Shown here one piece after another: positions 1 to 64,000 of a stretch of DNA of 64,000 bases (position 1 is the stretch's first letter; the number at the start of each line of letters is the position of its first letter). Both the position numbers and the translations under genes were made by a program. The stretch covers positions 99,820,001 through 99,884,000 of the forward strand of contig OX597824.1 of assembly GCA_951406725.2 (NCBI GenBank). The letters run 5' to 3'. Under the pieces are notes generated by a model. It ran no database searches. It worked only from the letters and a program-made list of their open reading frames with translations, and was not told the DNA's origin. This DNA is from Octopus vulgaris (lineage: Eukaryota).

Positions 1-272
1 TCAGCATATAGGAGCTCCCAGGGGCATCATGTCTTGAATTCCTCCGTTATTGCCTGGAGGACTATGATAAATAGGAGGGGGCTGAGGACTGATCCTTGGT
101 GGACCCGTACCTCTACCCGGAATTCTTCACTGTACTCGTTGCCAACCCTCACCTTACTAGCAGCGTCCCTGTACATGGCTCGCACAGCTCTCACTAACCA
201 TTCATCTATCCCTAGTTTCCTCATTGACCACCAGATAAGGGATCGGGGGACCCTGTCGAAGGCTTTCTCCAA
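1..272 (-). mobile_element. RTE-clade LINE fragment (reverse transcriptase region), cut by the window edge
   Basis: ORF 27..272 EKAFDRVPR...HQGSVLSPLLFIIV carries RT motifs and is nearly identical to the RT of the LINE at 47667-52364. Confidence 0.9.
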
Positions 273-1028
273 AATTTTATTTACAACCAGTTACCACACA
301 AAGCCAAGGGGAAATATCAACTTACTTGTACAAACACACACACACACACACACTCAAATGATAGGTAAGGTGTCCAAGGACATATAGATAATCTGTACAT
401 AGAATGAGTGCTCAGGTGAAACCAAGTACCTAAACTCTGACGTTAAATGTAAGGAAGCAGGATCCCTATGAATAAGAGTTGGCTCTCTCAACAAATAGTA
501 CAAGATTGGTAGGAGAGACAGGGTTGGACATCAAAGAAGAAAAAGAAACATATTTTGTGATGAGAGTTTGGGATTTGTACAAAATGCACTGTTACGTGAG
601 ATGCCCACATCACATGAAAATGGTTGGTGTTTGTCAGGTTATGGCTAAAGTGCATAGATTTAGTAGAGATGTTCAAATGGAATGTGTCTGGTTGTTAGGG
701 TATTAGTAACTCAACAGAAATGTAATAACTAAATTTAGTTAATGTAATTACCTAATAACAATAAAAATAGATCAAAGTATGATCTAAGGCTTGAGGGTAG
801 AATTTGTCATGTTTATATGTGTTTATATAACTTCAGTTTTTATATCTTGTTATTGTTTTTCTATCTTACTCAGCAGGTTATCAATTGTAATTTGTTGATA
901 CTCATAATCTCTTTGACTTGAGTAATCTTTGAGTTTTATTCTTACTTTATTTCCTTCTTGGTTAATGTTGTCTTTATTAACACTTTCAGTTACCACATTT
1001 TGTACATCTTGAAAGCAAACAATGACAA

Positions 1029-1278
1029 ATGGATACAGACATTCAAGACTTAAAAATGAAATTGTCTGGCGAAGACTTCAACATGAAAGGAGGAAGGGGT
1101 AGCCTAGAAATAGTCAGCCTCATTTTTGTATTTACAGCTAATGTTCTCTACTGTTTAGCTGCCTTTACTCATGCTTGGTTCCAGCTGCCACCCCACTCAT
1201 TTTATGGCTTGTGGTGGGTGAAGTTCTGTGATTACCTTCGATGTCAGATTATCCCAGCGTTTTATGCAGAAGAACCAG
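1029..1278 (+). CDS. PMP22/EMP/claudin-superfamily tetraspan protein, coding exon 1
   Basis: Acceptor ctttcag ends at 989; ATG at 1029. Hydrophobic TM1 is followed by W...GLW...C...C (HAWFQLPPHSFYGLWWVKFCDYLRC), the claudin-family first-loop signature. Donor CCAG|gtaag after 1278, phase 1. Confidence 0.88.
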
Positions 1279-3232
1279 GTAAGATATTTCTATAGCTTCT
1301 AGAAATTTGTATATTTAACCTATGGATAGGTGACGGAGCACTTCACAGTGATACACTACCTCTTAATAATATGAACATGTAGAGATAAGCCCTTCCTCAT
1401 CTCCCAGTAAAAGAATAGAAAATTACAACATTAAGGAATAGATGGGAATAAAAATGTTGGCGTACATGAGTTTAGTTGGTGATGAGAAATATGATCTGAA
1501 GGGCATCTCTTGCTGTGCCTTCCTTAAACTATTTTTTTGATTAATTGAAAGGTATCATTAGAAACTTTAAGCAGTATCCATTTCTTGTAAGAGTATGAGT
1601 TCAAACCTCCTCTAATCATTTGAGTGCTTTTTGCTAAAATATATAAAAAAAATTGTCATTACAAACTTTACATGTCTACTCTATCTCTCCTGTAGTAAAT
1701 CATGGACTATCTGTGGGAGGCTGGTTTCACTATTTCTCCCTAATACAGGACCATAAAATAGATGACAATGATGACAATGTTCCATGTACACAGTGCCACA
1801 TCAGGGAAACCCAGCTGATATTTTTCAGACAGTTGGAAATTTCTGAGCAGGTTACCAATGCTTTTGCTACCCTTGCTGCTATATGCTATCCCTCCATGAA
1901 TTTAAATTCAATTCCCATTCTCCACTAGTAGTAGTGATTGGAACGCCCTCAGGAAAAGTTTTAGATGTCTGAAGAAATCTGGCCTTCTTACCCCTGTTGT
2001 TATATAGATGGCCACTAGTCACTGTTGTTCACATCCAGGATGAAATTTAAGGATTTCTGGAATAACATTGCCACTTTGCTATCTCATCTTGACTGACCAT
2101 AAGATGAGAATGTTTTAGTCATCAAAAATTGTCAAGTGTGTGTATACTTCAGAGATTCTGATCTTTCTGATAGCTACCGCATCTATGTCAAGTGACTTGA
2201 AATCATTGAGCAAGTGACCTTACTTCTAAGCTGATCCCAGGTTATATACATTTGTACACCACATCCTGACAACAGCCATGTTTGTTGGAAGAAGTCCCTC
2301 ACCTTAGTCTTTGTGAAGGCTAGGGATTCCAGTCCTCTCTTCAGGTGTATGTTTCTTGAATGGAAATCCCTACACTGGAAGAGAAATTTATAAAAATTCT
2401 TTAGACATTTAATATCTTTTTTAGTAACCTGTCTTTGGAAGTTTTAAAGAGGAATTTTTGAAATTCCTTTCCTTTTTGTCTTTCATGTGTGAATGTCTGT
2501 TGCTTTTACACATTAGTGAAAGATGGGATACATGAATAAGACAACTAATAAACCTGTATGTTCAAAGAAAAATACTTTATTCTGATTAAATTGCACAGTC
2601 GAGTTTGTTAGTGTAACAACTGGAAATATAGTGAACCAGGGATTGGTCATTGGAAAGTTAATTAACAACACTATTGTTTAGATACTTGATATCATAAAAA
2701 GACGTAAAAGAAAGTTGCCAGAAGATAAATCTGTCCTTGGATAAGATGTGACAGCTAAGTTTGCTACAAAATCTGGTATTGTTGTTTTGAGAAGTCTACT
2801 GTATCTATAGAATTAAGAGACAACACAATAAGTGTGTCAACTCCCATTAATTCTTGGGCTGATATTTTCACTCAGCCATTTTATCTCAGGTTATCATGTT
2901 TACAGACTAACAACCATGCATATTCTTAATAATTTTAATCTGAATATTGATAATTTAGGCATTCTAGAGTCAAAAATGTGCCTATTTTTGTTCTGCAGTA
3001 TCAGTTGTATTTCTGGTAAGTCAAGACTATCAGTTGAATTAGTTAGTGATGGTCTTTAGTTGCAGGAATTAGATCCTAATGTGAAACGTTACTCTCAGTT
3101 TTATCTCATGGGAATGCCAACTGACACCCTTTATACTTTTTATTTTCATTTCAAGCAAGTTTTCTATCATTGATTTAAATATATTGTTAAAATAATTCAT
3201 CCATATGCTCCTATCTCTTATTTCCTTTCTAG

Positions 3233-3388
3233 CATGGTACCATGTAATGCAAGGTCTCAGCCTCACTGGGTGGATTAGTCTTGTGGTCTCCATGATGATG
3301 CTTTTGTCCAAAAGAATTGATGTCTATCTCCCAATTATTTTGCGAACTAATCGCCAGGTGACTGTGTCTGCTCTGTGTCTCTTATCTG
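3233..3388 (+). CDS. PMP22/EMP/claudin-superfamily protein, coding exon 2
   Basis: Acceptor tttcctttctag; the phase-1 join gives EEP-A-WYHVMQGLSLTGWISLVVSMMMLL (TM2). Donor TCTG|gtaagt, phase 1. Confidence 0.88.
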
Positions 3389-5067
3389 GTAAGTCTTTCG
3401 TGTTGTGATTTCTACAGACAAATAACAGCCCTATTCCATCTCATATATACTGTTGGGTAGGTTAAGTGCAAGGCTGGTTACAGTGACTTAAGTTTGTAAA
3501 TATCTTAAAAAATAAATTACAGAATGAAAGAAACAAAACAAATTTCTTGAGAAAGAACAAAAATATCTTAGATATTTAGCAGTGATGTAACATTGTTGCT
3601 TATCCTGAAGTGGATCCTGGATCATATTTACAAAGATAATAATGATAAAAGAATTTTAACTTTGTTGATAGTAGGAGCAATAGCATCTGTTCTTGTTGGA
3701 GATCTGTGTCACAACCTATATTGTATACTTTAACAATATCATCATCTTCATTCTCATGTCTGTTTTCTATACTGGCATGAGTTGGATGGTTTGACAGAAG
3801 CTGAAGGGCTGTTCAGGCTCTATGCCTGTTTCGGCATGGTTTCTATGGTTGGATGTCCTTCCTAATGCTAACCACTTTACAGAGTGTGGACTGGGTGCTT
3901 TTGCACAGCACCAGTGTGGATGCTTTTTTCTCTCTTTTGTGGTACCAGCACTTACAAGCCTGAAGACAATTTTCTTTTGGAGATGTTTGACAAGTGACTG
4001 AGTGGAATTGTGGTTGTGGACAGGTCACAGAAGTGTGATAAACTCTGTAATACTTCATAATAGAGGGTCTTATATATCATCATCATCATCTTTTAATGTC
4101 TGTTGTCCATACTGGCATGGGTTGGACAGTTTGACTAGGGCTAGTAAGCTGAGGGGCTGCACCAGACTCCAGTGTGATTGACATCGTTTCTATGGCTGGA
4201 TGCTCTTCTTAATGCCAACCACTGCAAGTGCTCTTATGTGCCACACGATGGTTTGGTTAGTTGTATGTATATTGGTTGTGGGAGGGGCATAGTAAACTCT
4301 GTTTACAATTTTGATATGTAAACATATATACATGTGTGCATGCACTCACTCATTCATGTGAACATATACATACACGTACACACAAATGCATATATGTGTG
4401 AACCTTTGCATTCACTAATACATAATACATGTGTATGTGTGTGTGTGTGTATCATCATCATCATCACCATTTAATGTCCGTTTTCCATGCTGGCATATAT
4501 GTGCATATATATATGCACATACTTATATACATATGTTCATATACACACACAAAATATATTTATGCATACATATTACACATCTAAAACCTGAATATGAATT
4601 CACATATATGCACAAGCACATGTAACTGAATAAATAAGAATAAATGCACATACGTCTATATACTTCTACGCACCTGAACATATTAGATGTATACACACAA
4701 TAATGTGAAATATAACTGAATAGTGCATAAATACTTACATGAATAAATGTATAAACAAATAAATGATTAGATTTGATCTAAGTTAAAATAAAATAAGTAA
4801 AAGAATAAAGTTTGTATAAATAAATATGTGCAGAAGTAAAATGAAAATTGATAGAAAAGATGGTTGAACTGCAATATAAGAAATGAAGTAAGATATATCA
4901 GTCAAGTGTCACTCTGCGTTTGATGAGTAAATGATTCTTCTTTAGTGTAATTGGCTCTATCGTAATAAAAAGTACAGAAGAGAGCAGTATAGCAAACGGT
5001 GATGTAAGGAAAGTGGTGTCCAAACTGTAATGTAAAATGTTGAAGCATGAGGTTGGCGTGTAATGTA

Positions 5068-6250
5068 TTGAGTCATACCCATAAATAATGCAGTTTTCTC
5101 AATTGCATGAACTAAAAGTCAGAGGGGGATGGGATAAACTACCTGCTTTTATAGCAAGTTTTGAAGAGTGCAGTTCGATTTTAACAGTTATTTTTTCAAA
5201 GCTATAATGGAAGTGACAAAGGAACATATTCAGCATATTTTGCATTATGAGTTCAATAAAGGCAACAGTGCAACAGAAGGTGCAAGGAGTATTAAAGCCA
5301 TATACGGGGATTGGACAATAAGCATAAGCCAGTGTCAACAGTTGGTCCAGAAATTCCGAGCTGGAAACTGCAGCTTAGAAGATGAACCTTGTCTTGGAAG
5401 ATCTATAGAGTTTGACGAGGATGTTCTACAAACATTGGTGGAGCAAATTCACAGAACTAGCAGAGAAGCTTGGATTTGGTCATTCAACCATTCATCGAAA
5501 AGTCAGCAAATTGGGTCAATGGGTTCCTCACAAACCTTCTAAGTCTAATCACACAGAGAGAGTGAATGTGTGCTCTTCTTTGCTGTCACGTCCCATGAAT
5601 GAACCTTTTTTGAACCAGATAGTGACTGATGATGAGAAATGGGTTCTCTATAAAAATGTCAAGCACTGAAAACAGTAGGTAGGAAAAGGAGAAATACTGG
5701 CACCCCAGGCTAAAGAAGATTTTCCCCCACGTAAGGTATTGTTATATGTTTGGTGAGACATGAAAGGTTTAGTGAATTTTGAACTTTTAAACCCAAACCA
5801 AGCAATAACAAACAAAGGAGATCTACTGTGAGCCGCTTCATTGCTAGAAGGAAAATGACCATCTTTGGTTTCAAGACAAAAGCTGTTCTTCCATCGGGAT
5901 AATGCTCAGCCACATACAGCGAGAATGACATTCCAAAGACTGGAGCAGTTTGAATGGAAAACGATGCCCCACCCACTATATTCGCTGGACATTGCCCCAT
6001 CTGATTATCATTTATATCGCAGTTTTCAAAATCATTTGGGCAGAAAAAAATATGAATTCTGTAGACAAGGTCAGAACAGTACTGGAGGAGTATTTTTCAT
6101 AATGGACATATGAATTTTAGAAGAGAGCCCTTGCAAGTCTGTTAGATAGATGGAAAATGAAGTGTATATTTTAGACTAAAAAAGTACTTTGTTTATCTTA
6201 ATTTTGAAAAAATAGAAAAGTATAAAGAATTCATTTATGGGATGACCCAA
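5068..6250 (+). mobile_element. Tc1/mariner DNA transposon (mariner type), degraded, in intron 2 of the tetraspan gene
   Basis: Frameshifted transposase pieces with WVPH, (G)DEKWV, HRDNAQPH and LYSLDIAPSDYHL motifs. TIRs TTGAGTCATACCCATAAAT and ATTTATGGGATGACCCAA; TA at 5066-5067. Confidence 0.92.
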
Positions 6251-6603
6251 TGTATTAAATGTGTAAAGGCTGATATACAACATGGAGAAGAGAACATTTT
6301 AGTGGCAAGCTGAGAAAGAGTTTTGAATGGTTAGGGTGAAGTAATGGGTAGAAGAATCATACAAGGAACTTCCTTTGATGGGGACACGAGGAAATCAAGT
6401 TTTTCTGCTAAGCTGAGATGACACTCGTTATATTTGGTATGAGCTGGAGCAGATTCTAAAACAGACCATTTGATATTGTAGTTGATTCCTTTGCTTTATA
6501 AGCTCCAAATCTATTTTAAAAGTGTTGTTGCAGAATTTTTTCCTTATGTCTGAAAGTATATGCATGTATTTTACATTAGTATAGTTTTCATGACACATTG
6601 TCC

Positions 6604-6782
6604 CATGTATATAAATGTTTAAAATTTTTTTTTAAAGCCAAAACAATGTAAGTTAAAAAATTTAAAGTAAAGTTTGATGGATAGTACTATTAAATGGTAA
6701 CAGTAATAACCATTGACCTGTATTATGAATTTTTATAATCTGCATTATTTTGGCTTTAAAAAATATTTAAAACATTTACATG
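6604..6782. repeat. Imperfect AT-rich foldback (MITE-like hairpin)
   Basis: TAAATGTTT...TAAAGCCAAAACAATG pairs with CATTATTTTGGCTTTA...AAACATTTA. Confidence 0.75.
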
Positions 6783-6899
6783 TGTGTGTGTGTGTGTGTG
6801 TTTGTTTGCATACCAGTTATCAATAATTCCTCATATTACCTGTTACAATTTTTATATTATCATCATTAACTAATCTTTGTCTTTTCTTTCTGTCACCAG

Positions 6900-7054
6900 T
6901 TTCTGCTATCTCCACCAGTATTATAATGTTTTACTCCAAACTAGATGAATCCAGTCCAAAAGAAACACCCCAGATATCTTGGTCAACTGGATTAGCTGCA
7001 CTTGCATGTTTCTTGGAACTGTTTGCAGCTATGCTCTTGTTGATTATTTCCTGA
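6900..7054 (+). CDS. PMP22/EMP/claudin-superfamily protein, last coding exon
   Basis: Acceptor cttttctttctgtcaccag; reads VSAISTSIIMFYSKLDESSPKETPQISWSTGLAALACFLELFAAMLLLIIS*, including the family-typical SWS before TM4. Exons sum to 250+156+155=561 nt (186 aa). Not shown in the ORF track. Confidence 0.87.
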
Positions 7055-7139
7055 TGGTGCCACTACCAAGATACATATTTCAATAGATGTATCTATCCAT
7101 TCCAATGGTTGACTTCTTAAAGAGTTTAGCCTGGTGATT

Positions 7140-7582
7140 GACACACACACACGCACATGCACACACACACACACACACACACATCACACACATTGCACAT
7201 ATATATGTGCATAAATTGGAAAGAGTGCTCAGTGTATTATGTAAACATTGTATATTTGTTGGTAAGGCATATGAGTTAATAGTTTCCTACCTTCAAACAA
7301 AATGACTCGCACACACACACACACACACATGTGTGTATGTATGTATGTATGTATGTATACACACAGATATGCACATATATATAGTTTTTTTTTTTTTGAA
7401 ACTTAAGCTGAAGGTTTGTCTTGCAACTTGTTTTCTGGGCCTGTTTCACTACATGTATTCAGCACTTCTTTCTCATTTGCTGAACATGTATGTGTGTGTG
7501 TGTATATATATATATATAATATATGTATGTATGTGCATATTATGTTTTATATATATATATGTATGTTTTATATATATATATG

Positions 7583-7634
<52 letters not shown>

Positions 7635-7903
7635 TATCTGTGTGTGTGTGTAAATTTGTATCGTGTGTATGTGTGCACATAAATATGTGTGCATATATGT
7701 TATAAAGTATGTTTTGACACTTTAAGTTTTGTCTGATGGTTTATTCAGCCAGAATGGTTCAATAAGCTGTCAGGTGAAACTTATTGCAGTTAATGCAAAT
7801 TTGATATAAATTTGCCTCTACTTTCAGTTTTGGTTTTCCCCATCAGTGAATAATATGTTCTTATCATTGTTTTAAAATAATAACCCTATACATACATACA
7901 TTC

Positions 7904-7947
<44 letters not shown>

Positions 7948-7954
7948 GTATATA

Positions 7955-8000
<46 letters not shown>

Positions 8001-8385
8001 TATATATATACATAATACATATATAAATATGTATATACATAATACATATATAAATGAGTATGTATATACGTAATATATACATATATATGTATGTATATAT
8101 GTATACACACACACATATCACACAAATATATAATGTTTATATACTCCAATCACCAATACCTTTGATCCATTTCAGTTTGGAAACCAAAAGAACATCATTG
8201 AAATATTGAAGTATCTTTTTTCTTATGAGACACAATTTGCATACTGACGACATGAGGTGCGTGTGTGTGTGTGTGTGTGCGTGTGTGTATGTGTAATATA
8301 TATATTATACATACACATATATATCTGTATAATATATATCTATATATATTCATACACACACACACATACACACATGCATATATAG
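7140..8385. repeat. Cluster of (CA)n/(TA)n/(TATG)n microsatellites
   Basis: Directly visible; produces the spurious YIYI/THTH ORFs. Confidence 0.95.
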
Positions 8386-8739
8386 TTTAATGATGACCCT
8401 GCTAACAAATAATGGCCCTGTCCATGTTTGTTTGAATAGGATAATGTGTCATGCACATCAGAAGGGCACGTTATGGATCACTGCCAAAGGTGACTGCTAT
8501 GGAACTCCTGCATGACTACGAATCAAAAATTTGTCTGGGAAAAATTCACTTTGACAATCCAGATCAGAAGAAATGGATTATTATATGTGTGTGGAGAGGA
8601 AGGAAAAGACAGAGTTTTATGTGGAGAAAGAGGTGTTGGGAGATAAGAATAAAATATGGACAGAAATATTAAAAGGATGAAAGGCTGAATGAAGAGTCAA
8701 TTGCAGAAAGCAGAGATGAGAAAGAGGGAGCAATGGTGT

Positions 8740-9010
8740 TGTTTCCCTAATCCAGACAGGACCGATATTTTAAAATGTATTTCTGTTTGGGTAAAGGTGT
8801 AAAAGCTTCTGACTTGTCATTTTGGTACATTTTAGACATGAGGCAGCTCTTAAATATTTGTTTCTTCTCTGCTAAATACAATGCACATTTGCGACATCTG
8901 TTGGAACAAGACTTACATTTGTCCAACGCCTCCATTTGTTGCAGTTTGCAGCCTTCTTAGACTGTCATATGTGCTTCATCAGAGTAATGCTGTTCTACAG
9001 CAATGTTGTG
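8740..9010 (-). mobile_element. Penelope-like element fragment (GIY-YIG C-terminal region)
   Basis: LDKCKSC...CRKCALYLAEK...KSE resembles the PLE endonuclease C-terminal CxLCxxEK...LNxRxE motif, and parallels the ORF at 41572..41886. Confidence 0.6.
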
Positions 9011-10195
9011 TGGTTGTGCAAGCATTTATTGAAGTGGGGGACCTTTGGGATTCTAGTGTAGCACTTTTATGTTGGATGCATTGTTTGACCATCTCAACAG
9101 ACTGTGCTGCACTGATCATTAAGCAAACAAAGGAATCTCTGCATGAACCACTTCAGTGCTTCACACTCAGCATTCAGAGTGGATTTGTGTGAAAGAAAAC
9201 TCTTTATGTTTGCTGTGCAACTAATGGCAATCTTAAGCATATGTCTATTTCAAAGGTGTCTATACTTGTGTGTTTGAGGAAAATACTTATCAAGCAAATT
9301 AAGGAAGGCCTTAACTATACCACATTTAAAATTAAATGCAATATGAACCAGATCAGATTGTGATAGTGTTGTCTTTTGGTGAGTTTGGGTTGTGTGTGTA
9401 AGGGATCTCCTGAGAGCTGCTTGCTGCTAGAGCATTGTTGTAATGGGGCACTCTATCAAAGATAGGATGGCCTGGAATCTCAGACCTGTCATCTAGGTTT
9501 GAGATTCTTATATTCATTTCCTGAACTAAGTTCTTTAGCATTAGTTCTGGTTGGCAAAACCTGATGTTAAATGTCGGTGAGCTTCCTAATGGGTTTGTAG
9601 AAACATTTGTATGACCTAGTACCTAAATATATGGTCACATAACCAGAAGCTGACTATAGTGAGATTGGTTTCTGCTGTGATACTAAACCCAAGGTATTTG
9701 AAAAGCTTGATAATGTTGTCGATGAAAGCTTCATACGCAGTGCATCCAATAAGAGCCTCCAATGAGGTTGCAGACATTGGGACTATTAAATGATCTTATT
9801 CCCTTGGTTCTTTTGTCATGGGAAGACAAAGGAACTGTTTGTGTTAGATTATTTGGAACATGCTGAATCCTTATCAATGAAGAATGTTTTCTGGTTTGAA
9901 ATATCAGCAAACTCCAGTCCCTGAGTCAATTACTTTTTGCACAGATAAAATTCTATGATGTTAAATTGAGTAAATTTGGTCCTGCCCTTACCATTGCAAC
10001 TGATGAGTCATTAAATTACTACACCAGTCCCATGACAGAGGGTGAGATCAGGAGTTTCCCAAATACTAGAGTGTGAAGTACTTTTTAAAATACTGATGCA
10101 AGCTGCTTTACAGAAATGACACCTTGCTTCCTTTTTCCCAGCATTGCTTCCCACAGTTATCTATTCAGTCTTTTATCCTTTTGTTATTTCTGTCC

Positions 10196-10241
<46 letters not shown>

Positions 10242-12659
10242 ATATATATATATGTATATATAAAACTTCTCTTTCTCACTCTCTGTCCATTTCATTTATG
10301 ATGTCTCTTCTAAGCTGGATTTCCAAAATGATTTTTCCTTGACATAACTATTCAGTTCCAAATCAAGAGTTATTGTTCTTAAACTCAACAAAGTTTTTGT
10401 TTTTGTAAAAAATGTAATTTTTTCCCATTCCCAAAAGTTTTGTGCACAGGACTTCCTAGTAACTTTTCATCAAAATGTTCAGGTTTTATCCAAATTGTAC
10501 CCTTCCTAAGTGCATGCATACACATACACACGTGCACATTCACATACACACACGCATATATTTACACTCAAGCATACTTGTATGTATGCATGCATACATA
10601 TGTATCTACAAGAATTACAAGAGTCAGTGAGACATCAGAAGGACAGAGCTCTTACACATTTTATGCATTTTTTGCATAATACTCCAACTTTACCCAAGTT
10701 GTCCCTGTATTTTGTATCGTTATTCCCCCTGTATTCTAATCATCTCCTTTGTATTTCTTCGTTATTTCACTTCAGTTGTGTATTTATTTCTATCAGAAAG
10801 AAAAATTTAATTAATATTGTAATATGTAAAAATTGTTTTGCTGTCTTCATTTCTGTATTGAAAAATGATTTCTTTTTTTTGTTGTTTGTTATATTTTGTT
10901 TTTGAAGTAAACCTTTAGAATTACCTACAGATCCCCAGTACCCTTGAAACTCCTCCATAAATGGTTTCAAACAAACATCCGGTTGTTACATCAGGTGTAC
11001 AACAATTAGAATAGTGCTGAAAAATTGAAGATCAAATATTCAGCCATTTTCTATTATGAACATGTGCTGTACAACATTGCAGCCCCTTATCTCTTGTTGG
11101 ATGTAGTGGTGTCCAGCTGTGAATGTCACATGCAGTTTGGCCAAAATTGATACATGGATGATGACAGTGTAGTTTCTTCTGACACAGAGTTTCTCAAGAT
11201 ATCCAAAATGTAGCTCTACTGAAAGACATGGGATGAAATAATGAAGAATGACCTCTGGGTGTTGAGTCTCATGGAAGAGAAAGCAAAGAACTGAGAGGAT
11301 TGGTAATTTGCTGTATTTAAGAATACTTGTCCATCTAAGCAAATAATGAGATTATGTACCCAATCTGTCCCTGACAAATCTCACTTCCACAACTCTATCC
11401 CCATCTCTATCAACCACTATCCTTTTATGCTCTCAAAAACTTAACCATTTATCTCCCCTGCAGCAAGGAACTTGTCCATCTGCCATACTTTTGATTGTCC
11501 AGCTTAAAGTCACTTTTTTCAATACCACATTCCACTTCATTTGAGGGACCATGTCCAGCAAGTTGCCTGATAATGTCACTGGTGCTGGTGTCACATAAAA
11601 AGTACTCAGTGTGGTTAGCATTAGTAAGAACATCCAGCCAAAGAAACCGTTCCAAAGCAGACATAGGAGTTTAGTTCAATCCCACTGACTTTGGTAGCTC
11701 CTGTTGTACTGTGCAACTCTGCCATCATTGAAAACATACAATAAACAGTGATGCTGATGCTGATGATGATCCTTTCGTTTTAATATTACTGAAGGTACAA
11801 AGAAAATGCTTATTGCAATACAAATAAAGTACCATGTGTACATAGCTTAAATCATATAGAAAGCAAAATTGCTGCATAATAGAACTGGTTTAACATCCCA
11901 AGACCTTGGTGTCGTTAACTTATATGAATAGAAGCAACACAAAATCTTGTTATACAGCAAATTCTACACTTCTTGATCATTATTCTATGTCTTAGACCAA
12001 ATAATCTAAAATAGGGTTTTTCTTTTTCCTATGTATATAACTTATGGACTGGAGGTAAATTTATTGTTAATGAGGGTTTGTTGACTTTGTATTTCAGAAT
12101 GAAGCATCTTACTCAATGTCTTCACTTAATTCTCTTCATTTTCATGCACTACATACACATGTATGGGGTATGCATATGTGTGTGTGTGTATTGTCATTTG
12201 CTCTTTTGCGTGTCTGGGAATTTAGGTTTGTTGCTGTTGAAGGAAATCTCAGCAAGAAGAAATATATTCACAAAGATATTATCATCATCACCATCATCAA
12301 CATCATCATCATTTAATGTCCATTGTCCATGCTGGCATGAGTTGGACAGTTTGACTAGGGTTGGTAAGCTGAGGGGCTGCACCAGACTCCAGTCTGATTT
12401 GGTATGGTTTCTATAGTTGGATACCCTTCCTAATGCCAACTTCTCCCCGAGTGTAATGAGTGTGTTTACTTGCCAGCAGCATAGGTACCAGCTGCATGAC
12501 ACCAGTATCCACCACAACTATGATTTCACTTAGCTTGATGGGTCTTCTGAAGCACAGCATATTGCCAAAGATCTTGGTCATTTGTCTTTGCTTCCATGAG
12601 GCCCAATGCTTGAAAGATGTTTTTTACAGCCACTGGCACAGATGTTGGTCATAGGAGTG

Positions 12660-14290
12660 TCCAACGCACTTTGGGTTCCAAACCATCCACTGTAGAATAA
12701 GACCGGCAGTTACAGGGGATCAAATTGCAACACTTACCCATATATATTTCTGAATTTGAGTGCTAGTAGTATTATTGCCTCTGGTATTTCTTTCGTTGGC
12801 TATGGACCTGCTGTTGTTGTTGTTGCTGTCGGTGCTGTTATTTCTGGGCATTGGATCAGTAGTTCCACTGGTGCTGGCGTGGCTGTCATCTTCGGCTGTA
12901 GTGCTGCGGTTGTAGTTGTCGGTATTGGTGTCTCTGCCGCTTAATGTGTTGCTGCTGCCACCGCCTCCAGAGTTATCATTGTTGTTGCCAATGTTGTTGG
13001 ATGAGCTGCTGCTGCTATTATTCTTGTTGTGAGAGCCAAATACCGCCACTACCTCACATGTGTCGTATGACCCTTCTCAGCCTCGTTTTGCCCTCCCTCA
13101 CTGGGTACTCATTGTACTCCCTGTATGAGAAACCAGCCCCTACTCACATTTCAGCGGTGTTCACAAGTATTTTTTTAATGTTGGGTGCACAGCTAAAGGA
13201 GACTATTAGGTTGTGCCTATTGAACAAACATCCATCTCTGTGTCTGCACGAAATGCTTGTCTACTAAGCTATGGAATATCCTTCCCACACAAGTTTTAAT
13301 GTTGTGGGAGAAGTGGGATGATGCAAACCAAACTACCTCCCTTTTGTGAGGCCCAGCATATAGGAGATGTGGTCCTTAGACCCACTGAACACCAGGGTCT
13401 CACTGTAATGGAGGGCCGATACGTCAAAAATTTCTTGATTTGAGGATAGGTTCAAGATCCTCTTGCTGACATCCTTCACTAGGCTCCTAAACATGATGGA
13501 CAAGCTGCATGAAGCTGTGTTGATGTAGGACAGCCTCTGGTCTGATTTGCTGCAGGACCTGTATGAACAGGAGCTCAAGTCTAGTGTGACATCCAGGAAG
13601 GTTACAATTGTGAAGTTGGTCTCAGTTGTTATTTTGAGTCCCATGGAGCCTGGGGCACTAGTCAGGTACTTCCTAAGTCTGTCAAGAGTGTGCCCGTTGG
13701 CTCCTCTAGAGATGGTCATCGTCTCTGTAGAGACCAAAGAGGACTAAAGGGAACTTCTTCTCTAAGGTTTCCGGGATATAGCCCAATTAGATCACAAATG
13801 TCGGCGCTATTGTAGGCTCCTCACCACATCAAAACAGCCATTGGGGTCAGTTTGTTTGACCCAGGTCGAACCTTTATTAAACAGCATCATTTTCCTGGTG
13901 TGCATAATGACAGCTATGTCTCTATTGCTAATATCAGTGAAGCCCCTAGCAAAGGAAAGTGCTTTGATCAGTAATCCATTCAATATAGACAGGTAAAAGT
14001 CAACTATGTAGAATTGGGTGAAACTTGCCCTACTTTTCACCTGTTTTGCATTAAACCATGAAATTACTTCATAGGTATTGTGCCCTAGGGAGAGGTTGGA
14101 GGCTCTCCTTATGTCGTCATTGATTTTCCTTACACTTATCTCGGATTTGGCCAGGTGGATCAGGCAGCATTTGGAATTAGAAGCAAAGTTTTGTTTATGG
14201 TCCTTGATTGTGATGAAGGCATTCCTCTTATATAATATTTTTACCCTGTCAGTTATACCTAGATTGTTGGCTTATTGGCTTCACTGTTAA
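12660..14290 (-). mobile_element. Penelope-like retroelement, degraded RT region
   Basis: FTQFYIVDFYLSI, GCFDV, VTFLDVTLDL and LSYINTAS remnants match PLE RT motifs; many frameshifts. Boundaries approximate. Confidence 0.8.
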
Positions 14291-15054
14291 TGTTGTATGT
14301 GTGTGTAAGAGATTGTTTCTAATTTTAACCTGGATTTTCCAACATCTTTTTTTTTTGTTCCAGAGATAGTACAGAAAAATTTACGAGGTCAAATTTAGAT
14401 AAGTTCCTTTGTTTGAGTAAAATTCTACGGTCATTTTGAGGTTATGATAGATAAAGTATATACATTCCTTTGTTGTTGAACACACTTTGAGTTTATCCCA
14501 TAGGTATAAGTAGGAACTCTGAGAGAACATCAGCGGTCAGTTTTACATTGCTTCTACACTCTGTATGACTTAACCTTTTTAGCAAGCAGATTTTCCTGCC
14601 AGACCTATTCCTAAGGGCGTGAGTGCTTAATTTCTATTGTACCACTAATCTCCTGACTACCACTAAACCTTGTATACTGATTCCAAGTACGAGTAAACAA
14701 TATTTTTCCTTTTTCCATGTTGATTATTACTGTCTCGCAGAGTTTGAACAATTTAATTGTAACTTAACCAGTTACATATGTATGCACACAAGCACACACA
14801 TATCTAAAAGGAAGATCAAATAAAGACATTTAAAACTAGAGAGAGAAGGAAGAATGTGAGAGGAGCATGGAGAAAGAGATAAAAAAACTGGTGGGGAAAA
14901 TGGAGTCACATGAAACGATCATACTGCATTACCTCTGGATATCCTTGTTGCTTATTTTGATTATAATCACCCCATTTTGAAATTGTATGGATAATACCAT
15001 ACTAAATTCTGGTACCATATTCATCTGAATCTGAATTTTACTATACATATGCAT

Positions 15055-15356
15055 ATATGGATACAGGACGTCACTAACAGTAAACAACGTGAAATACGAA
15101 AGCAAATGAGTTCAATACGCAAACAATGAGAGAAACAAATGGAAAACAGGACAAGTAACATAAAGAACGGCCTTTTATCAGTTGTCGGCTGTCTGTCTAC
15201 TCTTCATTTCAAGCATTCAAAATGAGGAGTAGATAGACAGCTGACAACTGATGAAGGATCGTTCTTTATGTTACTTGTTCTGTTTTCCATTTGTTTCTCT
15301 CATTATTTGCTTTTGTATTTCATGTTGTTTACTATTGGTGATGTCCTGTACATATA
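15055..15356. repeat. About 300-bp near-palindrome (head-to-head copies of a dispersed repeat)
   Basis: Left arm CAGGACGTCACTAACAGTAAACAAC...CTACTCTTCATTT mirrors right arm AAATGAGGAGTAG...GTTGTTTACTATTGGTGATGTCCTG across a loop of about 9 nt. A single arm recurs at about 29730-29887. Confidence 0.85.
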
Positions 15357-15360
15357 TATT

Positions 15361-15856
15361 TGTGACCCCCTTTGGTCATGAATGACCATGAGAGTGCACC
15401 TAGAAAGTTACCCTCTGAGGCACAAGTCTGAGCAAGGTTGTTTATGGAAGACCAGCAGTCGCCCATGCATACTAGTCTCCCCTCTCCATGCCACCGATGT
15501 TATCCAAGGGAAAGGCAAAAGGGCCGATACAGCTTGGCACCAGTGACGTCGCAGCTCATTTATTAACGTGCAAGTGGCTGAGCACTCCACGTAGTTCTAG
15601 GGGAGATCCAGCATGACACAGAGTGTGACAAGGCTGGCCCTTTGAAATACAGGTACAACAGAAACAGGAAGAAAGAGTGAGAAAAAGTTGTGGTGAAAGA
15701 GTACAGCAGGGTTCACCACCACCCACTGCTGGAACCTCGTGGAACTTTAGGTGTTTTCGCTCAATAAACACTCACAATGCCGAGTCTGGGAATCAAAATC
15801 GTGATCCTACAACCGCGAGTCCACTGCCCTAAATACCTAGCCATTGTGCCTCCACT
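15361..15856 (-). mobile_element. tRNA-derived SINE (about 500 bp)
   Basis: Minus strand starts GTGGAGGCACAATGGCTAGGTATTTAGGGCAGTGGACTCGCGG...GATTTTGATTCCC (degenerate A/B boxes); flanked by AT microsatellite. Confidence 0.6.
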
Positions 15857-15859
15857 GCA

Positions 15860-15890
<31 letters not shown>

Positions 15891-16029
15891 TTATATATGT
15901 GTGTGTGTGTGTATATTAAAAATTACATATCTTTTATTTTTTTATATTTATATAATTTATATTTAATTCTTATTTAGATTTGCAAATCACATATTGTACT
16001 TTTCTTCTTTTTTTTTATGTATGAATGAG

Positions 16030-19000
16030 CTACTCTGCATTGGTCACCAGAGTGATATTTGATCACTTTATAGAGTGTTTGAATGTCGGTTTGGTGTCTG
16101 GAATAGGATAGCTTACCTTAGGGGCAGGTAGAAGCTCTTTAACCTGAGTTGGTAATCTACCTAGGAGAGGGAGATCTCTGAAATAAAACCCGAGGCCTTG
16201 GAAGTTCCTGGTTTTTTCAATTTTCATCTCACACCGGTGAAACTCTTCTTGGGCCAATAGGTGGGGATAATGCAGTGCAAGCTACACCGTCTGAAAATTA
16301 TTCATCTGCACAAGCACTTCTTGTACACCAAATCTTAGTAAAATCATTGAATTGGTTGGTTGGCAGAAACTTAAAAATGCTCTTGTAACTTACTTTAAAA
16401 TGTCTCAAACAGATTCAGTCGATGGCTAAAAAGGCTTACGAATGTCAGAGTAATAGGTCTGGCTCAGCAGGTGTCTCAGTGTATCACAGGCTGGGCCTGG
16501 TCGTCATCCTGCCACTGTGGTCAAACAATCTATCTTTTGGAGAGGCCTATCTAAGGGTCAGCATAGAAAATCTGGTGTTGGGTTTGCTCTCAAGAATACA
16601 TTAGTATCCTCCATTGCAGAGCTTCCAAGTAGTGTATCAGAACAAACCATGTCAAATGGTAGGTTTCTTACCGTTGTCAGTATTTGTGCATCAACAATAT
16701 CCCATGCTAATGAAAATTGTAGGACAGTTTTATGATGATCTAGCACAATTATTGAGGAAAGTACCAATTTCAGACAAGCAGGTCATATTAGGAGATTTCA
16801 ATGCAAGAGTTGGAAAGGACTGCATTTCATGGCCTGTTTTAGGTTGACATGGGATTGGAAAACATAATAAAAATGGAGTAGCCCTTTTGATGTTTTGTAC
16901 TGAGAATAATCTGGTTGTCACCAACACTCTGTTTAAGCAGAAAATTAAATATAAAACCATCTAGATGCACCCAAGATCTGAGCACTGGCATCTCATAGAC
17001 TATATTTTGATCAGAAACGGTGATATGAAAGACGTTTCTAGCATTTGGGCCATGAGAGGAGCAGAGAGCTGGACTGACCATCGTCTAGTGCATGGAAAAA
17101 TAGATTTTTTGATAATGCCTAAAAGTCAACAGTCTGGTCCTAAGGTACCCAAAAAGTTAAATGTTGCAAACTTTAAATTATCAAGCAACTTGCAAAGATT
17201 CCACAACGCTATAGAAAGTATCAATCTTGACCCAAACAATCTATGGGAAGATTTCAAAACAAAAACGTATTTCAGGCTATTAGTTCATCACTGGGATTTA
17301 AATCACCTAAGTCCAGTGACTGGTTCTCAGATAGTTCAGCAGGAATTCTTGATCTACTTTTAGAAAAACAAAACTTAGGCAATACACTTCTTTCTCAGTC
17401 CTTGAACCCCAACTCAAATGAAGCTTACAGAAAGCTGAAAAGGAAAGTGCAGACTGCTCTAAGGAATGGTAGAATGATAGAGCAAAAGGGGCACAAGAAG
17501 CAGCTTATAAAAATGATGCCAAGGGTTTGTACTCTTATGTTAAAGAGGTATACGGCCCCCAAAATCTTCTTCAATAGCTCCAGTGAGAACAGCAAATGGA
17601 CATTTGCTTCTGACTGACACTGCTTCTATTCATAAGCACTGGGTAGAACATTGCTCTGCACTTTTGAATAGACCATCATCCGCTGACATGAGGGCGATAG
17701 AAAAAATCAAACACCTTTCAGTTATAGAAGAGATGGCATTTGAACCAACTCTAAATGAGATTTATTTAGCTGTGAATAAGCTGAATAATAATAAGTCTCC
17801 AAGGGCTGATGGAATTGTAGTGACGTCATATTCCAGTGTGCGCACACACAACGTCATTCTTCAGTGTGCGTGTGCGGGGTTGGAACCTTCTGGAAAGGCA
17901 TAAGGAAGTTCCCTCATGCACATGCGCTACAGACTGAAGAAATTCTATCGCATTCCTTAATAGCGTCGTTGACTTGAGACACGGCGATAGAAGAGAACGG
18001 ACGTATTTTTAAACATGTGATCAGCCTATTCTCCTGTCCCAAACGCTTAGGATTTGACCTGTTCCGTTGCTGCTGAATTGTAAGAAACTTACAAACGTTA
18101 GAATTCAGCCTTGCTGTGTTGAACTAGGTGGATACCAGTATACCATCGTGTTTCATTGTTGAATAAAGAATCATATATATTTTTAAAATTGCGTTTTGTT
18201 ACCGACTGGTAGTTTCTAGAAACAAAAAGAAAGGAAATTGTGTTGCACCCAAGTTGCACCCCAAAAGTGTAAAGAAGCAACCAGTTCCCTTTACAGAATC
18301 TATGCGGAAGTCTTGAAATATGGGGGTGACAAAATGTTTAAACTCATAAATACATTAATTTGTCACTGTTGGAGAACTGAAAAAGTGCCTCAAGACTGGA
18401 TTGATGCCATTTTAGTCTCCTTGTATAAATTGGGGCCAAAGGATCTGTGTAGTGATTTTCGTGGGATTTTGCTTTTGTCTATAGTTGGAAAGGTACTTGC
18501 CTGCATTTTGTTAGAACATTTAAATACCTTCATAGTTCTAAATATTGTATCTGAGTCTCGGTGTGGTTTATTTCCTCCAGGGGCACAGCTGATTGTATCT
18601 TTACTATCAGACAATTACAAGAAAAGTGCATTGAACAGAATCTTGCTCTATTCCATTGCTTTGTTGATTTGAGCAAAGCATTCGATATTGTTAATCGAAA
18701 TGCTCTGTAGCTAATTCTAAGAAAATAGGTTGCCCATAAAAATTTGTAAATATGATCAGGGATTTGCATCAAGATAGGAAAGTTAGAGTTAACTTTGGTG
18801 GTAGGCTCTCTGAATCTTTTGCCGTGGAAAATGGAGTGAAGCAAGGAGACCTTGATGCATCCACCCTCTTTGCAATATATTTTGCTGTTGTGTTGTCACA
18901 TGCTTTTTAAAACTCTGAGGAGGATATTTACATAAAATATCGAACAACAATCTCTTGTATCTGCATTTGACTTACCTTGTGATGATTTTGGCTTGACTAC

Positions 19001-20106
19001 CAACTTGAAAAAACAGTTGTAATGCACCAACTTGCATGTAGTGCTGTTAGTAACCCCCACTAAAATTTTTGTTAAGAGAAAATTACTTGAGGTTGTCGAT
19101 TCGTTTGTCTGCCTTGGAAACTTGATACAGAAATACACCTTCGAATTCAAAAGACAGTAAAAGCATTTGCTGGCTTTGAGTCACATGTATGGTGCCAGAG
19201 ACATATAAATAAGAATACAAAGCTGGCTCTTTACAAATCATTTGTCTTACCATCCCTGTTGTATTCTTGTGAAACAAGGACTTGTTATGAAAAGCATTTT
19301 AAATTGTTAGAACAATTCCACTAAAAATGCTTTCATTGCATTTTAAACATTAAATGGAGTTCTTTTACTCCAAACACAGATGTCCTTGCATCTGCAGGCA
19401 TCACCTCAATTAAAGCTATGATTTTGAGGAACCAAATGAGATGGTATGGCCATATTGTTTGAATGGCGAAAGAACGCATGCCGAAACAACTGTTTTATGG
19501 TAAGCTTGCAGAGAGGAAATGCTATTGGCGTAAACCTAAAAAAAAAGGTTTAAGGACGGCATAAGGACTACTATGAAGTCGCTTGGAATGGTTCCAGAAG
19601 ATATAGAAACCCTTGCTTCGGATCGAAGTGGATGGCAAACAAAAGTGTGGAGTGGAGTGAAAGCGTTTGAAGAGGCCAGGATAACACAAGTAAGACTCAA
19701 AAGACATCTAAGGAAGAATGTAACAATCGAGAAGGTGAATGATAATAACGTTTTTGTATGCACAGTCTGTGACAGACCATGCCTGTCTTTAGCTGGCCTC
19801 AAATCTCATTTGCAAACCCATGGAAAGCGAACCTCCACCAACTATTCTGCCTATATGACTGTACACACCTTTGAATGCAGTGTATGCCAGAAGGTTCACA
19901 AATCTAACGGAGACCTCAAAAGACATTTTAAGATCCACAAAGATCAGAACTTATCTGCAGCTCTTGGTGGTCCAAATCGGATATGCAATCTATGTGGGTG
20001 TCTTTTCAGAACATTGTCTGGTTTAAAAAGCCACATCAAATGCCATGATAGTGCAAAGGAGTAGGTACAGGATGTGGTCAAACTTTGCATAAGGAGTAAA
20101 CAACCA

Positions 20107-20110
<4 letters not shown>
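16030..20110 (+). mobile_element. Near full-length degraded RTE-clade LINE with three C-terminal C2H2 zinc fingers
   Basis: APE motifs (SGVGF, ILGDFNARVG, HLIDYILIR, WTDH), RT remnants (VPQDW, FRGILLLS, DLSKAFD) and three CxxC-x12-HxxxH fingers in ORF 19573..20064. Ends CAACCACCAT+(AT)n. The 5' boundary is uncertain. Confidence 0.9.
17816..18295 (+). mobile_element. Solo LTR (480 bp) inserted in the RTE LINE
   Basis: TGTA...TACA termini; 4-bp TSD GAAT at 17812-17815 and 18296-18299. Removing it restores the LINE frame ADG-IYAE. Internal AATAAA near 18162 suggests + orientation. Confidence 0.85.
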
Positions 20111-20190
<80 letters not shown>

Positions 20191-20808
20191 GGGTGGGAAG
20201 AGACCAAGTTACAGAGAAGAAAGAAGAGAGGCAGATTAAGATGTGGGTAATGAAAACTGTAACGGGAGTATTTATTCTTGAGAAACATTCTTGTCACTCA
20301 TTGTTGTTGATGCTGTTGCTCTTGTTAGAGAAACATGGATGATTATGAATATGAATTTTGTTGATCGCTCCCATCTATGATGATAATGATTGTTGTTGAT
20401 GTTGAGCTGCAAATCCACTCTTATTGAGAAAACATATGATCCATGTCATTCAGTCACAGTCATGTCTTTGTTAGGCTTATCTAGCATTATATTAACTAAT
20501 GTGTTCTTTCTGTATTTAAAGCTATGAGACGTGGCATGAAGGAGATTTGCTTACTGTTTCTATCAAGATAGGTTGCAACATAGAAGCTTCCTTCGTCGTT
20601 TCATGATGATGTTGCCAAAGATGACAATTATTTATGATAAAAATAACAAAAAATAGAAATGAAAAGAGAATTCTTGTTCCATTCTATTTTTTAGCATTTG
20701 GCAAATTTCAGATATTCATTGGTTGTTTCAGTGGGTGGACATCAACCGACAATCACAACTTGACCACGAATCAAAAATAAACCAGTTTTGGTTGGTTGAA
20801 AATGATTT

Positions 20809-20940
20809 TTAAAACGCCATAGCAGCTTTCATGATATGTGTAATTAACTTAAAGAGATCTGACCAAGCTTCTTCAACTTCCAGGGACCAGTGGTCACCAA
20901 CTTCAGGTTTGATAGCCAGAATGAACTGAGGACCAATTAA
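20809..20940 (-). CDS. Globin-X-like globin, last coding exon (helices G-H)
   Basis: Acceptor tttctgttacag; LIGPQFILAIKPEVGDHWSLEVEEAWSDLFKLITHIMKAAMAF*; phase 0 (G7.0 intron). Confidence 0.93.
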   Translation of the reverse strand, partial: LIGPQFILAIKPEVGDHWSLEVEEAWSDLFKLITHIMKAAMAF

Positions 20941-21504
20941 CTGTAACAGAAACAACAAATCTAGAATTAGGTGAAGTTGTTGAAAATAATCATTGAAAAA
21001 GGATGTGTTAATTCGCGCACAAAAAAATATTAATATGCCCATGCCCTTTTGAGTGGGATGGGCTACTTGAAGAAGATTCTAACTTGGCCCCATATGCAAG
21101 GTCATGCACTATTTATCTTGATATGAGATCACCATGTCATGCACATAAGGCTGTGATGCATGTACCTGGTGTACCCTTATCAGAAGGGTTGTCATGATGG
21201 GTATACTGGGCTACATATATTTGTGCCCCAGTATCACTTTGATGGCATGCACTGCACTCTCACTCAATAATAATAATCTTTTCTATATTTTTCTCGTACA
21301 TTATCTTTCAAAATTTTGTCAAATGGTAAAAGTATTTGCAACAAATATTTTGATGACGTAGAATACAAATATGATATTTGCAGTAAGTTTGTAATTTCCA
21401 GCATTATCATACGATCAAGCATAACGTCCATACACACACAGAAATAAAAACAAAAGCAGATACACGAGCAAAGTTTTTTTTTTAATATTAACATGCACAT
21501 GCAC

Positions 21505-21794
<290 letters not shown>

Positions 21795-22055
21795 CCCAAA
21801 AGCCTGAGTAATGATAAAAATGTATGTCTGCATTTCTGTAAAAAGGTGCTAAAGGAGAAAAAGAGCCAACCACTTGAATTAATGAGTGTTCTGTCAACCT
21901 TCAGTTGAAGTCCAATTTCTCATTATTACGAGTATATGTGGAGTGGGTTGATGACGTCAGAGTTTTTGGTGGTGGTGTCTAGACCCGATGGATTAAGAGA
22001 CTGACCAACAAAACAGCAAAACAACACAACAACAAACAACAACAAACATACTTAC

Positions 22056-22281
22056 ATCAATGTAATCCACTTTAGCATTGTACATGACATGTCGGGCGCC
22101 AAGATTCTTGAGCATATCTTCGAGTCTCCTTGGTTCATTTATACGGGCAAGACATTTCTCAACTGTCCCCATTACCCGAAGAGCATGAGAGATTAAACGT
22201 GAGTTCTGCTTCATATCTTCTGCTGCCAGACCACGAAATGGCATGAACACATCTTGAACGTCTGGATGGGTCTCAAAAAGA
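22056..22281 (-). CDS. Globin-X-like globin, central exon (B12.2 to G7.0)
   Basis: Acceptor ttttttcag; AA|T join gives MFMNLFETHPDVQDVF (Pro C2, Phe CD1), SHALRVM (distal His E7), LGARHVMY (proximal His F8). Donor GAT|gtaagt. Confidence 0.95.
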
Positions 22282-22293
22282 CTGAAAAAAGAT

Positions 22294-22294
<1 letters not shown>

Positions 22295-22347
<53 letters not shown>

Positions 22348-22374
22348 TAACAACAACAACAACAACAACAGCAA

Positions 22375-22412
<38 letters not shown>
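22295..22412. repeat. Compound trinucleotide microsatellite (CAT)n-(CAA)n-(CAG)n-(TAG)n
   Basis: Directly visible, immediately upstream (gene sense) of the globin exon-2 acceptor. Confidence 0.95.
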
Positions 22413-25199
22413 ATACTGATGATCTTTTATCTTTTACTTGTTTCGGTTATTAGACTGCGGTCATACTGGGGCACCGCTTTGAAGAGTCAAACGACAAGAC
22501 CCAGTACTTATTTTTAAAGCCTAGTATTTATTCTATCGGTCTCTCTTGCCGAAGCACTAAGTTACAGGGTCATAAACACGCAAACACTGGGTTATCAAGC
22601 GGTGGTGGTGGGGAACCACAATGATACACACAGATATATGTGTGTGTGTGTATGTGTGTGTGTATATATATATGTATATATATATATATATATATATACT
22701 TGCAGTTTCCATCAACAAAATCCACTCACAAGGCTTGGTCTAAGCTATAATAGAAGACACTTGTCCAAGGTGACATGCAGAAACACTGAACTGGGAACTG
22801 TGTGGCTGGGAAGCATACTCTTTACCACAGAGCCACGCCTCCGCCTTTGGTGATGATGATGATGATGATTTGCTTAATAACCATTAAGAGTTGACAAAAA
22901 TCATTGGGGGCAGCTGCAGGGGATATAGGGCTAAATAACATAAACAGAAAAGGACAAAGGCAAAGAAGCCAAAAAATCTCAAACTAGGAATAATTCCTGA
23001 AAAAGTTGGAGAACTCTGAGGGCTACTCATAAAACCCCCTGAAAACCACGGTCACGCTGACGATGATGATAAGTGCCTTCTGCCAGTTATCTTCCTCCAA
23101 TCTATAGGCACATGTTCACTTGGATCTTGCTCACCACTCTCAACTTCTTTTCAAGAAATTTTCCGAAAGATAGTACTTCTCTCCCCAGCCTCATTTTTCT
23201 TTACAAGTAAAATTTGAAAAGGTTGGTGAGGTTTGGCCACAAACAAAGGTGTCTGCCTTCAGTCCTTTCAATCTCGTCTACCACACAACCTCTTTTGCTA
23301 AAATCATCAGACATAAAGATTACCTGCCCTTCTTTGCCAAAGGAAGGTAAAATGAAGATGATCTTCATGCTGCACTCAGCTAACAGCCAGATCCATCCGA
23401 CACATAACAACAGATATTCACCATAACCCCACAAGTGTGATTTGGTGCTTGCGTGTTGATGTATGGGATTCATTAAAATTTAGTTGCTTGTGTCTATGGC
23501 CGTGCAATTATTTATTTCTGTTTTTGATCATGTCGGTGTGGTATTCTGGCAGTTGGTGTGTGTGTATATGTGTGAGTGTGTGTGTGTGTGCGTGCACGCA
23601 TGTGAATTAGGTTGTGTTTGTGTTTGTAATGTTGGTGATGCTTGTGATGGTGGTGGTGAGGTGGTGACGAAGATGTTGCTGATAGTGTTGCTACTTTGTT
23701 GAAGGTGGTATTGGTGTATCGTTGTTTAAACGCAGCTCTCGTCTTCCCTCAAACCTCCCAACCATTTTGTTGGTACAATGTTTGCTTTCCTTCAGTTAGT
23801 CGCTTTTTATATCATTCAGAGTCGCACATCACTTTCGGCACAAAATATGTCCGAGTGGTCCAAATCAATAAAAGACATACCTTAGCAGGGGTGAGGGACA
23901 GTATCATTGTTGTTTTGGAGCTTTCTGTTGCCTTGGGGTCGGTGCTTCTTTTGTTAATATTTTATTCACAGTTGATGGTGTTTTTACAGTTGTTGTTTCC
24001 AGTTTTACAAATGGCACTGCAGGCTACTGTTGCCATAGTTGAGTGCTGTTGCTGCTGTTGTAGTTGTTATTGTTATGATGTGTGTTGGCAGTAATGGAGA
24101 CCTTCTTTCAGTTGCCACTTTATGTTGTTATTGTTGGGACAGAAGGCCCTGAGAGGGCCGATGTACTTGCATTTGTGACATTTGGACTTCTACTCTCCCA
24201 GGATGTCTCTTTGATCGGGGACCGTGTCTAGTGTCTCAAGAATTTCCAACCCAATTTTCCTTTCAGAATCTTCATTTCTAGCAGCTTCTAGAGCCCCCTG
24301 ACATTACATATTTCACTCCCATCCCCAGAAGCATAGTTTTAGTGGAAGGTTAGTGGGGTTTTTTTCTTTTTTTATCCTGGTCACTTTTAGTCCCAGATAA
24401 ATTGGTATTAGTGTAAATTTGTCACTTCTATGTGGAACTGTTGAGTGCTTGCTTCTGGAATAGAGTCTTCGACTGAACATTCACTTGCTTACAATAATAT
24501 TGGCTGGAATATGTAACAAAATCTGTTTTGCCAAATGTGTTTCAAGCACAGTTTGGCTTGCTCTAAGGAGGCCTGTTCCTGTGTACGTTGCTTCAACGAT
24601 GTACAGATGTACATCATCATTCTTCTATGCTTTTGCTCTCCTCTGACTCGGTTGATGTGCTGTTGGGATTCTTTCAAGTACTTATGCTTTTTGTCCAATA
24701 TGACTACTGAAAAGATTTTGTAATTCTAACTCCTGAGCAGCCCTTTTCCATGCTTCTACTACTGTTACTTCTGTTGCTGCTGTCATTTGTGAGAGTTGCT
24801 TAAGTCCTGCTGTTACAGTTGTTTGTTTGCTGCCACAGGGGGCGATAGTGTTGGCAATGGACTCCTTTCTCCCACTAGGGATTTTGTGGCTGGCGGCAAT
24901 GGTTTTACTGCAACTACTTGCTACTCTGACATATTGTCATTGTTACTGCAGCTATTGCTGTTGTTGTTACTGATGCTGATGCTACAGTTGCTGGCCATTA
25001 CTTCATATATATCTGATATATATTGTTATTGTTGTTGGCATCCTTTTTGTCTCAGGAGAAAATGGAGTTGCACATAAAATAGCTAGTCCGACTTTTACAT
25101 TTCATGTCCTAATACATCTCCTGCTGTGGCTGTGTAGTCCTATCCTGGACAAACACTCCCTCTGGCAGGCGACGCAGATGTAACAAAGACTTTTCCTGG

Positions 25200-27390
25200 C
25201 TGGTTGTAGTGTCATAGTTTCTTGTTGACATCTTTTCTTGTCTTTCCATTTCTCCTCTCTCCCTCTGTCACACCTTTGTGTTCCCTCTTCTATGGTGCGT
25301 CGCCAATCTCCACGGTTTCTGGCAACTGCTTCCCAGTTGGTAATATTGATGTTTGCAGGCCTTCATGTCTCTTTTGCAGATATCCTTGTACCATAAGAAC
25401 AGTCTTCCAACAGACCTAGTGCCCCTAGCAAACTCTCCGTTGAGTATGTCCTGGGGATTCTGCCATCTTCCATACGGCTAACATGTCCAAGCCATCTCAT
25501 ACGTCTTTGTGTGAGGAGTGCAAACATGCTTGGTATTCCTGCTTGCTTGAGGACATCTTTGTTGGGGACATGATTCTGCCATTTGGCACAAAGGATTTTC
25601 CGGAGACAGTGCAGGTGAAAGATATTTAGGCAACGCTCTTGGCGTGTGTATGGTGTTCAGGTCTCACTTCCATACAGTAGAGTGCTAAGTACACATGCCT
25701 GGTAAATCTTCACTTTTGTAGTCTTGGTCAGCTTATTGTTGTCCCATGCCCATTTGGAGAGTTGGGTCATCACAGCAGCTGCCTTGCCAATGCATATATT
25801 GAGCTCGGCATCAAGGGATAGGTTGTAGGTGATGGTAGAGCCAAGGTAGGTAAACTTCTCTACCTCCTGTAGTCTGTGGTTTCCAATATGTATGTCTGGG
25901 ATGTCTGATGTAGCCTGACTCATGATGTTGGTCTTCTTGAGGCTGATAAATAAGCCAAAATCACCACATGCTTGCTCAAAACAGTTGATGAGCCTTTGCA
26001 GGGCTTCTTCTAAGTGTGATACCAGAGTTGCATCATCAGCAAATAGCATCTCCTTGATCAGGACACTTCTGATTAAGGTCTTGGCATGCAGATGCATGAG
26101 ATTGAAGTTTCCTGTCACTTCTACTGTGCAGAAACACTCCATCATCTGATGTATCAAAGGCATGTGACAGCAGCAGCAGCAAGAAGAAGATGCCAAATAA
26201 TGTAGGAGCAAGGACACAGCCTTCCTTTACCCCATTCTTTATTTGGAAGGTGGCTGATGTTGAACCATTGTGCTGTATGGTGCCTTGCATATTATCATGG
26301 AAAGAATCGATGATCCTCAGCAACTGTAGTGAACATCTGATTTTTGAAGCAAGATAAAGAGGCCTTTTCTACTGACCAAGTCAAAGGCCTTTGTCAGATC
26401 AATGAAGGCCATATATAATGGCATTTTCTGCTCTCTGGACTTCTCCTAAAGTTGGCGTATGGAAAGTATCTTCTAAAGCCACACTACGATTCTGGATAAA
26501 TTCGAGAAGCAAGCAGTTGTAGCCTGGGCAGGATTATGTAGGCAAAGGTCTTTTCAACAGTGCTGAGAAGAGATTCCACGGTAATTGTTGCAATCACCAC
26601 GGTCACCTTTATTTTTGTAAAGCGTGATGATGTTAACATCCTGCATATCCTGAGGGACTGTACCCTCTTCCCAGCACTGACACAGAACCTCATGAAGGTG
26701 CCAAAGCAGGGTGGTGTTTTTACTGGCTTTGATGATCTCTTAGGGGATACCATCTTTTACCGGTGCCTTGCCACTGGCTAGGGACTCAATAGCTTTGGTG
26801 AGCTCTGCTATGGATGGCAAATTGTCAAGTTCGCACATGGCCGGCAAGATCTTGACACTCTTGATTGCAGCTTCAGTGACCGTGGTCTCCTGTGAGTAGA
26901 GATCCTGGTAGTACTCCACCCACCTATCCATTTGCTTGCTTTGGTCTTTGATGAGATCTCCAGTAATTGATTTTAGAGAAGCTGACTTGGTTGCAGATGG
27001 ACTGAAGGCCTTCTTCAAACCGGCATACATCCCACAGGTGTTGCCACTGTCAGCAGCTGACTGGATACTCTGCAAATTTCCTGCCAACACCTATTTGCAC
27101 AGCGTCTGGCAGTCAGTTGGGTTTTACTTCTTGCTTTTCTAAGTTCTTTGAGTGTTTTTGTAGAAGAATCACTCTTGTATTGCATCAGAGCTGCACACTT
27201 TGCTTCAATAACTGGTTCCAACCCTGTGAGTCCAACTCTGAACCAATTTGGGTTATACTTTTCACTCATGCCAAAAGTATCTATTGATGTGGTATACAAA
27301 GCTTCCAGGATATAATTCCACCTACTTTCAACAGAGGAGGATGGGCAGCTGCTGAGGGCAGCCTTAATAGAAACAGCAAAACGTTGCTGG
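25200..27390 (-). mobile_element. 5'-truncated RTE LINE (separate family) in the globin intron
   Basis: KAPVKDGIP, GVKEGCVLAPTLF, MLFADD and FTYLGS motifs across frameshifted ORFs. Confidence 0.9.
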
Positions 27391-27750
27391 CCATTACTAC
27401 ATATGTATCCAATATAGCGGATATATAATTGTTAAAGAGGACAACAAACATTAAGGCAAGGCAAACATTTCAAGTCATATACATTATTATCATTAGGAAA
27501 AAAATTCAGTCTTATGACTGTTTCTGAGATATCCCAGAGTATGGGATATTCTGTTGTTGGAAACAAATAGGGAAAATGAGAGGTTATAGATTAATGAAAC
27601 AGCATAGAGGACATGCATACAGGAATAAGGCATCACTGTTATAATTATTATTAGTATCATTACTAGTAGTAGTAGTACTAATAATAGTAGTAGCAGCAGC
27701 AGCAGCAGTAGTAGCAATAGTAGTAGTAGTAGCCCTCAAAATAGGAAACA

Positions 27751-29025
27751 GAGTGAAGCAAAGAGACCTTGATGCATCCACCCTCTTTGCAATATATTTT
27801 GCTGTTGTGTTGTCACATGCTTTTCAAAACTCTGAGGAGGATATTTACATAAAATATCGAACAACAATCTCTTGTATCTGCATTTGACTTACCTTGTGAT
27901 GATTTTGGCTTGACTACCAACTTGAAAAAACAGTTGTAATGCACCAACTTGCATGTAGTGCTGTTAGTAACCCCCACTAAAATTTTTGTTAAGAGAAAAT
28001 TACTTGAGGTTGTCGATTCGTTTGTCTGCCTTGGAAACTTGATACAGAAATACACCTTCGAATTCAAAAGACAGTAAAAGCATTTGCTGGCTTTGAGTCA
28101 CATGTATGGTGCCAGAGACATATAAATAAGAATACAAAGCTGGCTCTTTACAAATCATTTGTCTTACCATCCCTGTTGTATTCTTGTGAAACAAGGACTT
28201 GTTATGAAAAGCATTTTAAATTGTTAGAACAATTCCACTAAAAATGCTTTCATTGCATTTTAAACATTAAATGGAGTTCTTTTACTCCAAACACAGATGT
28301 CCTTGCATCTGCAGGCATCACCTCAATTAAAGCTATGATTTTGAGGAACCAAATGAGATGGTGTGGCCATATTGTTTGAATGGCGAAAGAACGCATGCCG
28401 AAACAACTGTTTTATGGTAAGCTTGCAGAGAGGAAATGCTATTGGCGTAAACCTAAAAAAAGGTTTAAGGACGGCATAAGGGTTACTACGAAGTCACTTG
28501 GAATGATTCCAGAAGACATGGGTACCCTTGCTTCGGATCGAAGTGGATGGCAAACAAAAGTGTGGAGTGGAGTGAAAGCGTTTGAAGAGGCCAGGATAAC
28601 ACAAGTAAGACTCAAAAGACATCTAAGGAAGAATGTAACAATCGAGAAGGTGAATGATAATAACGTTTTTGTATGCACAGTCTGTGACAGACCATGCCTG
28701 TCTTTAGCTGGCCTCAAATCTCATTTGCAAACCCATGGAAAGCGAACCTCCACCAACTATTCTGCCTATATGACTGTACACACCTTTGAATGCAGTGTAT
28801 GCCAGAAGGTTCACAAATCTAACGGAGACCTCAAAAGACATTTTAAGATCCACAAAGATCAGAACTTATCTGCAGCTCTTGGTGGTCCAAATCGGATATG
28901 CAATCTATGTGGGTGTCTTTTTAGAACATTGTCTGGTTTAAAAAGCCACATCAGATACAATGATGGCGTTAAGGTGTAGGTACAGGAAGTGGTCAAACTT
29001 TGCATAAGGAGTAAACAACCACCAT
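27751..29025 (+). mobile_element. 3' part of the C2H2-finger RTE LINE, near-identical to 18834-20110
   Basis: Colinear 1.28-kb match; ORF 28380..28979 has three C2H2 fingers; ends CAACCACCAT+(ACAT)n. Confidence 0.92.
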
Positions 29026-29037
29026 ACATACATACAT

Positions 29038-29071
<34 letters not shown>

Positions 29072-29334
29072 GCGCGCACACACACACACATACATACATA
29101 TTTCGTTTTTGGATTTGGTTTGCAAAATTCTTTATGTGAGTTCATGTGTTGAAGCTTATTCTGTTGTGTCTGAGGTGAGTCATTTTCTTACAATTTTACA
29201 CACTCACTACTATTGAAAATGCTGCAAGACGCAACAAAAATTTTAGAAAATAAGAATAAGAAATAAGTGGAAATTTTACTTTCAGTTCTAATCCTAATCA
29301 ATAATAATATTATTATGTGTCCATAGCTAACACT

Positions 29335-29706
29335 GGGTACATCTTATAGATTTTCTACCTACACCTCTACTACAGACCGAGCATGGCCATCTACCTGAAG
29401 GGATTTGTGGTTTGCCTGCCTTCCTACTTATTAGGACTTTGGTTTTAGCTAGGTTGACTCTAAGGCTCTTCGATTCTAATCCTTGCTTCCACACCTGAAG
29501 CTTCTCCTTGAGTTCTGATAGTGACTCAGCAATTAGAGTAAGGGCATCAGCATAGAGAAGCTCCCAGGGGCATCCTGTCTTGAATTCCTGTGTTATTGCC
29601 TGGAGAACTATGATGAATAAGAGGGGGCTGAGGACTGATCTTTGGTGGACCCCTACCCCTACTCAGAATTCTTCATTGTACTCGTTGTTAACCCTCACCT
29701 TACTGA
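29335..29706 (-). mobile_element. RTE LINE internal fragment (RT YADD region)
   Basis: Minus strand encodes GCPWELLYAD...QVWKQGLESK, the same family as 47667-52364. Confidence 0.85.
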
Positions 29707-29887
29707 CATATATATATATATATGCTGATATGAGTACAGGTTATCACAAATTGTAAACAACATGAAGAATGAAAACAAATGAGTTGAATATGCAAACAAC
29801 AAGAGAAACAAATGGAAAACATGACAAGTAACATAAAGAACGACCCTTCATCAGCTGTTGGATGTCCATCTGTTCCTCATTTCAAGC

Positions 29888-30445
29888 CTATATATTATAT
29901 AAAATCTATTCTGTCTGTCTATTTGTGTGTCTTCTTGGATACTCCATCCGATTGTGCTCAAATTTGATATGTAGATATCGACGGTATTATGGCGTGTATA
30001 AGTCTTGAAAAAATTACAAAAATTGATTCTAGGTGAGAATGCGATTGATAAAGCCGTGGGAATGTGCATTTGTATGTGCAAGTACATCAGCTGTTGTGAT
30101 TGATACTATGCGTACACGAGAAAAATGCATGTGCAGTTTGCGCAAAAAAAATCATCATGCTTGTCCCTCTAGATTTACCTCCACCTAACCCATTTTCATG
30201 CATCATTTTTGTCCAGCTTTTCTTCTGTCAACCTGTACATAACTGCACCTTCCACTTTTTGTTGTTTTTGTACTGTTTAAAGGCATGTTTCTTTCCTGCC
30301 AAGCTTACTGGTGTCTCAAATTTAGGTTACATCAGTGTTTCTCAAAGGAGAGGCCTATAGGACGGTCAGACAAATTGTTTTAAGGAAATTTGGTTTAAAT
30401 GTTTGACAACTCTGCACCGTCCATTGGACAGGGGTCATTTTGCTC

Positions 30446-30446
<1 letters not shown>
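29888..30446 (+). mobile_element. Non-autonomous Helitron-like element
   Basis: 5' CTATATATTATATAAAA...CTGTCTGTCT start; subterminal 3' hairpin CCGTCCATTGGACAGG followed about 10 nt later by CTCG|T (degenerate CTRR|T); no TSD. Confidence 0.6.
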
Positions 30447-30490
<44 letters not shown>

Positions 30491-30801
30491 CAACAGGCTT
30501 CTTTCAGTTTCTGTCTACCAAATCCACTCACAAGGCTTTGGTCGGCTCAAAGCTATAGTAGAAAACTCTTGCCCAGGTTGCCACACTGCGTGACTGAACC
30601 TGGAACTGTGTGGCTGGTAAGCAAGCTACTTATCACACATCCACTCCTGCGTGTATATATATATGTAAGAGTAAATATTTATATACCAATACCCATAATC
30701 ACAAAAGATTAGGTACAGATATATACATATGTGCACTTATATAGATGCATACATGCACGCATAAATGTGTATATATTTACATACCATCAAAGATAGACAT
30801 C

Positions 30802-30845
30802 TACCATGAGATGTGCTATATATATATATAGCACATCTCATGGTA
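30802..30845. repeat. Perfect 44-bp palindrome centred on (TA)7
   Basis: TACCATGAGATGTGC-TATATATATATATA-GCACATCTCATGGTA. Confidence 0.95.
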
Positions 30846-32407
30846 CATATATATATGTAATGAACACTCAAGTGAAATTCCTCTCTCCCCTTTATTATAT
30901 ACACATGCATTCAAACATAGCAGGTAACAGCTAGCCTTTGGCCTCTACTTGGATCCCGTTGTGTCCACTACTCTGATTGGTTGGTATTGGTGCAATTTGT
31001 CTCTTACTTTGTTGTATCAATTTGCAGCGTATAATCAATCAGAGCTTCTAAATAAAATCACGGGAGAAAGTCTGTTCTCAATTCAGTTTTGAGCCTATAG
31101 CTCCTTATAAAAACCCTGATATTCCTCATCTCAACGATTTGGTTCCAGACCTTTTGAGGTCTAGCCACTGACCACACAAGATACAGCCAGTTCCAGTGAC
31201 AGTAGCCATGTTGAGACTTACCAACTTCGTCCAACACCATTATGGTGATCTCTTTCTTCGTCGCCACCATCATATTCTTAACTTCGTCAACATTATCTCT
31301 ACATACACAGCTCACAAGCAACTCATCCTGGTTCCAACACCTCACTGTTCATGAATTACTTCACCTTGGATCAACAGCAGATATACAACTTGCAAAAACT
31401 CCTGTACCAAGTGACCAAGGCAGCATTACAGCCACAACTTCACATACAACATGTACAGCAACCAACTCAACATCATGGCTGCAACTTCTTGATACAGTAT
31501 TTCAACTACCATGTACAATTGACTACGAACTGGTATTCATATTCTTGTGTCTATGAACATTCTTCTAACTTTTTGACTCCTTCACTCTCTCCTTCATTGC
31601 TATTCCTATATGTACTTAACATACATGCATACATCCATGCCTATATACACATACATTTTGTTCTCATGACAGCCTGTCTATTATTCTATATACATGACGT
31701 ACACACACACACACACACACATGTTAACATATCCATAAATCTTCTCTTAAACATTCTACTCGGTTCTGTTTTCTCTTTTTCCCTCTGGCACATATATGTA
31801 ATATTTATATTTATTGTAAGGGCTGTGTGATGTACCTGAGACTAATTCTCATTACCTTGTATTGCATGGTCTTTACATATATATATATAAAACGATAATG
31901 ATGTTATTGCCTTCACTGCTATACCTGTGCATATTTCACATACCAACAGATACGTATATAGCACGCGGAATAGAACCAGCGAGGGGGTGATAACTCGATC
32001 TATGAGAAATAGCAACATAATTTTCTAAAGGAGTTCAAAATTGGCTTCAATAGAGAGAAAAAAGGCAGTGTGAGTTATGGATGAAGTCATCTAAATAACA
32101 ATAATGAAAGGTGACACACATTTCCACCCATATGCCTATCCATTTAGAAGTACATATATATCTCATAAATATATTCACACACATATCAGCTACACACTGG
32201 CATACATACAGTTTATGCAAAGATGCAGACACATATACATTATAGGTAAATAAGGGGCTATCAACCTTTTCTGATAGAAAATCTGATATCAGGTAACTGA
32301 GCATATGACAAAATAAAAATGTGTGTGCGTGTGCATGTGTGTACATGTATATATGTATGTATATGACATACACACATAATATAGAATATATACAGTTTAT
32401 AACTTAC

Positions 32408-32637
32408 TTCATGAACATCACAACACCAACTCTGGTCATGTTGCACTGGACTATTTTCCATGTTTCTAGAACGAGTTCCTTTTGTTTGTCAGTAATGTAA
32501 TTTGCCACATTATTGCTCTCAGACAAGCCATAACTGGCCTCACTAATAACAACTGAGTGACTTGGTTCAGATGGTTGCACTTTGCTTGACACTTTTCTCT
32601 GTTTCAACTTCCGATTCTTTGAATAATCGCTGCCCAT
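32408..32637 (-). CDS. Globin-X-like globin, first coding exon (N-terminal extension, helices A-B)
   Basis: MGSDYSKNRKLKQRK...ITDKQKELVLETWKIV...VGVVMFM; donor AA|gtaagt, phase 2 (B12.2). Exons sum to 230+226+132=588 nt (195 aa). Confidence 0.92.
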
Positions 32638-33850
32638 ATTGATGGGAGTCCATTCCTCGGTACAAACTGGTACAAAATAATTTAAAATGTTGGAGTTATC
32701 CCTATAAAATATTCTCTGGGAATAATAAAATAATAAGAGTGAAAATTCAGTGTTTGAAATTAATGATAAATAAAATTTTAAAGACTGTGTATAAATATTT
32801 GCTTATTTGTAGGGTGATATGAGGCATAACTGAATGTGAACACCTGAAGTAGATTGTATAAAAGACACTTCACTAATAAGTTGTGTTGTGATCATTATTG
32901 TTTTGATATTCCAATAGGAATGGTGTTAAATATTAACTCAACACAAATATAAATATTCTTTCCATCCAATGTAGAATTCCTTACATTTATTCCAACAACC
33001 CTATACCTTTGGAACACTTGGATTCTTACTACATTATATACTGAGCCATGCCTTGGTAGATTTGTTCACTCTACTTACACGATACATGTGTAAAAACATG
33101 GAATCTGTGACAGTCACCCGAAAGTGAAAGTAAGACTGTCTAAATATAACTACTCCTCTTTTAATGTTATTAGTACAGTTGTTGTTGTTCTTATTGCTTA
33201 TATTGTTGCGGTTGTATTAGTTGGCCATCCATAATTCTATTATTATTTCTACTGTTTTCATTATCAGTGGTTTTCTTATTGTTGTTTTGCTGTTGCTGTT
33301 GTTGTTGTTATTGCTGCTTTGTTAATGTGCTTGTTCTTGCTGTTACTCTGGTTATTGTGGCTTTGGCTGCTGTGGTTGTTGCTATTGTCGTAATTCTGCT
33401 GTTGCCATTGTTGTTGTTGTTACTATTCTTGCAATGTTAAAGCCTCAATTCTTACGGCTTTTTGATCATGAAGCATCCTTGCTGGCATTGTTGTTGGATT
33501 TTGTTTTATTTTCATTTTTTGTTTTGTTGCATTTATTATTGTTGTTGTTGTTGTTGTTCTCCTCTTCCTGCTGTTGCTGTTGTTACTCTTAATCCAGGCA
33601 ATGTTGTCGTTGGTGGTGTTTTAAATCTAGAGAGTTTGTTGTTACTGCTACTGCTGCTGTTGTTGCCACTGTCAGTGTTGCTGCCACTGCTGTTGGTGCT
33701 GTTGTTGCTGCTTGTTCAACTGAAGCTGCTATTGCTCTTCATAGTGCTGCTGCATCTGCTGCTGCTGCTCATTGTTTCTGTTGTTAATGCTGCTGCTGTC
33801 ATTATTGATAACTTTATAATGGCAACATAATATATATATATATATATATA

Positions 33851-36034
33851 AAGCAGCCCTTTTTAGGATGGCACTGCTTTCCTCTTCATGGGGAGGGGGT
33901 CTATAAAAAATGACCTAAACATTGCTTACTTGCTCTTGTCTCTGTCATCAGGTGCAGATGTCTGGGCATCCAATATTGCACCCAAATCAAAAGTAGAAAG
34001 AAAATACATGGAACAAATATGTTCATTGCGTCTTGGAATGTGAGAACACTCCAAGATAACAAAAAGAACCCTGAATGAAGAACCACTATCATAGCACATG
34101 TGTTGAAGCATCATAAAATTGGTATTGCAGCTCTTTCCGAAACCAGGTTTGCTGATACGGGACAGTTAGAGGAAGTTGAAGGTGGGTACACTTTCTATTG
34201 GATAGGAAAAGCAAGATCTGAGAAACGTGAATCTGGTGTTGGTTTTGCCATCAGAAGTGATATTGCCAAAAATCTTGACTCTCTGCCTGTTGGTATAAAT
34301 GACAGACTTATGTTCTTGCGCGTTGCGGTAGGAAAAGACAAATATGCCACATTTTTTAGTTGCTAAGCACCTACACTTAATTCATCTGATGAGCTAAAAG
34401 AAAGTTTTTACTCCTCTTTACGTGAACAGATTAACAAGGTGTCGATTCAAGATAAGCTGTTTGTCTTAGGTGACTTCAATGCTCGTGTAGGTAGTGATAC
34501 ACAATCTTCGAGCAATGTCATTGGTTCACACGGAATTGGTAAAGTCAACTCAAACAGTGTTCTTTTATTGTCTCTTTGCAGTGAGTTTGAGCTTTTGCTC
34601 ACTTTCAGCTACCTAATTGCAAGAAAGCCAGTTGGAAGCATCCCCGGTCTAATCATTATCATCTCATTGACTATGTCATTGTATGTCGTTCTGATAGACA
34701 AGATGTAACTCTTACATGCTCTTACAGTATAGGGAAATGTTGGTCAGATCACAAATTGATCTGCTCCACAATCAAGATGAAAATCAAATGCCCTGTTTGA
34801 AATCAACATAGTTCTCTCATCAAGAGAATTGATGTGGACAAGTTGAAGGTTAAGGAGACCATGCACTCGTTTCAAACGGTTACTGACGAAAAGCTGTCCT
34901 CCATTATATGTGGGAATGACATTGAGGCATCTTGGTCAGAGTTTAAAACTGCAGTGTATGACTCTGCCAAAGAGTCATTAGGTTATGTTCGAAGGAAGAA
35001 CCAAGATTGGTTTGATGAAAATGATCCAACCATCCTCCCTTTGCTCAGAAACATGCATCAAACCCATCAAGTGTGGATTACTGACAAAAATTCTTCAGTG
35101 AAACACAAGGCTTTTCGAATGTCCAAAAAGTTGGCACAATCTTGACTCCGGGAAATGAAACAAAACTGGTGGAAGTTGAAAGCCCAGTCCTTACAAGATG
35201 CAGCAGATAAGTGCGATTTTAAATCTTTCTACCAAAATGTCAAAGGTGTCTTTGGTCCCATTTCAAAGGGGGCCTCTCCAATATTTTTGTCAGATGGCAC
35301 TCTCCTCACCGATATGAAAGAGATTACTAAGCGCTGGGCTGAACATTTTTCAAATGTTTTAAACAGAGAATCGACAGTGGATCAGGAAGTGATTGATAAT
35401 CTTCCTCAGAAGCCAACCATCGAGAATCTTGCTGACAGTCCATCCATGTCGGAGGTCGAAAAGGCTATAAAGCAATTGTCAAATCGTAAGGCTTAAGATA
35501 CAAATGCGGTGGTCTGGTCATCTCGTAAGAATGGATGACTCAAGAGTTCCAAAGCAGCTTTTTTATGGGCAATTGACAAATTCTTCCTGTCCAACAGGGT
35601 GTCCTCTTCTTCGTTACAAGGACAAACTAAAAGACAATCTGAAGCGTTGTGACATTGCTCTGAGCTCCTGGGAGAGTGCAGCAGGGGATCGCAGCAAATG
35701 GAGGAAAATGTGTTTTCTAAAGACTAGAGAATTTGAAAGTAACTGCCTTCATCATAGGGACGCCCTTTGTGCAAATTTGAAAGCAACGCATCAGCAAAAT
35801 CCACCAAACAATGATTGTGTGTGTCACTGTGGGTTCCAAGCACGAAGCAAAGCTGGGTTAGCTGTCCACCTGAGAAGACATTTTGAACCAACAAATACAT
35901 GCAGGTGTACCATTTGCGAGAAAGTGTGCAAGACATCTGCTGGATTGAAGGTACACATGCGGTGTCACAGGGCTTAGGAATTGTTGAAGGTTATTTAATG
36001 AACCCTCATTCATCGTCTTCGATGAGAGAATCCA

Positions 36035-36038
<4 letters not shown>
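33851..36038 (+). mobile_element. RTE LINE with the RT domain deleted; retains APE endonuclease and C-terminal zinc fingers
   Basis: IAALSETR, ESGVGF and LGDFNARVG endonuclease motifs. At about 35493 NRKA is joined directly to the post-RT QMRWSGHL segment. C-terminal CTICEKVCKTSAGLKVHMRCH. Both flanks are (TA)n. Confidence 0.9.
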
Positions 36039-36079
<41 letters not shown>

Positions 36080-36154
36080 ATAAGATTAGATCGTATACGA
36101 GTGGGTATATATTTGTAAAAAAGAAGTTTGAAAATGCCACTATATTAGATAAAT

Positions 36155-36208
36155 TTTAATTTTTACATGTTTCGGTTCTTGAAATAACGAACCTTATCAA
36201 AAAGAATT
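36155..36208 (-). ncRNA. Type I minimal hammerhead ribozyme, U3-A8 core variant (putative)
   Basis: Minus strand AAUUCUUU-UUGAUAA-GGUUC(10-nt loop)GAACC-GAAAC-AU-GUA-AAAAUU: 5-bp helix II, GAAA, palindromic ACAUGU helix III, GUA triplet, weak AU helix I. Confidence 0.55.
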
Positions 36209-36569
36209 TTTTAATAATAAAGAGTATAATGGAATAGTTCATAATTGTTTCATACATTCAATAGAATCCATGCTATATACATTCAATAGAATCCATGTTC
36301 TTGAAAAGGCGAAAAATATATTATAAGGTGTAAGTCGTTCCTTACTGTTTTGTCAAGTGTAGTGCAGGAGTTCATTATAGATTTTACCTTGTGTTCCGAT
36401 GGGAGCAACAGTAGTGATTCTTGGTTGTCGTAATTTTGGTCAACTTGTGATTGTTGGGTTTATATCAGTTAAGTCAGTAGTAGCTGTGGTCTCTGGCACT
36501 GTTCACTGACGTCATATAATTCCAAACCAATCAAAGCCAAGCTTCAACGATTATAAGGAAAAGACCCCC

Positions 36570-36920
36570 AACTGTATCCTGTTTAGGAAACCAGCCAAGC
36601 AGAACGACAAGTTTTACCACGGAAGAAAAACGTCATCAATTTTTTAGCGAATCGAAATTAGATCTGACCCATAATTGTATCCTGTTAGGTGGCTAGTTTG
36701 ACCACGGAAGAAAAACGTCATCAATTTTTTAGCGAATCAAAGTCAGATCTGACCCATAATTGTATCCTGGTTAGTTTGACCACGGAAGAAAAACGTCATC
36801 AATTTTTTAACGAATCAGAATTAGACCTAACCCATAACTGTATCTTGTAGGGAAACCAATCAAGCTTGACTACTGAGGTAAAACGTCATCAATTTTTTGA
36901 CTAATCAAAATCAGATCTGT
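36570..36920. repeat. Tandem minisatellite, 4 units of about 78-90 bp
   Basis: ACCACGGAAGAAAAACGTCATCAATTTTT starts at 36616, 36701 and 36779, with a degenerate copy at 36869. Confidence 0.9.
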
Positions 36921-37608
36921 TCACAGAGAAAAAAAATTCTTTTTATAAATTTTTCCTTCCCTAAGACATACCACTGCCAGCGGGAGTGACTGTTTAAGGA
37001 TCTGAGAAATTGTAATTGCCCCCACCTCCACTATTTTAATTCTCTCACTGTGGCCGTAGTAACAGTGACCACATATATATATATACATATCATATATACA
37101 CATACACACACATACATACATACATATACACATACATATATATAGTAGAATAATAAAAAGTGGTTCTTGGTGCAGTATAATATATTTGAAATATAGATAT
37201 ATATATACATACATGTACATATATATACATACATATATATGTACATGCATATATATATGTATCTGTGTCACCTTACTGGCACTTGTGCTGGTGGCACATG
37301 AAAAAACATTCGAGCAAGGTCGTTGCCAGTGCAGCTGGACTGGCTCCTGTGCAGGTGGCACATAAAAAGCACCATTTGAGCGTGGTCATTGCCAGTACCA
37401 CCTGACTGGCCTTCATGCCGGTGGCATGTAAAAGCACCCACTACACTCTCGGAGTGGTTGGTGTTAGGAAGGGCATCCAGCTGTAGAAACTCTGCCAGAT
37501 CAGATTGGATCCTGGTGCAGTCATCTGGTTCGCCAGATGTCAGTCAAATCATCCAACCCATGCTAGCATGGAAAGCGGACGTTAAACGATGATGATGATT
37601 ATAATGAT

Positions 37609-37644
<36 letters not shown>

Positions 37645-37647
<3 letters not shown>

Positions 37648-38224
37648 TAAGTAATTAAGAGTTTAGCAACGATTTGCCTCACCACACACCGAATTTAGAA
37701 ATAGCAGTCAAAGAGTTATAGCTATTCTTTCTACTAAAGGGGAGATCTCAGTAAAACCACAGCACTTGAAAGGCAAACACAGACAGGCAAGAGAGAAAGA
37801 AATGACGGCAATCTATCATACAATTTTAAGTCACCTACGGACGTCATCATCATCATCATCATCATCGTTTAGCGTCCGCTTTCCATGCTAGCATGGGTTG
37901 GACGTACGTTTCGAAATTAAGTTTTAGGAAAGCATAAGAATTAGATAATTATGTCTTACCCAACTTTTTTTCTCATCAGCGTAGGACACTACAATTATGA
38001 ATAATTGTATATTAAAGATCTCCCTTTTAGTAGAAAGAATAGCTATAACTCTTTGACTGCTATTTCTAAATTCAGTGTGTGGTGAGGCAAATTGTTGCTA
38101 AACCCTTAATTACTTAGTATTACTTAAACTTTCCTCGAATGAGGCTTTTACATGCCGAAATCTACTTGGTGAAATTAATGATTATTCCAAATTAATTAAT
38201 TTCACCCTATATTATTACTGATAA

Positions 38225-38229
<5 letters not shown>
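37645..38229. mobile_element. Non-autonomous element with 104-bp inverted repeats enclosing a hammerhead (Penelope pLTR/retrozyme-like)
   Basis: 37645-37748 is the reverse complement of 38016-38119 with few mismatches; (TA)n on both flanks; no ORF. Confidence 0.65.
37834..37985 (-). ncRNA. Type I hammerhead ribozyme interrupted by a LINE 3' tail
   Basis: Minus strand CCUACG-CUGAUGA-G[long helix II]C-GAAAC-GUAC-GUC-[insert]-CGUAGG. Canonical core, 6-bp helix I, palindromic helix III; the insert at 37845-37899 is flanked by duplicated GGACGT. Confidence 0.8.
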
Positions 38230-38280
<51 letters not shown>

Positions 38281-38519
38281 TCATCATCATCATCATCGTT
38301 TAACGTCCGTTCTCCATGCTAGCATGGGTTGGACGGTTTGACCGGGGATCTGGGAAGCCAGAAGGCTGCACCAGGCTCCAGTCTTATCTGGCAATGTTTC
38401 TACAGCTGGATGCCCTTCCTAACGCCAACCACTCCGTGAGTGTAGTGGGTGCTTTTTACGTGCCACCTGCACAGGTGCCAGGCGAGGCTGGCAACGGCCA
38501 CGGTCGGATTGGTACACAC

Positions 38520-38554
<35 letters not shown>

Positions 38555-41500
38555 CACCGAATTGATAGAAGACAGATTTCATGAGGTCAAGGTTCGAAAT
38601 TCACTGTCGAAATCCAAGGTTCGAAAATCGAATTGTACAAAAATGGAAATCCAGATTTTATGAAATCCAAAATTTTTGGAATGCTATTTTTTGAAAAACC
38701 AAATTTCTGTGAGGCCAATTTTTGGAGCAGGCCTTCTTACTAATGTGTAGTTGGACAAACATGAACAAACTTAGGTGGGGGAACTCCAGCTTTTTCAAGA
38801 TTCTTCACAGTGAATTTCTATTAGCCGTGTTACAACTTTCCATCACATCAAAGAAAACTTGGTAAAGGATAAATCTCTGTTCAATGCAGGATTCGTAGTG
38901 TCTGTACAAGAGCGAAGTCAAAAGTGAGGCTTTTGGATAATAACAAAGTGTAAGTATGTCAATAACTAATACAATATCAGTAAGGCGAATTTATTACTGC
39001 AGTTTGTCTAGTAATGATCTGCCCTTGGGCAGGTCCTGTGTATGTGAACCTTCTACAACACTCTCTATACCATGACTAAGCTTAGGATATATCCTAGAGT
39101 GGTTTCCTTTTGCCTTCACCATTAATGAGATGACATAAAAGTTACCACTGTTGTTATATTATCACTGTTATCATTGTCATCACAACTGTCCTTAGTATGA
39201 CATTAAACTACATATGGTGTTGAGGCGCCAGTTCGGGAGTTCTGGAGTTGTGGGAAACCTATAGTCACCCCTTAATTACCATTATTCCCAGATCTGTTCT
39301 GATCTGGAATAGTAGCATCTGTCAGTCTCCCACTTATGGATTAGATAGATTTTTGTAAGGGTAGATTAATACCCATTTCCATCATGCCCTAAGCCAACAT
39401 AGAGGAGTATTGCTGACGAAACTAACATGAGGTATGTCCAATAACATACGTTCATACTATGGAAGCAATTATCTCAACTAGATCCCATTCTCTGCTGCTC
39501 ATACTATTGTTGTTACCACTGTTACAAATACTGCTATTACTACTGTCCTGGCTATGATATTAAATTGCATTCAGTGTTTAGGTTTCAGTTTGGGTATTCT
39601 AGAGTTGTGGGGAGCATACAGTAACTCTTTAATTTCAATCATGCAATAGCCTCACCCACTTTCACTTACCTTGTGACTCATGGGACCACCTAGACATCTT
39701 ATCTCCTATCCTTCCCTTCACAGTTCCTCCTTGTTTTTTCTCTCTCTCCAACTAAATGTGGGCAACCATTCTTCAAGAACTGGCTCTGTACCCCCACTTC
39801 TCTCATCCCATAGCATAAAATCGGCTCCTACAACCCTCAGGGTTTGTAGTCTTGCATGTTGAATGGTGGACTTGATAGTGTTGGTGGCATGAAACAGTAC
39901 CCAGCACATGCTGTAAAGTCATCGGCCTTAGGAAGCGCATCCAGCTGTAGAAACAGACATTGGAGCATGATGCAGTTCTTGGACCTATTGTGTCCTGGCA
40001 TTTTCTCCAACCAATAAAGAAATTGAGCATGCATGTTTGATGATGATCTCTAATCCTTCATTTATTTCCAAACTGAACATTAATCCAAGGAAGATCAGCA
40101 TGATGATGATGATGATGATGATGATGACAGAATCTCACATCTGTCTTGTTCTTTTATTTTGTTCTATATTATATTCCTTTTGGTTCTCATTCTTCTTCAT
40201 AGTTTTCATAGCTTCATCACATTCACTTAATCTTTTCCCCTAAGCTCAATCTTCTGTCAGTGTCCTTTGTATCTAGTAAACTCCAGCCATTCATAATTAT
40301 GTACATTAAACATCTTTTCAAACTTGCACAGCTCTAATCTTTAATTATCTGCAAGATCATCAACTAAGACCACTACTACATATTCTACGATGTTTCAAGA
40401 CTATTCTAACTTCACAACCATACCTGTAGCTTTCAATCTTCCTTCTCACAATAAATGCTTTATTCTGCAAACAACTGGTCTTGTCGAGTCCTTCCATCAC
40501 ACCAATTCATTTTTTGGGTAAACCTACTCAGTAAATTACCAAAAGTAAAAATACATCTGCCAAGTGCAATTTTCAACAATATTGGCTGTGAACCGCTTGT
40601 GACATTTCTGTTACAGGCAGAATAAATCCATACAAGAATTGTCTTTTCTTCCAATCCACCACTTACCCAGCACTTTTACACGAAGACACCCAAAATGATG
40701 TTCCTCAATACATGAAAATATAAAATTAAAATGTCTTAGTATTAAATTAAATATAAATATGGATATGTCAATGTCTTAGAGATGTAGCAAGCATTTGGTG
40801 AACTGAGAATGGAAATACCAGTTTCTTAAATTGAAAGGGATTTACTATATGTTGTACACTTGTTTTCAGGGTTTCTGCTGCTACATATTTTCTATTTCTG
40901 ATACAGTTGTTTTCTGGACCATTGGTCCTGCAGGTAACAACACTCCAGCTGAGAGCATTCATCTTCCTTAAACTATACGGTACTGTGCAAAAGTCTCTGG
41001 CCACATTAAATTTTTCTAAATTTCTACTAATTGCTAACTTATAAGTAGATGTTTTGCACAGCATTTTTTACAGATGAAACATTGACCCTGCTGGAATCAC
41101 TTCCATACCCAATTATATTTTGTAGTAGGGTTCTGAATGACAGGGAAATAAGCGGGACAACCACCAAAAATGGCTGTGCAAAAGTAGTCAGTCACCTCAC
41201 ATAAACCAATCAAGATATAGGGAAATGTGTCTTTAAGGTTGGTGTTCTTGTGGAAATGGAATGTGTGTAGTGGTACTATATGTATAACCTTTGCAGGCGG
41301 GGGGTGGGGCATACACATCTGTGTTCATTAGTATGTTTTCTTTCGTGGGGCCTTATGTGTGCCTGCAGTGTGTGTAGGGTACAATATGTAAGGCAGCTTA
41401 TATTAGGGGTATGAATAAAAGTCTGGGTAGGTGTCTGCCTTGTTGGGGCATGTGTGTTTATTTATGGGTGTGTTAGTGTATGTTCTGATCAAACTCTTTG

Positions 41501-41571
41501 TGGAATTCCCAGGTATTGGTAGAGGGCTGAAGTTGGGAGACTAGTGGTTATAATCATGATGGGGCATGCAA

Positions 41572-42160
41572 CTATGATAGGATGTACTTCCTTTCATCTG
41601 GGCAAAGATTAAAAATTTCACTTCTGATATTCAGGTAAATGCCTGGGAGTTGGGTGCTCTTTATAATTGCTCTTTTCTCAGCTGAGCATAATCTGCACTT
41701 CCTACTGCTGTTGAAGTATACTTTACAGTTCTGCAGAATCTTCCATTTTATGCTGTATTCAGTGGTACTTTCTTTCAATAACCATATGTGCTTGGTCAGG
41801 GTTGTGGTGTAACATCTTTCCAGGATGTTGAAGGAGGAATTATGGTTGTTATAGTGGGTTTTGAAGCGCTCTTCAGTTGTTTCCATGTTCTTTCACATGT
41901 TTGGTTTCCCATTTGGTCTTATCTCTGTCTCATATACAACAATCTCTATTTTACAATGGCCATTCAGTGGATATGTTGTTCTTATTCCTACATGAGTATC
42001 CTGCCTCTATCTCAGGTGTGGGCCTACCTACTAAAATCTTTTTTACATTGGGTGCACAGCTAAAGGAAATTTTTTGGGTATGCCTATTAAATATTTTGCT
42101 AAACCTTTTTGTATGGGGGGAAGTGCTTATCTATTAAGCTAAACAAAATCTTACCAATCT
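41572..42160 (-). mobile_element. Penelope-like element, GIY-YIG endonuclease region
   Basis: ERFKTHYNNH...TTLTKHIW...IKWKIL...CRLCSAEK...LNIRSE is typical of PLE endonuclease C-termini; upstream KIGKILFSLIDKHFP. Confidence 0.85.
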
Positions 42161-42923
42161 TCAAAGTGTTTCTTCCATCTGGCATTGACAGCAACATTAG
42201 ATTTAAAGGTGGTGATATCATCACTTTTGAGAGGAGCCTGATCATGCATTGAAGAATCAAAGAAGGCATTTCCTTTGTTGTTGAGTTATTGAAGCTGTTC
42301 ATAATTTTCATCAAACCATTTTTGATGTCCCCTGGTCTTGAAACCAAGTGTTTCTTTGCAGGTGGTGATGATGGAATTTTTTGGTTGGTTTTGAGCAGAT
42401 ATTCTTGGGGATTTTGCTGGAATCATTTAGCATCCTGAAATTTTTGAACATTAAATTTCTTGCTGCTGTTCTGATTTTGGTGTTTCCTTTTTTGTGGAAT
42501 CTTCATTTTCATGGTGGAGGAGATGAGATAATGGTCTGTTCAACATTCATTTGCACATGTGACAGCTTGGGTTTTCAGCATATCTTAATGGTCACAGAAT
42601 CTTATAATGATACAGTGAATCAAATGCAACATAAGCTTAATTTTCCTCTTGTTTTGAACATTAAATTTCTTGCTGTAGGAAGGAGAAAATGCTACACACC
42701 AAAAAGGAGCAAACATGAATGAAAGAAAGGAAGCAAGGGAGAATTAAAGAGGAGGATTTTCATAAACCCAGACATCTGAATCAGTGAGCTTAGTATCAAC
42801 CGATCTTTCATTAAAGAGTTGGAAGCAAAATGAGAATCTGAACTAGGGACATGATCTCAGAATGTAAACAAAATTAAGAATAGGTAAATAATTCCTAAGA
42901 ATACAAAAAGCCTTGATGACATC

Positions 42924-43344
42924 CAGAGCCGGATTAAAGACCCATAGAGGTCCTATGTGTTTAAAAGATTTTGGTGCCCCCATATATATGGAATTCAAAA
43001 TATAAATAATAATAAACATAGTATAAATTTTCATTTTTCAAAATGAATTAAAACTAACAGTAAGAAGGAAAATAATGTTTATTTTTGTCTACTTCCACTT
43101 TATTTAGATTTGAAAAGTTTTTTCCCACTTTTTTTAATTGCAGTCTTTGATCAAATTCTCAAAACTAATCTCACGTAACACATCTGCTTCTATACTTAGT
43201 AGAGATAAGGCATCCCGAATATTATTTTAGCAAGTTTAAAGTGATTACTTTGTACCATAAACCATTTACCAGTTCTGTGGTGCCCTCTCCTTCTCTTGAG
43301 TCCTAAGCATGTGCTCATTTTGCTTAATGGTTAATCCAGTGCTG
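42924..43344 (-). mobile_element. Non-autonomous hAT DNA transposon (internal deletion derivative)
   Basis: Perfect 8-bp TSD ATGACATC (42916-42923 and 43345-43352); TIRs CAGAGCCGGATTAA and TTAATCCAGTGCTG; minus-strand remnant DALSLLSIEADVLREISFENLIKD of the hAT dimerisation domain. Confidence 0.88.
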
Positions 43345-43779
43345 ATGACATCTCTGGCTAATTGATTGAGCTTTCATACCTTAAAAAGAGAGATGTGTTC
43401 TTCAAAAGTGTGCTTGGAAATTGGAATTCTAAGACAATCCATACTGAGTGGGAGGAACCATGATGGAGAGAATAATTTGGTGATCCAAATCATTTGCTTC
43501 AAAACTAATTTCTTCAATCAACTTTGCTGTTGTATGCAGCTTGTCTGGGGATTTCCCTAAGCAAGTATCAACAAGCAAGCACATAGGAAATTGAAATTAG
43601 CTATATTATCAATATGCAGTGCAGGACCAAGTGGATTATCCTGTTGATTTCCCAAGACAGGAAAAACGAGCTAGTAAATATACTCAGCAAAATGCTTGAG
43701 CTCTTTATTTTGTTTATATATTTAATGATTTCTTTTTTCCTTAGCTTATTTTTAGAGTAATTTTTTTAAAACTGTTTAT

Positions 43780-44520
43780 TTTCGAAATCTCTGTACTCTT
43801 TCGATAAACTGAGTAATATGGACCTTCACAGTTAATGCCCAATAGTCAAAAATCCTGTCGATAAAATGTATCGTTCTCGATAATTAAAATGCTGGGTATT
43901 TTTTCATTACTAATTGTAATATAGTAAAAATGTTCCCTAAAAGGGCGCGGAATTAAATGTTTTGAATAAAAAATATCACTAGAGAAGGGAACAACTACTC
44001 AGTTTCTGGTAATTTACTTCCCTCGTGAGGTAGCGAATGCTATTTCGACCGCCTGCCAATCGAAGTTTAGACCTGACCTACAAGGTGAATGTAAATAATA
44101 CAAAATTACCAAATGACGAAATATAGGAAAATAACAACAACGAGCCAGATGGGTGTAAGAGACGAAGGAAGAGAGAGGGAGGGGAAAAGAGAAAGATAGA
44201 GAGAGAGAAGGAGAGAGAGGAAGGGAAAAGAGAAAGATAGAGAGACAGAGCGGGAGAGGGAGTGAAAGAGTAATAGCAAAAACAAAAAAAGAAATTGTTG
44301 TGTTGTGATAAAATTAGATTCGTTTCCACGTAAGAGAAAGAAAATTCTGCAATAAATTAAGTAGAAAAGCAGTTTTGCAGTCATTATTAAGCCTAATTAA
44401 CGAATCATTTTACTGGACATTGTATTTTAGCCGAAACATATTGTTTTGTTGGTTCCGGTTATTTGAACTTTCTACAATTTTCTCGTATTTTAATCTTTTC
44501 CAGAGAAGTTGGTAAGTTTT
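43780..44520. promoter_or_regulatory. Candidate promoter and first-exon region between the divergent globin and RhoGEF genes
   Basis: Locally CpG-retaining and TE-poor; GCCAATCG (CCAAT box) at about 44055; GA-rich tract; + strand donors at 44085 and 44512 and a - strand donor at 44017. Inference only. Confidence 0.4.
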
Positions 44521-44679
44521 TCTCTCTCTTATTTTTCTAACTTTTACTTTATGTCACAACCTTAATTAGCCAAAACTGTTAATTCTATTTACAGTAATTA
44601 ATTCTATTGCTCTTTTTCTTTCTTTCTCTCTCATTATCCACTTTTTTCTTTCCTTTATAAATAAATAAACAATGACAAT

Positions 44680-44812
44680 AAACGATTTCAAATTTTGGCA
44701 TCAGCATTTTTTGAGGGGATGGGCAAATATCGATTCCGGTACTTGACTGCTACTTAATTATTGACCCCGAAAGGGTGAAAAGTATAGTCGACTTCGGCGG
44801 AATTTGAACTCA
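44680..44812 (-). mobile_element. Partial SINE, same family as 53640-53856
   Basis: Minus strand GAGTTCAAATTCCGCCGAAGTCGAC...TTTCACCCTTTCGGGGTCAATAATTAAGT. Confidence 0.75.
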
Positions 44813-46840
44813 CAATAATATTTTTACTGTAATAATATAATGCGATTATTCGGGTTAGATTCCAGTTGAACTTTGACGGCGAATAATTTAAAATAAACAT
44901 TTATTTACACAAAAGGAAATTATCGGAGAAGTTTCATCTAATTCTTCCAAATCTTTCTGTTTAAACTGTATTGAAACCATTTGTGGGATTTTTCTTTTAT
45001 CACAGCAATTTCTTTCAAATATCAAACTTACTGTTTGAAAATTTGATTTTATGTTTTATAATTATTAATTTTATAATTAACGAAACACTTTACCTTGGAC
45101 ATGATAATAACAATTACCATTAAAACCGTCTTACATGCTGTAATTAACAATATTAATGTTTTATTAATAAACAAATGCGTGTTTCAAGTTTAAACCTGCT
45201 GATACGACAGGAAACTACTCAACCTGGGTGTTACTCGCTTGATGGGCAGCTTGTTTTTTGTTCCTGACTGAAAGATTTATATAAATAATTAAATTACAAT
45301 TAAACAATGTCTGTATCCCAAATAAATCTAACGAATTTCAACTTTTTATTCTCGAACAATCCTTTATGATATTGTTACTGGTGTGCTGGTGATGTTAAGA
45401 CCTCGATATTTTTATATCATCCGTGGCCCCACACAATGTAAATGTAATTCAAGCAATAGAGGCAAACAAATCCATGCCCGAAAGGTAAATATGTAAGATC
45501 TTGTACAAGATGGTTTAATTCTGAAAACTGACGATCGATAAGAAAACTTGGCCTTCCTCCAGTTTTGTGTCAATATTACAACATTGGAATAAATAACAAA
45601 AAACTCGTTTGCATGGAATCAAGTACCCTGACCTCCCAATATGTTGCAAATCCCTTATTTTGGTTTGGAATAAAAGGTCGGCGCCGATGGGTATACCCCT
45701 CGGCGCCTTAATAACGAACCATGTATTTCACACTGGAAAATTTATTTCTGTAAAATGTTTTTTTTTTCTTAAATACACAAGATATAGTCTATAAATTTAG
45801 GATGTTTTTGAAAGATACTATATTTTATCATCAGAATATATATACTTTATCACACAACAATTAAGATATATTTATTTTAAATCATTCATCTTTCTCCCCC
45901 ACCCCAGAAATTAGTTTGGGCGCGATTATTTAAAATTTTTATGAGGGTGGGGGTGAAATTTCAGAGACCTCCACCTCACCCCACCCCACCCCGTTTTTCG
46001 GACCCCCCAAAAGGGTTTTGGGCGAAACTATGCCGGGTTGGTGTAGCATATTATAGGGGGTCACTGGAATTCATTCAACGAAAAAAAAAAAAATTCCCAA
46101 TGATTCCGGGATGGGAGGGGGTTTCCGAACCAAAATAAAAGATTTGCAGCATTTTAGGAGGTCAGGAACTTGATTCCACGAAAAAAAAAAAAAAAAACAA
46201 CAAATCGAGTTTTTTTTCTTTTCTTAGTGAAAATCGTGCGGGTGTTAATCTAAAAATTTACCAAATATTTAATCGAAATATAAAAATGTAGGGGTATATT
46301 CCTGTTACTGTGGGTTTGATAATGAAATCAAAACAAGCCAAGAAATTATAAAAATACACTCGGGTGTCCCGAGCAAGCGAAACGAACCGCAAAATTAAGA
46401 ATAAAGTTACACAAATTAATACACTACACTACATACATTCCTCAGAGTCCCGGTGCAAAGACTTCAAGTTACCCCCATTTCGAATTATCTCCCTGTAATC
46501 TTAAATCGATTTCAAATTACTTCTGCACTGTTCACATTACTTCCCTTACACACACACACACATAAAAACATACAAACACGAATATGCAGAATAGATACAT
46601 ACAAACGTACACACATATATACATGCATACACGCACTTACATGCATACATACATGTGTATGCGCACACATGTGCACAAACAAACAAGAACGCAGCTCGGA
46701 TTTGCAAAGGTTGCAAGACATACCAAAAATTTTAGGATAAAATAAATAAGTAAATGAGTGGAAACTTACCAGTGAGTGTGCTAAAAAAGTGAGGCACTAA
46801 AAAAAATGACTCTCCCCAGACAACAAAAGACAAAACTCCT

Positions 46841-47169
46841 TGGATGTGAAGGAGGAAAAAGACAGATGCAAAGAGAGAACTGTGGTAGTCTTACCTGTCG
46901 GTCTGGAAAAGGGTCGCTTTCAATGTCCACGTGCTCTGTCTCCATCTGCAAGATTCACTCAATGTCCATGTGAGCTATCTGTCACTGTACAGTCTAACAT
47001 GTCTGCTCTGATGCACTGTTCACTGTCAACTGACTCCTCGTGCCTGGCTGACCCTGCATGCCCACCGCGGCCCTTCTGGTAGGATCCACAGGCACCACTT
47101 CCGACAGGATATGCCTACTCCCTCACTTTCGATCCTTCCCTACAACACAGCCTGGCTCATAACACCACA
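46841..47169 (-). repeat. 3' LTR of the Gypsy element
   Basis: TG...CA termini; alignable over its whole length to 55599-55911. Confidence 0.9.
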
Positions 47170-47666
47170 CACCCTCCCCCCAGATCTGAAGATCATTCAA
47201 CCAACCAAACTGCCCACACCCTCTCCTCAACCCTGACCACACACCTTAACTTGTCTCGCAACCAGTAAGGAGGGCACTGCTCTCTGTGTGACCCCCGTGT
47301 AACTTCCGGACTGGCCTCAGTTTCTGGCATGTTGCTGCTGGTTTCATCCTCTTGTCCATTACTGTTGGCCCCATCCTCTGTCGCAGTGATGATCCTGCAC
47401 ACATCCAAAACATGTCAGGGCATGCCATCTATGGACACATTGTTCCTCGAATTTACTGTGATGTGCACTGCGCATTTGGGAGTTTAACCCAGACTTCTTT
47501 CCTGACCTGTACAAAGGCATGCTCTATCTCTTCTGTGGGATGTGATGATGCAGTACATGAATGTCTCCACTTGTACTTGAATATTGCCCTGTGTGGCACT
47601 GACTCATCAGCCTGTCCTGTCCTAGGCGACATATACATGTCACTTGTCTTGCATTTCTCCCAGTAC

Positions 47667-50600
47667 ATCATCATCATCATTGTTTAGTGTCCGTTTTCCG
47701 TGCTAGCACAGGTTGGACGGTTCAACTGGGGTCTGGGAAGCCAGGAGGCTGTACCAGGCTCCAGTCTAATCTGACAGTGTTTCTACAGCTGGATGCCCTT
47801 CCTAACGCCAACCACTCCGTGAGTGTAGTGGGTGCTTTTTACGTGCCACCAGCACAGGTGCCAGGGGAGGCTGGCAGCAGCCACAATCGGATGGTGCTTT
47901 TTACGTGCCACTGGCACGGAAGCCAGTCAAGGCAGAGCTGGCATCGGCCACGTTCGGATGGTGCTTTTTACGTGCCACCAGCACAGGTATCACAACTACT
48001 ATTTCCATTTGATATTTCGATGTTCATGTACTTGACTCAATAGGTCTCCTCAAGCACAGCAGGTCATTCTGCAATCCAAGGTACTTTGAATGGGCTGGGG
48101 CTATGCGAAACTGGTGCAGGAAACAGCCCTGGTCTTTGCAGTCACAGCATATCTCCAGAGATCTCGGTCCTTCATCATTGTCTCTGTGAGGCCCAACGCT
48201 CGGAGGTCATGCTTGACTACCTCGTCCCATGTCTTCCTGGGTCTACCTGTCCCCCTGATACCTTCAACAGTTTGGGAGCGACACTTCTTCACACATCTCT
48301 CCTCATCCATCTGCAGTACATGACCATACCATCGCAAGCATCTCTCTTGCACACCACATCTGATGCTTCTTATGTCCAGCATTTCTCTCAGGGTGCTTAC
48401 ACTCTGTCATGCGTGCACACTGACATTACACATCCAGCGGATCATGTTAGCTTCATTTCTTTCAAGTCTATGCATGTCCTCTGCAGTCACAGCCCAGTTT
48501 TCACTACCGTGAAGCATGGCGGTTTGCATACATGCATCATACAATCTACCTTTCACTCTGAGTGGAGACCCTTTGTCGCCAGTAGGGGTAGGAGCTTTCT
48601 AAACTTTGCCCAGGCTATTCGTATTCTAGTGGTGACACTCTCTGAGCATCCACCTCCACTACTAACTTGGTCACCTAGGTAGCGGAAACTATCAACTACT
48701 TCTAGTTTCTCCCCTGGAGTGTGAGGGAATCTGTTTTCTGAGTATCTGTGGTATCTATTGTCCCTGTGCATCTGCCGCACATGAAAGCTATCTTATCAGT
48801 TAATTTCCCTTTGATGTTGCTGCACCTCTTATGCGTCCATAGCTTACACTGGGTACATCTTATGGAGTTTCTACCTACACCTTTCCTACAGATCGAGCAG
48901 GGCTACCTGCCCGAGGGGGTGTGTGATGAGTTCGCCTTTCTGCTTACTATAACTTTGGTCTTTGCTACATTTACTCTAAGGCCCTTTGATTCTAAACCTT
49001 GCTTCCACACCTGAAATTTCTTTTCTAGTTCCGGTAGTGATTCTGCTATGAGGGCCAGGTTATCAGCATAGAGAAGCTCCCAGGGGCAACCTGTTTTGAA
49101 TTCCTCTGTTATTGCCTGGAGGACTATGATGAATAAAAAGGGACTGAGGGCTGAACCTTGGTGGACACCTACTTCTACCTGGAATTCTTCACTATACTCA
49201 CTGCCAATCCTAACCTTGCTGACAGCCTCTCTGTATAGGGCCTGTACAGCCCTTATTAGCCATTCGTCAATCTCCAGTTTCCGCATTGACCACCAGATAA
49301 GGGATCGGGGGACTCTGTCAAAGGCTTTCTCCAAGTCCACGAAAGCTGTGTAGAGGGGTTTATCTTTAGCTAGGTATTTCTCCTGCAGTTGTCGAACCAG
49401 GAATATGGCATCAGTAGTGCTTCTACCCAGCACAAAACCGAACTGCATCTCATCTAAGCAAACTCTCTCCCGAATGAGATGGGTTATGACCCTCTCTGTG
49501 ACCTTCATCACCTGATCCAACAGTTTAATACCCCTGTAGTTATTTCTATCTAGAGCATCACCTTTACCCTTGCAGCAGTTGACTATGGTGCTGCTACGCC
49601 AGTCATTGGGTATGACTCCATTATGAACTACCTGGTTTACAATGCGGGTGACTAGGACATAGCCCACACCACCAGATGTTTTAAGCATCTCAGCAGTGAT
49701 TCCTGATGGGCCGGGGGCTTTACCTGGTTTCATACCCTTAATTGCCTTAACTACTAGGGAGCTGTCTATTCAGATAGCTGGTCCCTCTACTGGGTCAACA
49801 TTTGGCAGGCCCTCTTCCTCCCATTCATTCTCCACATTCAGCAGTCTCTCATAATGGCTTCTCCAAGCCTTTTTCTTTTTAGAAACATTGAAAGCAAGTG
49901 CACCATCATCCATGCGGACGCATTTCTCTCCTGTGACATCACTATTTTCTCTCACACACTGTCCAGCAATCCGAAATACCTCAGTTCTTTGGTCCTCACG
50001 TCGCTGGGTATTGGCAAACTTCTTTTCTGCTTCATCTTTGGCTATGTATACCTGCTGCCCAGCCTCCCTTTTGGCTACCTGGTACAGTTCCATGCTACCC
50101 CCATCCCTCCAGGCTTTACAGGCCTGTTTCTTTGCTCTAATAGCTTTATCTACTGTACTATTCCACCACCACGTAACTCTAGGTCTGGAAGCGACTTTGC
50201 ACCATCCGCAGACTTGGTCTGTGGCACTCAGCAAGCTGTCCTGTAGGAATTTCCAGCTACCTTCTATGTTCGACGTCTGTAGCTCCTCCTCCCTCTCATC
50301 AAATTTCTTGATGAGGATGTCCCTAAATCTCTGACCATGTGAAGGGTTCTTTAGCTTCCAAATCCTTCTTTTCTGGATTGGTCTGTTTCTTGGTATCCTG
50401 GCCTCAAGCCTAAAGTCACTAATGATTATCCTATGCTGAGGGGTACATTCTTCACCCGGGTGGGTCTTTGTATTTAAGAGCAATCCTGCATCCTGCTGTC
50501 TATTTGGCTAGCGGATTCCTCTGACTGATAGGTTATGAGGTGGCAGTCTGGCTTCCTGAAGTTAGTGTTGCAGATTAAAAGGTTACATGCATCATAGAAA

Positions 50601-52364
50601 TCCAGTGGTCTAGTTCCCTTATCATTTCTGGTGCCAATACTATAGCCACTATGTACCCCAGTGAAGATACCCGATTCCTGCCCAACATGCCCATTAAAGT
50701 CTCCAGCCACAAAGATGAGGTCTTGCCACCCGTCTTTGAGGTAGCCTGTAGAAGGGTATCATAAAAGTGGTCCTTCTGATCATTTGGTAGCCCAACATGT
50801 GGAGCATAGGCAGAGATAATCGTAGCTGTGCTGTTCTGTAGGACTAACCTGAGCTTGAGCACTCTATCGCAAACCCTGACAACCTCTATGACCTTATCCA
50901 CCCATTTCTCCACAAGGAGAATGCCTACACCCCCTACACCATCCATGTTACCTTGCCAGAAGACTTTATATCTATGTGCCTTGCCCGTGAGGACCCTAGC
51001 TGAAGCACCTCTCCATCTTACCTCTTGTATGCAGTATACATCAACCTGTCTTCTTTCAAGCATTTCTACAATCTCACTAGATCTATCTTTCAGTGTACCA
51101 ACATTGACAGTGCCAACTCTGAAAACTGGGAAGGTAATGTGGGGTGAGGTTTGAGGAGGAGGAGGGATGCAATTCAGCGCCTGAAAAGAAGAGGGTTGTT
51201 GTGGTGATCGTTTTTTAGGCATTTTTCATCTGTTCTCTCTTCCGACCTGACAACATTCAAGCATTTAGGCATGTTAAAGTTGTGGTCCCTGCTGTAGGCA
51301 GGAGCTGGTGTTAGCAGCGTTGTAAGCATAAGCATTAAGGTCATTGATGATGTAGATGTAAGTTGTGTGGCAGAAATACTGATATTCCAGGTGTTAGTAA
51401 CATTCTAAGCAAGCATTATAGTCATTGAGTGACTTAGTTTTAAGCAGCGTAGCAGAGACATGGATATTCCAGTGTTGGGTGGGGGGTTCAGCTGAAAACT
51501 GGTTGCATTGCGGCGGGGAAGGGTTCCGGCAGAGAGAAGAGAGATAGAGAGAGGGAGAGAAAGTGGGGGAAGAATGGAGGAGAGAGAGTGCAGGTAATAT
51601 AGGGAACAGCACCAGTGAAGAGGGCGAGTTAGGAGAAGCGATAACAGGTAGGGGTGGTGGCAGCTTCTAGACAATGAAACGTAGGATATCATGAGTGAGG
51701 GAGGAGACTGGAAAAGGAGATAACCGGTTGAGGTGGTGACAGATTTCAAAACGGAAAGAAACGTAAGATAACTGGTTAAGTGGGACGGTTGATGAGCAGC
51801 TGCGCTAGCTGCATCCGTCATAGGGAAGAGAATCAAGGGTAATACATAGTGAGTACATAGTGAAATAGCATATTGAGGAGGAGGGGTTGGAAGAATAGAC
51901 ACATGTAATGGTGGTGGGAGAAGGGATATCCGGTGTAGATGGTGTAAATATAGAGATATCCAGTATTGGTGGTGGGGGTGGGAAAGGGCTGGCACACCGT
52001 GAATGGCGAAGTTTTGATTCGGAACAGAGCGGGAGATACATGGAACTAGGAATGAGAAGAATTAAGCAATCGGGGTTTGATAGGGGACAGTACAAATTAT
52101 GGGAAATAAGAATGTGAACTGAACGAGGAGGAACGAATAATAGAGAAACGAACAAATTATCATCATACAGAGACGAATAATTATCATAATAAGCTTTACG
52201 AGATAGGACTAAAATGAAAAAATTATATTTGGGGGGACAATATCAACAGTTAGCTCATGAAAAAACAAACAGTTAGTAAATAGATAATACATTTTAAGTG
52301 TTAGTGGCGAATGTAGTACAAGGAGTCGAAAGAAATGAAATGAGTAATTCTTAGCTCGCTTTGG
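47667..52364 (-). mobile_element. Full-length RTE-clade LINE (about 4.7 kb) nested in the Gypsy integrase
   Basis: About 1.1-kb 5' leader; APE (VGTVNVG, CIQEVRW, GDFNGHVG, PQHR); RT (KAPGPSG, NYRGI, DLEKAFD, HQGS, YADN); PHD-like Cys cluster; (ATG)n tail. The integrase frame DNGTVFRSE|VLGEM rejoins across it with only AC shared. Confidence 0.93.
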
Positions 52365-53639
52365 ACCTCTGAACGAAAAACAGTGCCATTGTCTATAAGC
52401 AGCTAATCCATGGAGCCTCATTCTAGGAATATCTCATTTTGTATTCTTGTGATTTCCTCCATGGTCCCCATCTTCATCTCCCTCCATATGGCCAACCATC
52501 CTGGTCTGCAGTTGACTATCGAGAAGTATGTCCCCTGCATCACATCCACTGCCAGTTGTTTCCAGTTGTGTTCCACTGGAATGCTTCCTGCCTCATGCAC
52601 ACTAGAGCAGGGACAGAGGACTGGCACCTGTCACAGCTCTCAACTACTCTTTGCACACTCTGTCTGGTCACATCCGAGTCAACTTTTCTGGCTAGGAACA
52701 AGGTCCTGTCCACCCCCATGTGATGCATGGTATGCAATCTCCTTAGCTCCAAGTCACTCAGTTGACATACTGTAGCCACTCCATGCTCCAGATCCTCTGG
52801 CACCTGCAACCAGGCTTTCTTTATTCTGGTCAGGACGTCCGCTCTATTCCTCTCAGAGAGCACAAAAACCACACTCAGCCTCAGGTTAAACTCGGTGGCT
52901 AGCTTGCCCAGAATTACCAAATGGTGTTTTATCAGCATTTCTGTGCTACCTTTGGTTCATACCCTCCACTTGCTGGTGACCACTGATCCTATCCATCTTA
53001 GTACAGTGGCTGAATTGGTCTAGATCTCAATGGTACGCAGCCCCCACTTCAGGGCCAGGCTCAGCCCCCACCTCTGGGCCAGGCTCAGCCCCTTCAACAT
53101 AGCATCCAGCTCCACCACATTGATGTGGTTGCAGTCGTTCTTCTTCCTAAGCCAGGCCGCATCCTCCACCACAACACCTCCAATTGCCAGGACAACTCCT
53201 GTTGCCATGCTGCTGGTATCACACCACATGATCCCATTCTTCAACTTGGGCACATACCAGTTTCCTCTTACTAGGTCCTCCACAGTCATTCTCTCCAAGA
53301 CTTCTTGCATCATGGCAGTTGTCTTCTCGCCCACGTTATCACTCCTTTAGCTCACCTCTTGATAAAGCTGCATGCTGTCTGGAGCCATCCTGCAATCAGG
53401 TAGTGTCCCAGAAGCTTCCCACACATAGAAAACAGTTCCTGTCTACTCATCTTGGAGTCCAGTTCTGGGATCTCATTCCCTCTCCAAAACACCAACATGC
53501 CAGCCTTGTCTCTCTGTAGCTCCTCCTTCCATCGCCTCCGGTGGTTTGGCAGTTTTCCCCAAACTCTTCAGGTGGCTTATGACCTCCTTTGCCAACACTG
53601 TGCTCTCATCCACCAGGATGTCATCAATATAGGAATTGG

Positions 53640-53856
53640 TGGATGGCGGGGAGCTGGAAGAAATGTTAGCACGCTGGGCAAAATGCTTAGCGGTATTTCA
53701 TCTGTCTTTACATTCTGAGTTCAAATTCCGTCAAGGTCGACTTTGCCTTTCATCCTTTCAGGGTTGATAAATTAAGTCCCAGTTACGTACTGGGGTCGAT
53801 CTAATCGACTGATCCCCTCCCCCAGAATTTCGGGCCTTGTGCCCAGAGTAGAAAAG
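53640..53856 (+). mobile_element. tRNA-derived SINE (Meta/MESC-like central domain) nested in the Gypsy RT
   Basis: 14-bp TSD AATATAGGAATTGG (53626-53639 and 53857-53870); B box GAGTTCAAATTCC; central GCCTTTCATCCTTTCAGGGTTGATAAATTAAGT. The superfamily name is from recollection of the motif. Confidence 0.85.
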
Positions 53857-55598
53857 AATATAGGAATTGGGAGCCTTTTTTCACTTTGTCTGCCTTTCCC
53901 AGGATGGTTTTGAGAATCGTCGTCATAATCTTCTTTGCTGAATTTAGCCTGAATCCCAACCTGGTCAGGCAGTATGTCTGTCCCTTATACCTTACTAACT
54001 GGTATCTCCACAGTCTGTCAGCCACATGCAGCTGCAAGTATGCTGACTTCAAATTGACAATTGTGGAGGCTCCTGTCATCTGCCTCCACTCTCTCAAGGT
54101 TTTGCTGCCCGTATGGCACAATATGTGGTCGTTCAGCTCTCAGAAATACAGTACTGACCTGACATTATGCTTTGTTGGCTGCACCACTATCATCAGTGGT
54201 AGCACTCCACTCTCCACTTCCTCATTCCAAGGAATCAGAATACCTTCTTTGATCCACCAGTCCACCTCTCCTTTGAACTCGCTTCTGGCATCCCCTTTCA
54301 GGGTATGCTGATAGCAGTCTACTGCATTTTTCAGTGTGAGAGGATCTCCCTGTCCAGCCATCGAATGCAGCTTGAAAATCTTTGTCTGTGATATGTGCAG
54401 CATATTTTTCTTCACAGCTCTCACCACTCTCCTGTCGCAGACTCACAGTGCATCACATCCCTGCATCACCAAATGCTACACCAGCTTCATTGACCATGGC
54501 ACCCACTAAACAGGCAATGGCATCCATCCCCATCACCATATCAATTCCATCCACCACGTGGTTGATCATGATCACATGCAACCTCAATCTTGTTTCTTGT
54601 ACCACCATCTCCACATCGCTACTTCATCTGCATTCAACTTCCATACAATCAACAGCCCTTACACTACTCACTCCACTCCATTCTTCTACCACCTCCAGAG
54701 TCATTAGGGTTGTTGAGCAGCCTGTGTCCATGAGGGCTCGTGATACCTTTCTGTTCACCACGACTTCTACTACTGGCAGTGACTGTATACTCACCTCTAT
54801 TCTTTTGATGGGATGACTACCAGTGCAGTAGTCTCTCTTAGACCGTTTCCCTGCACACATTCACTAGCGATGTGGCCTATTTGTCTGCATCGATAGCAAA
54901 TTACTCCAGGCCTGGGTTCCTTGCCTGGGTTCCAGTTTCTCACCATGTGCAAATCCTGACACCGAAAACACTGCCCTTTCAAGGGTTGTGCACGTTCCTT
55001 GTTCGACCCCTCTCCACCACTCTTTGTTTGACCCCTTCTCATTGTTGCAGTTGCTGCTAAAGGTGTCATCCTGCAACACGAGACGATGGCTCTGGCCCAA
55101 GATATTACCTCTCCCATTGCCATGGAGTGAATATTGTGTCAGCTTTTGCAGTTCAACTGAGACATGGTCAGGAAATCCTGTCACAAATGCTAATTTAACA
55201 GTTTGTTCCAATGCATCATCTCTATATCGCACGAGTCTCGCCAATCTGATTTCATTGGCAAACACATCGACCTGTTCACCCATCCACTTCGCTTTCCCCA
55301 GTCGACCATATGCCATAAATGAGCCCTTCTGTGAAAGTCTCCATCAGCTGGCCTTCTATTTTCTCTGCACTTAACTGGTCCTTCTCCTCCATTTCCAGGT
55401 ATAGTGCCAACGCCGTTCCATCAAGATACAACAGTATGAAACTCGCTAGGTCATCTATACTTTGGAGTCTTGCCACCAACTTAAGTTTTTGCAGCCAAGC
55501 GGTGACACCTCCCTCACCACAAAATGGCCTAACCATCTCATTCGAAACATGGACCATACCCATCATTTTTTTTGTTTTCTTTTTGAGCTGAAATAGCT

Positions 55599-55911
55599 TG
55601 TGATGTGAAGGAGGAAAAAGATGGAAGCAATGAGAGAAATCTGGTAGTCTTACCTGTCGGTCCAGGAAAGGGTCGCTTTCAACATCCATGTGCTCTGTCT
55701 CGATCTGTAAGATTCACTCAACGTGTGCTATCCATTGTTTTACAGTCTAACATGTCTGCTCTGATGCGCTGTTCGCCGCTGACTGACTCTTCATGCCTTG
55801 CTGACCCTGCATGCCCACCGGTGGGACCCACAGGCCCCACTTCTGAAAGGACATGTCTACTTCCTCACTTCTGATCCTTCCCTACAATACAGCCTGGCTC
55901 ATAATACCACA
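55599..55911 (-). repeat. 5' LTR of the Gypsy element
   Basis: TG...CA termini; gag begins about 35 nt downstream on the minus strand. Confidence 0.9.
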
Positions 55912-56505
55912 CTCCTGATAAAGTTTATACCATTAAACTTGTGTAACATTTAAGATTGTAGGCTAATGTCTTTAAAAAAGTCAGCTGGAAAAAAAAAAAA
56001 GAAAAGAAATTTAAAGAAATAAAAACATTTTACGGAAATTACTTGACAAATACTGCAAGGCACCTTGGGCAAGTGTCTTCTACTATAGCCTTGGGCCGAT
56101 CAAAGCCTTGTGAGTGAATTTGGAGACAGAACCTGAGAGAAGTCCATCGTATATATTAAGTGTCCCACTCTTAAGGGATCGATGCTAGCTGTGTCAAAAC
56201 ACATTGTTATTAATAATATAAATTCTCATATATTACATCTTCCATCTTTCATTTACCACACACATACATGCATTTACATACATAGCTGTATATGTATGTA
56301 TATATATATCATCATCGTCATCGTTTAACGTCCGTTTAACAGTTCGACTGGAGTCTGGGAAGCCAGGAGGCTGCACCAGGCTCCAGTCTTATCTGGCAGT
56401 GTTTCTACAGCTGGATGCCCTTCCTAACGCCAACCACTCCGTGAGTGTAATAGGTGCTTTTTATGTGCCACCGGCACATGTGTCAGGGAAGGCTGGCAGT
56501 GGCCA

Positions 56506-56539
<34 letters not shown>

Positions 56540-57509
56540 GCATATGTATATATATGGGCCTTCTTTCGTTTTAACCAGCATGCCATATGCTATATCCATA
56601 TGGGGTCTTGTTAAACTGATTCATAAAATGAGCTTCCATTTAATTTTGCTCAGATTGCTTTCAGTTTTGGTGTATCGATGCAACTCTGAATTTTGATTAC
56701 GATCAACCAATTACCTTATCTTGTGACAGTACATTTTACATATTTTTCATGGCGATCTTTATAACCTTCATGATATTTTACATATATTTCATGAAGTTTT
56801 TCTGTGTTTACATTCGTTACAACAAATGTCCTTCAGTTTAAACTCAGGTCAGGCCAGAATGAGCCAGTCTGTATTTTTATTGAAGATGTAGGACATAGAG
56901 CATAGTGTGAGGGTGATTTGACTTTCATTTCTAGCAAATTGAACAACCACACTGAGGTTACCTCATTGGCTCATTTGCTAATGTGTATAAGTAAACAAAG
57001 ACTAAAGGAAATGGATCATCATTCCAGTTGTATGATCAACTGAACTGGTTACAGATTCAACTGGTTCTTATATTATCAACCCTTAAATAAAATAAGTACC
57101 AGTTGAATAACTAACAGGGCCTAAAAGGTCAAAACTTCATTTAATTTAGAAAATTTGAAAATGTAACACCTGTGCCTTTCTATTTCTGTTATGCTTCAGT
57201 CTCTTAACACCTGGAAAAAAGCTCTACCCCCACCCCACCTTTACTGCTCCTCCCTCCAGCATCCCCTCAGTGAAGGGGACATTTCTGTTTTTGCGAATTA
57301 CTTGGAAGCCTCTCTAGTGCCAGTGCCATGAAAATAGCACTGAGTACACATTATAAAGTGGTTGGCATGCTAGGAAGGGCATCTAGTTATAGAAACGGTA
57401 CCAAAATAGACATTGAAACTTAATGATGTCCTCAGGCATGTCAGATCCTGATGGATTATTCAATCCATACCAGCATGGAAACCAGTTGTTAAGTGATGAT
57501 ACCAATGAT

Positions 57510-58285
57510 GGTGAGAAGACGACCAGCATGGAGGAGAAGGGTCTGGAAGCTTAAAGATCCTGCGAATGGACAGAGATTTAGAGACGTATTACTCAAAGCC
57601 TTTGATGAAATAGAAGGGGATATAGCTTCACATCTGGAGGTTCCTATGGGACAACCTGCTAAAGGCCACCGACCAGATCTGTGGATGGTGCAAAGTCCCC
57701 TCTCAACCCAAAATAACGTGGTGGTGGAACAATGTTGTTGACAGGGCTATTAGAGAAAAGAAACAGGCTTGTAAGGACTGGAAGAATGGTGGTAGTAGGG
57801 AATTGTATCAGACTGCCAGAAGGGAAGCTAGGAGACAGGTTTATTTAGCCAGAGGAGAAGTAGATAAGAAAAAATTTGCCAATGTTCTGTGCCGTGAGGA
57901 CCAAAGATTTGAGGTATTTCATGTTGCAAGACAATGCGTGAGAGAGAATTGTGATGTTGTAGGAGAGAAATGTGTCCACATGGATGATGGTTCACTCACA
58001 CTAAACGAGGCTGCAAAGAGAGAGGTTTGGAGACGCCACTATGAAAGGTTGCTCAATAAAGTGAATGAATGGGAGAAAGAGAGTACTGCCTGACTGGCCC
58101 TCGTGTTGGTGGCGCGTAAAAGCACCCACTACACTCTCAGTGGTTGGCGTTAGGAAGGGCATCCAGCTGTAGAAACTCTGCCAGATCAGATTGGAGCCTG
58201 GTGCAGCCATCTGGTTTGCCAGTCCTCAGTCAAATTGTCCAACCCATGCCAACATGGAAAGCAGACGTTAAATGATGATGATGAT
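57510..58285 (+). mobile_element. RTE LINE internal fragment joined to a family 3' tail
   Basis: RRVWKLKDP...GQRFRD and YERLLN match ORF 49770..50483; followed by the common 3' UTR ending (GAT)n. Confidence 0.85.
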
Positions 58286-58420
58286 TGTTACTGTTTAAGT
58301 TCTCCACTAAAAAAAAAGGTTCCAATTAACTTCTTTGTCTCCTATAGCTAGTTTTGTGCCCAAAATTAATAAAGTGAATTTATATTTCAGATGTCTTGAA
58401 ATGACTGCTTGTGTGTCACA

Positions 58421-58576
58421 ATGTCAGTTGATGATACAAAGAAAGAGTGTGAAACAGAGAACCGTAAAAAAGAACGGGAAAGTTTGATACAAGAAATACT
58501 TGATACTGAAACTAACTATGTCAGTGACCTAAAGTGTTGTGTTGATATATTTTTAAAGCCTTCTGATGCAGACAAA
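58421..58576 (+). CDS. RhoGEF (DH domain; ARHGEF37/38/DNMBP-like), first coding exon
   Basis: Acceptor tatttcag ends at 58390; in-frame TGA at 58397 precedes ATG 58421. RESLIQEILDTETNYVSDL is DH conserved region 1. Donor AAA|gtaatt, phase 0. Confidence 0.88.
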
Positions 58577-58749
58577 GTAATTATTATTTAATACTCTGTA
58601 TATTTTCTATTTCTTTTTTTTTCTATACTTCATGGTACGTATAAAAAATAGAATAACTGAGAGTCAAAACCGATCTGACAAAGGCTCAATATTCAGAAAT
58701 TAAAAAAAGTTTCCATTGTTAAATTAATTACAACATAATTCACATGAAT

Positions 58750-60135
58750 ATATAAATGTGAGTCATGGGCCCTGAGTGCAGGGGACATATGAAGACTAGA
58801 GAGGTACGAAGCTAGTATTCTCCACTGGATGTGCAAAGTTAGTGTGCATGTGTGACAAAGTACTAATGTATTGAGAAAAAAGTTAGGTATTAGAGGAATC
58901 CAGGTGAGGACAGTTGCATAAAGTAATGATGATCACTTAAAGTGGATAGAACTTGTGGAAGAGGGAGACCTAAGAAGACAAGGGCTGCAGTATTGAAGGA
59001 AAATCTCGAGATGCTGAGCATTATGGAGGAGATGACAAAGAACTGAGATGACTGACAATCTGCTGAAGTCGAGAGGACTTGTCTATCACAATGAATAATG
59101 ATATTCTAAAATCAATTAGTATGCTTGTATGTATGGGGCCCTGATCCATCAAGCATTCCCCCCAATTCTCATCCTGCAACACTTATCACTTCCCTATCTG
59201 CAGTACCACTTGGCTGCTGTAATCAACTGAGAGGGATCCTCTGGACCTTAACAAAAGAATTCAAGACTGGCTGCCCCTGGGAGCTCTGTTTCACTGATGA
59301 CCTTGTTCTTACAGCTGAATCACTACCTGACCTGGAGAAGAAATTTCAGGTGTGGAAACAAGGCCTGGAATCTAAGGGCCTTAGAGTTAATTTAGCAAAA
59401 ACTAAAGTCTTAGTAAGTAAGAAAACAGGTAAATCACAAGTCCCTTCGAGGAGATGGCCCTGCTCAATATGTAAGATGGGTGTTGTACCCATTGCAAGCT
59501 TTGGACACATAAAAGTTGTAGTGGTATCACAGGGCAGTGAAACATGGACTTTGACTACAGAGAACTTGTGAAGGTTTGAAAGAAATGAAGCTAGCATGCT
59601 CCATTGGATGGGTAATGTCAGTGTGCATGCATTGACTGGGTGTATGGAGTATGAGATGGTGTGTGCAAGAAAGAAGACTGCACTGGTTTGGTCATAGGAT
59701 GTGTATAGATGAGAACAGCTGTATAAAGAAGTGTCAATCTCTAATTGTGGAAGGGGTAGACCCAGGAATATGTGGAACAAATTGGTGAGAAAGGATCTTC
59801 AGATGCTGGGCCTCACTGAGGAAATGATAAGGGACCAAGTGTTGTGGCAATTTGCTGTACTTGAGAGATACATCAAGCTAAGTTAAGTCACTGTCATCCA
59901 TACGAACAGGCTTGACCTTCATAGGTGCCAGGGTTACATGAAATGCACTTGTGCTGGTGATCTATGCCAGTGGCACGTGAAAAGCACCCAGCACACTCTG
60001 TGAAGTGGGTGGGTGTCATTAGGAGAGTATCCAGACCATGCTACAACAGATAACTGGAGTCTGGCCAGCTCCTGTCAAACCGTCCAACCCATGCCAGCAT
60101 AGAAAACGGTTGTTAAATGATGATGATAGTGATGA
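58750..60135 (+). mobile_element. Degraded RTE LINE 3' fragments in a RhoGEF intron
   Basis: EFKTGCPWEL.FTDDL...GLRVNLAKTK, RGRPR.WN and a 3' tail ending (GAT)n. Confidence 0.8.
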
Positions 60136-60238
60136 TCTTTTTTATTTAACCATTTATCTGTCTATAAACCCAGTCAGCTAAATATATGAATGTTGTTTAT
60201 GACAATTCTGTTTTCTGTTTTGTTAATCAACTGCTTAG

Positions 60239-60368
60239 TTCAATTCTGAAGGAGTTATGATTGACCGACTTTTCTTAAACTTTGAAAACATTTGTGAAAC
60301 TTCTGAGAAATTATTAAAGCTTCTGAACAAAAATGTGAGAGGATTTGATTTTGACCAACAAATTGTTG
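60239..60368 (+). CDS. RhoGEF coding exon 2
   Basis: Acceptor ctgcttag; FNSEGVMIDRLFLNFENICETSEKLLKLLNKNVRGFDFDQQIV (DH LFxNIE-type motif); donor G|gtaagt, phase 1. Confidence 0.88.
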
Positions 60369-61279
60369 GTAAGTGAATTATTTTATTAATTTTTTTTTCT
60401 GCTTCTCATTTGTGATTTCTTACTTTTGTTTAGCTCTGGTCTTTCATGCAATACAGATAAAAACTAATCATTAAATGCTATGAATACGATCTTTTCATTT
60501 CAGGATTTCCACTTCAGTTATACTTGATCAGTTGCCAACTTATTGGATCAAACAAGACTTTCAGTTAGCTTGTTGCTCCTGTTTACTCTTTCCTTTGTTT
60601 CATTTTTCACATTGTCATTTCTTTCTCTCACTCCCTCTGTCATGGCTCTTACTCTCATTACTTCTTCACTGTATTTGTATTTAATCTCCTCTCCCTTTAC
60701 CTCTCGCTCACTCAGTATATATATTTGGATTATTTTTCCATTTGAGAGCGGTTGGGTTCATTTTTAGTATTCTCGTTTGCGAGAGTGGTCGATTTTATTT
60801 CAGATATCCTCGTTTAAAAAATAATCTTCGGTTAACCGTTGAGAGGACATTGGTGTTGCCTTGGCAGAGGTTTGCACTCACTGAGTGCTCTTGTTTTACT
60901 TTACTTTACATGAAGTATTACGATCTTACATTGACTTTCAAGTCTTTCTCTGATTATCTCCCTTGAAAGCATGCTCATAGTTTCCATGTAAGTTATGGTA
61001 GCATTTCTCTATTTTCGTTCCTCTATTATTAATTTTTCTCGCATCTCTATCTTAGTAGAACCTGATGGATAAAGAAATCAAACTACATAAACAAATGGCT
61101 GCAAAACCGCTCAGAAATTAAATAACACAAACATATTCAGTAACAATAGTAAATTAAATTTATCCTCAACAATTTTTTACCAATTTTGAATATATCGCTC
61201 CTGTTTAAAACTTCTTACCTACTTGACAATTGCATTTCTAGCTCTCCCTTGAAGGAAGCTTATTTCTTGGACTCGCATT

Positions 61280-61430
61280 TTAGTACACAACAATGTTGTT
61301 AAACCTCTGTTAACAGTACCGTATGCAGATCCTTTCTATTTTCTTTCATGCATGGATAAATTTTTCACCATAGATCTTAAAGGTTGTAAAGACATTATAT
61401 CAGTGGATAAATTAAAAAAGGTTCCTGTTC
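61280..61430 (+). mobile_element. Old Gypsy integrase C-terminal (GPY/F) remnant
   Basis: KPLLTVPYADPF...KFFTIDLKG...ISVDKLK resembles PL.PPY.GPF...VSIDRLK. Confidence 0.5.
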
Positions 61431-61659
61431 CCACTGCAGACGACACACACACAGCATTACAAACACACTCCACATACTCCACTTCACATTGCATGACTAT
61501 CATTGGGATCGATCAGGTACTGCACAAGGATTATGGAATATTTTTCCAGTGTTTTCACTTAATTTTTGAGAGTGGTCAGGTTCATTTTTAGTATTCTCAT
61601 TTGTGAGAGCAGTCAAATTTATTTCAGATATTTTCATTTTAAAAATCCTCTCCAGCTAA

Positions 61660-62800
61660 TTGTTGAGGATGTTGGTGCAATCTCACTTTAGTTGCTGGGT
61701 CTTAATCACAGCGTATCTCCAAAGGTCCCAGTCTCCTGTTATTGCCTCTGTGAGACCCAATGTTCGAAGGTTGTGCTTCACTACCTCATCCCATGTCTTC
61801 CTGGGTCTACCTCTTCTACAGGTTCCTTCTACAGTTAGAGAATCGCACTTCTTCACACAGCTGTCTTCATTCATACATAACACATGACCATACCAGTGCA
61901 GTCACCTCTCTTGCACACCACATTTGATGCTTCGTATGCCCAACTTTTCTCTGAGGGTGCTTACACTCTGTATGCACACTGACATTACACATCCAGTGGA
62001 TCATACTAGCATCCAAGGCCCATGTTTCACTGCCATGTAGCATGGCAATTCGCACACATGCATTGTACAGTCTACCTTTCACCCTGAACGAGAGGCCCTT
62101 AGTTGCCAGCAGAGGTAGGAGCTCCCTGAACTTTGCCTAGGCTATTCTTACTCTAGTCGCTACACTCTCAGAGTAACCACCTCCACTACAGACTTGGTTG
62201 CCTAGGTAGCAGAAGCAAATAACTAATTCTAGTTTTTCCCCCTGGCATATGATGAAATCTATTTTCTGTACATCTTCAGTGTTTATTACCCCAGTGCATC
62301 TACCACACACAAAAACTATTTTCCTGGTTAACCTTCCTTTGATATTGCTGCACCTTTTATGTGTCCATAGCTTACACTGGGTACATCGTATGGAATTTCT
62401 ACCCATGCCTTTTCTACAGATTGAGCAGGGCCATCTATCTGAAGGGGGTTGTGATTTGACAGCCTTCTTACTTACTAAGAGTTTGGTTTTTGCTAGGTTA
62501 ACCCTAAGACCCTTCAATTCTAGACATTGCTTCCACACCCTTAACTTCATCTCCAGTTCTGGCAGGGACTTGGCTATTAGAGCAAGGTCACCTCCCAGGA
62601 GCAGCTTGTTTTGAATTCCTCTGTTATTGCCTGGAGGACGATAATGAATTAAGAGGGGGTTGAGGACTGATCCTTGGTGAACCCCTACTTCTACTCGAAA
62701 TTCTTCACTATACTTGTTGCCAACCCTCACTTTACTGATAGCATCCCTGTACAGGGCTTGTACAGCTCTTACCAGCCACTTGTCTATCCCCAGTTTCCAC
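61660..62800 (-). mobile_element. 5'-truncated RTE LINE (PHD-finger family)
   Basis: ORF 62137..62730 has HQGS and WPCSIC...CTQC...H..C...CGRC; downstream GRPRKTWDEVV. Confidence 0.9.
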
Positions 62801-63059
62801 GTATATATATATAATATGTGTGTGTGTGTTTCTTTTGCATGTATTACCCTACCCCATTGAGATGCTGTTGCTTTTTCAAATTATAGGTTTTTCTCAATAC
62901 TTACACAGTTATACATTAACATTGCTTGCCTAGTAGACCATATACATCTCATTCCTCTGAAGCTACTGAGGTTTCCGGCATATTACATTGTCATAAATAA
63001 TAGTTGAAATTTAACTCTATCAAATGTTGATTTTGATGGTAATTTTTCCAATCTCACAG

Positions 63060-63151
63060 GTCAGTGTTTCCTGGAAGTGTCAAAGGATTTAGAAAGTGTA
63101 TATTCTTATTATTGTGTCAACATCACTTCTGCCCTGGAATATGAAAGTGAG
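63060..63151 (+). CDS. RhoGEF coding exon 3
   Basis: Acceptor ttttccaatctcacag; G|GT join gives GQCFLEVSKDLESVYSYYCVNITSALEYESE; donor gtaagt, phase 0. Confidence 0.9.
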
Positions 63152-63622
63152 GTAAGTCTCTTGGACGATACAACTGTATAATTTGAATGATTATTTTAAG
63201 ATGTATCCTGTGTCAAAACATTTAGCTCGATAATTCTATTATTTTTTTTCTTAATCCTTTGAATTTTTCCTTGTTTTATTACTAGCAACAGCTCTACCAC
63301 TTCACTCAGCTCTACTCCATTTCCAGCAATAATCTTCACTCCACCAACCGACTCAAACTGCTTCTCTCCTATTAATACTCACTTGATGCCTACTAATACT
63401 ATGATGATCTCTCTTTTAAGTTGTTATTGATGTTGGTGGTAGTGGCCAAAATAAGTTTGTATCCTGGTTGGTGGCACAGTGGTGGTTGCACATAATGAAG
63501 CAGTTTCAGTGTCAGAAACTTGAATTTAGAATAAATATTGCACGAACGGACACCATAAATTGGTGAGAAATTAACACCATGGTACAAATTGTGGTTTAAT
63601 TGAAATTTGTTTTTCTCTTTAG

Positions 63623-63772
63623 GTAGCACAGCATCCTCTGATTTTGGACAAAATCAAGCAGTTAACCGATCATTACCAGAACACAAATCAAATAATTACT
63701 CTAAATTCCTTGCTAACAAAGCCTGTACAAAGAATCACTAAATATCATTTATTACTTGAATCTCTGCTAGAG
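63623..63772 (+). CDS. RhoGEF coding exon 4 (DH conserved region 3); gene continues beyond the window
   Basis: Acceptor ttttctctttag; LNSLLTKPVQRITKYHLLLESLLE matches the LxxxLIKPVQRIxKYxLLL motif; donor gtgag. Confidence 0.93.
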
Positions 63773-64000
63773 GTGAGCCTTAATTTTACTATTGGCAACA
63801 CTTAATTTCATATATTTATTCTGTACTGTGACATTGTTGAATAGATAAGATATTGAAGTTTCAGCATAGAGGGTGTGAACCCCAACTGGAATTTCACTAA
63901 ATAGAATATCAGTCGACAAAGTTTGGACAGATGTATTATATTGACTAAATGTGCAACAGCAGTTATCCTAAATGTTCACTGCCATTTTTTTCTGAATAAG

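Follow-up and report, generated by a model that had tools for sequence, protein, structure and literature searches.

The hammerhead motif and its host element

The window, by which we mean the whole 64,000-nt stretch of Octopus vulgaris DNA that was analysed, carries a type I minimal hammerhead motif at 36155–36208 on the minus strand, within a noncoding repeat element of approximately 1 kb. A sequence-only reading had pointed out the hammerhead letters without stating the strand, and every one of them was confirmed at its coordinates. The core box U3-U4-G5-A6-U7-A8-A9 occupies 36200–36194 (U3 at 36200, A8 at 36195). Helix II (36174–36193) joins GGUUC (36193–36189) to GAACC (36178–36174) across a 10-nt loop; its five pairs are all Watson–Crick, include the G10.1–C11.1 closing pair, and have a predicted pair probability of 0.995. 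The GAAA box (G12-A13-A14-A15.1, 36173–36170) leads into the palindrome ACAUGU (36170–36165), which forms helix III in a cofold of two copies and is the predicted dimer interface. It is followed by the GUA triplet (36163–36166), with a predicted cut between A17 (36164) and 36163. GAAAC, ACAUGU, and GUA share letters and are spelled together as GAA-ACAUGU-A. The helix I arms (36161–36203), UUU at 36203–36201 and AAA at 36163–36161, give three A–U pairs, in agreement with the earlier description of this helix as weak and AU-only.

The core requirements are present in the sequence: N3-UGA-N-N8-A, GAAA, a Watson–Crick 3–8 pair, A15.1–U16.1, and an H at position 17 (here A17). The unpaired base between positions 9 and 10.1, usual but not universal in minimal hammerheads, is absent, with G10.1 placed directly after A9; it is likewise missing from the M. 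japonicus and S. kowalevskii (2) rows in Fig. S3 of PMC4209133. By these features, 36155–36208 is a hammerhead motif of the minimal class.

The frequency of chance matches was assessed with a descriptor comprising a U3–A8 or C3–G8 box, a G–C-closed helix II of 4 bp or more, GAAA, a palindromic helix III, and UH. When the window was shuffled 150 times block-wise with dinucleotides preserved, no match appeared on either strand (helix II span capped at 40 nt for the shuffles). In the real window, the descriptor itself returned two motifs, the U3–A8 motif at 36155–36208 and, at minus 37979, a canonical C3–G8 motif whose loop II is long; a looser scan that permitted one box mismatch returned the 36155–36208 site alone. 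Rfam gave no match in the window at its gathering threshold, and the 34 matches at E values up to 10 were only of the microsatellite-driven miRNA type, with no hammerhead among them. Rfam does miss the U3–A8 motif, as had been expected of consensus scans, but the canonical motif at 37979 went undetected as well, so the miss is not specific to U3–A8. That descriptors restricted to CUGANGA undercount hammerheads is confirmed.

The motif at 37979–37830 (minus strand) is presumably the "first" hammerhead implied when the sequence-only reading called 36155–36208 the second. It combines a canonical CUGAUGA box with a loop II of ∼52 nt and a helix III formed by the palindrome ACGUACGU. A short insert of the abundant SINE-like end interrupts the 6-bp helix I (CCUACG/CGUAGG) at precisely the GUC cleavage site and is flanked on both sides by copies of ACGTC. 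A 105-nt inverted repeat, 96% complementary, flanks this hammerhead at 37644–37748 and 38016–38120, an arrangement to be expected of a fragment from an inverted pseudo-LTR.

Other features of the window include globin gene exons on the minus strand at 32404–32802 and 21993–22433 (Pfam Globin, E = 8e-12 for the latter); the 32404–32802 exon has an MG start reminiscent of acylated globins. Both hammerheads lie upstream of these exons on the same strand and could be located in a 5′ intron. Decayed ORF pieces at 41572–42200 and 13333–14271 (minus strand), which resemble remnants of a Penelope endonuclease and reverse transcriptase (RT), had no hammerhead beside them in the looser scan, and the remnants at 13810–14271 and 41575–41892 gave no Pfam match. 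A 27-nt match to the 3′ side of the 36155–36208 hammerhead (E = 0.008) lies at 22425–22451 in a common SINE-like end, which reads hairpin-GAAAC-AA-GUA on the minus strand with the core box absent. Two LINE fragments with zinc-finger-like C-termini (18829–19839 and 27746–28754), 97–99% identical, stand ∼8.9 kb apart. At 15093–15336, a 117-nt inverted repeat with a 10-nt spacer carries CTGATGA in one arm and CTGATAA in the other, with no downstream GAAA helix beside either.

The element that hosts the U3–A8 motif extends over 36076–37070 on the minus strand. Its 3′ junction is a pure (TA)n microsatellite at 36037–36079, located beyond the terminus of a remnant LINE-like ORF. The 5′ boundary is placed from a degenerate TA/CA microsatellite at 37071–37144, the presumed 5′ junction, and cover of the family in sequencing contigs reaches 36690. 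An internal tandem repeat of 78–85-bp units with TGACGT motifs, whose number varies among copies, spans 36608–36919 and contains no hammerhead; loose contig ends run on into sequence resembling 36920–36950. Depth in the sequencing runs described below peaks at 36101–36142, and at 36080–36100 it stands, in all four runs, at 12–18% of its 36122–36142 value; 16 contigs of run X1 switch to (TA)n at 36106. From this drop and these contigs, we infer a common 3′ end at 36106 and a terminal extension, or tail, of ∼30 nt on a minority of copies (36076–36105, minus strand), to which loose contig ends also point. Measured from the predicted cut site, the common end is 58 nt away and the tail end 88 nt; the minimal hammerhead lies near the 3′ end, as it does in Penelope-like elements.

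No recognizable ORF was found in the element: none of seven short frames reached the Pfam cutoff, and no RT or GIY-YIG remnant was seen. Penelope-like copies that are 5′-truncated lack the RT and GIY-YIG ORF by nature. Penelope-like elements have a 30–40-bp tail on one end and (TA)n targets (PMC8557442), and the (TA)n insertion site, the 30-nt minority tail, and the palindromic helix III make a Penelope-like pseudo-LTR end the likely identity of the element. The published Penelope layout places promoter and intron in the pseudo-LTR (PMC2377424). Donor-, acceptor-, Inr-, and CRE-like words occur in the element, as a tally free of any chance control, and no spliced joint was found in X10, the one run guessed to be RNA. 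As for the partial-tandem or inverted arrangement of pseudo-LTRs, alignment within the window showed a single unit of the element.

We consider it quite improbable that the element is instead a nonautonomous retrozyme-like or SINE-like unit rather than a truncated Penelope pseudo-LTR. A length of ∼1 kb and the absence of an ORF would suit such a unit, as would the reported retrozyme consensus of up to 972 bp and the frequency of solo monomers (bioRxiv 10.64898/2026.07.22.740005). Against this, no head-to-tail repeat bearing the hammerhead was found in the window, and the motif belongs with the minimal hammerheads of Penelope elements rather than with the canonical loop–loop type of metazoan retrozymes (PMC7229834). 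The two assignments overlap, because the same preprint derives retrozymes from Penelope pseudo-LTRs (bioRxiv 10.64898/2026.07.22.740005).

A segment at 36290–36330 (minus strand) resembles the hammerhead's 5′ half and was examined as a putative degenerate copy of it. As an internal duplicate it gained no support from within-window alignment, whose score was equalled or exceeded in 565 of 2000 shuffles. Two X1 contigs have an intact U3–A8 box at this place, which the window copy lacks; the segment may be an ancient internal duplication that lacks GAAAC, or else a misaligned sister subfamily.

U3–A8 across the repeat family

The stretch 36080–36600 is present in 20 of the 24 listed sequencing runs, which come from 10 studies and carry four organism labels; none of the 20 was listed as RNA. 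Contigs from four of these 20 runs (X1, X2, X16, and X10; three labels) were aligned to 36080–36690 at 80% likeness or more, with variants recorded at a 3% share threshold (848, 728, 299, and 132 contigs per run). Summed depth over the motif is ∼56,000 in X1, compared with 20–60 for most single contigs listed; it marks the element as a high-copy repeat and is not itself a copy number.

The best 40 of 48 variant rows fall at 39 distinct places over 611 bases. Among these 40 rows, at the 3% threshold and across all four runs, there is no substitution in 36147–36203 and no other letter at 36200 or 36195, that is, neither a plus-strand G at 36200 nor a C at 36195. The weakest listed rows rest on one contig, so the unlisted ones are marginal. 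This alignment answers the question, raised by the sequence-only reading, of whether U3–A8 is fixed in the family: no variant at either position is listed at the 3% threshold. As for selection, the variant-free span has P ∼ 0.02 when picked post hoc, a value that rises to 0.08 if only the motif proper is counted. A longer variant-free gap, of 98 nt, occurs elsewhere in the aligned stretch, and the span is weak evidence of constraint.

Depth falls steeply at 36204, and U3 lies near many contig ends. Clipping of contigs before A8 would require a plateau of 2.0–2.4 times the depth at 36175 in X1, X2, and X16 and 1.4 times in X10, whereas cover that reaches 36203 requires 0.8–1.4 times this depth. 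Cover through the core box is supported by this depth arithmetic, with U3 less securely covered than A8. One X16 contig covers 36174–36279 with just two differing letters, and other contigs that span U3 are listed with two or three differences. The U3–A8 box is also spelled in the loose letters of two X1 contigs, in a different context.

Family variants spare the boxes. A 3-nt insertion beside helix II leaves GAACC intact. Helix I varies through 8–11 nt inserted into its 3′ arm and through other letters at 36204 and 36206 on its 5′ side. In 21 loose ends from X2, helix III is shorter (GAAAUGUA), again with the boxes kept.

Because no other letter is listed at position 3 or 8 in four runs, U3–A8 came from the family founder and did not arise by decay of the window copy. 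The alternative is that a canonical C3–G8 hammerhead underwent two independent transitions in this copy, or that the motif is a chance look-alike. It draws on an AT-rich genome with many decayed repeats and on the 80% floor of the alignment, below which a C3–G8 sister family would be missed. This explanation is largely refuted by the contig alignment, with its best 40 of 48 rows devoid of a C3 or G8 letter, and is further opposed by the clipping test on depth and the empty shuffles; we regard it as extremely improbable. The window copy moreover differs from the X1 majority at only 12 of 611 places (∼2% divergence), so two chance transitions at exactly positions 3 and 8 are an unnecessary assumption. 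The two transitions that the sequence-only reading had offered as a caveat thus find no favor, and its argument against decay holds. Its proposal of covariation fared differently. The 3–8 pair is invariant within the family, and covariation can therefore be judged only against other hammerhead families.

Template-switch palindrome repair was considered as the source of both core changes, given an upstream arm nearly complementary to the core. It was rejected on the ground that the core is family-wide, whereas the arm varies and is in part specific to the window copy. Searches of viral, metagenome, and prokaryote contigs with the motif pattern (U3–A8 or C3–G8) and with the element 3′ end returned no match, as expected for an animal repeat.

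Dimer folding and predicted activity

C3–G8 pairs in the active hammerhead core, and minimal hammerheads with a palindromic helix III are thought to cleave slowly, as dimers (PMC4209133, PMC6765202, PMC3884650). The minimum free energy structure of a two-copy cofold contains both helices II and a 6-bp intermolecular ACAUGU duplex (−4.6 kcal/mol), with helix I absent. In a nearest-neighbor dimer model, which omits tertiary contacts, a slipped register with U4–A17 (−16.2 kcal/mol) and one with U3–A17 (−15.2 kcal/mol) are more favorable than the active register (−14.5 kcal/mol). U3 can pair with A17 as an alternative to A8. This U3–A17 pairing at GUA had not been pointed out by the sequence-only reading, nor had the upstream hairpin described below. 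In the published case, a C3–G17 trap cuts the rates of minimal hammerheads at least 300-fold (PMC3884650). By analogy, U3–A17 is like this trap, and its A–U version would be weaker than G–C.

Single-strand folds (z of −1.1 to −1.3) are uninformative for a hammerhead. With 161 nt of context, the core of the window copy pairs with an upstream AU-rich arm (36207–36217, minus strand) at P = 0.73–0.99 and is predicted to be buried by it. This pairing uses the letter at 36213, which is absent from 85–97% of the aligned depth.

Among published minimal hammerheads, cleavage is poor even in dimers, and helix I can be as short as 2 bp (PMC4209133). The activity of the present motif is probably low, since its helix I consists of three A–U pairs only and U3 has a rival partner in A17. 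The window copy itself is probably a passive relic that would be inert even if the family motif works, as its core is predicted to be sequestered by the upstream hairpin and no partner copy lies in the window.

Taken together, we consider it probable that the locus holds a minimal type I hammerhead with a family-wide U3–A8 pair, at the likely end of a Penelope-like pseudo-LTR, and that this motif would cut itself after GUA only as a dimer. In the founder, two copies in minus-strand transcripts would have paired through their ACAUGU palindromes to form the 6-bp helix III, and U3–A8 would have stood in for C3–G8 in the active core. The cut between 36164 and 36163, ∼60–90 nt from the element end, may then have processed the transposition RNA. 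The window copy is a solo insertion into a (TA)n tract.

It is unlikely, in our estimation, that U3–A8 is family-wide and catalytically dead, such that a hammerhead inactivated by two AT-ward transitions and the U3–A17 trap was amplified passively with the element. The predicted preference for the U3–A17 and slipped registers over the active one is what this account would expect, as are the three A–U pairs of helix I, and each of the two changes is an A/T-directed transition in an AT-rich element whose variant-free span speaks only weakly for constraint. Naiad elements have, in addition, spread without canonical hammerheads (PMC8557442). Yet the remaining core positions, the G10.1–C11.1 pair, and the palindrome are all intact, and variant copies alter the loop, flanks, and helix III length (as in the 21 X2 loose ends) and nevertheless keep the boxes. 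Natural U3–A8 hammerheads have furthermore been reported active in vitro (PMC3088659), and GUA sites are found in published C3–G8 minimal hammerheads (PMC4209133).

If the motif does cleave, a more specific proposal, possible but doubtful, is that the family is young and high-copy and carries a working U3/A8/A17 hammerhead in which U3 toggles between the catalytic U3–A8 pair and the U3–A17 trap. The trap would then act as a built-in brake, an A–U counterpart of the forbidden C3–G17, released only upon dimerization or with a protein chaperone, and subfamilies would differ in helices I and III while sharing one core. An active U3/A8/A17 motif would put the position-17 rule to a natural test in a core that lacks C3.

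Comparison with published hammerheads

The U3–A8 swap is already published, including in the Penelope-like class, and the earlier description of it as a known but uncommon natural variant agrees with PMC3088659 and PMC4209133. Perreault et al. (2011, PMC3088659) described natural U3–A8 hammerheads with the same compensatory 3–8 swap and stated them to be active in vitro; the passages on these examples do not tie them to Penelope-type elements. The authors attribute the tolerance of variant cores to offsetting tertiary contacts, whereas none are evident in the window motif.

The closest parallel comes from Cervera and De la Peña (2014, PMC4209133), who reported ∼1,300 U3–A8 minimal hammerheads, missed by their first descriptor, in the Cercyon Penelope-like elements of Schistosoma mansoni. 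Like the window motif, the Cercyon hammerheads are type I minimal motifs with U3–A8, a weak helix I, and a palindromic helix III, and they are mostly solo genomic copies; the box of S. mansoni family 3, UUGAUAA, is identical to the one described here. The present case differs in its host, which appears to be another animal group, and in that a linked ORF was not found for this copy of the element. Two of the 56 rows in Fig. S3 of the same paper are U3–A8; as we read them, position 17 is G in one and U in the other, and A9 is followed by an additional base. The window motif departs from both, since its position 17 is A, A9 has no such base after it, and loop III is palindromic and 2 nt long. 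U3 occurs with A17 in none of those 56 rows.

In the literature searched, no relevant paper on U3–A17 or on octopus hammerheads was found, and the main text of PMC13282606 contains no mention of the word ribozyme; Lünse et al. or Przybilski and Hammann (2007) may already cover U3 with A17. As a class, the window hammerhead is ordinary, and its noteworthy point is the U3/A8/A17 combination. The family adds a further animal lineage with a family-wide U3–A8 hammerhead, which suggests more than one origin or spread of the swap among Penelope-type elements.

Metazoan non-LTR retrozymes resemble the window element in being noncoding, repeated, equipped with a type I hammerhead, and thought to derive from Penelope pseudo-LTRs (PMC7229834; bioRxiv 10.64898/2026.07.22.740005). 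They are built, as described there, of head-to-tail units with a hammerhead in each, in contrast to the single minimal motif and hammerhead-free tandem repeat of the window element. No such units were found in the window, and the element does not fit this definition.

A further comparison is with the Xenopus tropicalis (2) minimal hammerhead (PMC4209133, Fig. S3), which has the same GGUUC/GAACC helix II and the same GUA triplet as the window motif. It differs in its C3–G8 core, a helix I that contains G–C pairs, and the absence of loop III. The UUGAUAA box of S. mansoni family 3, together with the C3–G8 core that X. tropicalis (2) combines with this helix II and GUA site, constitutes cross-family covariation.

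Follow-up and report, generated by a model that had tools for sequence, protein, structure and literature searches.

Features of the locus

The window analyzed here is a 64,000-nt stretch of the Octopus vulgaris contig OX597824.1 (positions 99,820,001 to 99,884,000), and all window positions are counted from its first letter. It contains coding exons of a globin gene and, on the same strand, a copy of a hammerhead-bearing repeat that is interrupted by the 3' tail of a LINE. The elements of the gene, the repeat copy and the interrupted motif, the latter in minus-strand reading order, are as follows:

32410-32637, minus strand: first coding exon of the globin gene, with the ATG at 32637 (tblastn with a globin protein, 96% identity)
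22056-22280, minus strand: second coding exon of the globin gene (PF00042 match)
20812-20937, minus strand: third coding exon of the globin gene
37644-38230, minus strand: 5'-truncated, partly inverted copy of a non-coding hammerhead repeat of about 585 nt, flanked by (TA)n (blastn)
38016-38230, plus strand: inverted 5' piece of this copy, repeat unit positions 96-312 (blastn against the L044 unit)
37980-37985, minus strand: 5' strand of helix I, CCUACG (sequence)
37973-37979, minus strand: catalytic box CUGAUGA, C3 to A9 (sequence)
37913-37972, minus strand: helix II domain of 60 nt, closed by G10.1-C11.1 (predicted fold)
37909-37912, minus strand: GAAA box (sequence)
37902-37909, minus strand: palindrome ACGUACGU of helix III (sequence)
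37901-37903, minus strand: first GUC (sequence)
37845-37899, minus strand: insert, a 55-nt LINE 3' tail consisting of a terminal stem-loop and a (GAT)7 tail (the same tail at 37543-37608 and 38277-38342)
37839-37844, minus strand: second ACGUCC, likely a target-site duplication (sequence; the junction is unique in the genome)
37840-37842, minus strand: second GUC, the sole candidate cleavage site in cis (sequence)
37834-37839, minus strand: 3' strand of helix I, CGUAGG (sequence; pairing probability 0.91-0.99 in the isolated fold)

The best match of the globin gene, with 96% identity across the second exon, is an octopus protein with a globin domain. Its N-terminus is Met-Gly followed by a basic extension, and the mollusc relatives begin with MG or MGC; we take this N-terminus to recall acylated, membrane-bound globins. 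A pyrimidine tract followed by AG is located about 30 nt before the ATG, and a non-coding first exon may lie further upstream, in which case the hammerhead motif would be intronic. The motif is located 5.2 kb upstream of the ATG and has the globin sense, as was originally predicted; a same-sense placement has even odds by chance.

Other repeats are scattered over the window. Two C2H2 zinc-finger ORFs on the plus strand (19540-20064 and 28380-28979) are antisense to the globin gene, one downstream of it and the other in its first coding intron, and are probably the C-termini of another LINE family. Fragments of LINE ORFs encoding reverse transcriptase (RT), endonuclease and PHD finger domains were observed at 48903-51225, 25657-26226 and 62137-62880 on the minus strand and at 59110-59571 on the plus strand, and a decayed LINE was recognized by eye at about 33950-35980. 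Positions 36610-36937 hold four head-to-tail copies of a 75-90-nt unit. In the region 37430-38456, two inverted arms of the hammerhead repeat (105 nt, 96%) are nested inside two oppositely oriented LINE 3' ends of 109 and 66 nt (about 90%). If transcribed, this region would form a long double-stranded RNA, a possible substrate for A-to-I editing.

Structure of the interrupted hammerhead motif

The original prediction described a hammerhead hit at its cleavage site by a LINE tail, and its coordinates and minus-strand order of motif elements all agree with the sequence. GGACGT is present in two copies, at 37839-37844 and 37900-37905; the first of these, ACGUCC at 37844-37839 on the minus strand, holds the second GUC, and the duplication thus spans the cleavage triplet as proposed. 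The 3' strand of helix I is no longer directly 3' of the first GUC (37901-37903), and without helix I this triplet would not be cut in cis.

Intact siblings of the window copy have the characteristic features of type I hammerheads: (i) the CUGANGA and GAAA boxes, (ii) an NUH triplet, and (iii) three helices, of which helix I is open. The same features are found in the present allele if the second GUC is taken as the triplet. As modeled, the interrupted allele is a putative ribozyme whose shape can still be drawn. The pre-insertion form, which had been reconstructed on paper by removing the insert and one copy of the duplication, is real: the intact 19-nt core has 1,085 exact sites in the genome, as compared with zero for a reversed control. 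Neither the Rfam scan of the window at E<=1 nor a scan at E<=10 of four loci with intact copies together with the window's own locus yielded a hammerhead family; both matched only miRNA models on microsatellites. Since Rfam misses the intact copies too, its negative result says nothing about the insert.

Host repeat family

As a blastn reference for the window copy we used a natural 589-nt tandem unit from the locus L044. Unit positions 473-589 map to 38016-37901 and positions 1-201 to 37839-37644, both on the minus strand. This sense part carries one hammerhead, which is interrupted, and falls short of a full, multimer-competent unit. The inverted piece that covers unit positions 96-312 explains the 105-nt inverted arms of the copy (37644-37748 and 38016-38120, 96% complementary). 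An interpretation of these arms as those of a MITE was rejected, as they lie inside the repeat unit and the points of inversion differ from copy to copy. Over 196 nt, the window copy and its closest siblings have 98-99% identity, which argues that it is young.

With the 117 nt located 5' of the insert as a query, the best 40 of 1,372 genome candidates match at 99-100%. Among the 30 best-matching loci, two of which (L022 and L023) represent one locus, the core CUGAUGA/GAAA/GUC is followed by the exact helix I strand in 26 cases and by a strand with one change in 3 cases; the remaining locus is the window itself with its insert. The core proposed from the single interrupted copy is therefore that of the family. 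Members of the family occur alone and truncated, as dimers, or in arrays that reach six units, with a tandem period of 583-591 nt. Dimers with the canonical core were found in L019 and L021, and arrays of 3-6 units with a CCGAUGA variant of the catalytic box in L042 and L044-L046. No coding ORF of at least 200 aa was found in the repeat unit. Inspection by eye placed the 3' end next to a TA run in 23 of 30 copies; six copies were unmatched by the anchors and one continues in tandem. An inverted 5' piece is frequent among family copies.

Two variants of the family were observed in passing. The CCGAUGA subfamily, with U4C in the catalytic box (L042:5518-8560, L044:3592-6044, L045, L046, L037 and L040), forms the longest tandem arrays seen, whose units are 97-100% identical. 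Either this variant still cleaves, or the amplification proceeds without need of cleavage. At L035:1430-1600, two diverged copies meet head to head inside helix II; the result is a long palindrome in which both catalytic boxes are lost.

The hammerhead fold was further assessed by the alignment of 20 distinct family copies. Standard pairs occupy 95.7% of the pair cells, compared to 25-46% for slid controls; for helix I alone, the pairing is standard in 99.2% of the cells. Compensatory changes from A-U to G-C were found in 2 of the 20 pairs, both in helix II, and three pairs of helix I are changed on one side only. The 20 rows are close kin that were picked by the helix III motif, so that the invariance of helix III is no evidence for its pairing. 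The covariation in these sequences thus gives modest support to the fold.

Comparison of the octopus repeat with known hammerhead-bearing elements revealed the following common features. With the non-LTR retrozymes of animals, as described in the available text of PMC7229834 and of the preprint by Li, Clavereau & Pollet 2026 (10.64898/2026.07.22.740005), it shares (i) non-coding tandem units with one type I hammerhead each, (ii) low G+C content, (iii) multimers ranging from monomers to hexamers, (iv) a short palindromic helix III, and (v) co-occurrence with autonomous Penelope-like elements. The unit of about 585 nt falls inside the range of 51-972 bp given in the 2026 preprint and is longer than the 170-400-nt units reported as assayed by Cervera & de la Pena 2020 (PMC7229834). 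The octopus family differs from these retrozymes by its 60-nt helix II domain, and the window copy in addition by being truncated and interrupted. With the hammerheads of the Penelope pseudo-LTRs, as presented in the available text of Cervera & de la Pena 2014 (PMC4209133), the family shares the type I topology, the G10.1-C11.1 pair and the palindromic 15.2-16.2 segment. By the same account, it differs from them in a helix I of 6 bp rather than 4-5 bp, in the lack of an extra nucleotide between A9 and G10.1, and in the absence of an RT/GIY-YIG ORF from the unit. The helix III of the family consists of 2 bp and a tetraloop, therefore its hammerhead is not 'minimal' in the sense in which that paper uses the term.

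The integration pattern also follows the Penelope type, with 5' truncation, partial tandems, an inverted 5' copy and microsatellite targets. The description of Penelope-like insertions in the available text of Craig et al. 2021 (bioRxiv 10.1101/2021.04.23.441226) likewise includes partial tandems and, at the 5' end, a copy that is inverted and 5'-truncated. The feature characteristic of retrozymes, two or more consecutive non-coding hammerhead units, is present in the family, and to judge from these sequences it behaves as a non-LTR retrozyme, i.e. a non-autonomous Penelope-like element. The original assignment of the motif is thus supported: the hammerhead is of type I, its helix III is short and palindromic, and the repeat that carries it is of the Penelope type. 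Among the papers listed in a search of the literature on octopus and cephalopod hammerheads, none reports such a family, and the main text of the 2026 preprint (10.64898/2026.07.22.740005) names neither octopus nor cephalopod.

Autonomous Penelope-like elements

Full-length autonomous Penelope-like elements were observed at L117:1583-6350 and L116:1577-6300. The 984-aa ORF of L117 is located between two hammerheads, at 1583 and 6233, and in Atlas it clusters with HTH_animal / GIY-YIG; Pfam did not recognize this ORF. The RT and GIY-YIG ORF between hammerhead pseudo-LTRs, which marks autonomous elements, is a feature of the L117 family and is absent from the retrozyme unit. The hammerheads of the autonomous family have the same dimensions as those of the retrozyme (a 6-bp helix I, a 60-nt helix II domain and an 8-nt helix III segment) and are also of type I; they carry a GUA triplet and are unrelated to the retrozyme hammerhead in sequence.

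Close GIY-YIG matches were collected by scoring the best 150 of 18,261 candidates. A retrozyme copy lies beside GIY-YIG in one of 30 loci, namely the query locus. The GIY-YIG fragment beside a family copy in L053 was rejected as a direct autonomous parent, as comparison of the retrozyme with the 29 other GIY-YIG loci revealed no common sequence apart from one AT-rich 63-nt match. No sequence homology was found between the retrozyme unit and the examined autonomous family. The mobilizing partner is thus inferred, and the retrozyme is likely moved by Penelope-like elements.

Origin of the insert

The original prediction identified the insert as the extreme 3' end of a resident RTE family. Positions 37845-37899 do correspond to the last 55 nt of a LINE, the long copies of which lead into an ORF with an APE endonuclease and RT. 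The ORF in L114 contains the Exo_endo_phos, RVT_1 and PHD domains, and the 3' tail of the element is (GAT)n. A single APE and RT ORF with a microsatellite 3' tail is an RTE-type architecture, and the LINE fits an RTE-like element, a label that follows from this architecture and from the naming in the original prediction. RTE-2_OV of octopus is described with a C2H2 finger in the available text of Petrosino et al. 2022 (PMC9115989), as opposed to the PHD-type finger that follows the RT in the present LINE; judging from these domains, the two are probably different families.

A 22-mer of the tail has at least 45,433 exact matches in the genome. In 23 of 30 tail copies, the LINE itself has CGTCC immediately 5' of the segment that was inserted, and one subfamily has TACGTCC there (22 of the first 30 among 182 matches). 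This makes the 5' joint a microhomology of 5-7 nt, located at the foot of the terminal stem-loop, and at least five of the six duplicated bases are also LINE sequence. Of the 30 sampled TACGTCC-tails, eight lack adjoining LINE sequence on the upstream side, and one of these resembles an internal deletion; truncation at the foot of the stem-loop thus recurs away from hammerheads. Tail-only copies starting from this foot were noted in L122, L126, L127, L129, L132, L133 and L146, which suggests either that truncation favors this point or that these copies form a class of very short, SINE-like elements. No target-site duplications were detected for the 30 TACGTCC-tails, and short, mostly doubtful matches were seen in 14 of 30 other LINE copies; the ACGTCC duplication at the present insertion is exact.

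In its short 3' fragment, microsatellite tail, short duplication and shared bases at the 5' joint, the insert resembles 5'-truncated LINE insertions, which arise by target-primed reverse transcription with 5' microhomology. In our judgment, the locus probably reflects a chance insertion of a LINE 3' tail into a truncated copy of a high-copy hammerhead repeat, and the putative ribozyme left behind is predicted to be no better than a lone intact copy. The proposed course of events includes three steps: (i) a copy of the repeat would have integrated into a (TA)n run with 5' inversion, in the Penelope-type manner; (ii) the LINE endonuclease would later have nicked the palindrome in its middle, ACGT|ACGT, with reverse transcription covering 55 nt, up to the foot of the LINE terminal stem-loop; and (iii) the cDNA would have been joined to the target via the common CGTCC, whereby ACGTCC was duplicated.

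Alternatively, the tail could have been captured while the retrozyme RNA was reverse transcribed, the template switching to the LINE 3' end and returning via CGUCC. The chimera would have integrated in one step, and the duplication would then not be a genomic target-site duplication. The sequence is equally compatible with this course, the duplication falls on the ribozyme junction, the present LINE seldom leaves clear duplications, and the window copy is itself a rearranged (inverted) integration. However, two switches would be needed, the first of them 5 nt beyond the cleavage site and not at it, and this LINE has left two further tails no more than 450 nt from the motif, so that the region readily takes genomic insertions, which makes a template jump a rather improbable source of the insert. 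Ligation of a LINE fragment into the cleaved ribozyme at the RNA level was rejected as a sole cause, as it would leave no ACGUC duplication.

Search for further insertions

The junction between the insert and the hammerhead occurs once in the genome. A (GAT)n tail located no more than 14 nt from the helix I strand was found three times in the same orientation, in the window and in two plain microsatellites, and once in the opposite orientation, at a site outside the family. The candidates L047, L048 and L148 were rejected as further insertions, being plain microsatellites outside the family. Recurrent LINE insertion at the cleavage site, a prospect raised with the original prediction, was thus not borne out beyond the window in either orientation; these searches used exact anchors of 10-12 nt and 15-nt windows, and diverged cases could be missed. 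Two control windows placed elsewhere in the unit contained zero insertions each, and one insertion against none is compatible with chance without being a proof of it.

Given 1,085 sites and 45,433 tails, windows of 6 and 15 nt would be expected to contain 0.05 and 0.13 insertions by chance, respectively, on the presumption that all LINE copies are younger than the repeat and with exact matches only. The estimate is too high insofar as some tails predate the repeat, and too low insofar as it leaves out diverged tails and further hammerhead families. A single insertion in a whole-genome scan is uncommon but unremarkable. It is highly improbable that the LINE is drawn to hammerhead cleavage sites by their sequence or RNA ends and that the locus represents one case of a targeted process. 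Such targeting would account for the difference between the site and the control windows, and CGTCC is common to the target and the LINE terminal stem; nevertheless, a minimum of 45,433 tails and as many as 1,085 intact sites have yielded a single case, no second one was found in either orientation within the limits of exact anchors and 15-nt windows, and tail-only copies occur at unrelated sites. A literature search on insertions of LINEs or other elements that disrupt hammerheads gave nothing relevant among the matches listed, and a search on 5' microhomology gave no matches.

Predicted folding of the interrupted allele

In the interrupted allele, the duplicated ACGU would pair with the first ACGU and form a 4-bp helix III, half of the 8-bp helix formed by tandem units of the family, that closes a 60-nt loop. 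ACGU is self-complementary, and the duplication by itself gives such a helix, so that no selection is needed to explain it. The original prediction went further and proposed that this helix, together with the LINE's own hairpin, may preserve or improve self-cleavage. We estimated the cost of the active fold as the ensemble energy with and without the enforced fold (ViennaRNA); only the relative values are meaningful, as nearest-neighbor energies omit the catalytic core and the contacts between loops I and II and give no cleavage rate.

For isolated motifs, the cost is 3.77 kcal/mol for the present allele and 3.72 for the intact monomer L004. In the natural tandem dimer L019 with the 8-bp helix III, it is 0.6 for one core and 1.42 for both. 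The 300 shuffled inserts have a mean cost of 4.05 (sd 2.02), and 47% of them cost no more than the present allele, which indicates that the LINE hairpin adds nothing measurable. When helices I and II are imposed and the core is kept open, the probability of the closing pair of helix III is 0.105 for the present allele, 0.162 for the intact monomer and 0.887 for the dimer; the median for the shuffled inserts is 0.22, and 64% of the 300 reach the observed value.

The cost also depends on the length of the transcript. The present allele has costs of 3.8, 4.4, 5.6, 9.7, 5.8, 13.4 and 8.8 kcal/mol when the transcript ends 10, 30, 60, 90, 120, 160 and 195 nt past the site, respectively; the sibling medians are 3.9, 4.1, 4.4, 4.5, 4.2, 8.1 and 5.1. 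The comparison covers 26 of 29 sibling loci, as L002, L013 and L014 were dropped for lack of an exact motif. The allele is worse than all 26 siblings at 90, 160 and 195 nt and lies inside their range at the other four of the seven lengths. In short transcripts (10-30 nt past the site), it is at the level of the intact monomer, and the model thus allows possible co-transcriptional cleavage at the monomer level. In longer transcripts, the downstream repeat sequence pairs with the insert at a cost of 8-10 kcal/mol, and the (GAT)n tail competes for the second ACGU.

Cleavage has been reported for related hammerheads. According to the available text of PMC7229834, an axolotl monomer whose helix III has 2 bp and a tetraloop, a form it terms similar to the invertebrate hammerheads, was cleaved to 22% within 1 h, and single repeats from coral and mussel have rates of about 0.8 and 0.1 per min, respectively. 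For dimers of Xenopus, the accessible part of the 2026 preprint (bioRxiv 10.64898/2026.07.22.740005) reports cleavage in one of nine. The premise of the original prediction that such hammerheads cleave as dimers is therefore weaker than stated, since the family has this form of helix III and monomers do cleave according to PMC7229834.

Against these data, it is unlikely that the insertion rebuilt a better monomer, in which the 4-bp helix III and the loop-shortening LINE hairpin would lead to faster cis cleavage at the second GUC. The core nucleotides, helix I and helix II are all intact, and a constrained fold accommodates both the 4-bp helix III and the hairpin of the LINE, as had been claimed, so that the rebuilt form is geometrically allowed; the hairpin is also the dominant fold of the insert (z = -1.98). 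A helix III added to a single Penelope hammerhead results in detectable, weak cleavage, mostly at non-physiological Mg2+, in the available account of PMC4209133. Nonetheless, no gain over the intact monomer was computed, shuffled inserts matched or surpassed the allele on both measures at the frequencies given above, the tail and the downstream repeat interfere with the fold, and the allele is single-copy. Thus, of the proposal to 'preserve or improve', weak preservation of self-cleavage is possible in the model and improvement is unsupported, and the suggestion that the LINE hairpin helps the monomer failed against the shuffled inserts. Under the chance insertion of a LINE tail, which we continue to favor, the second GUC would be cut slowly at best.

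Biological meaning of the locus

The interrupted allele is single-copy and shows no sign of use or selection; most likely it is a dead end. That the duplication created an efficient single-copy ribozyme acting on a globin pre-mRNA started upstream of the motif is very unlikely. If true, a transposon hammerhead would have become a host regulatory ribozyme in a single natural step, and cleavage of the allele as an efficient monomer in a globin transcript would mean that a six-base duplication can re-wire helix III. As matters stand, the interrupted allele means little: tails of this LINE occur at a density of one per 62 kb or less, and insertions nested within one another are common in such a genome.

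The host repeat is of modest value in its own right, as a young retrozyme family with more than 1,000 copies in an octopod genome. Together with the autonomous Penelope-like family, which has hammerheads of equal dimensions and different sequence, this retrozyme may provide a pair for studying how retrozymes borrow Penelope enzymes.
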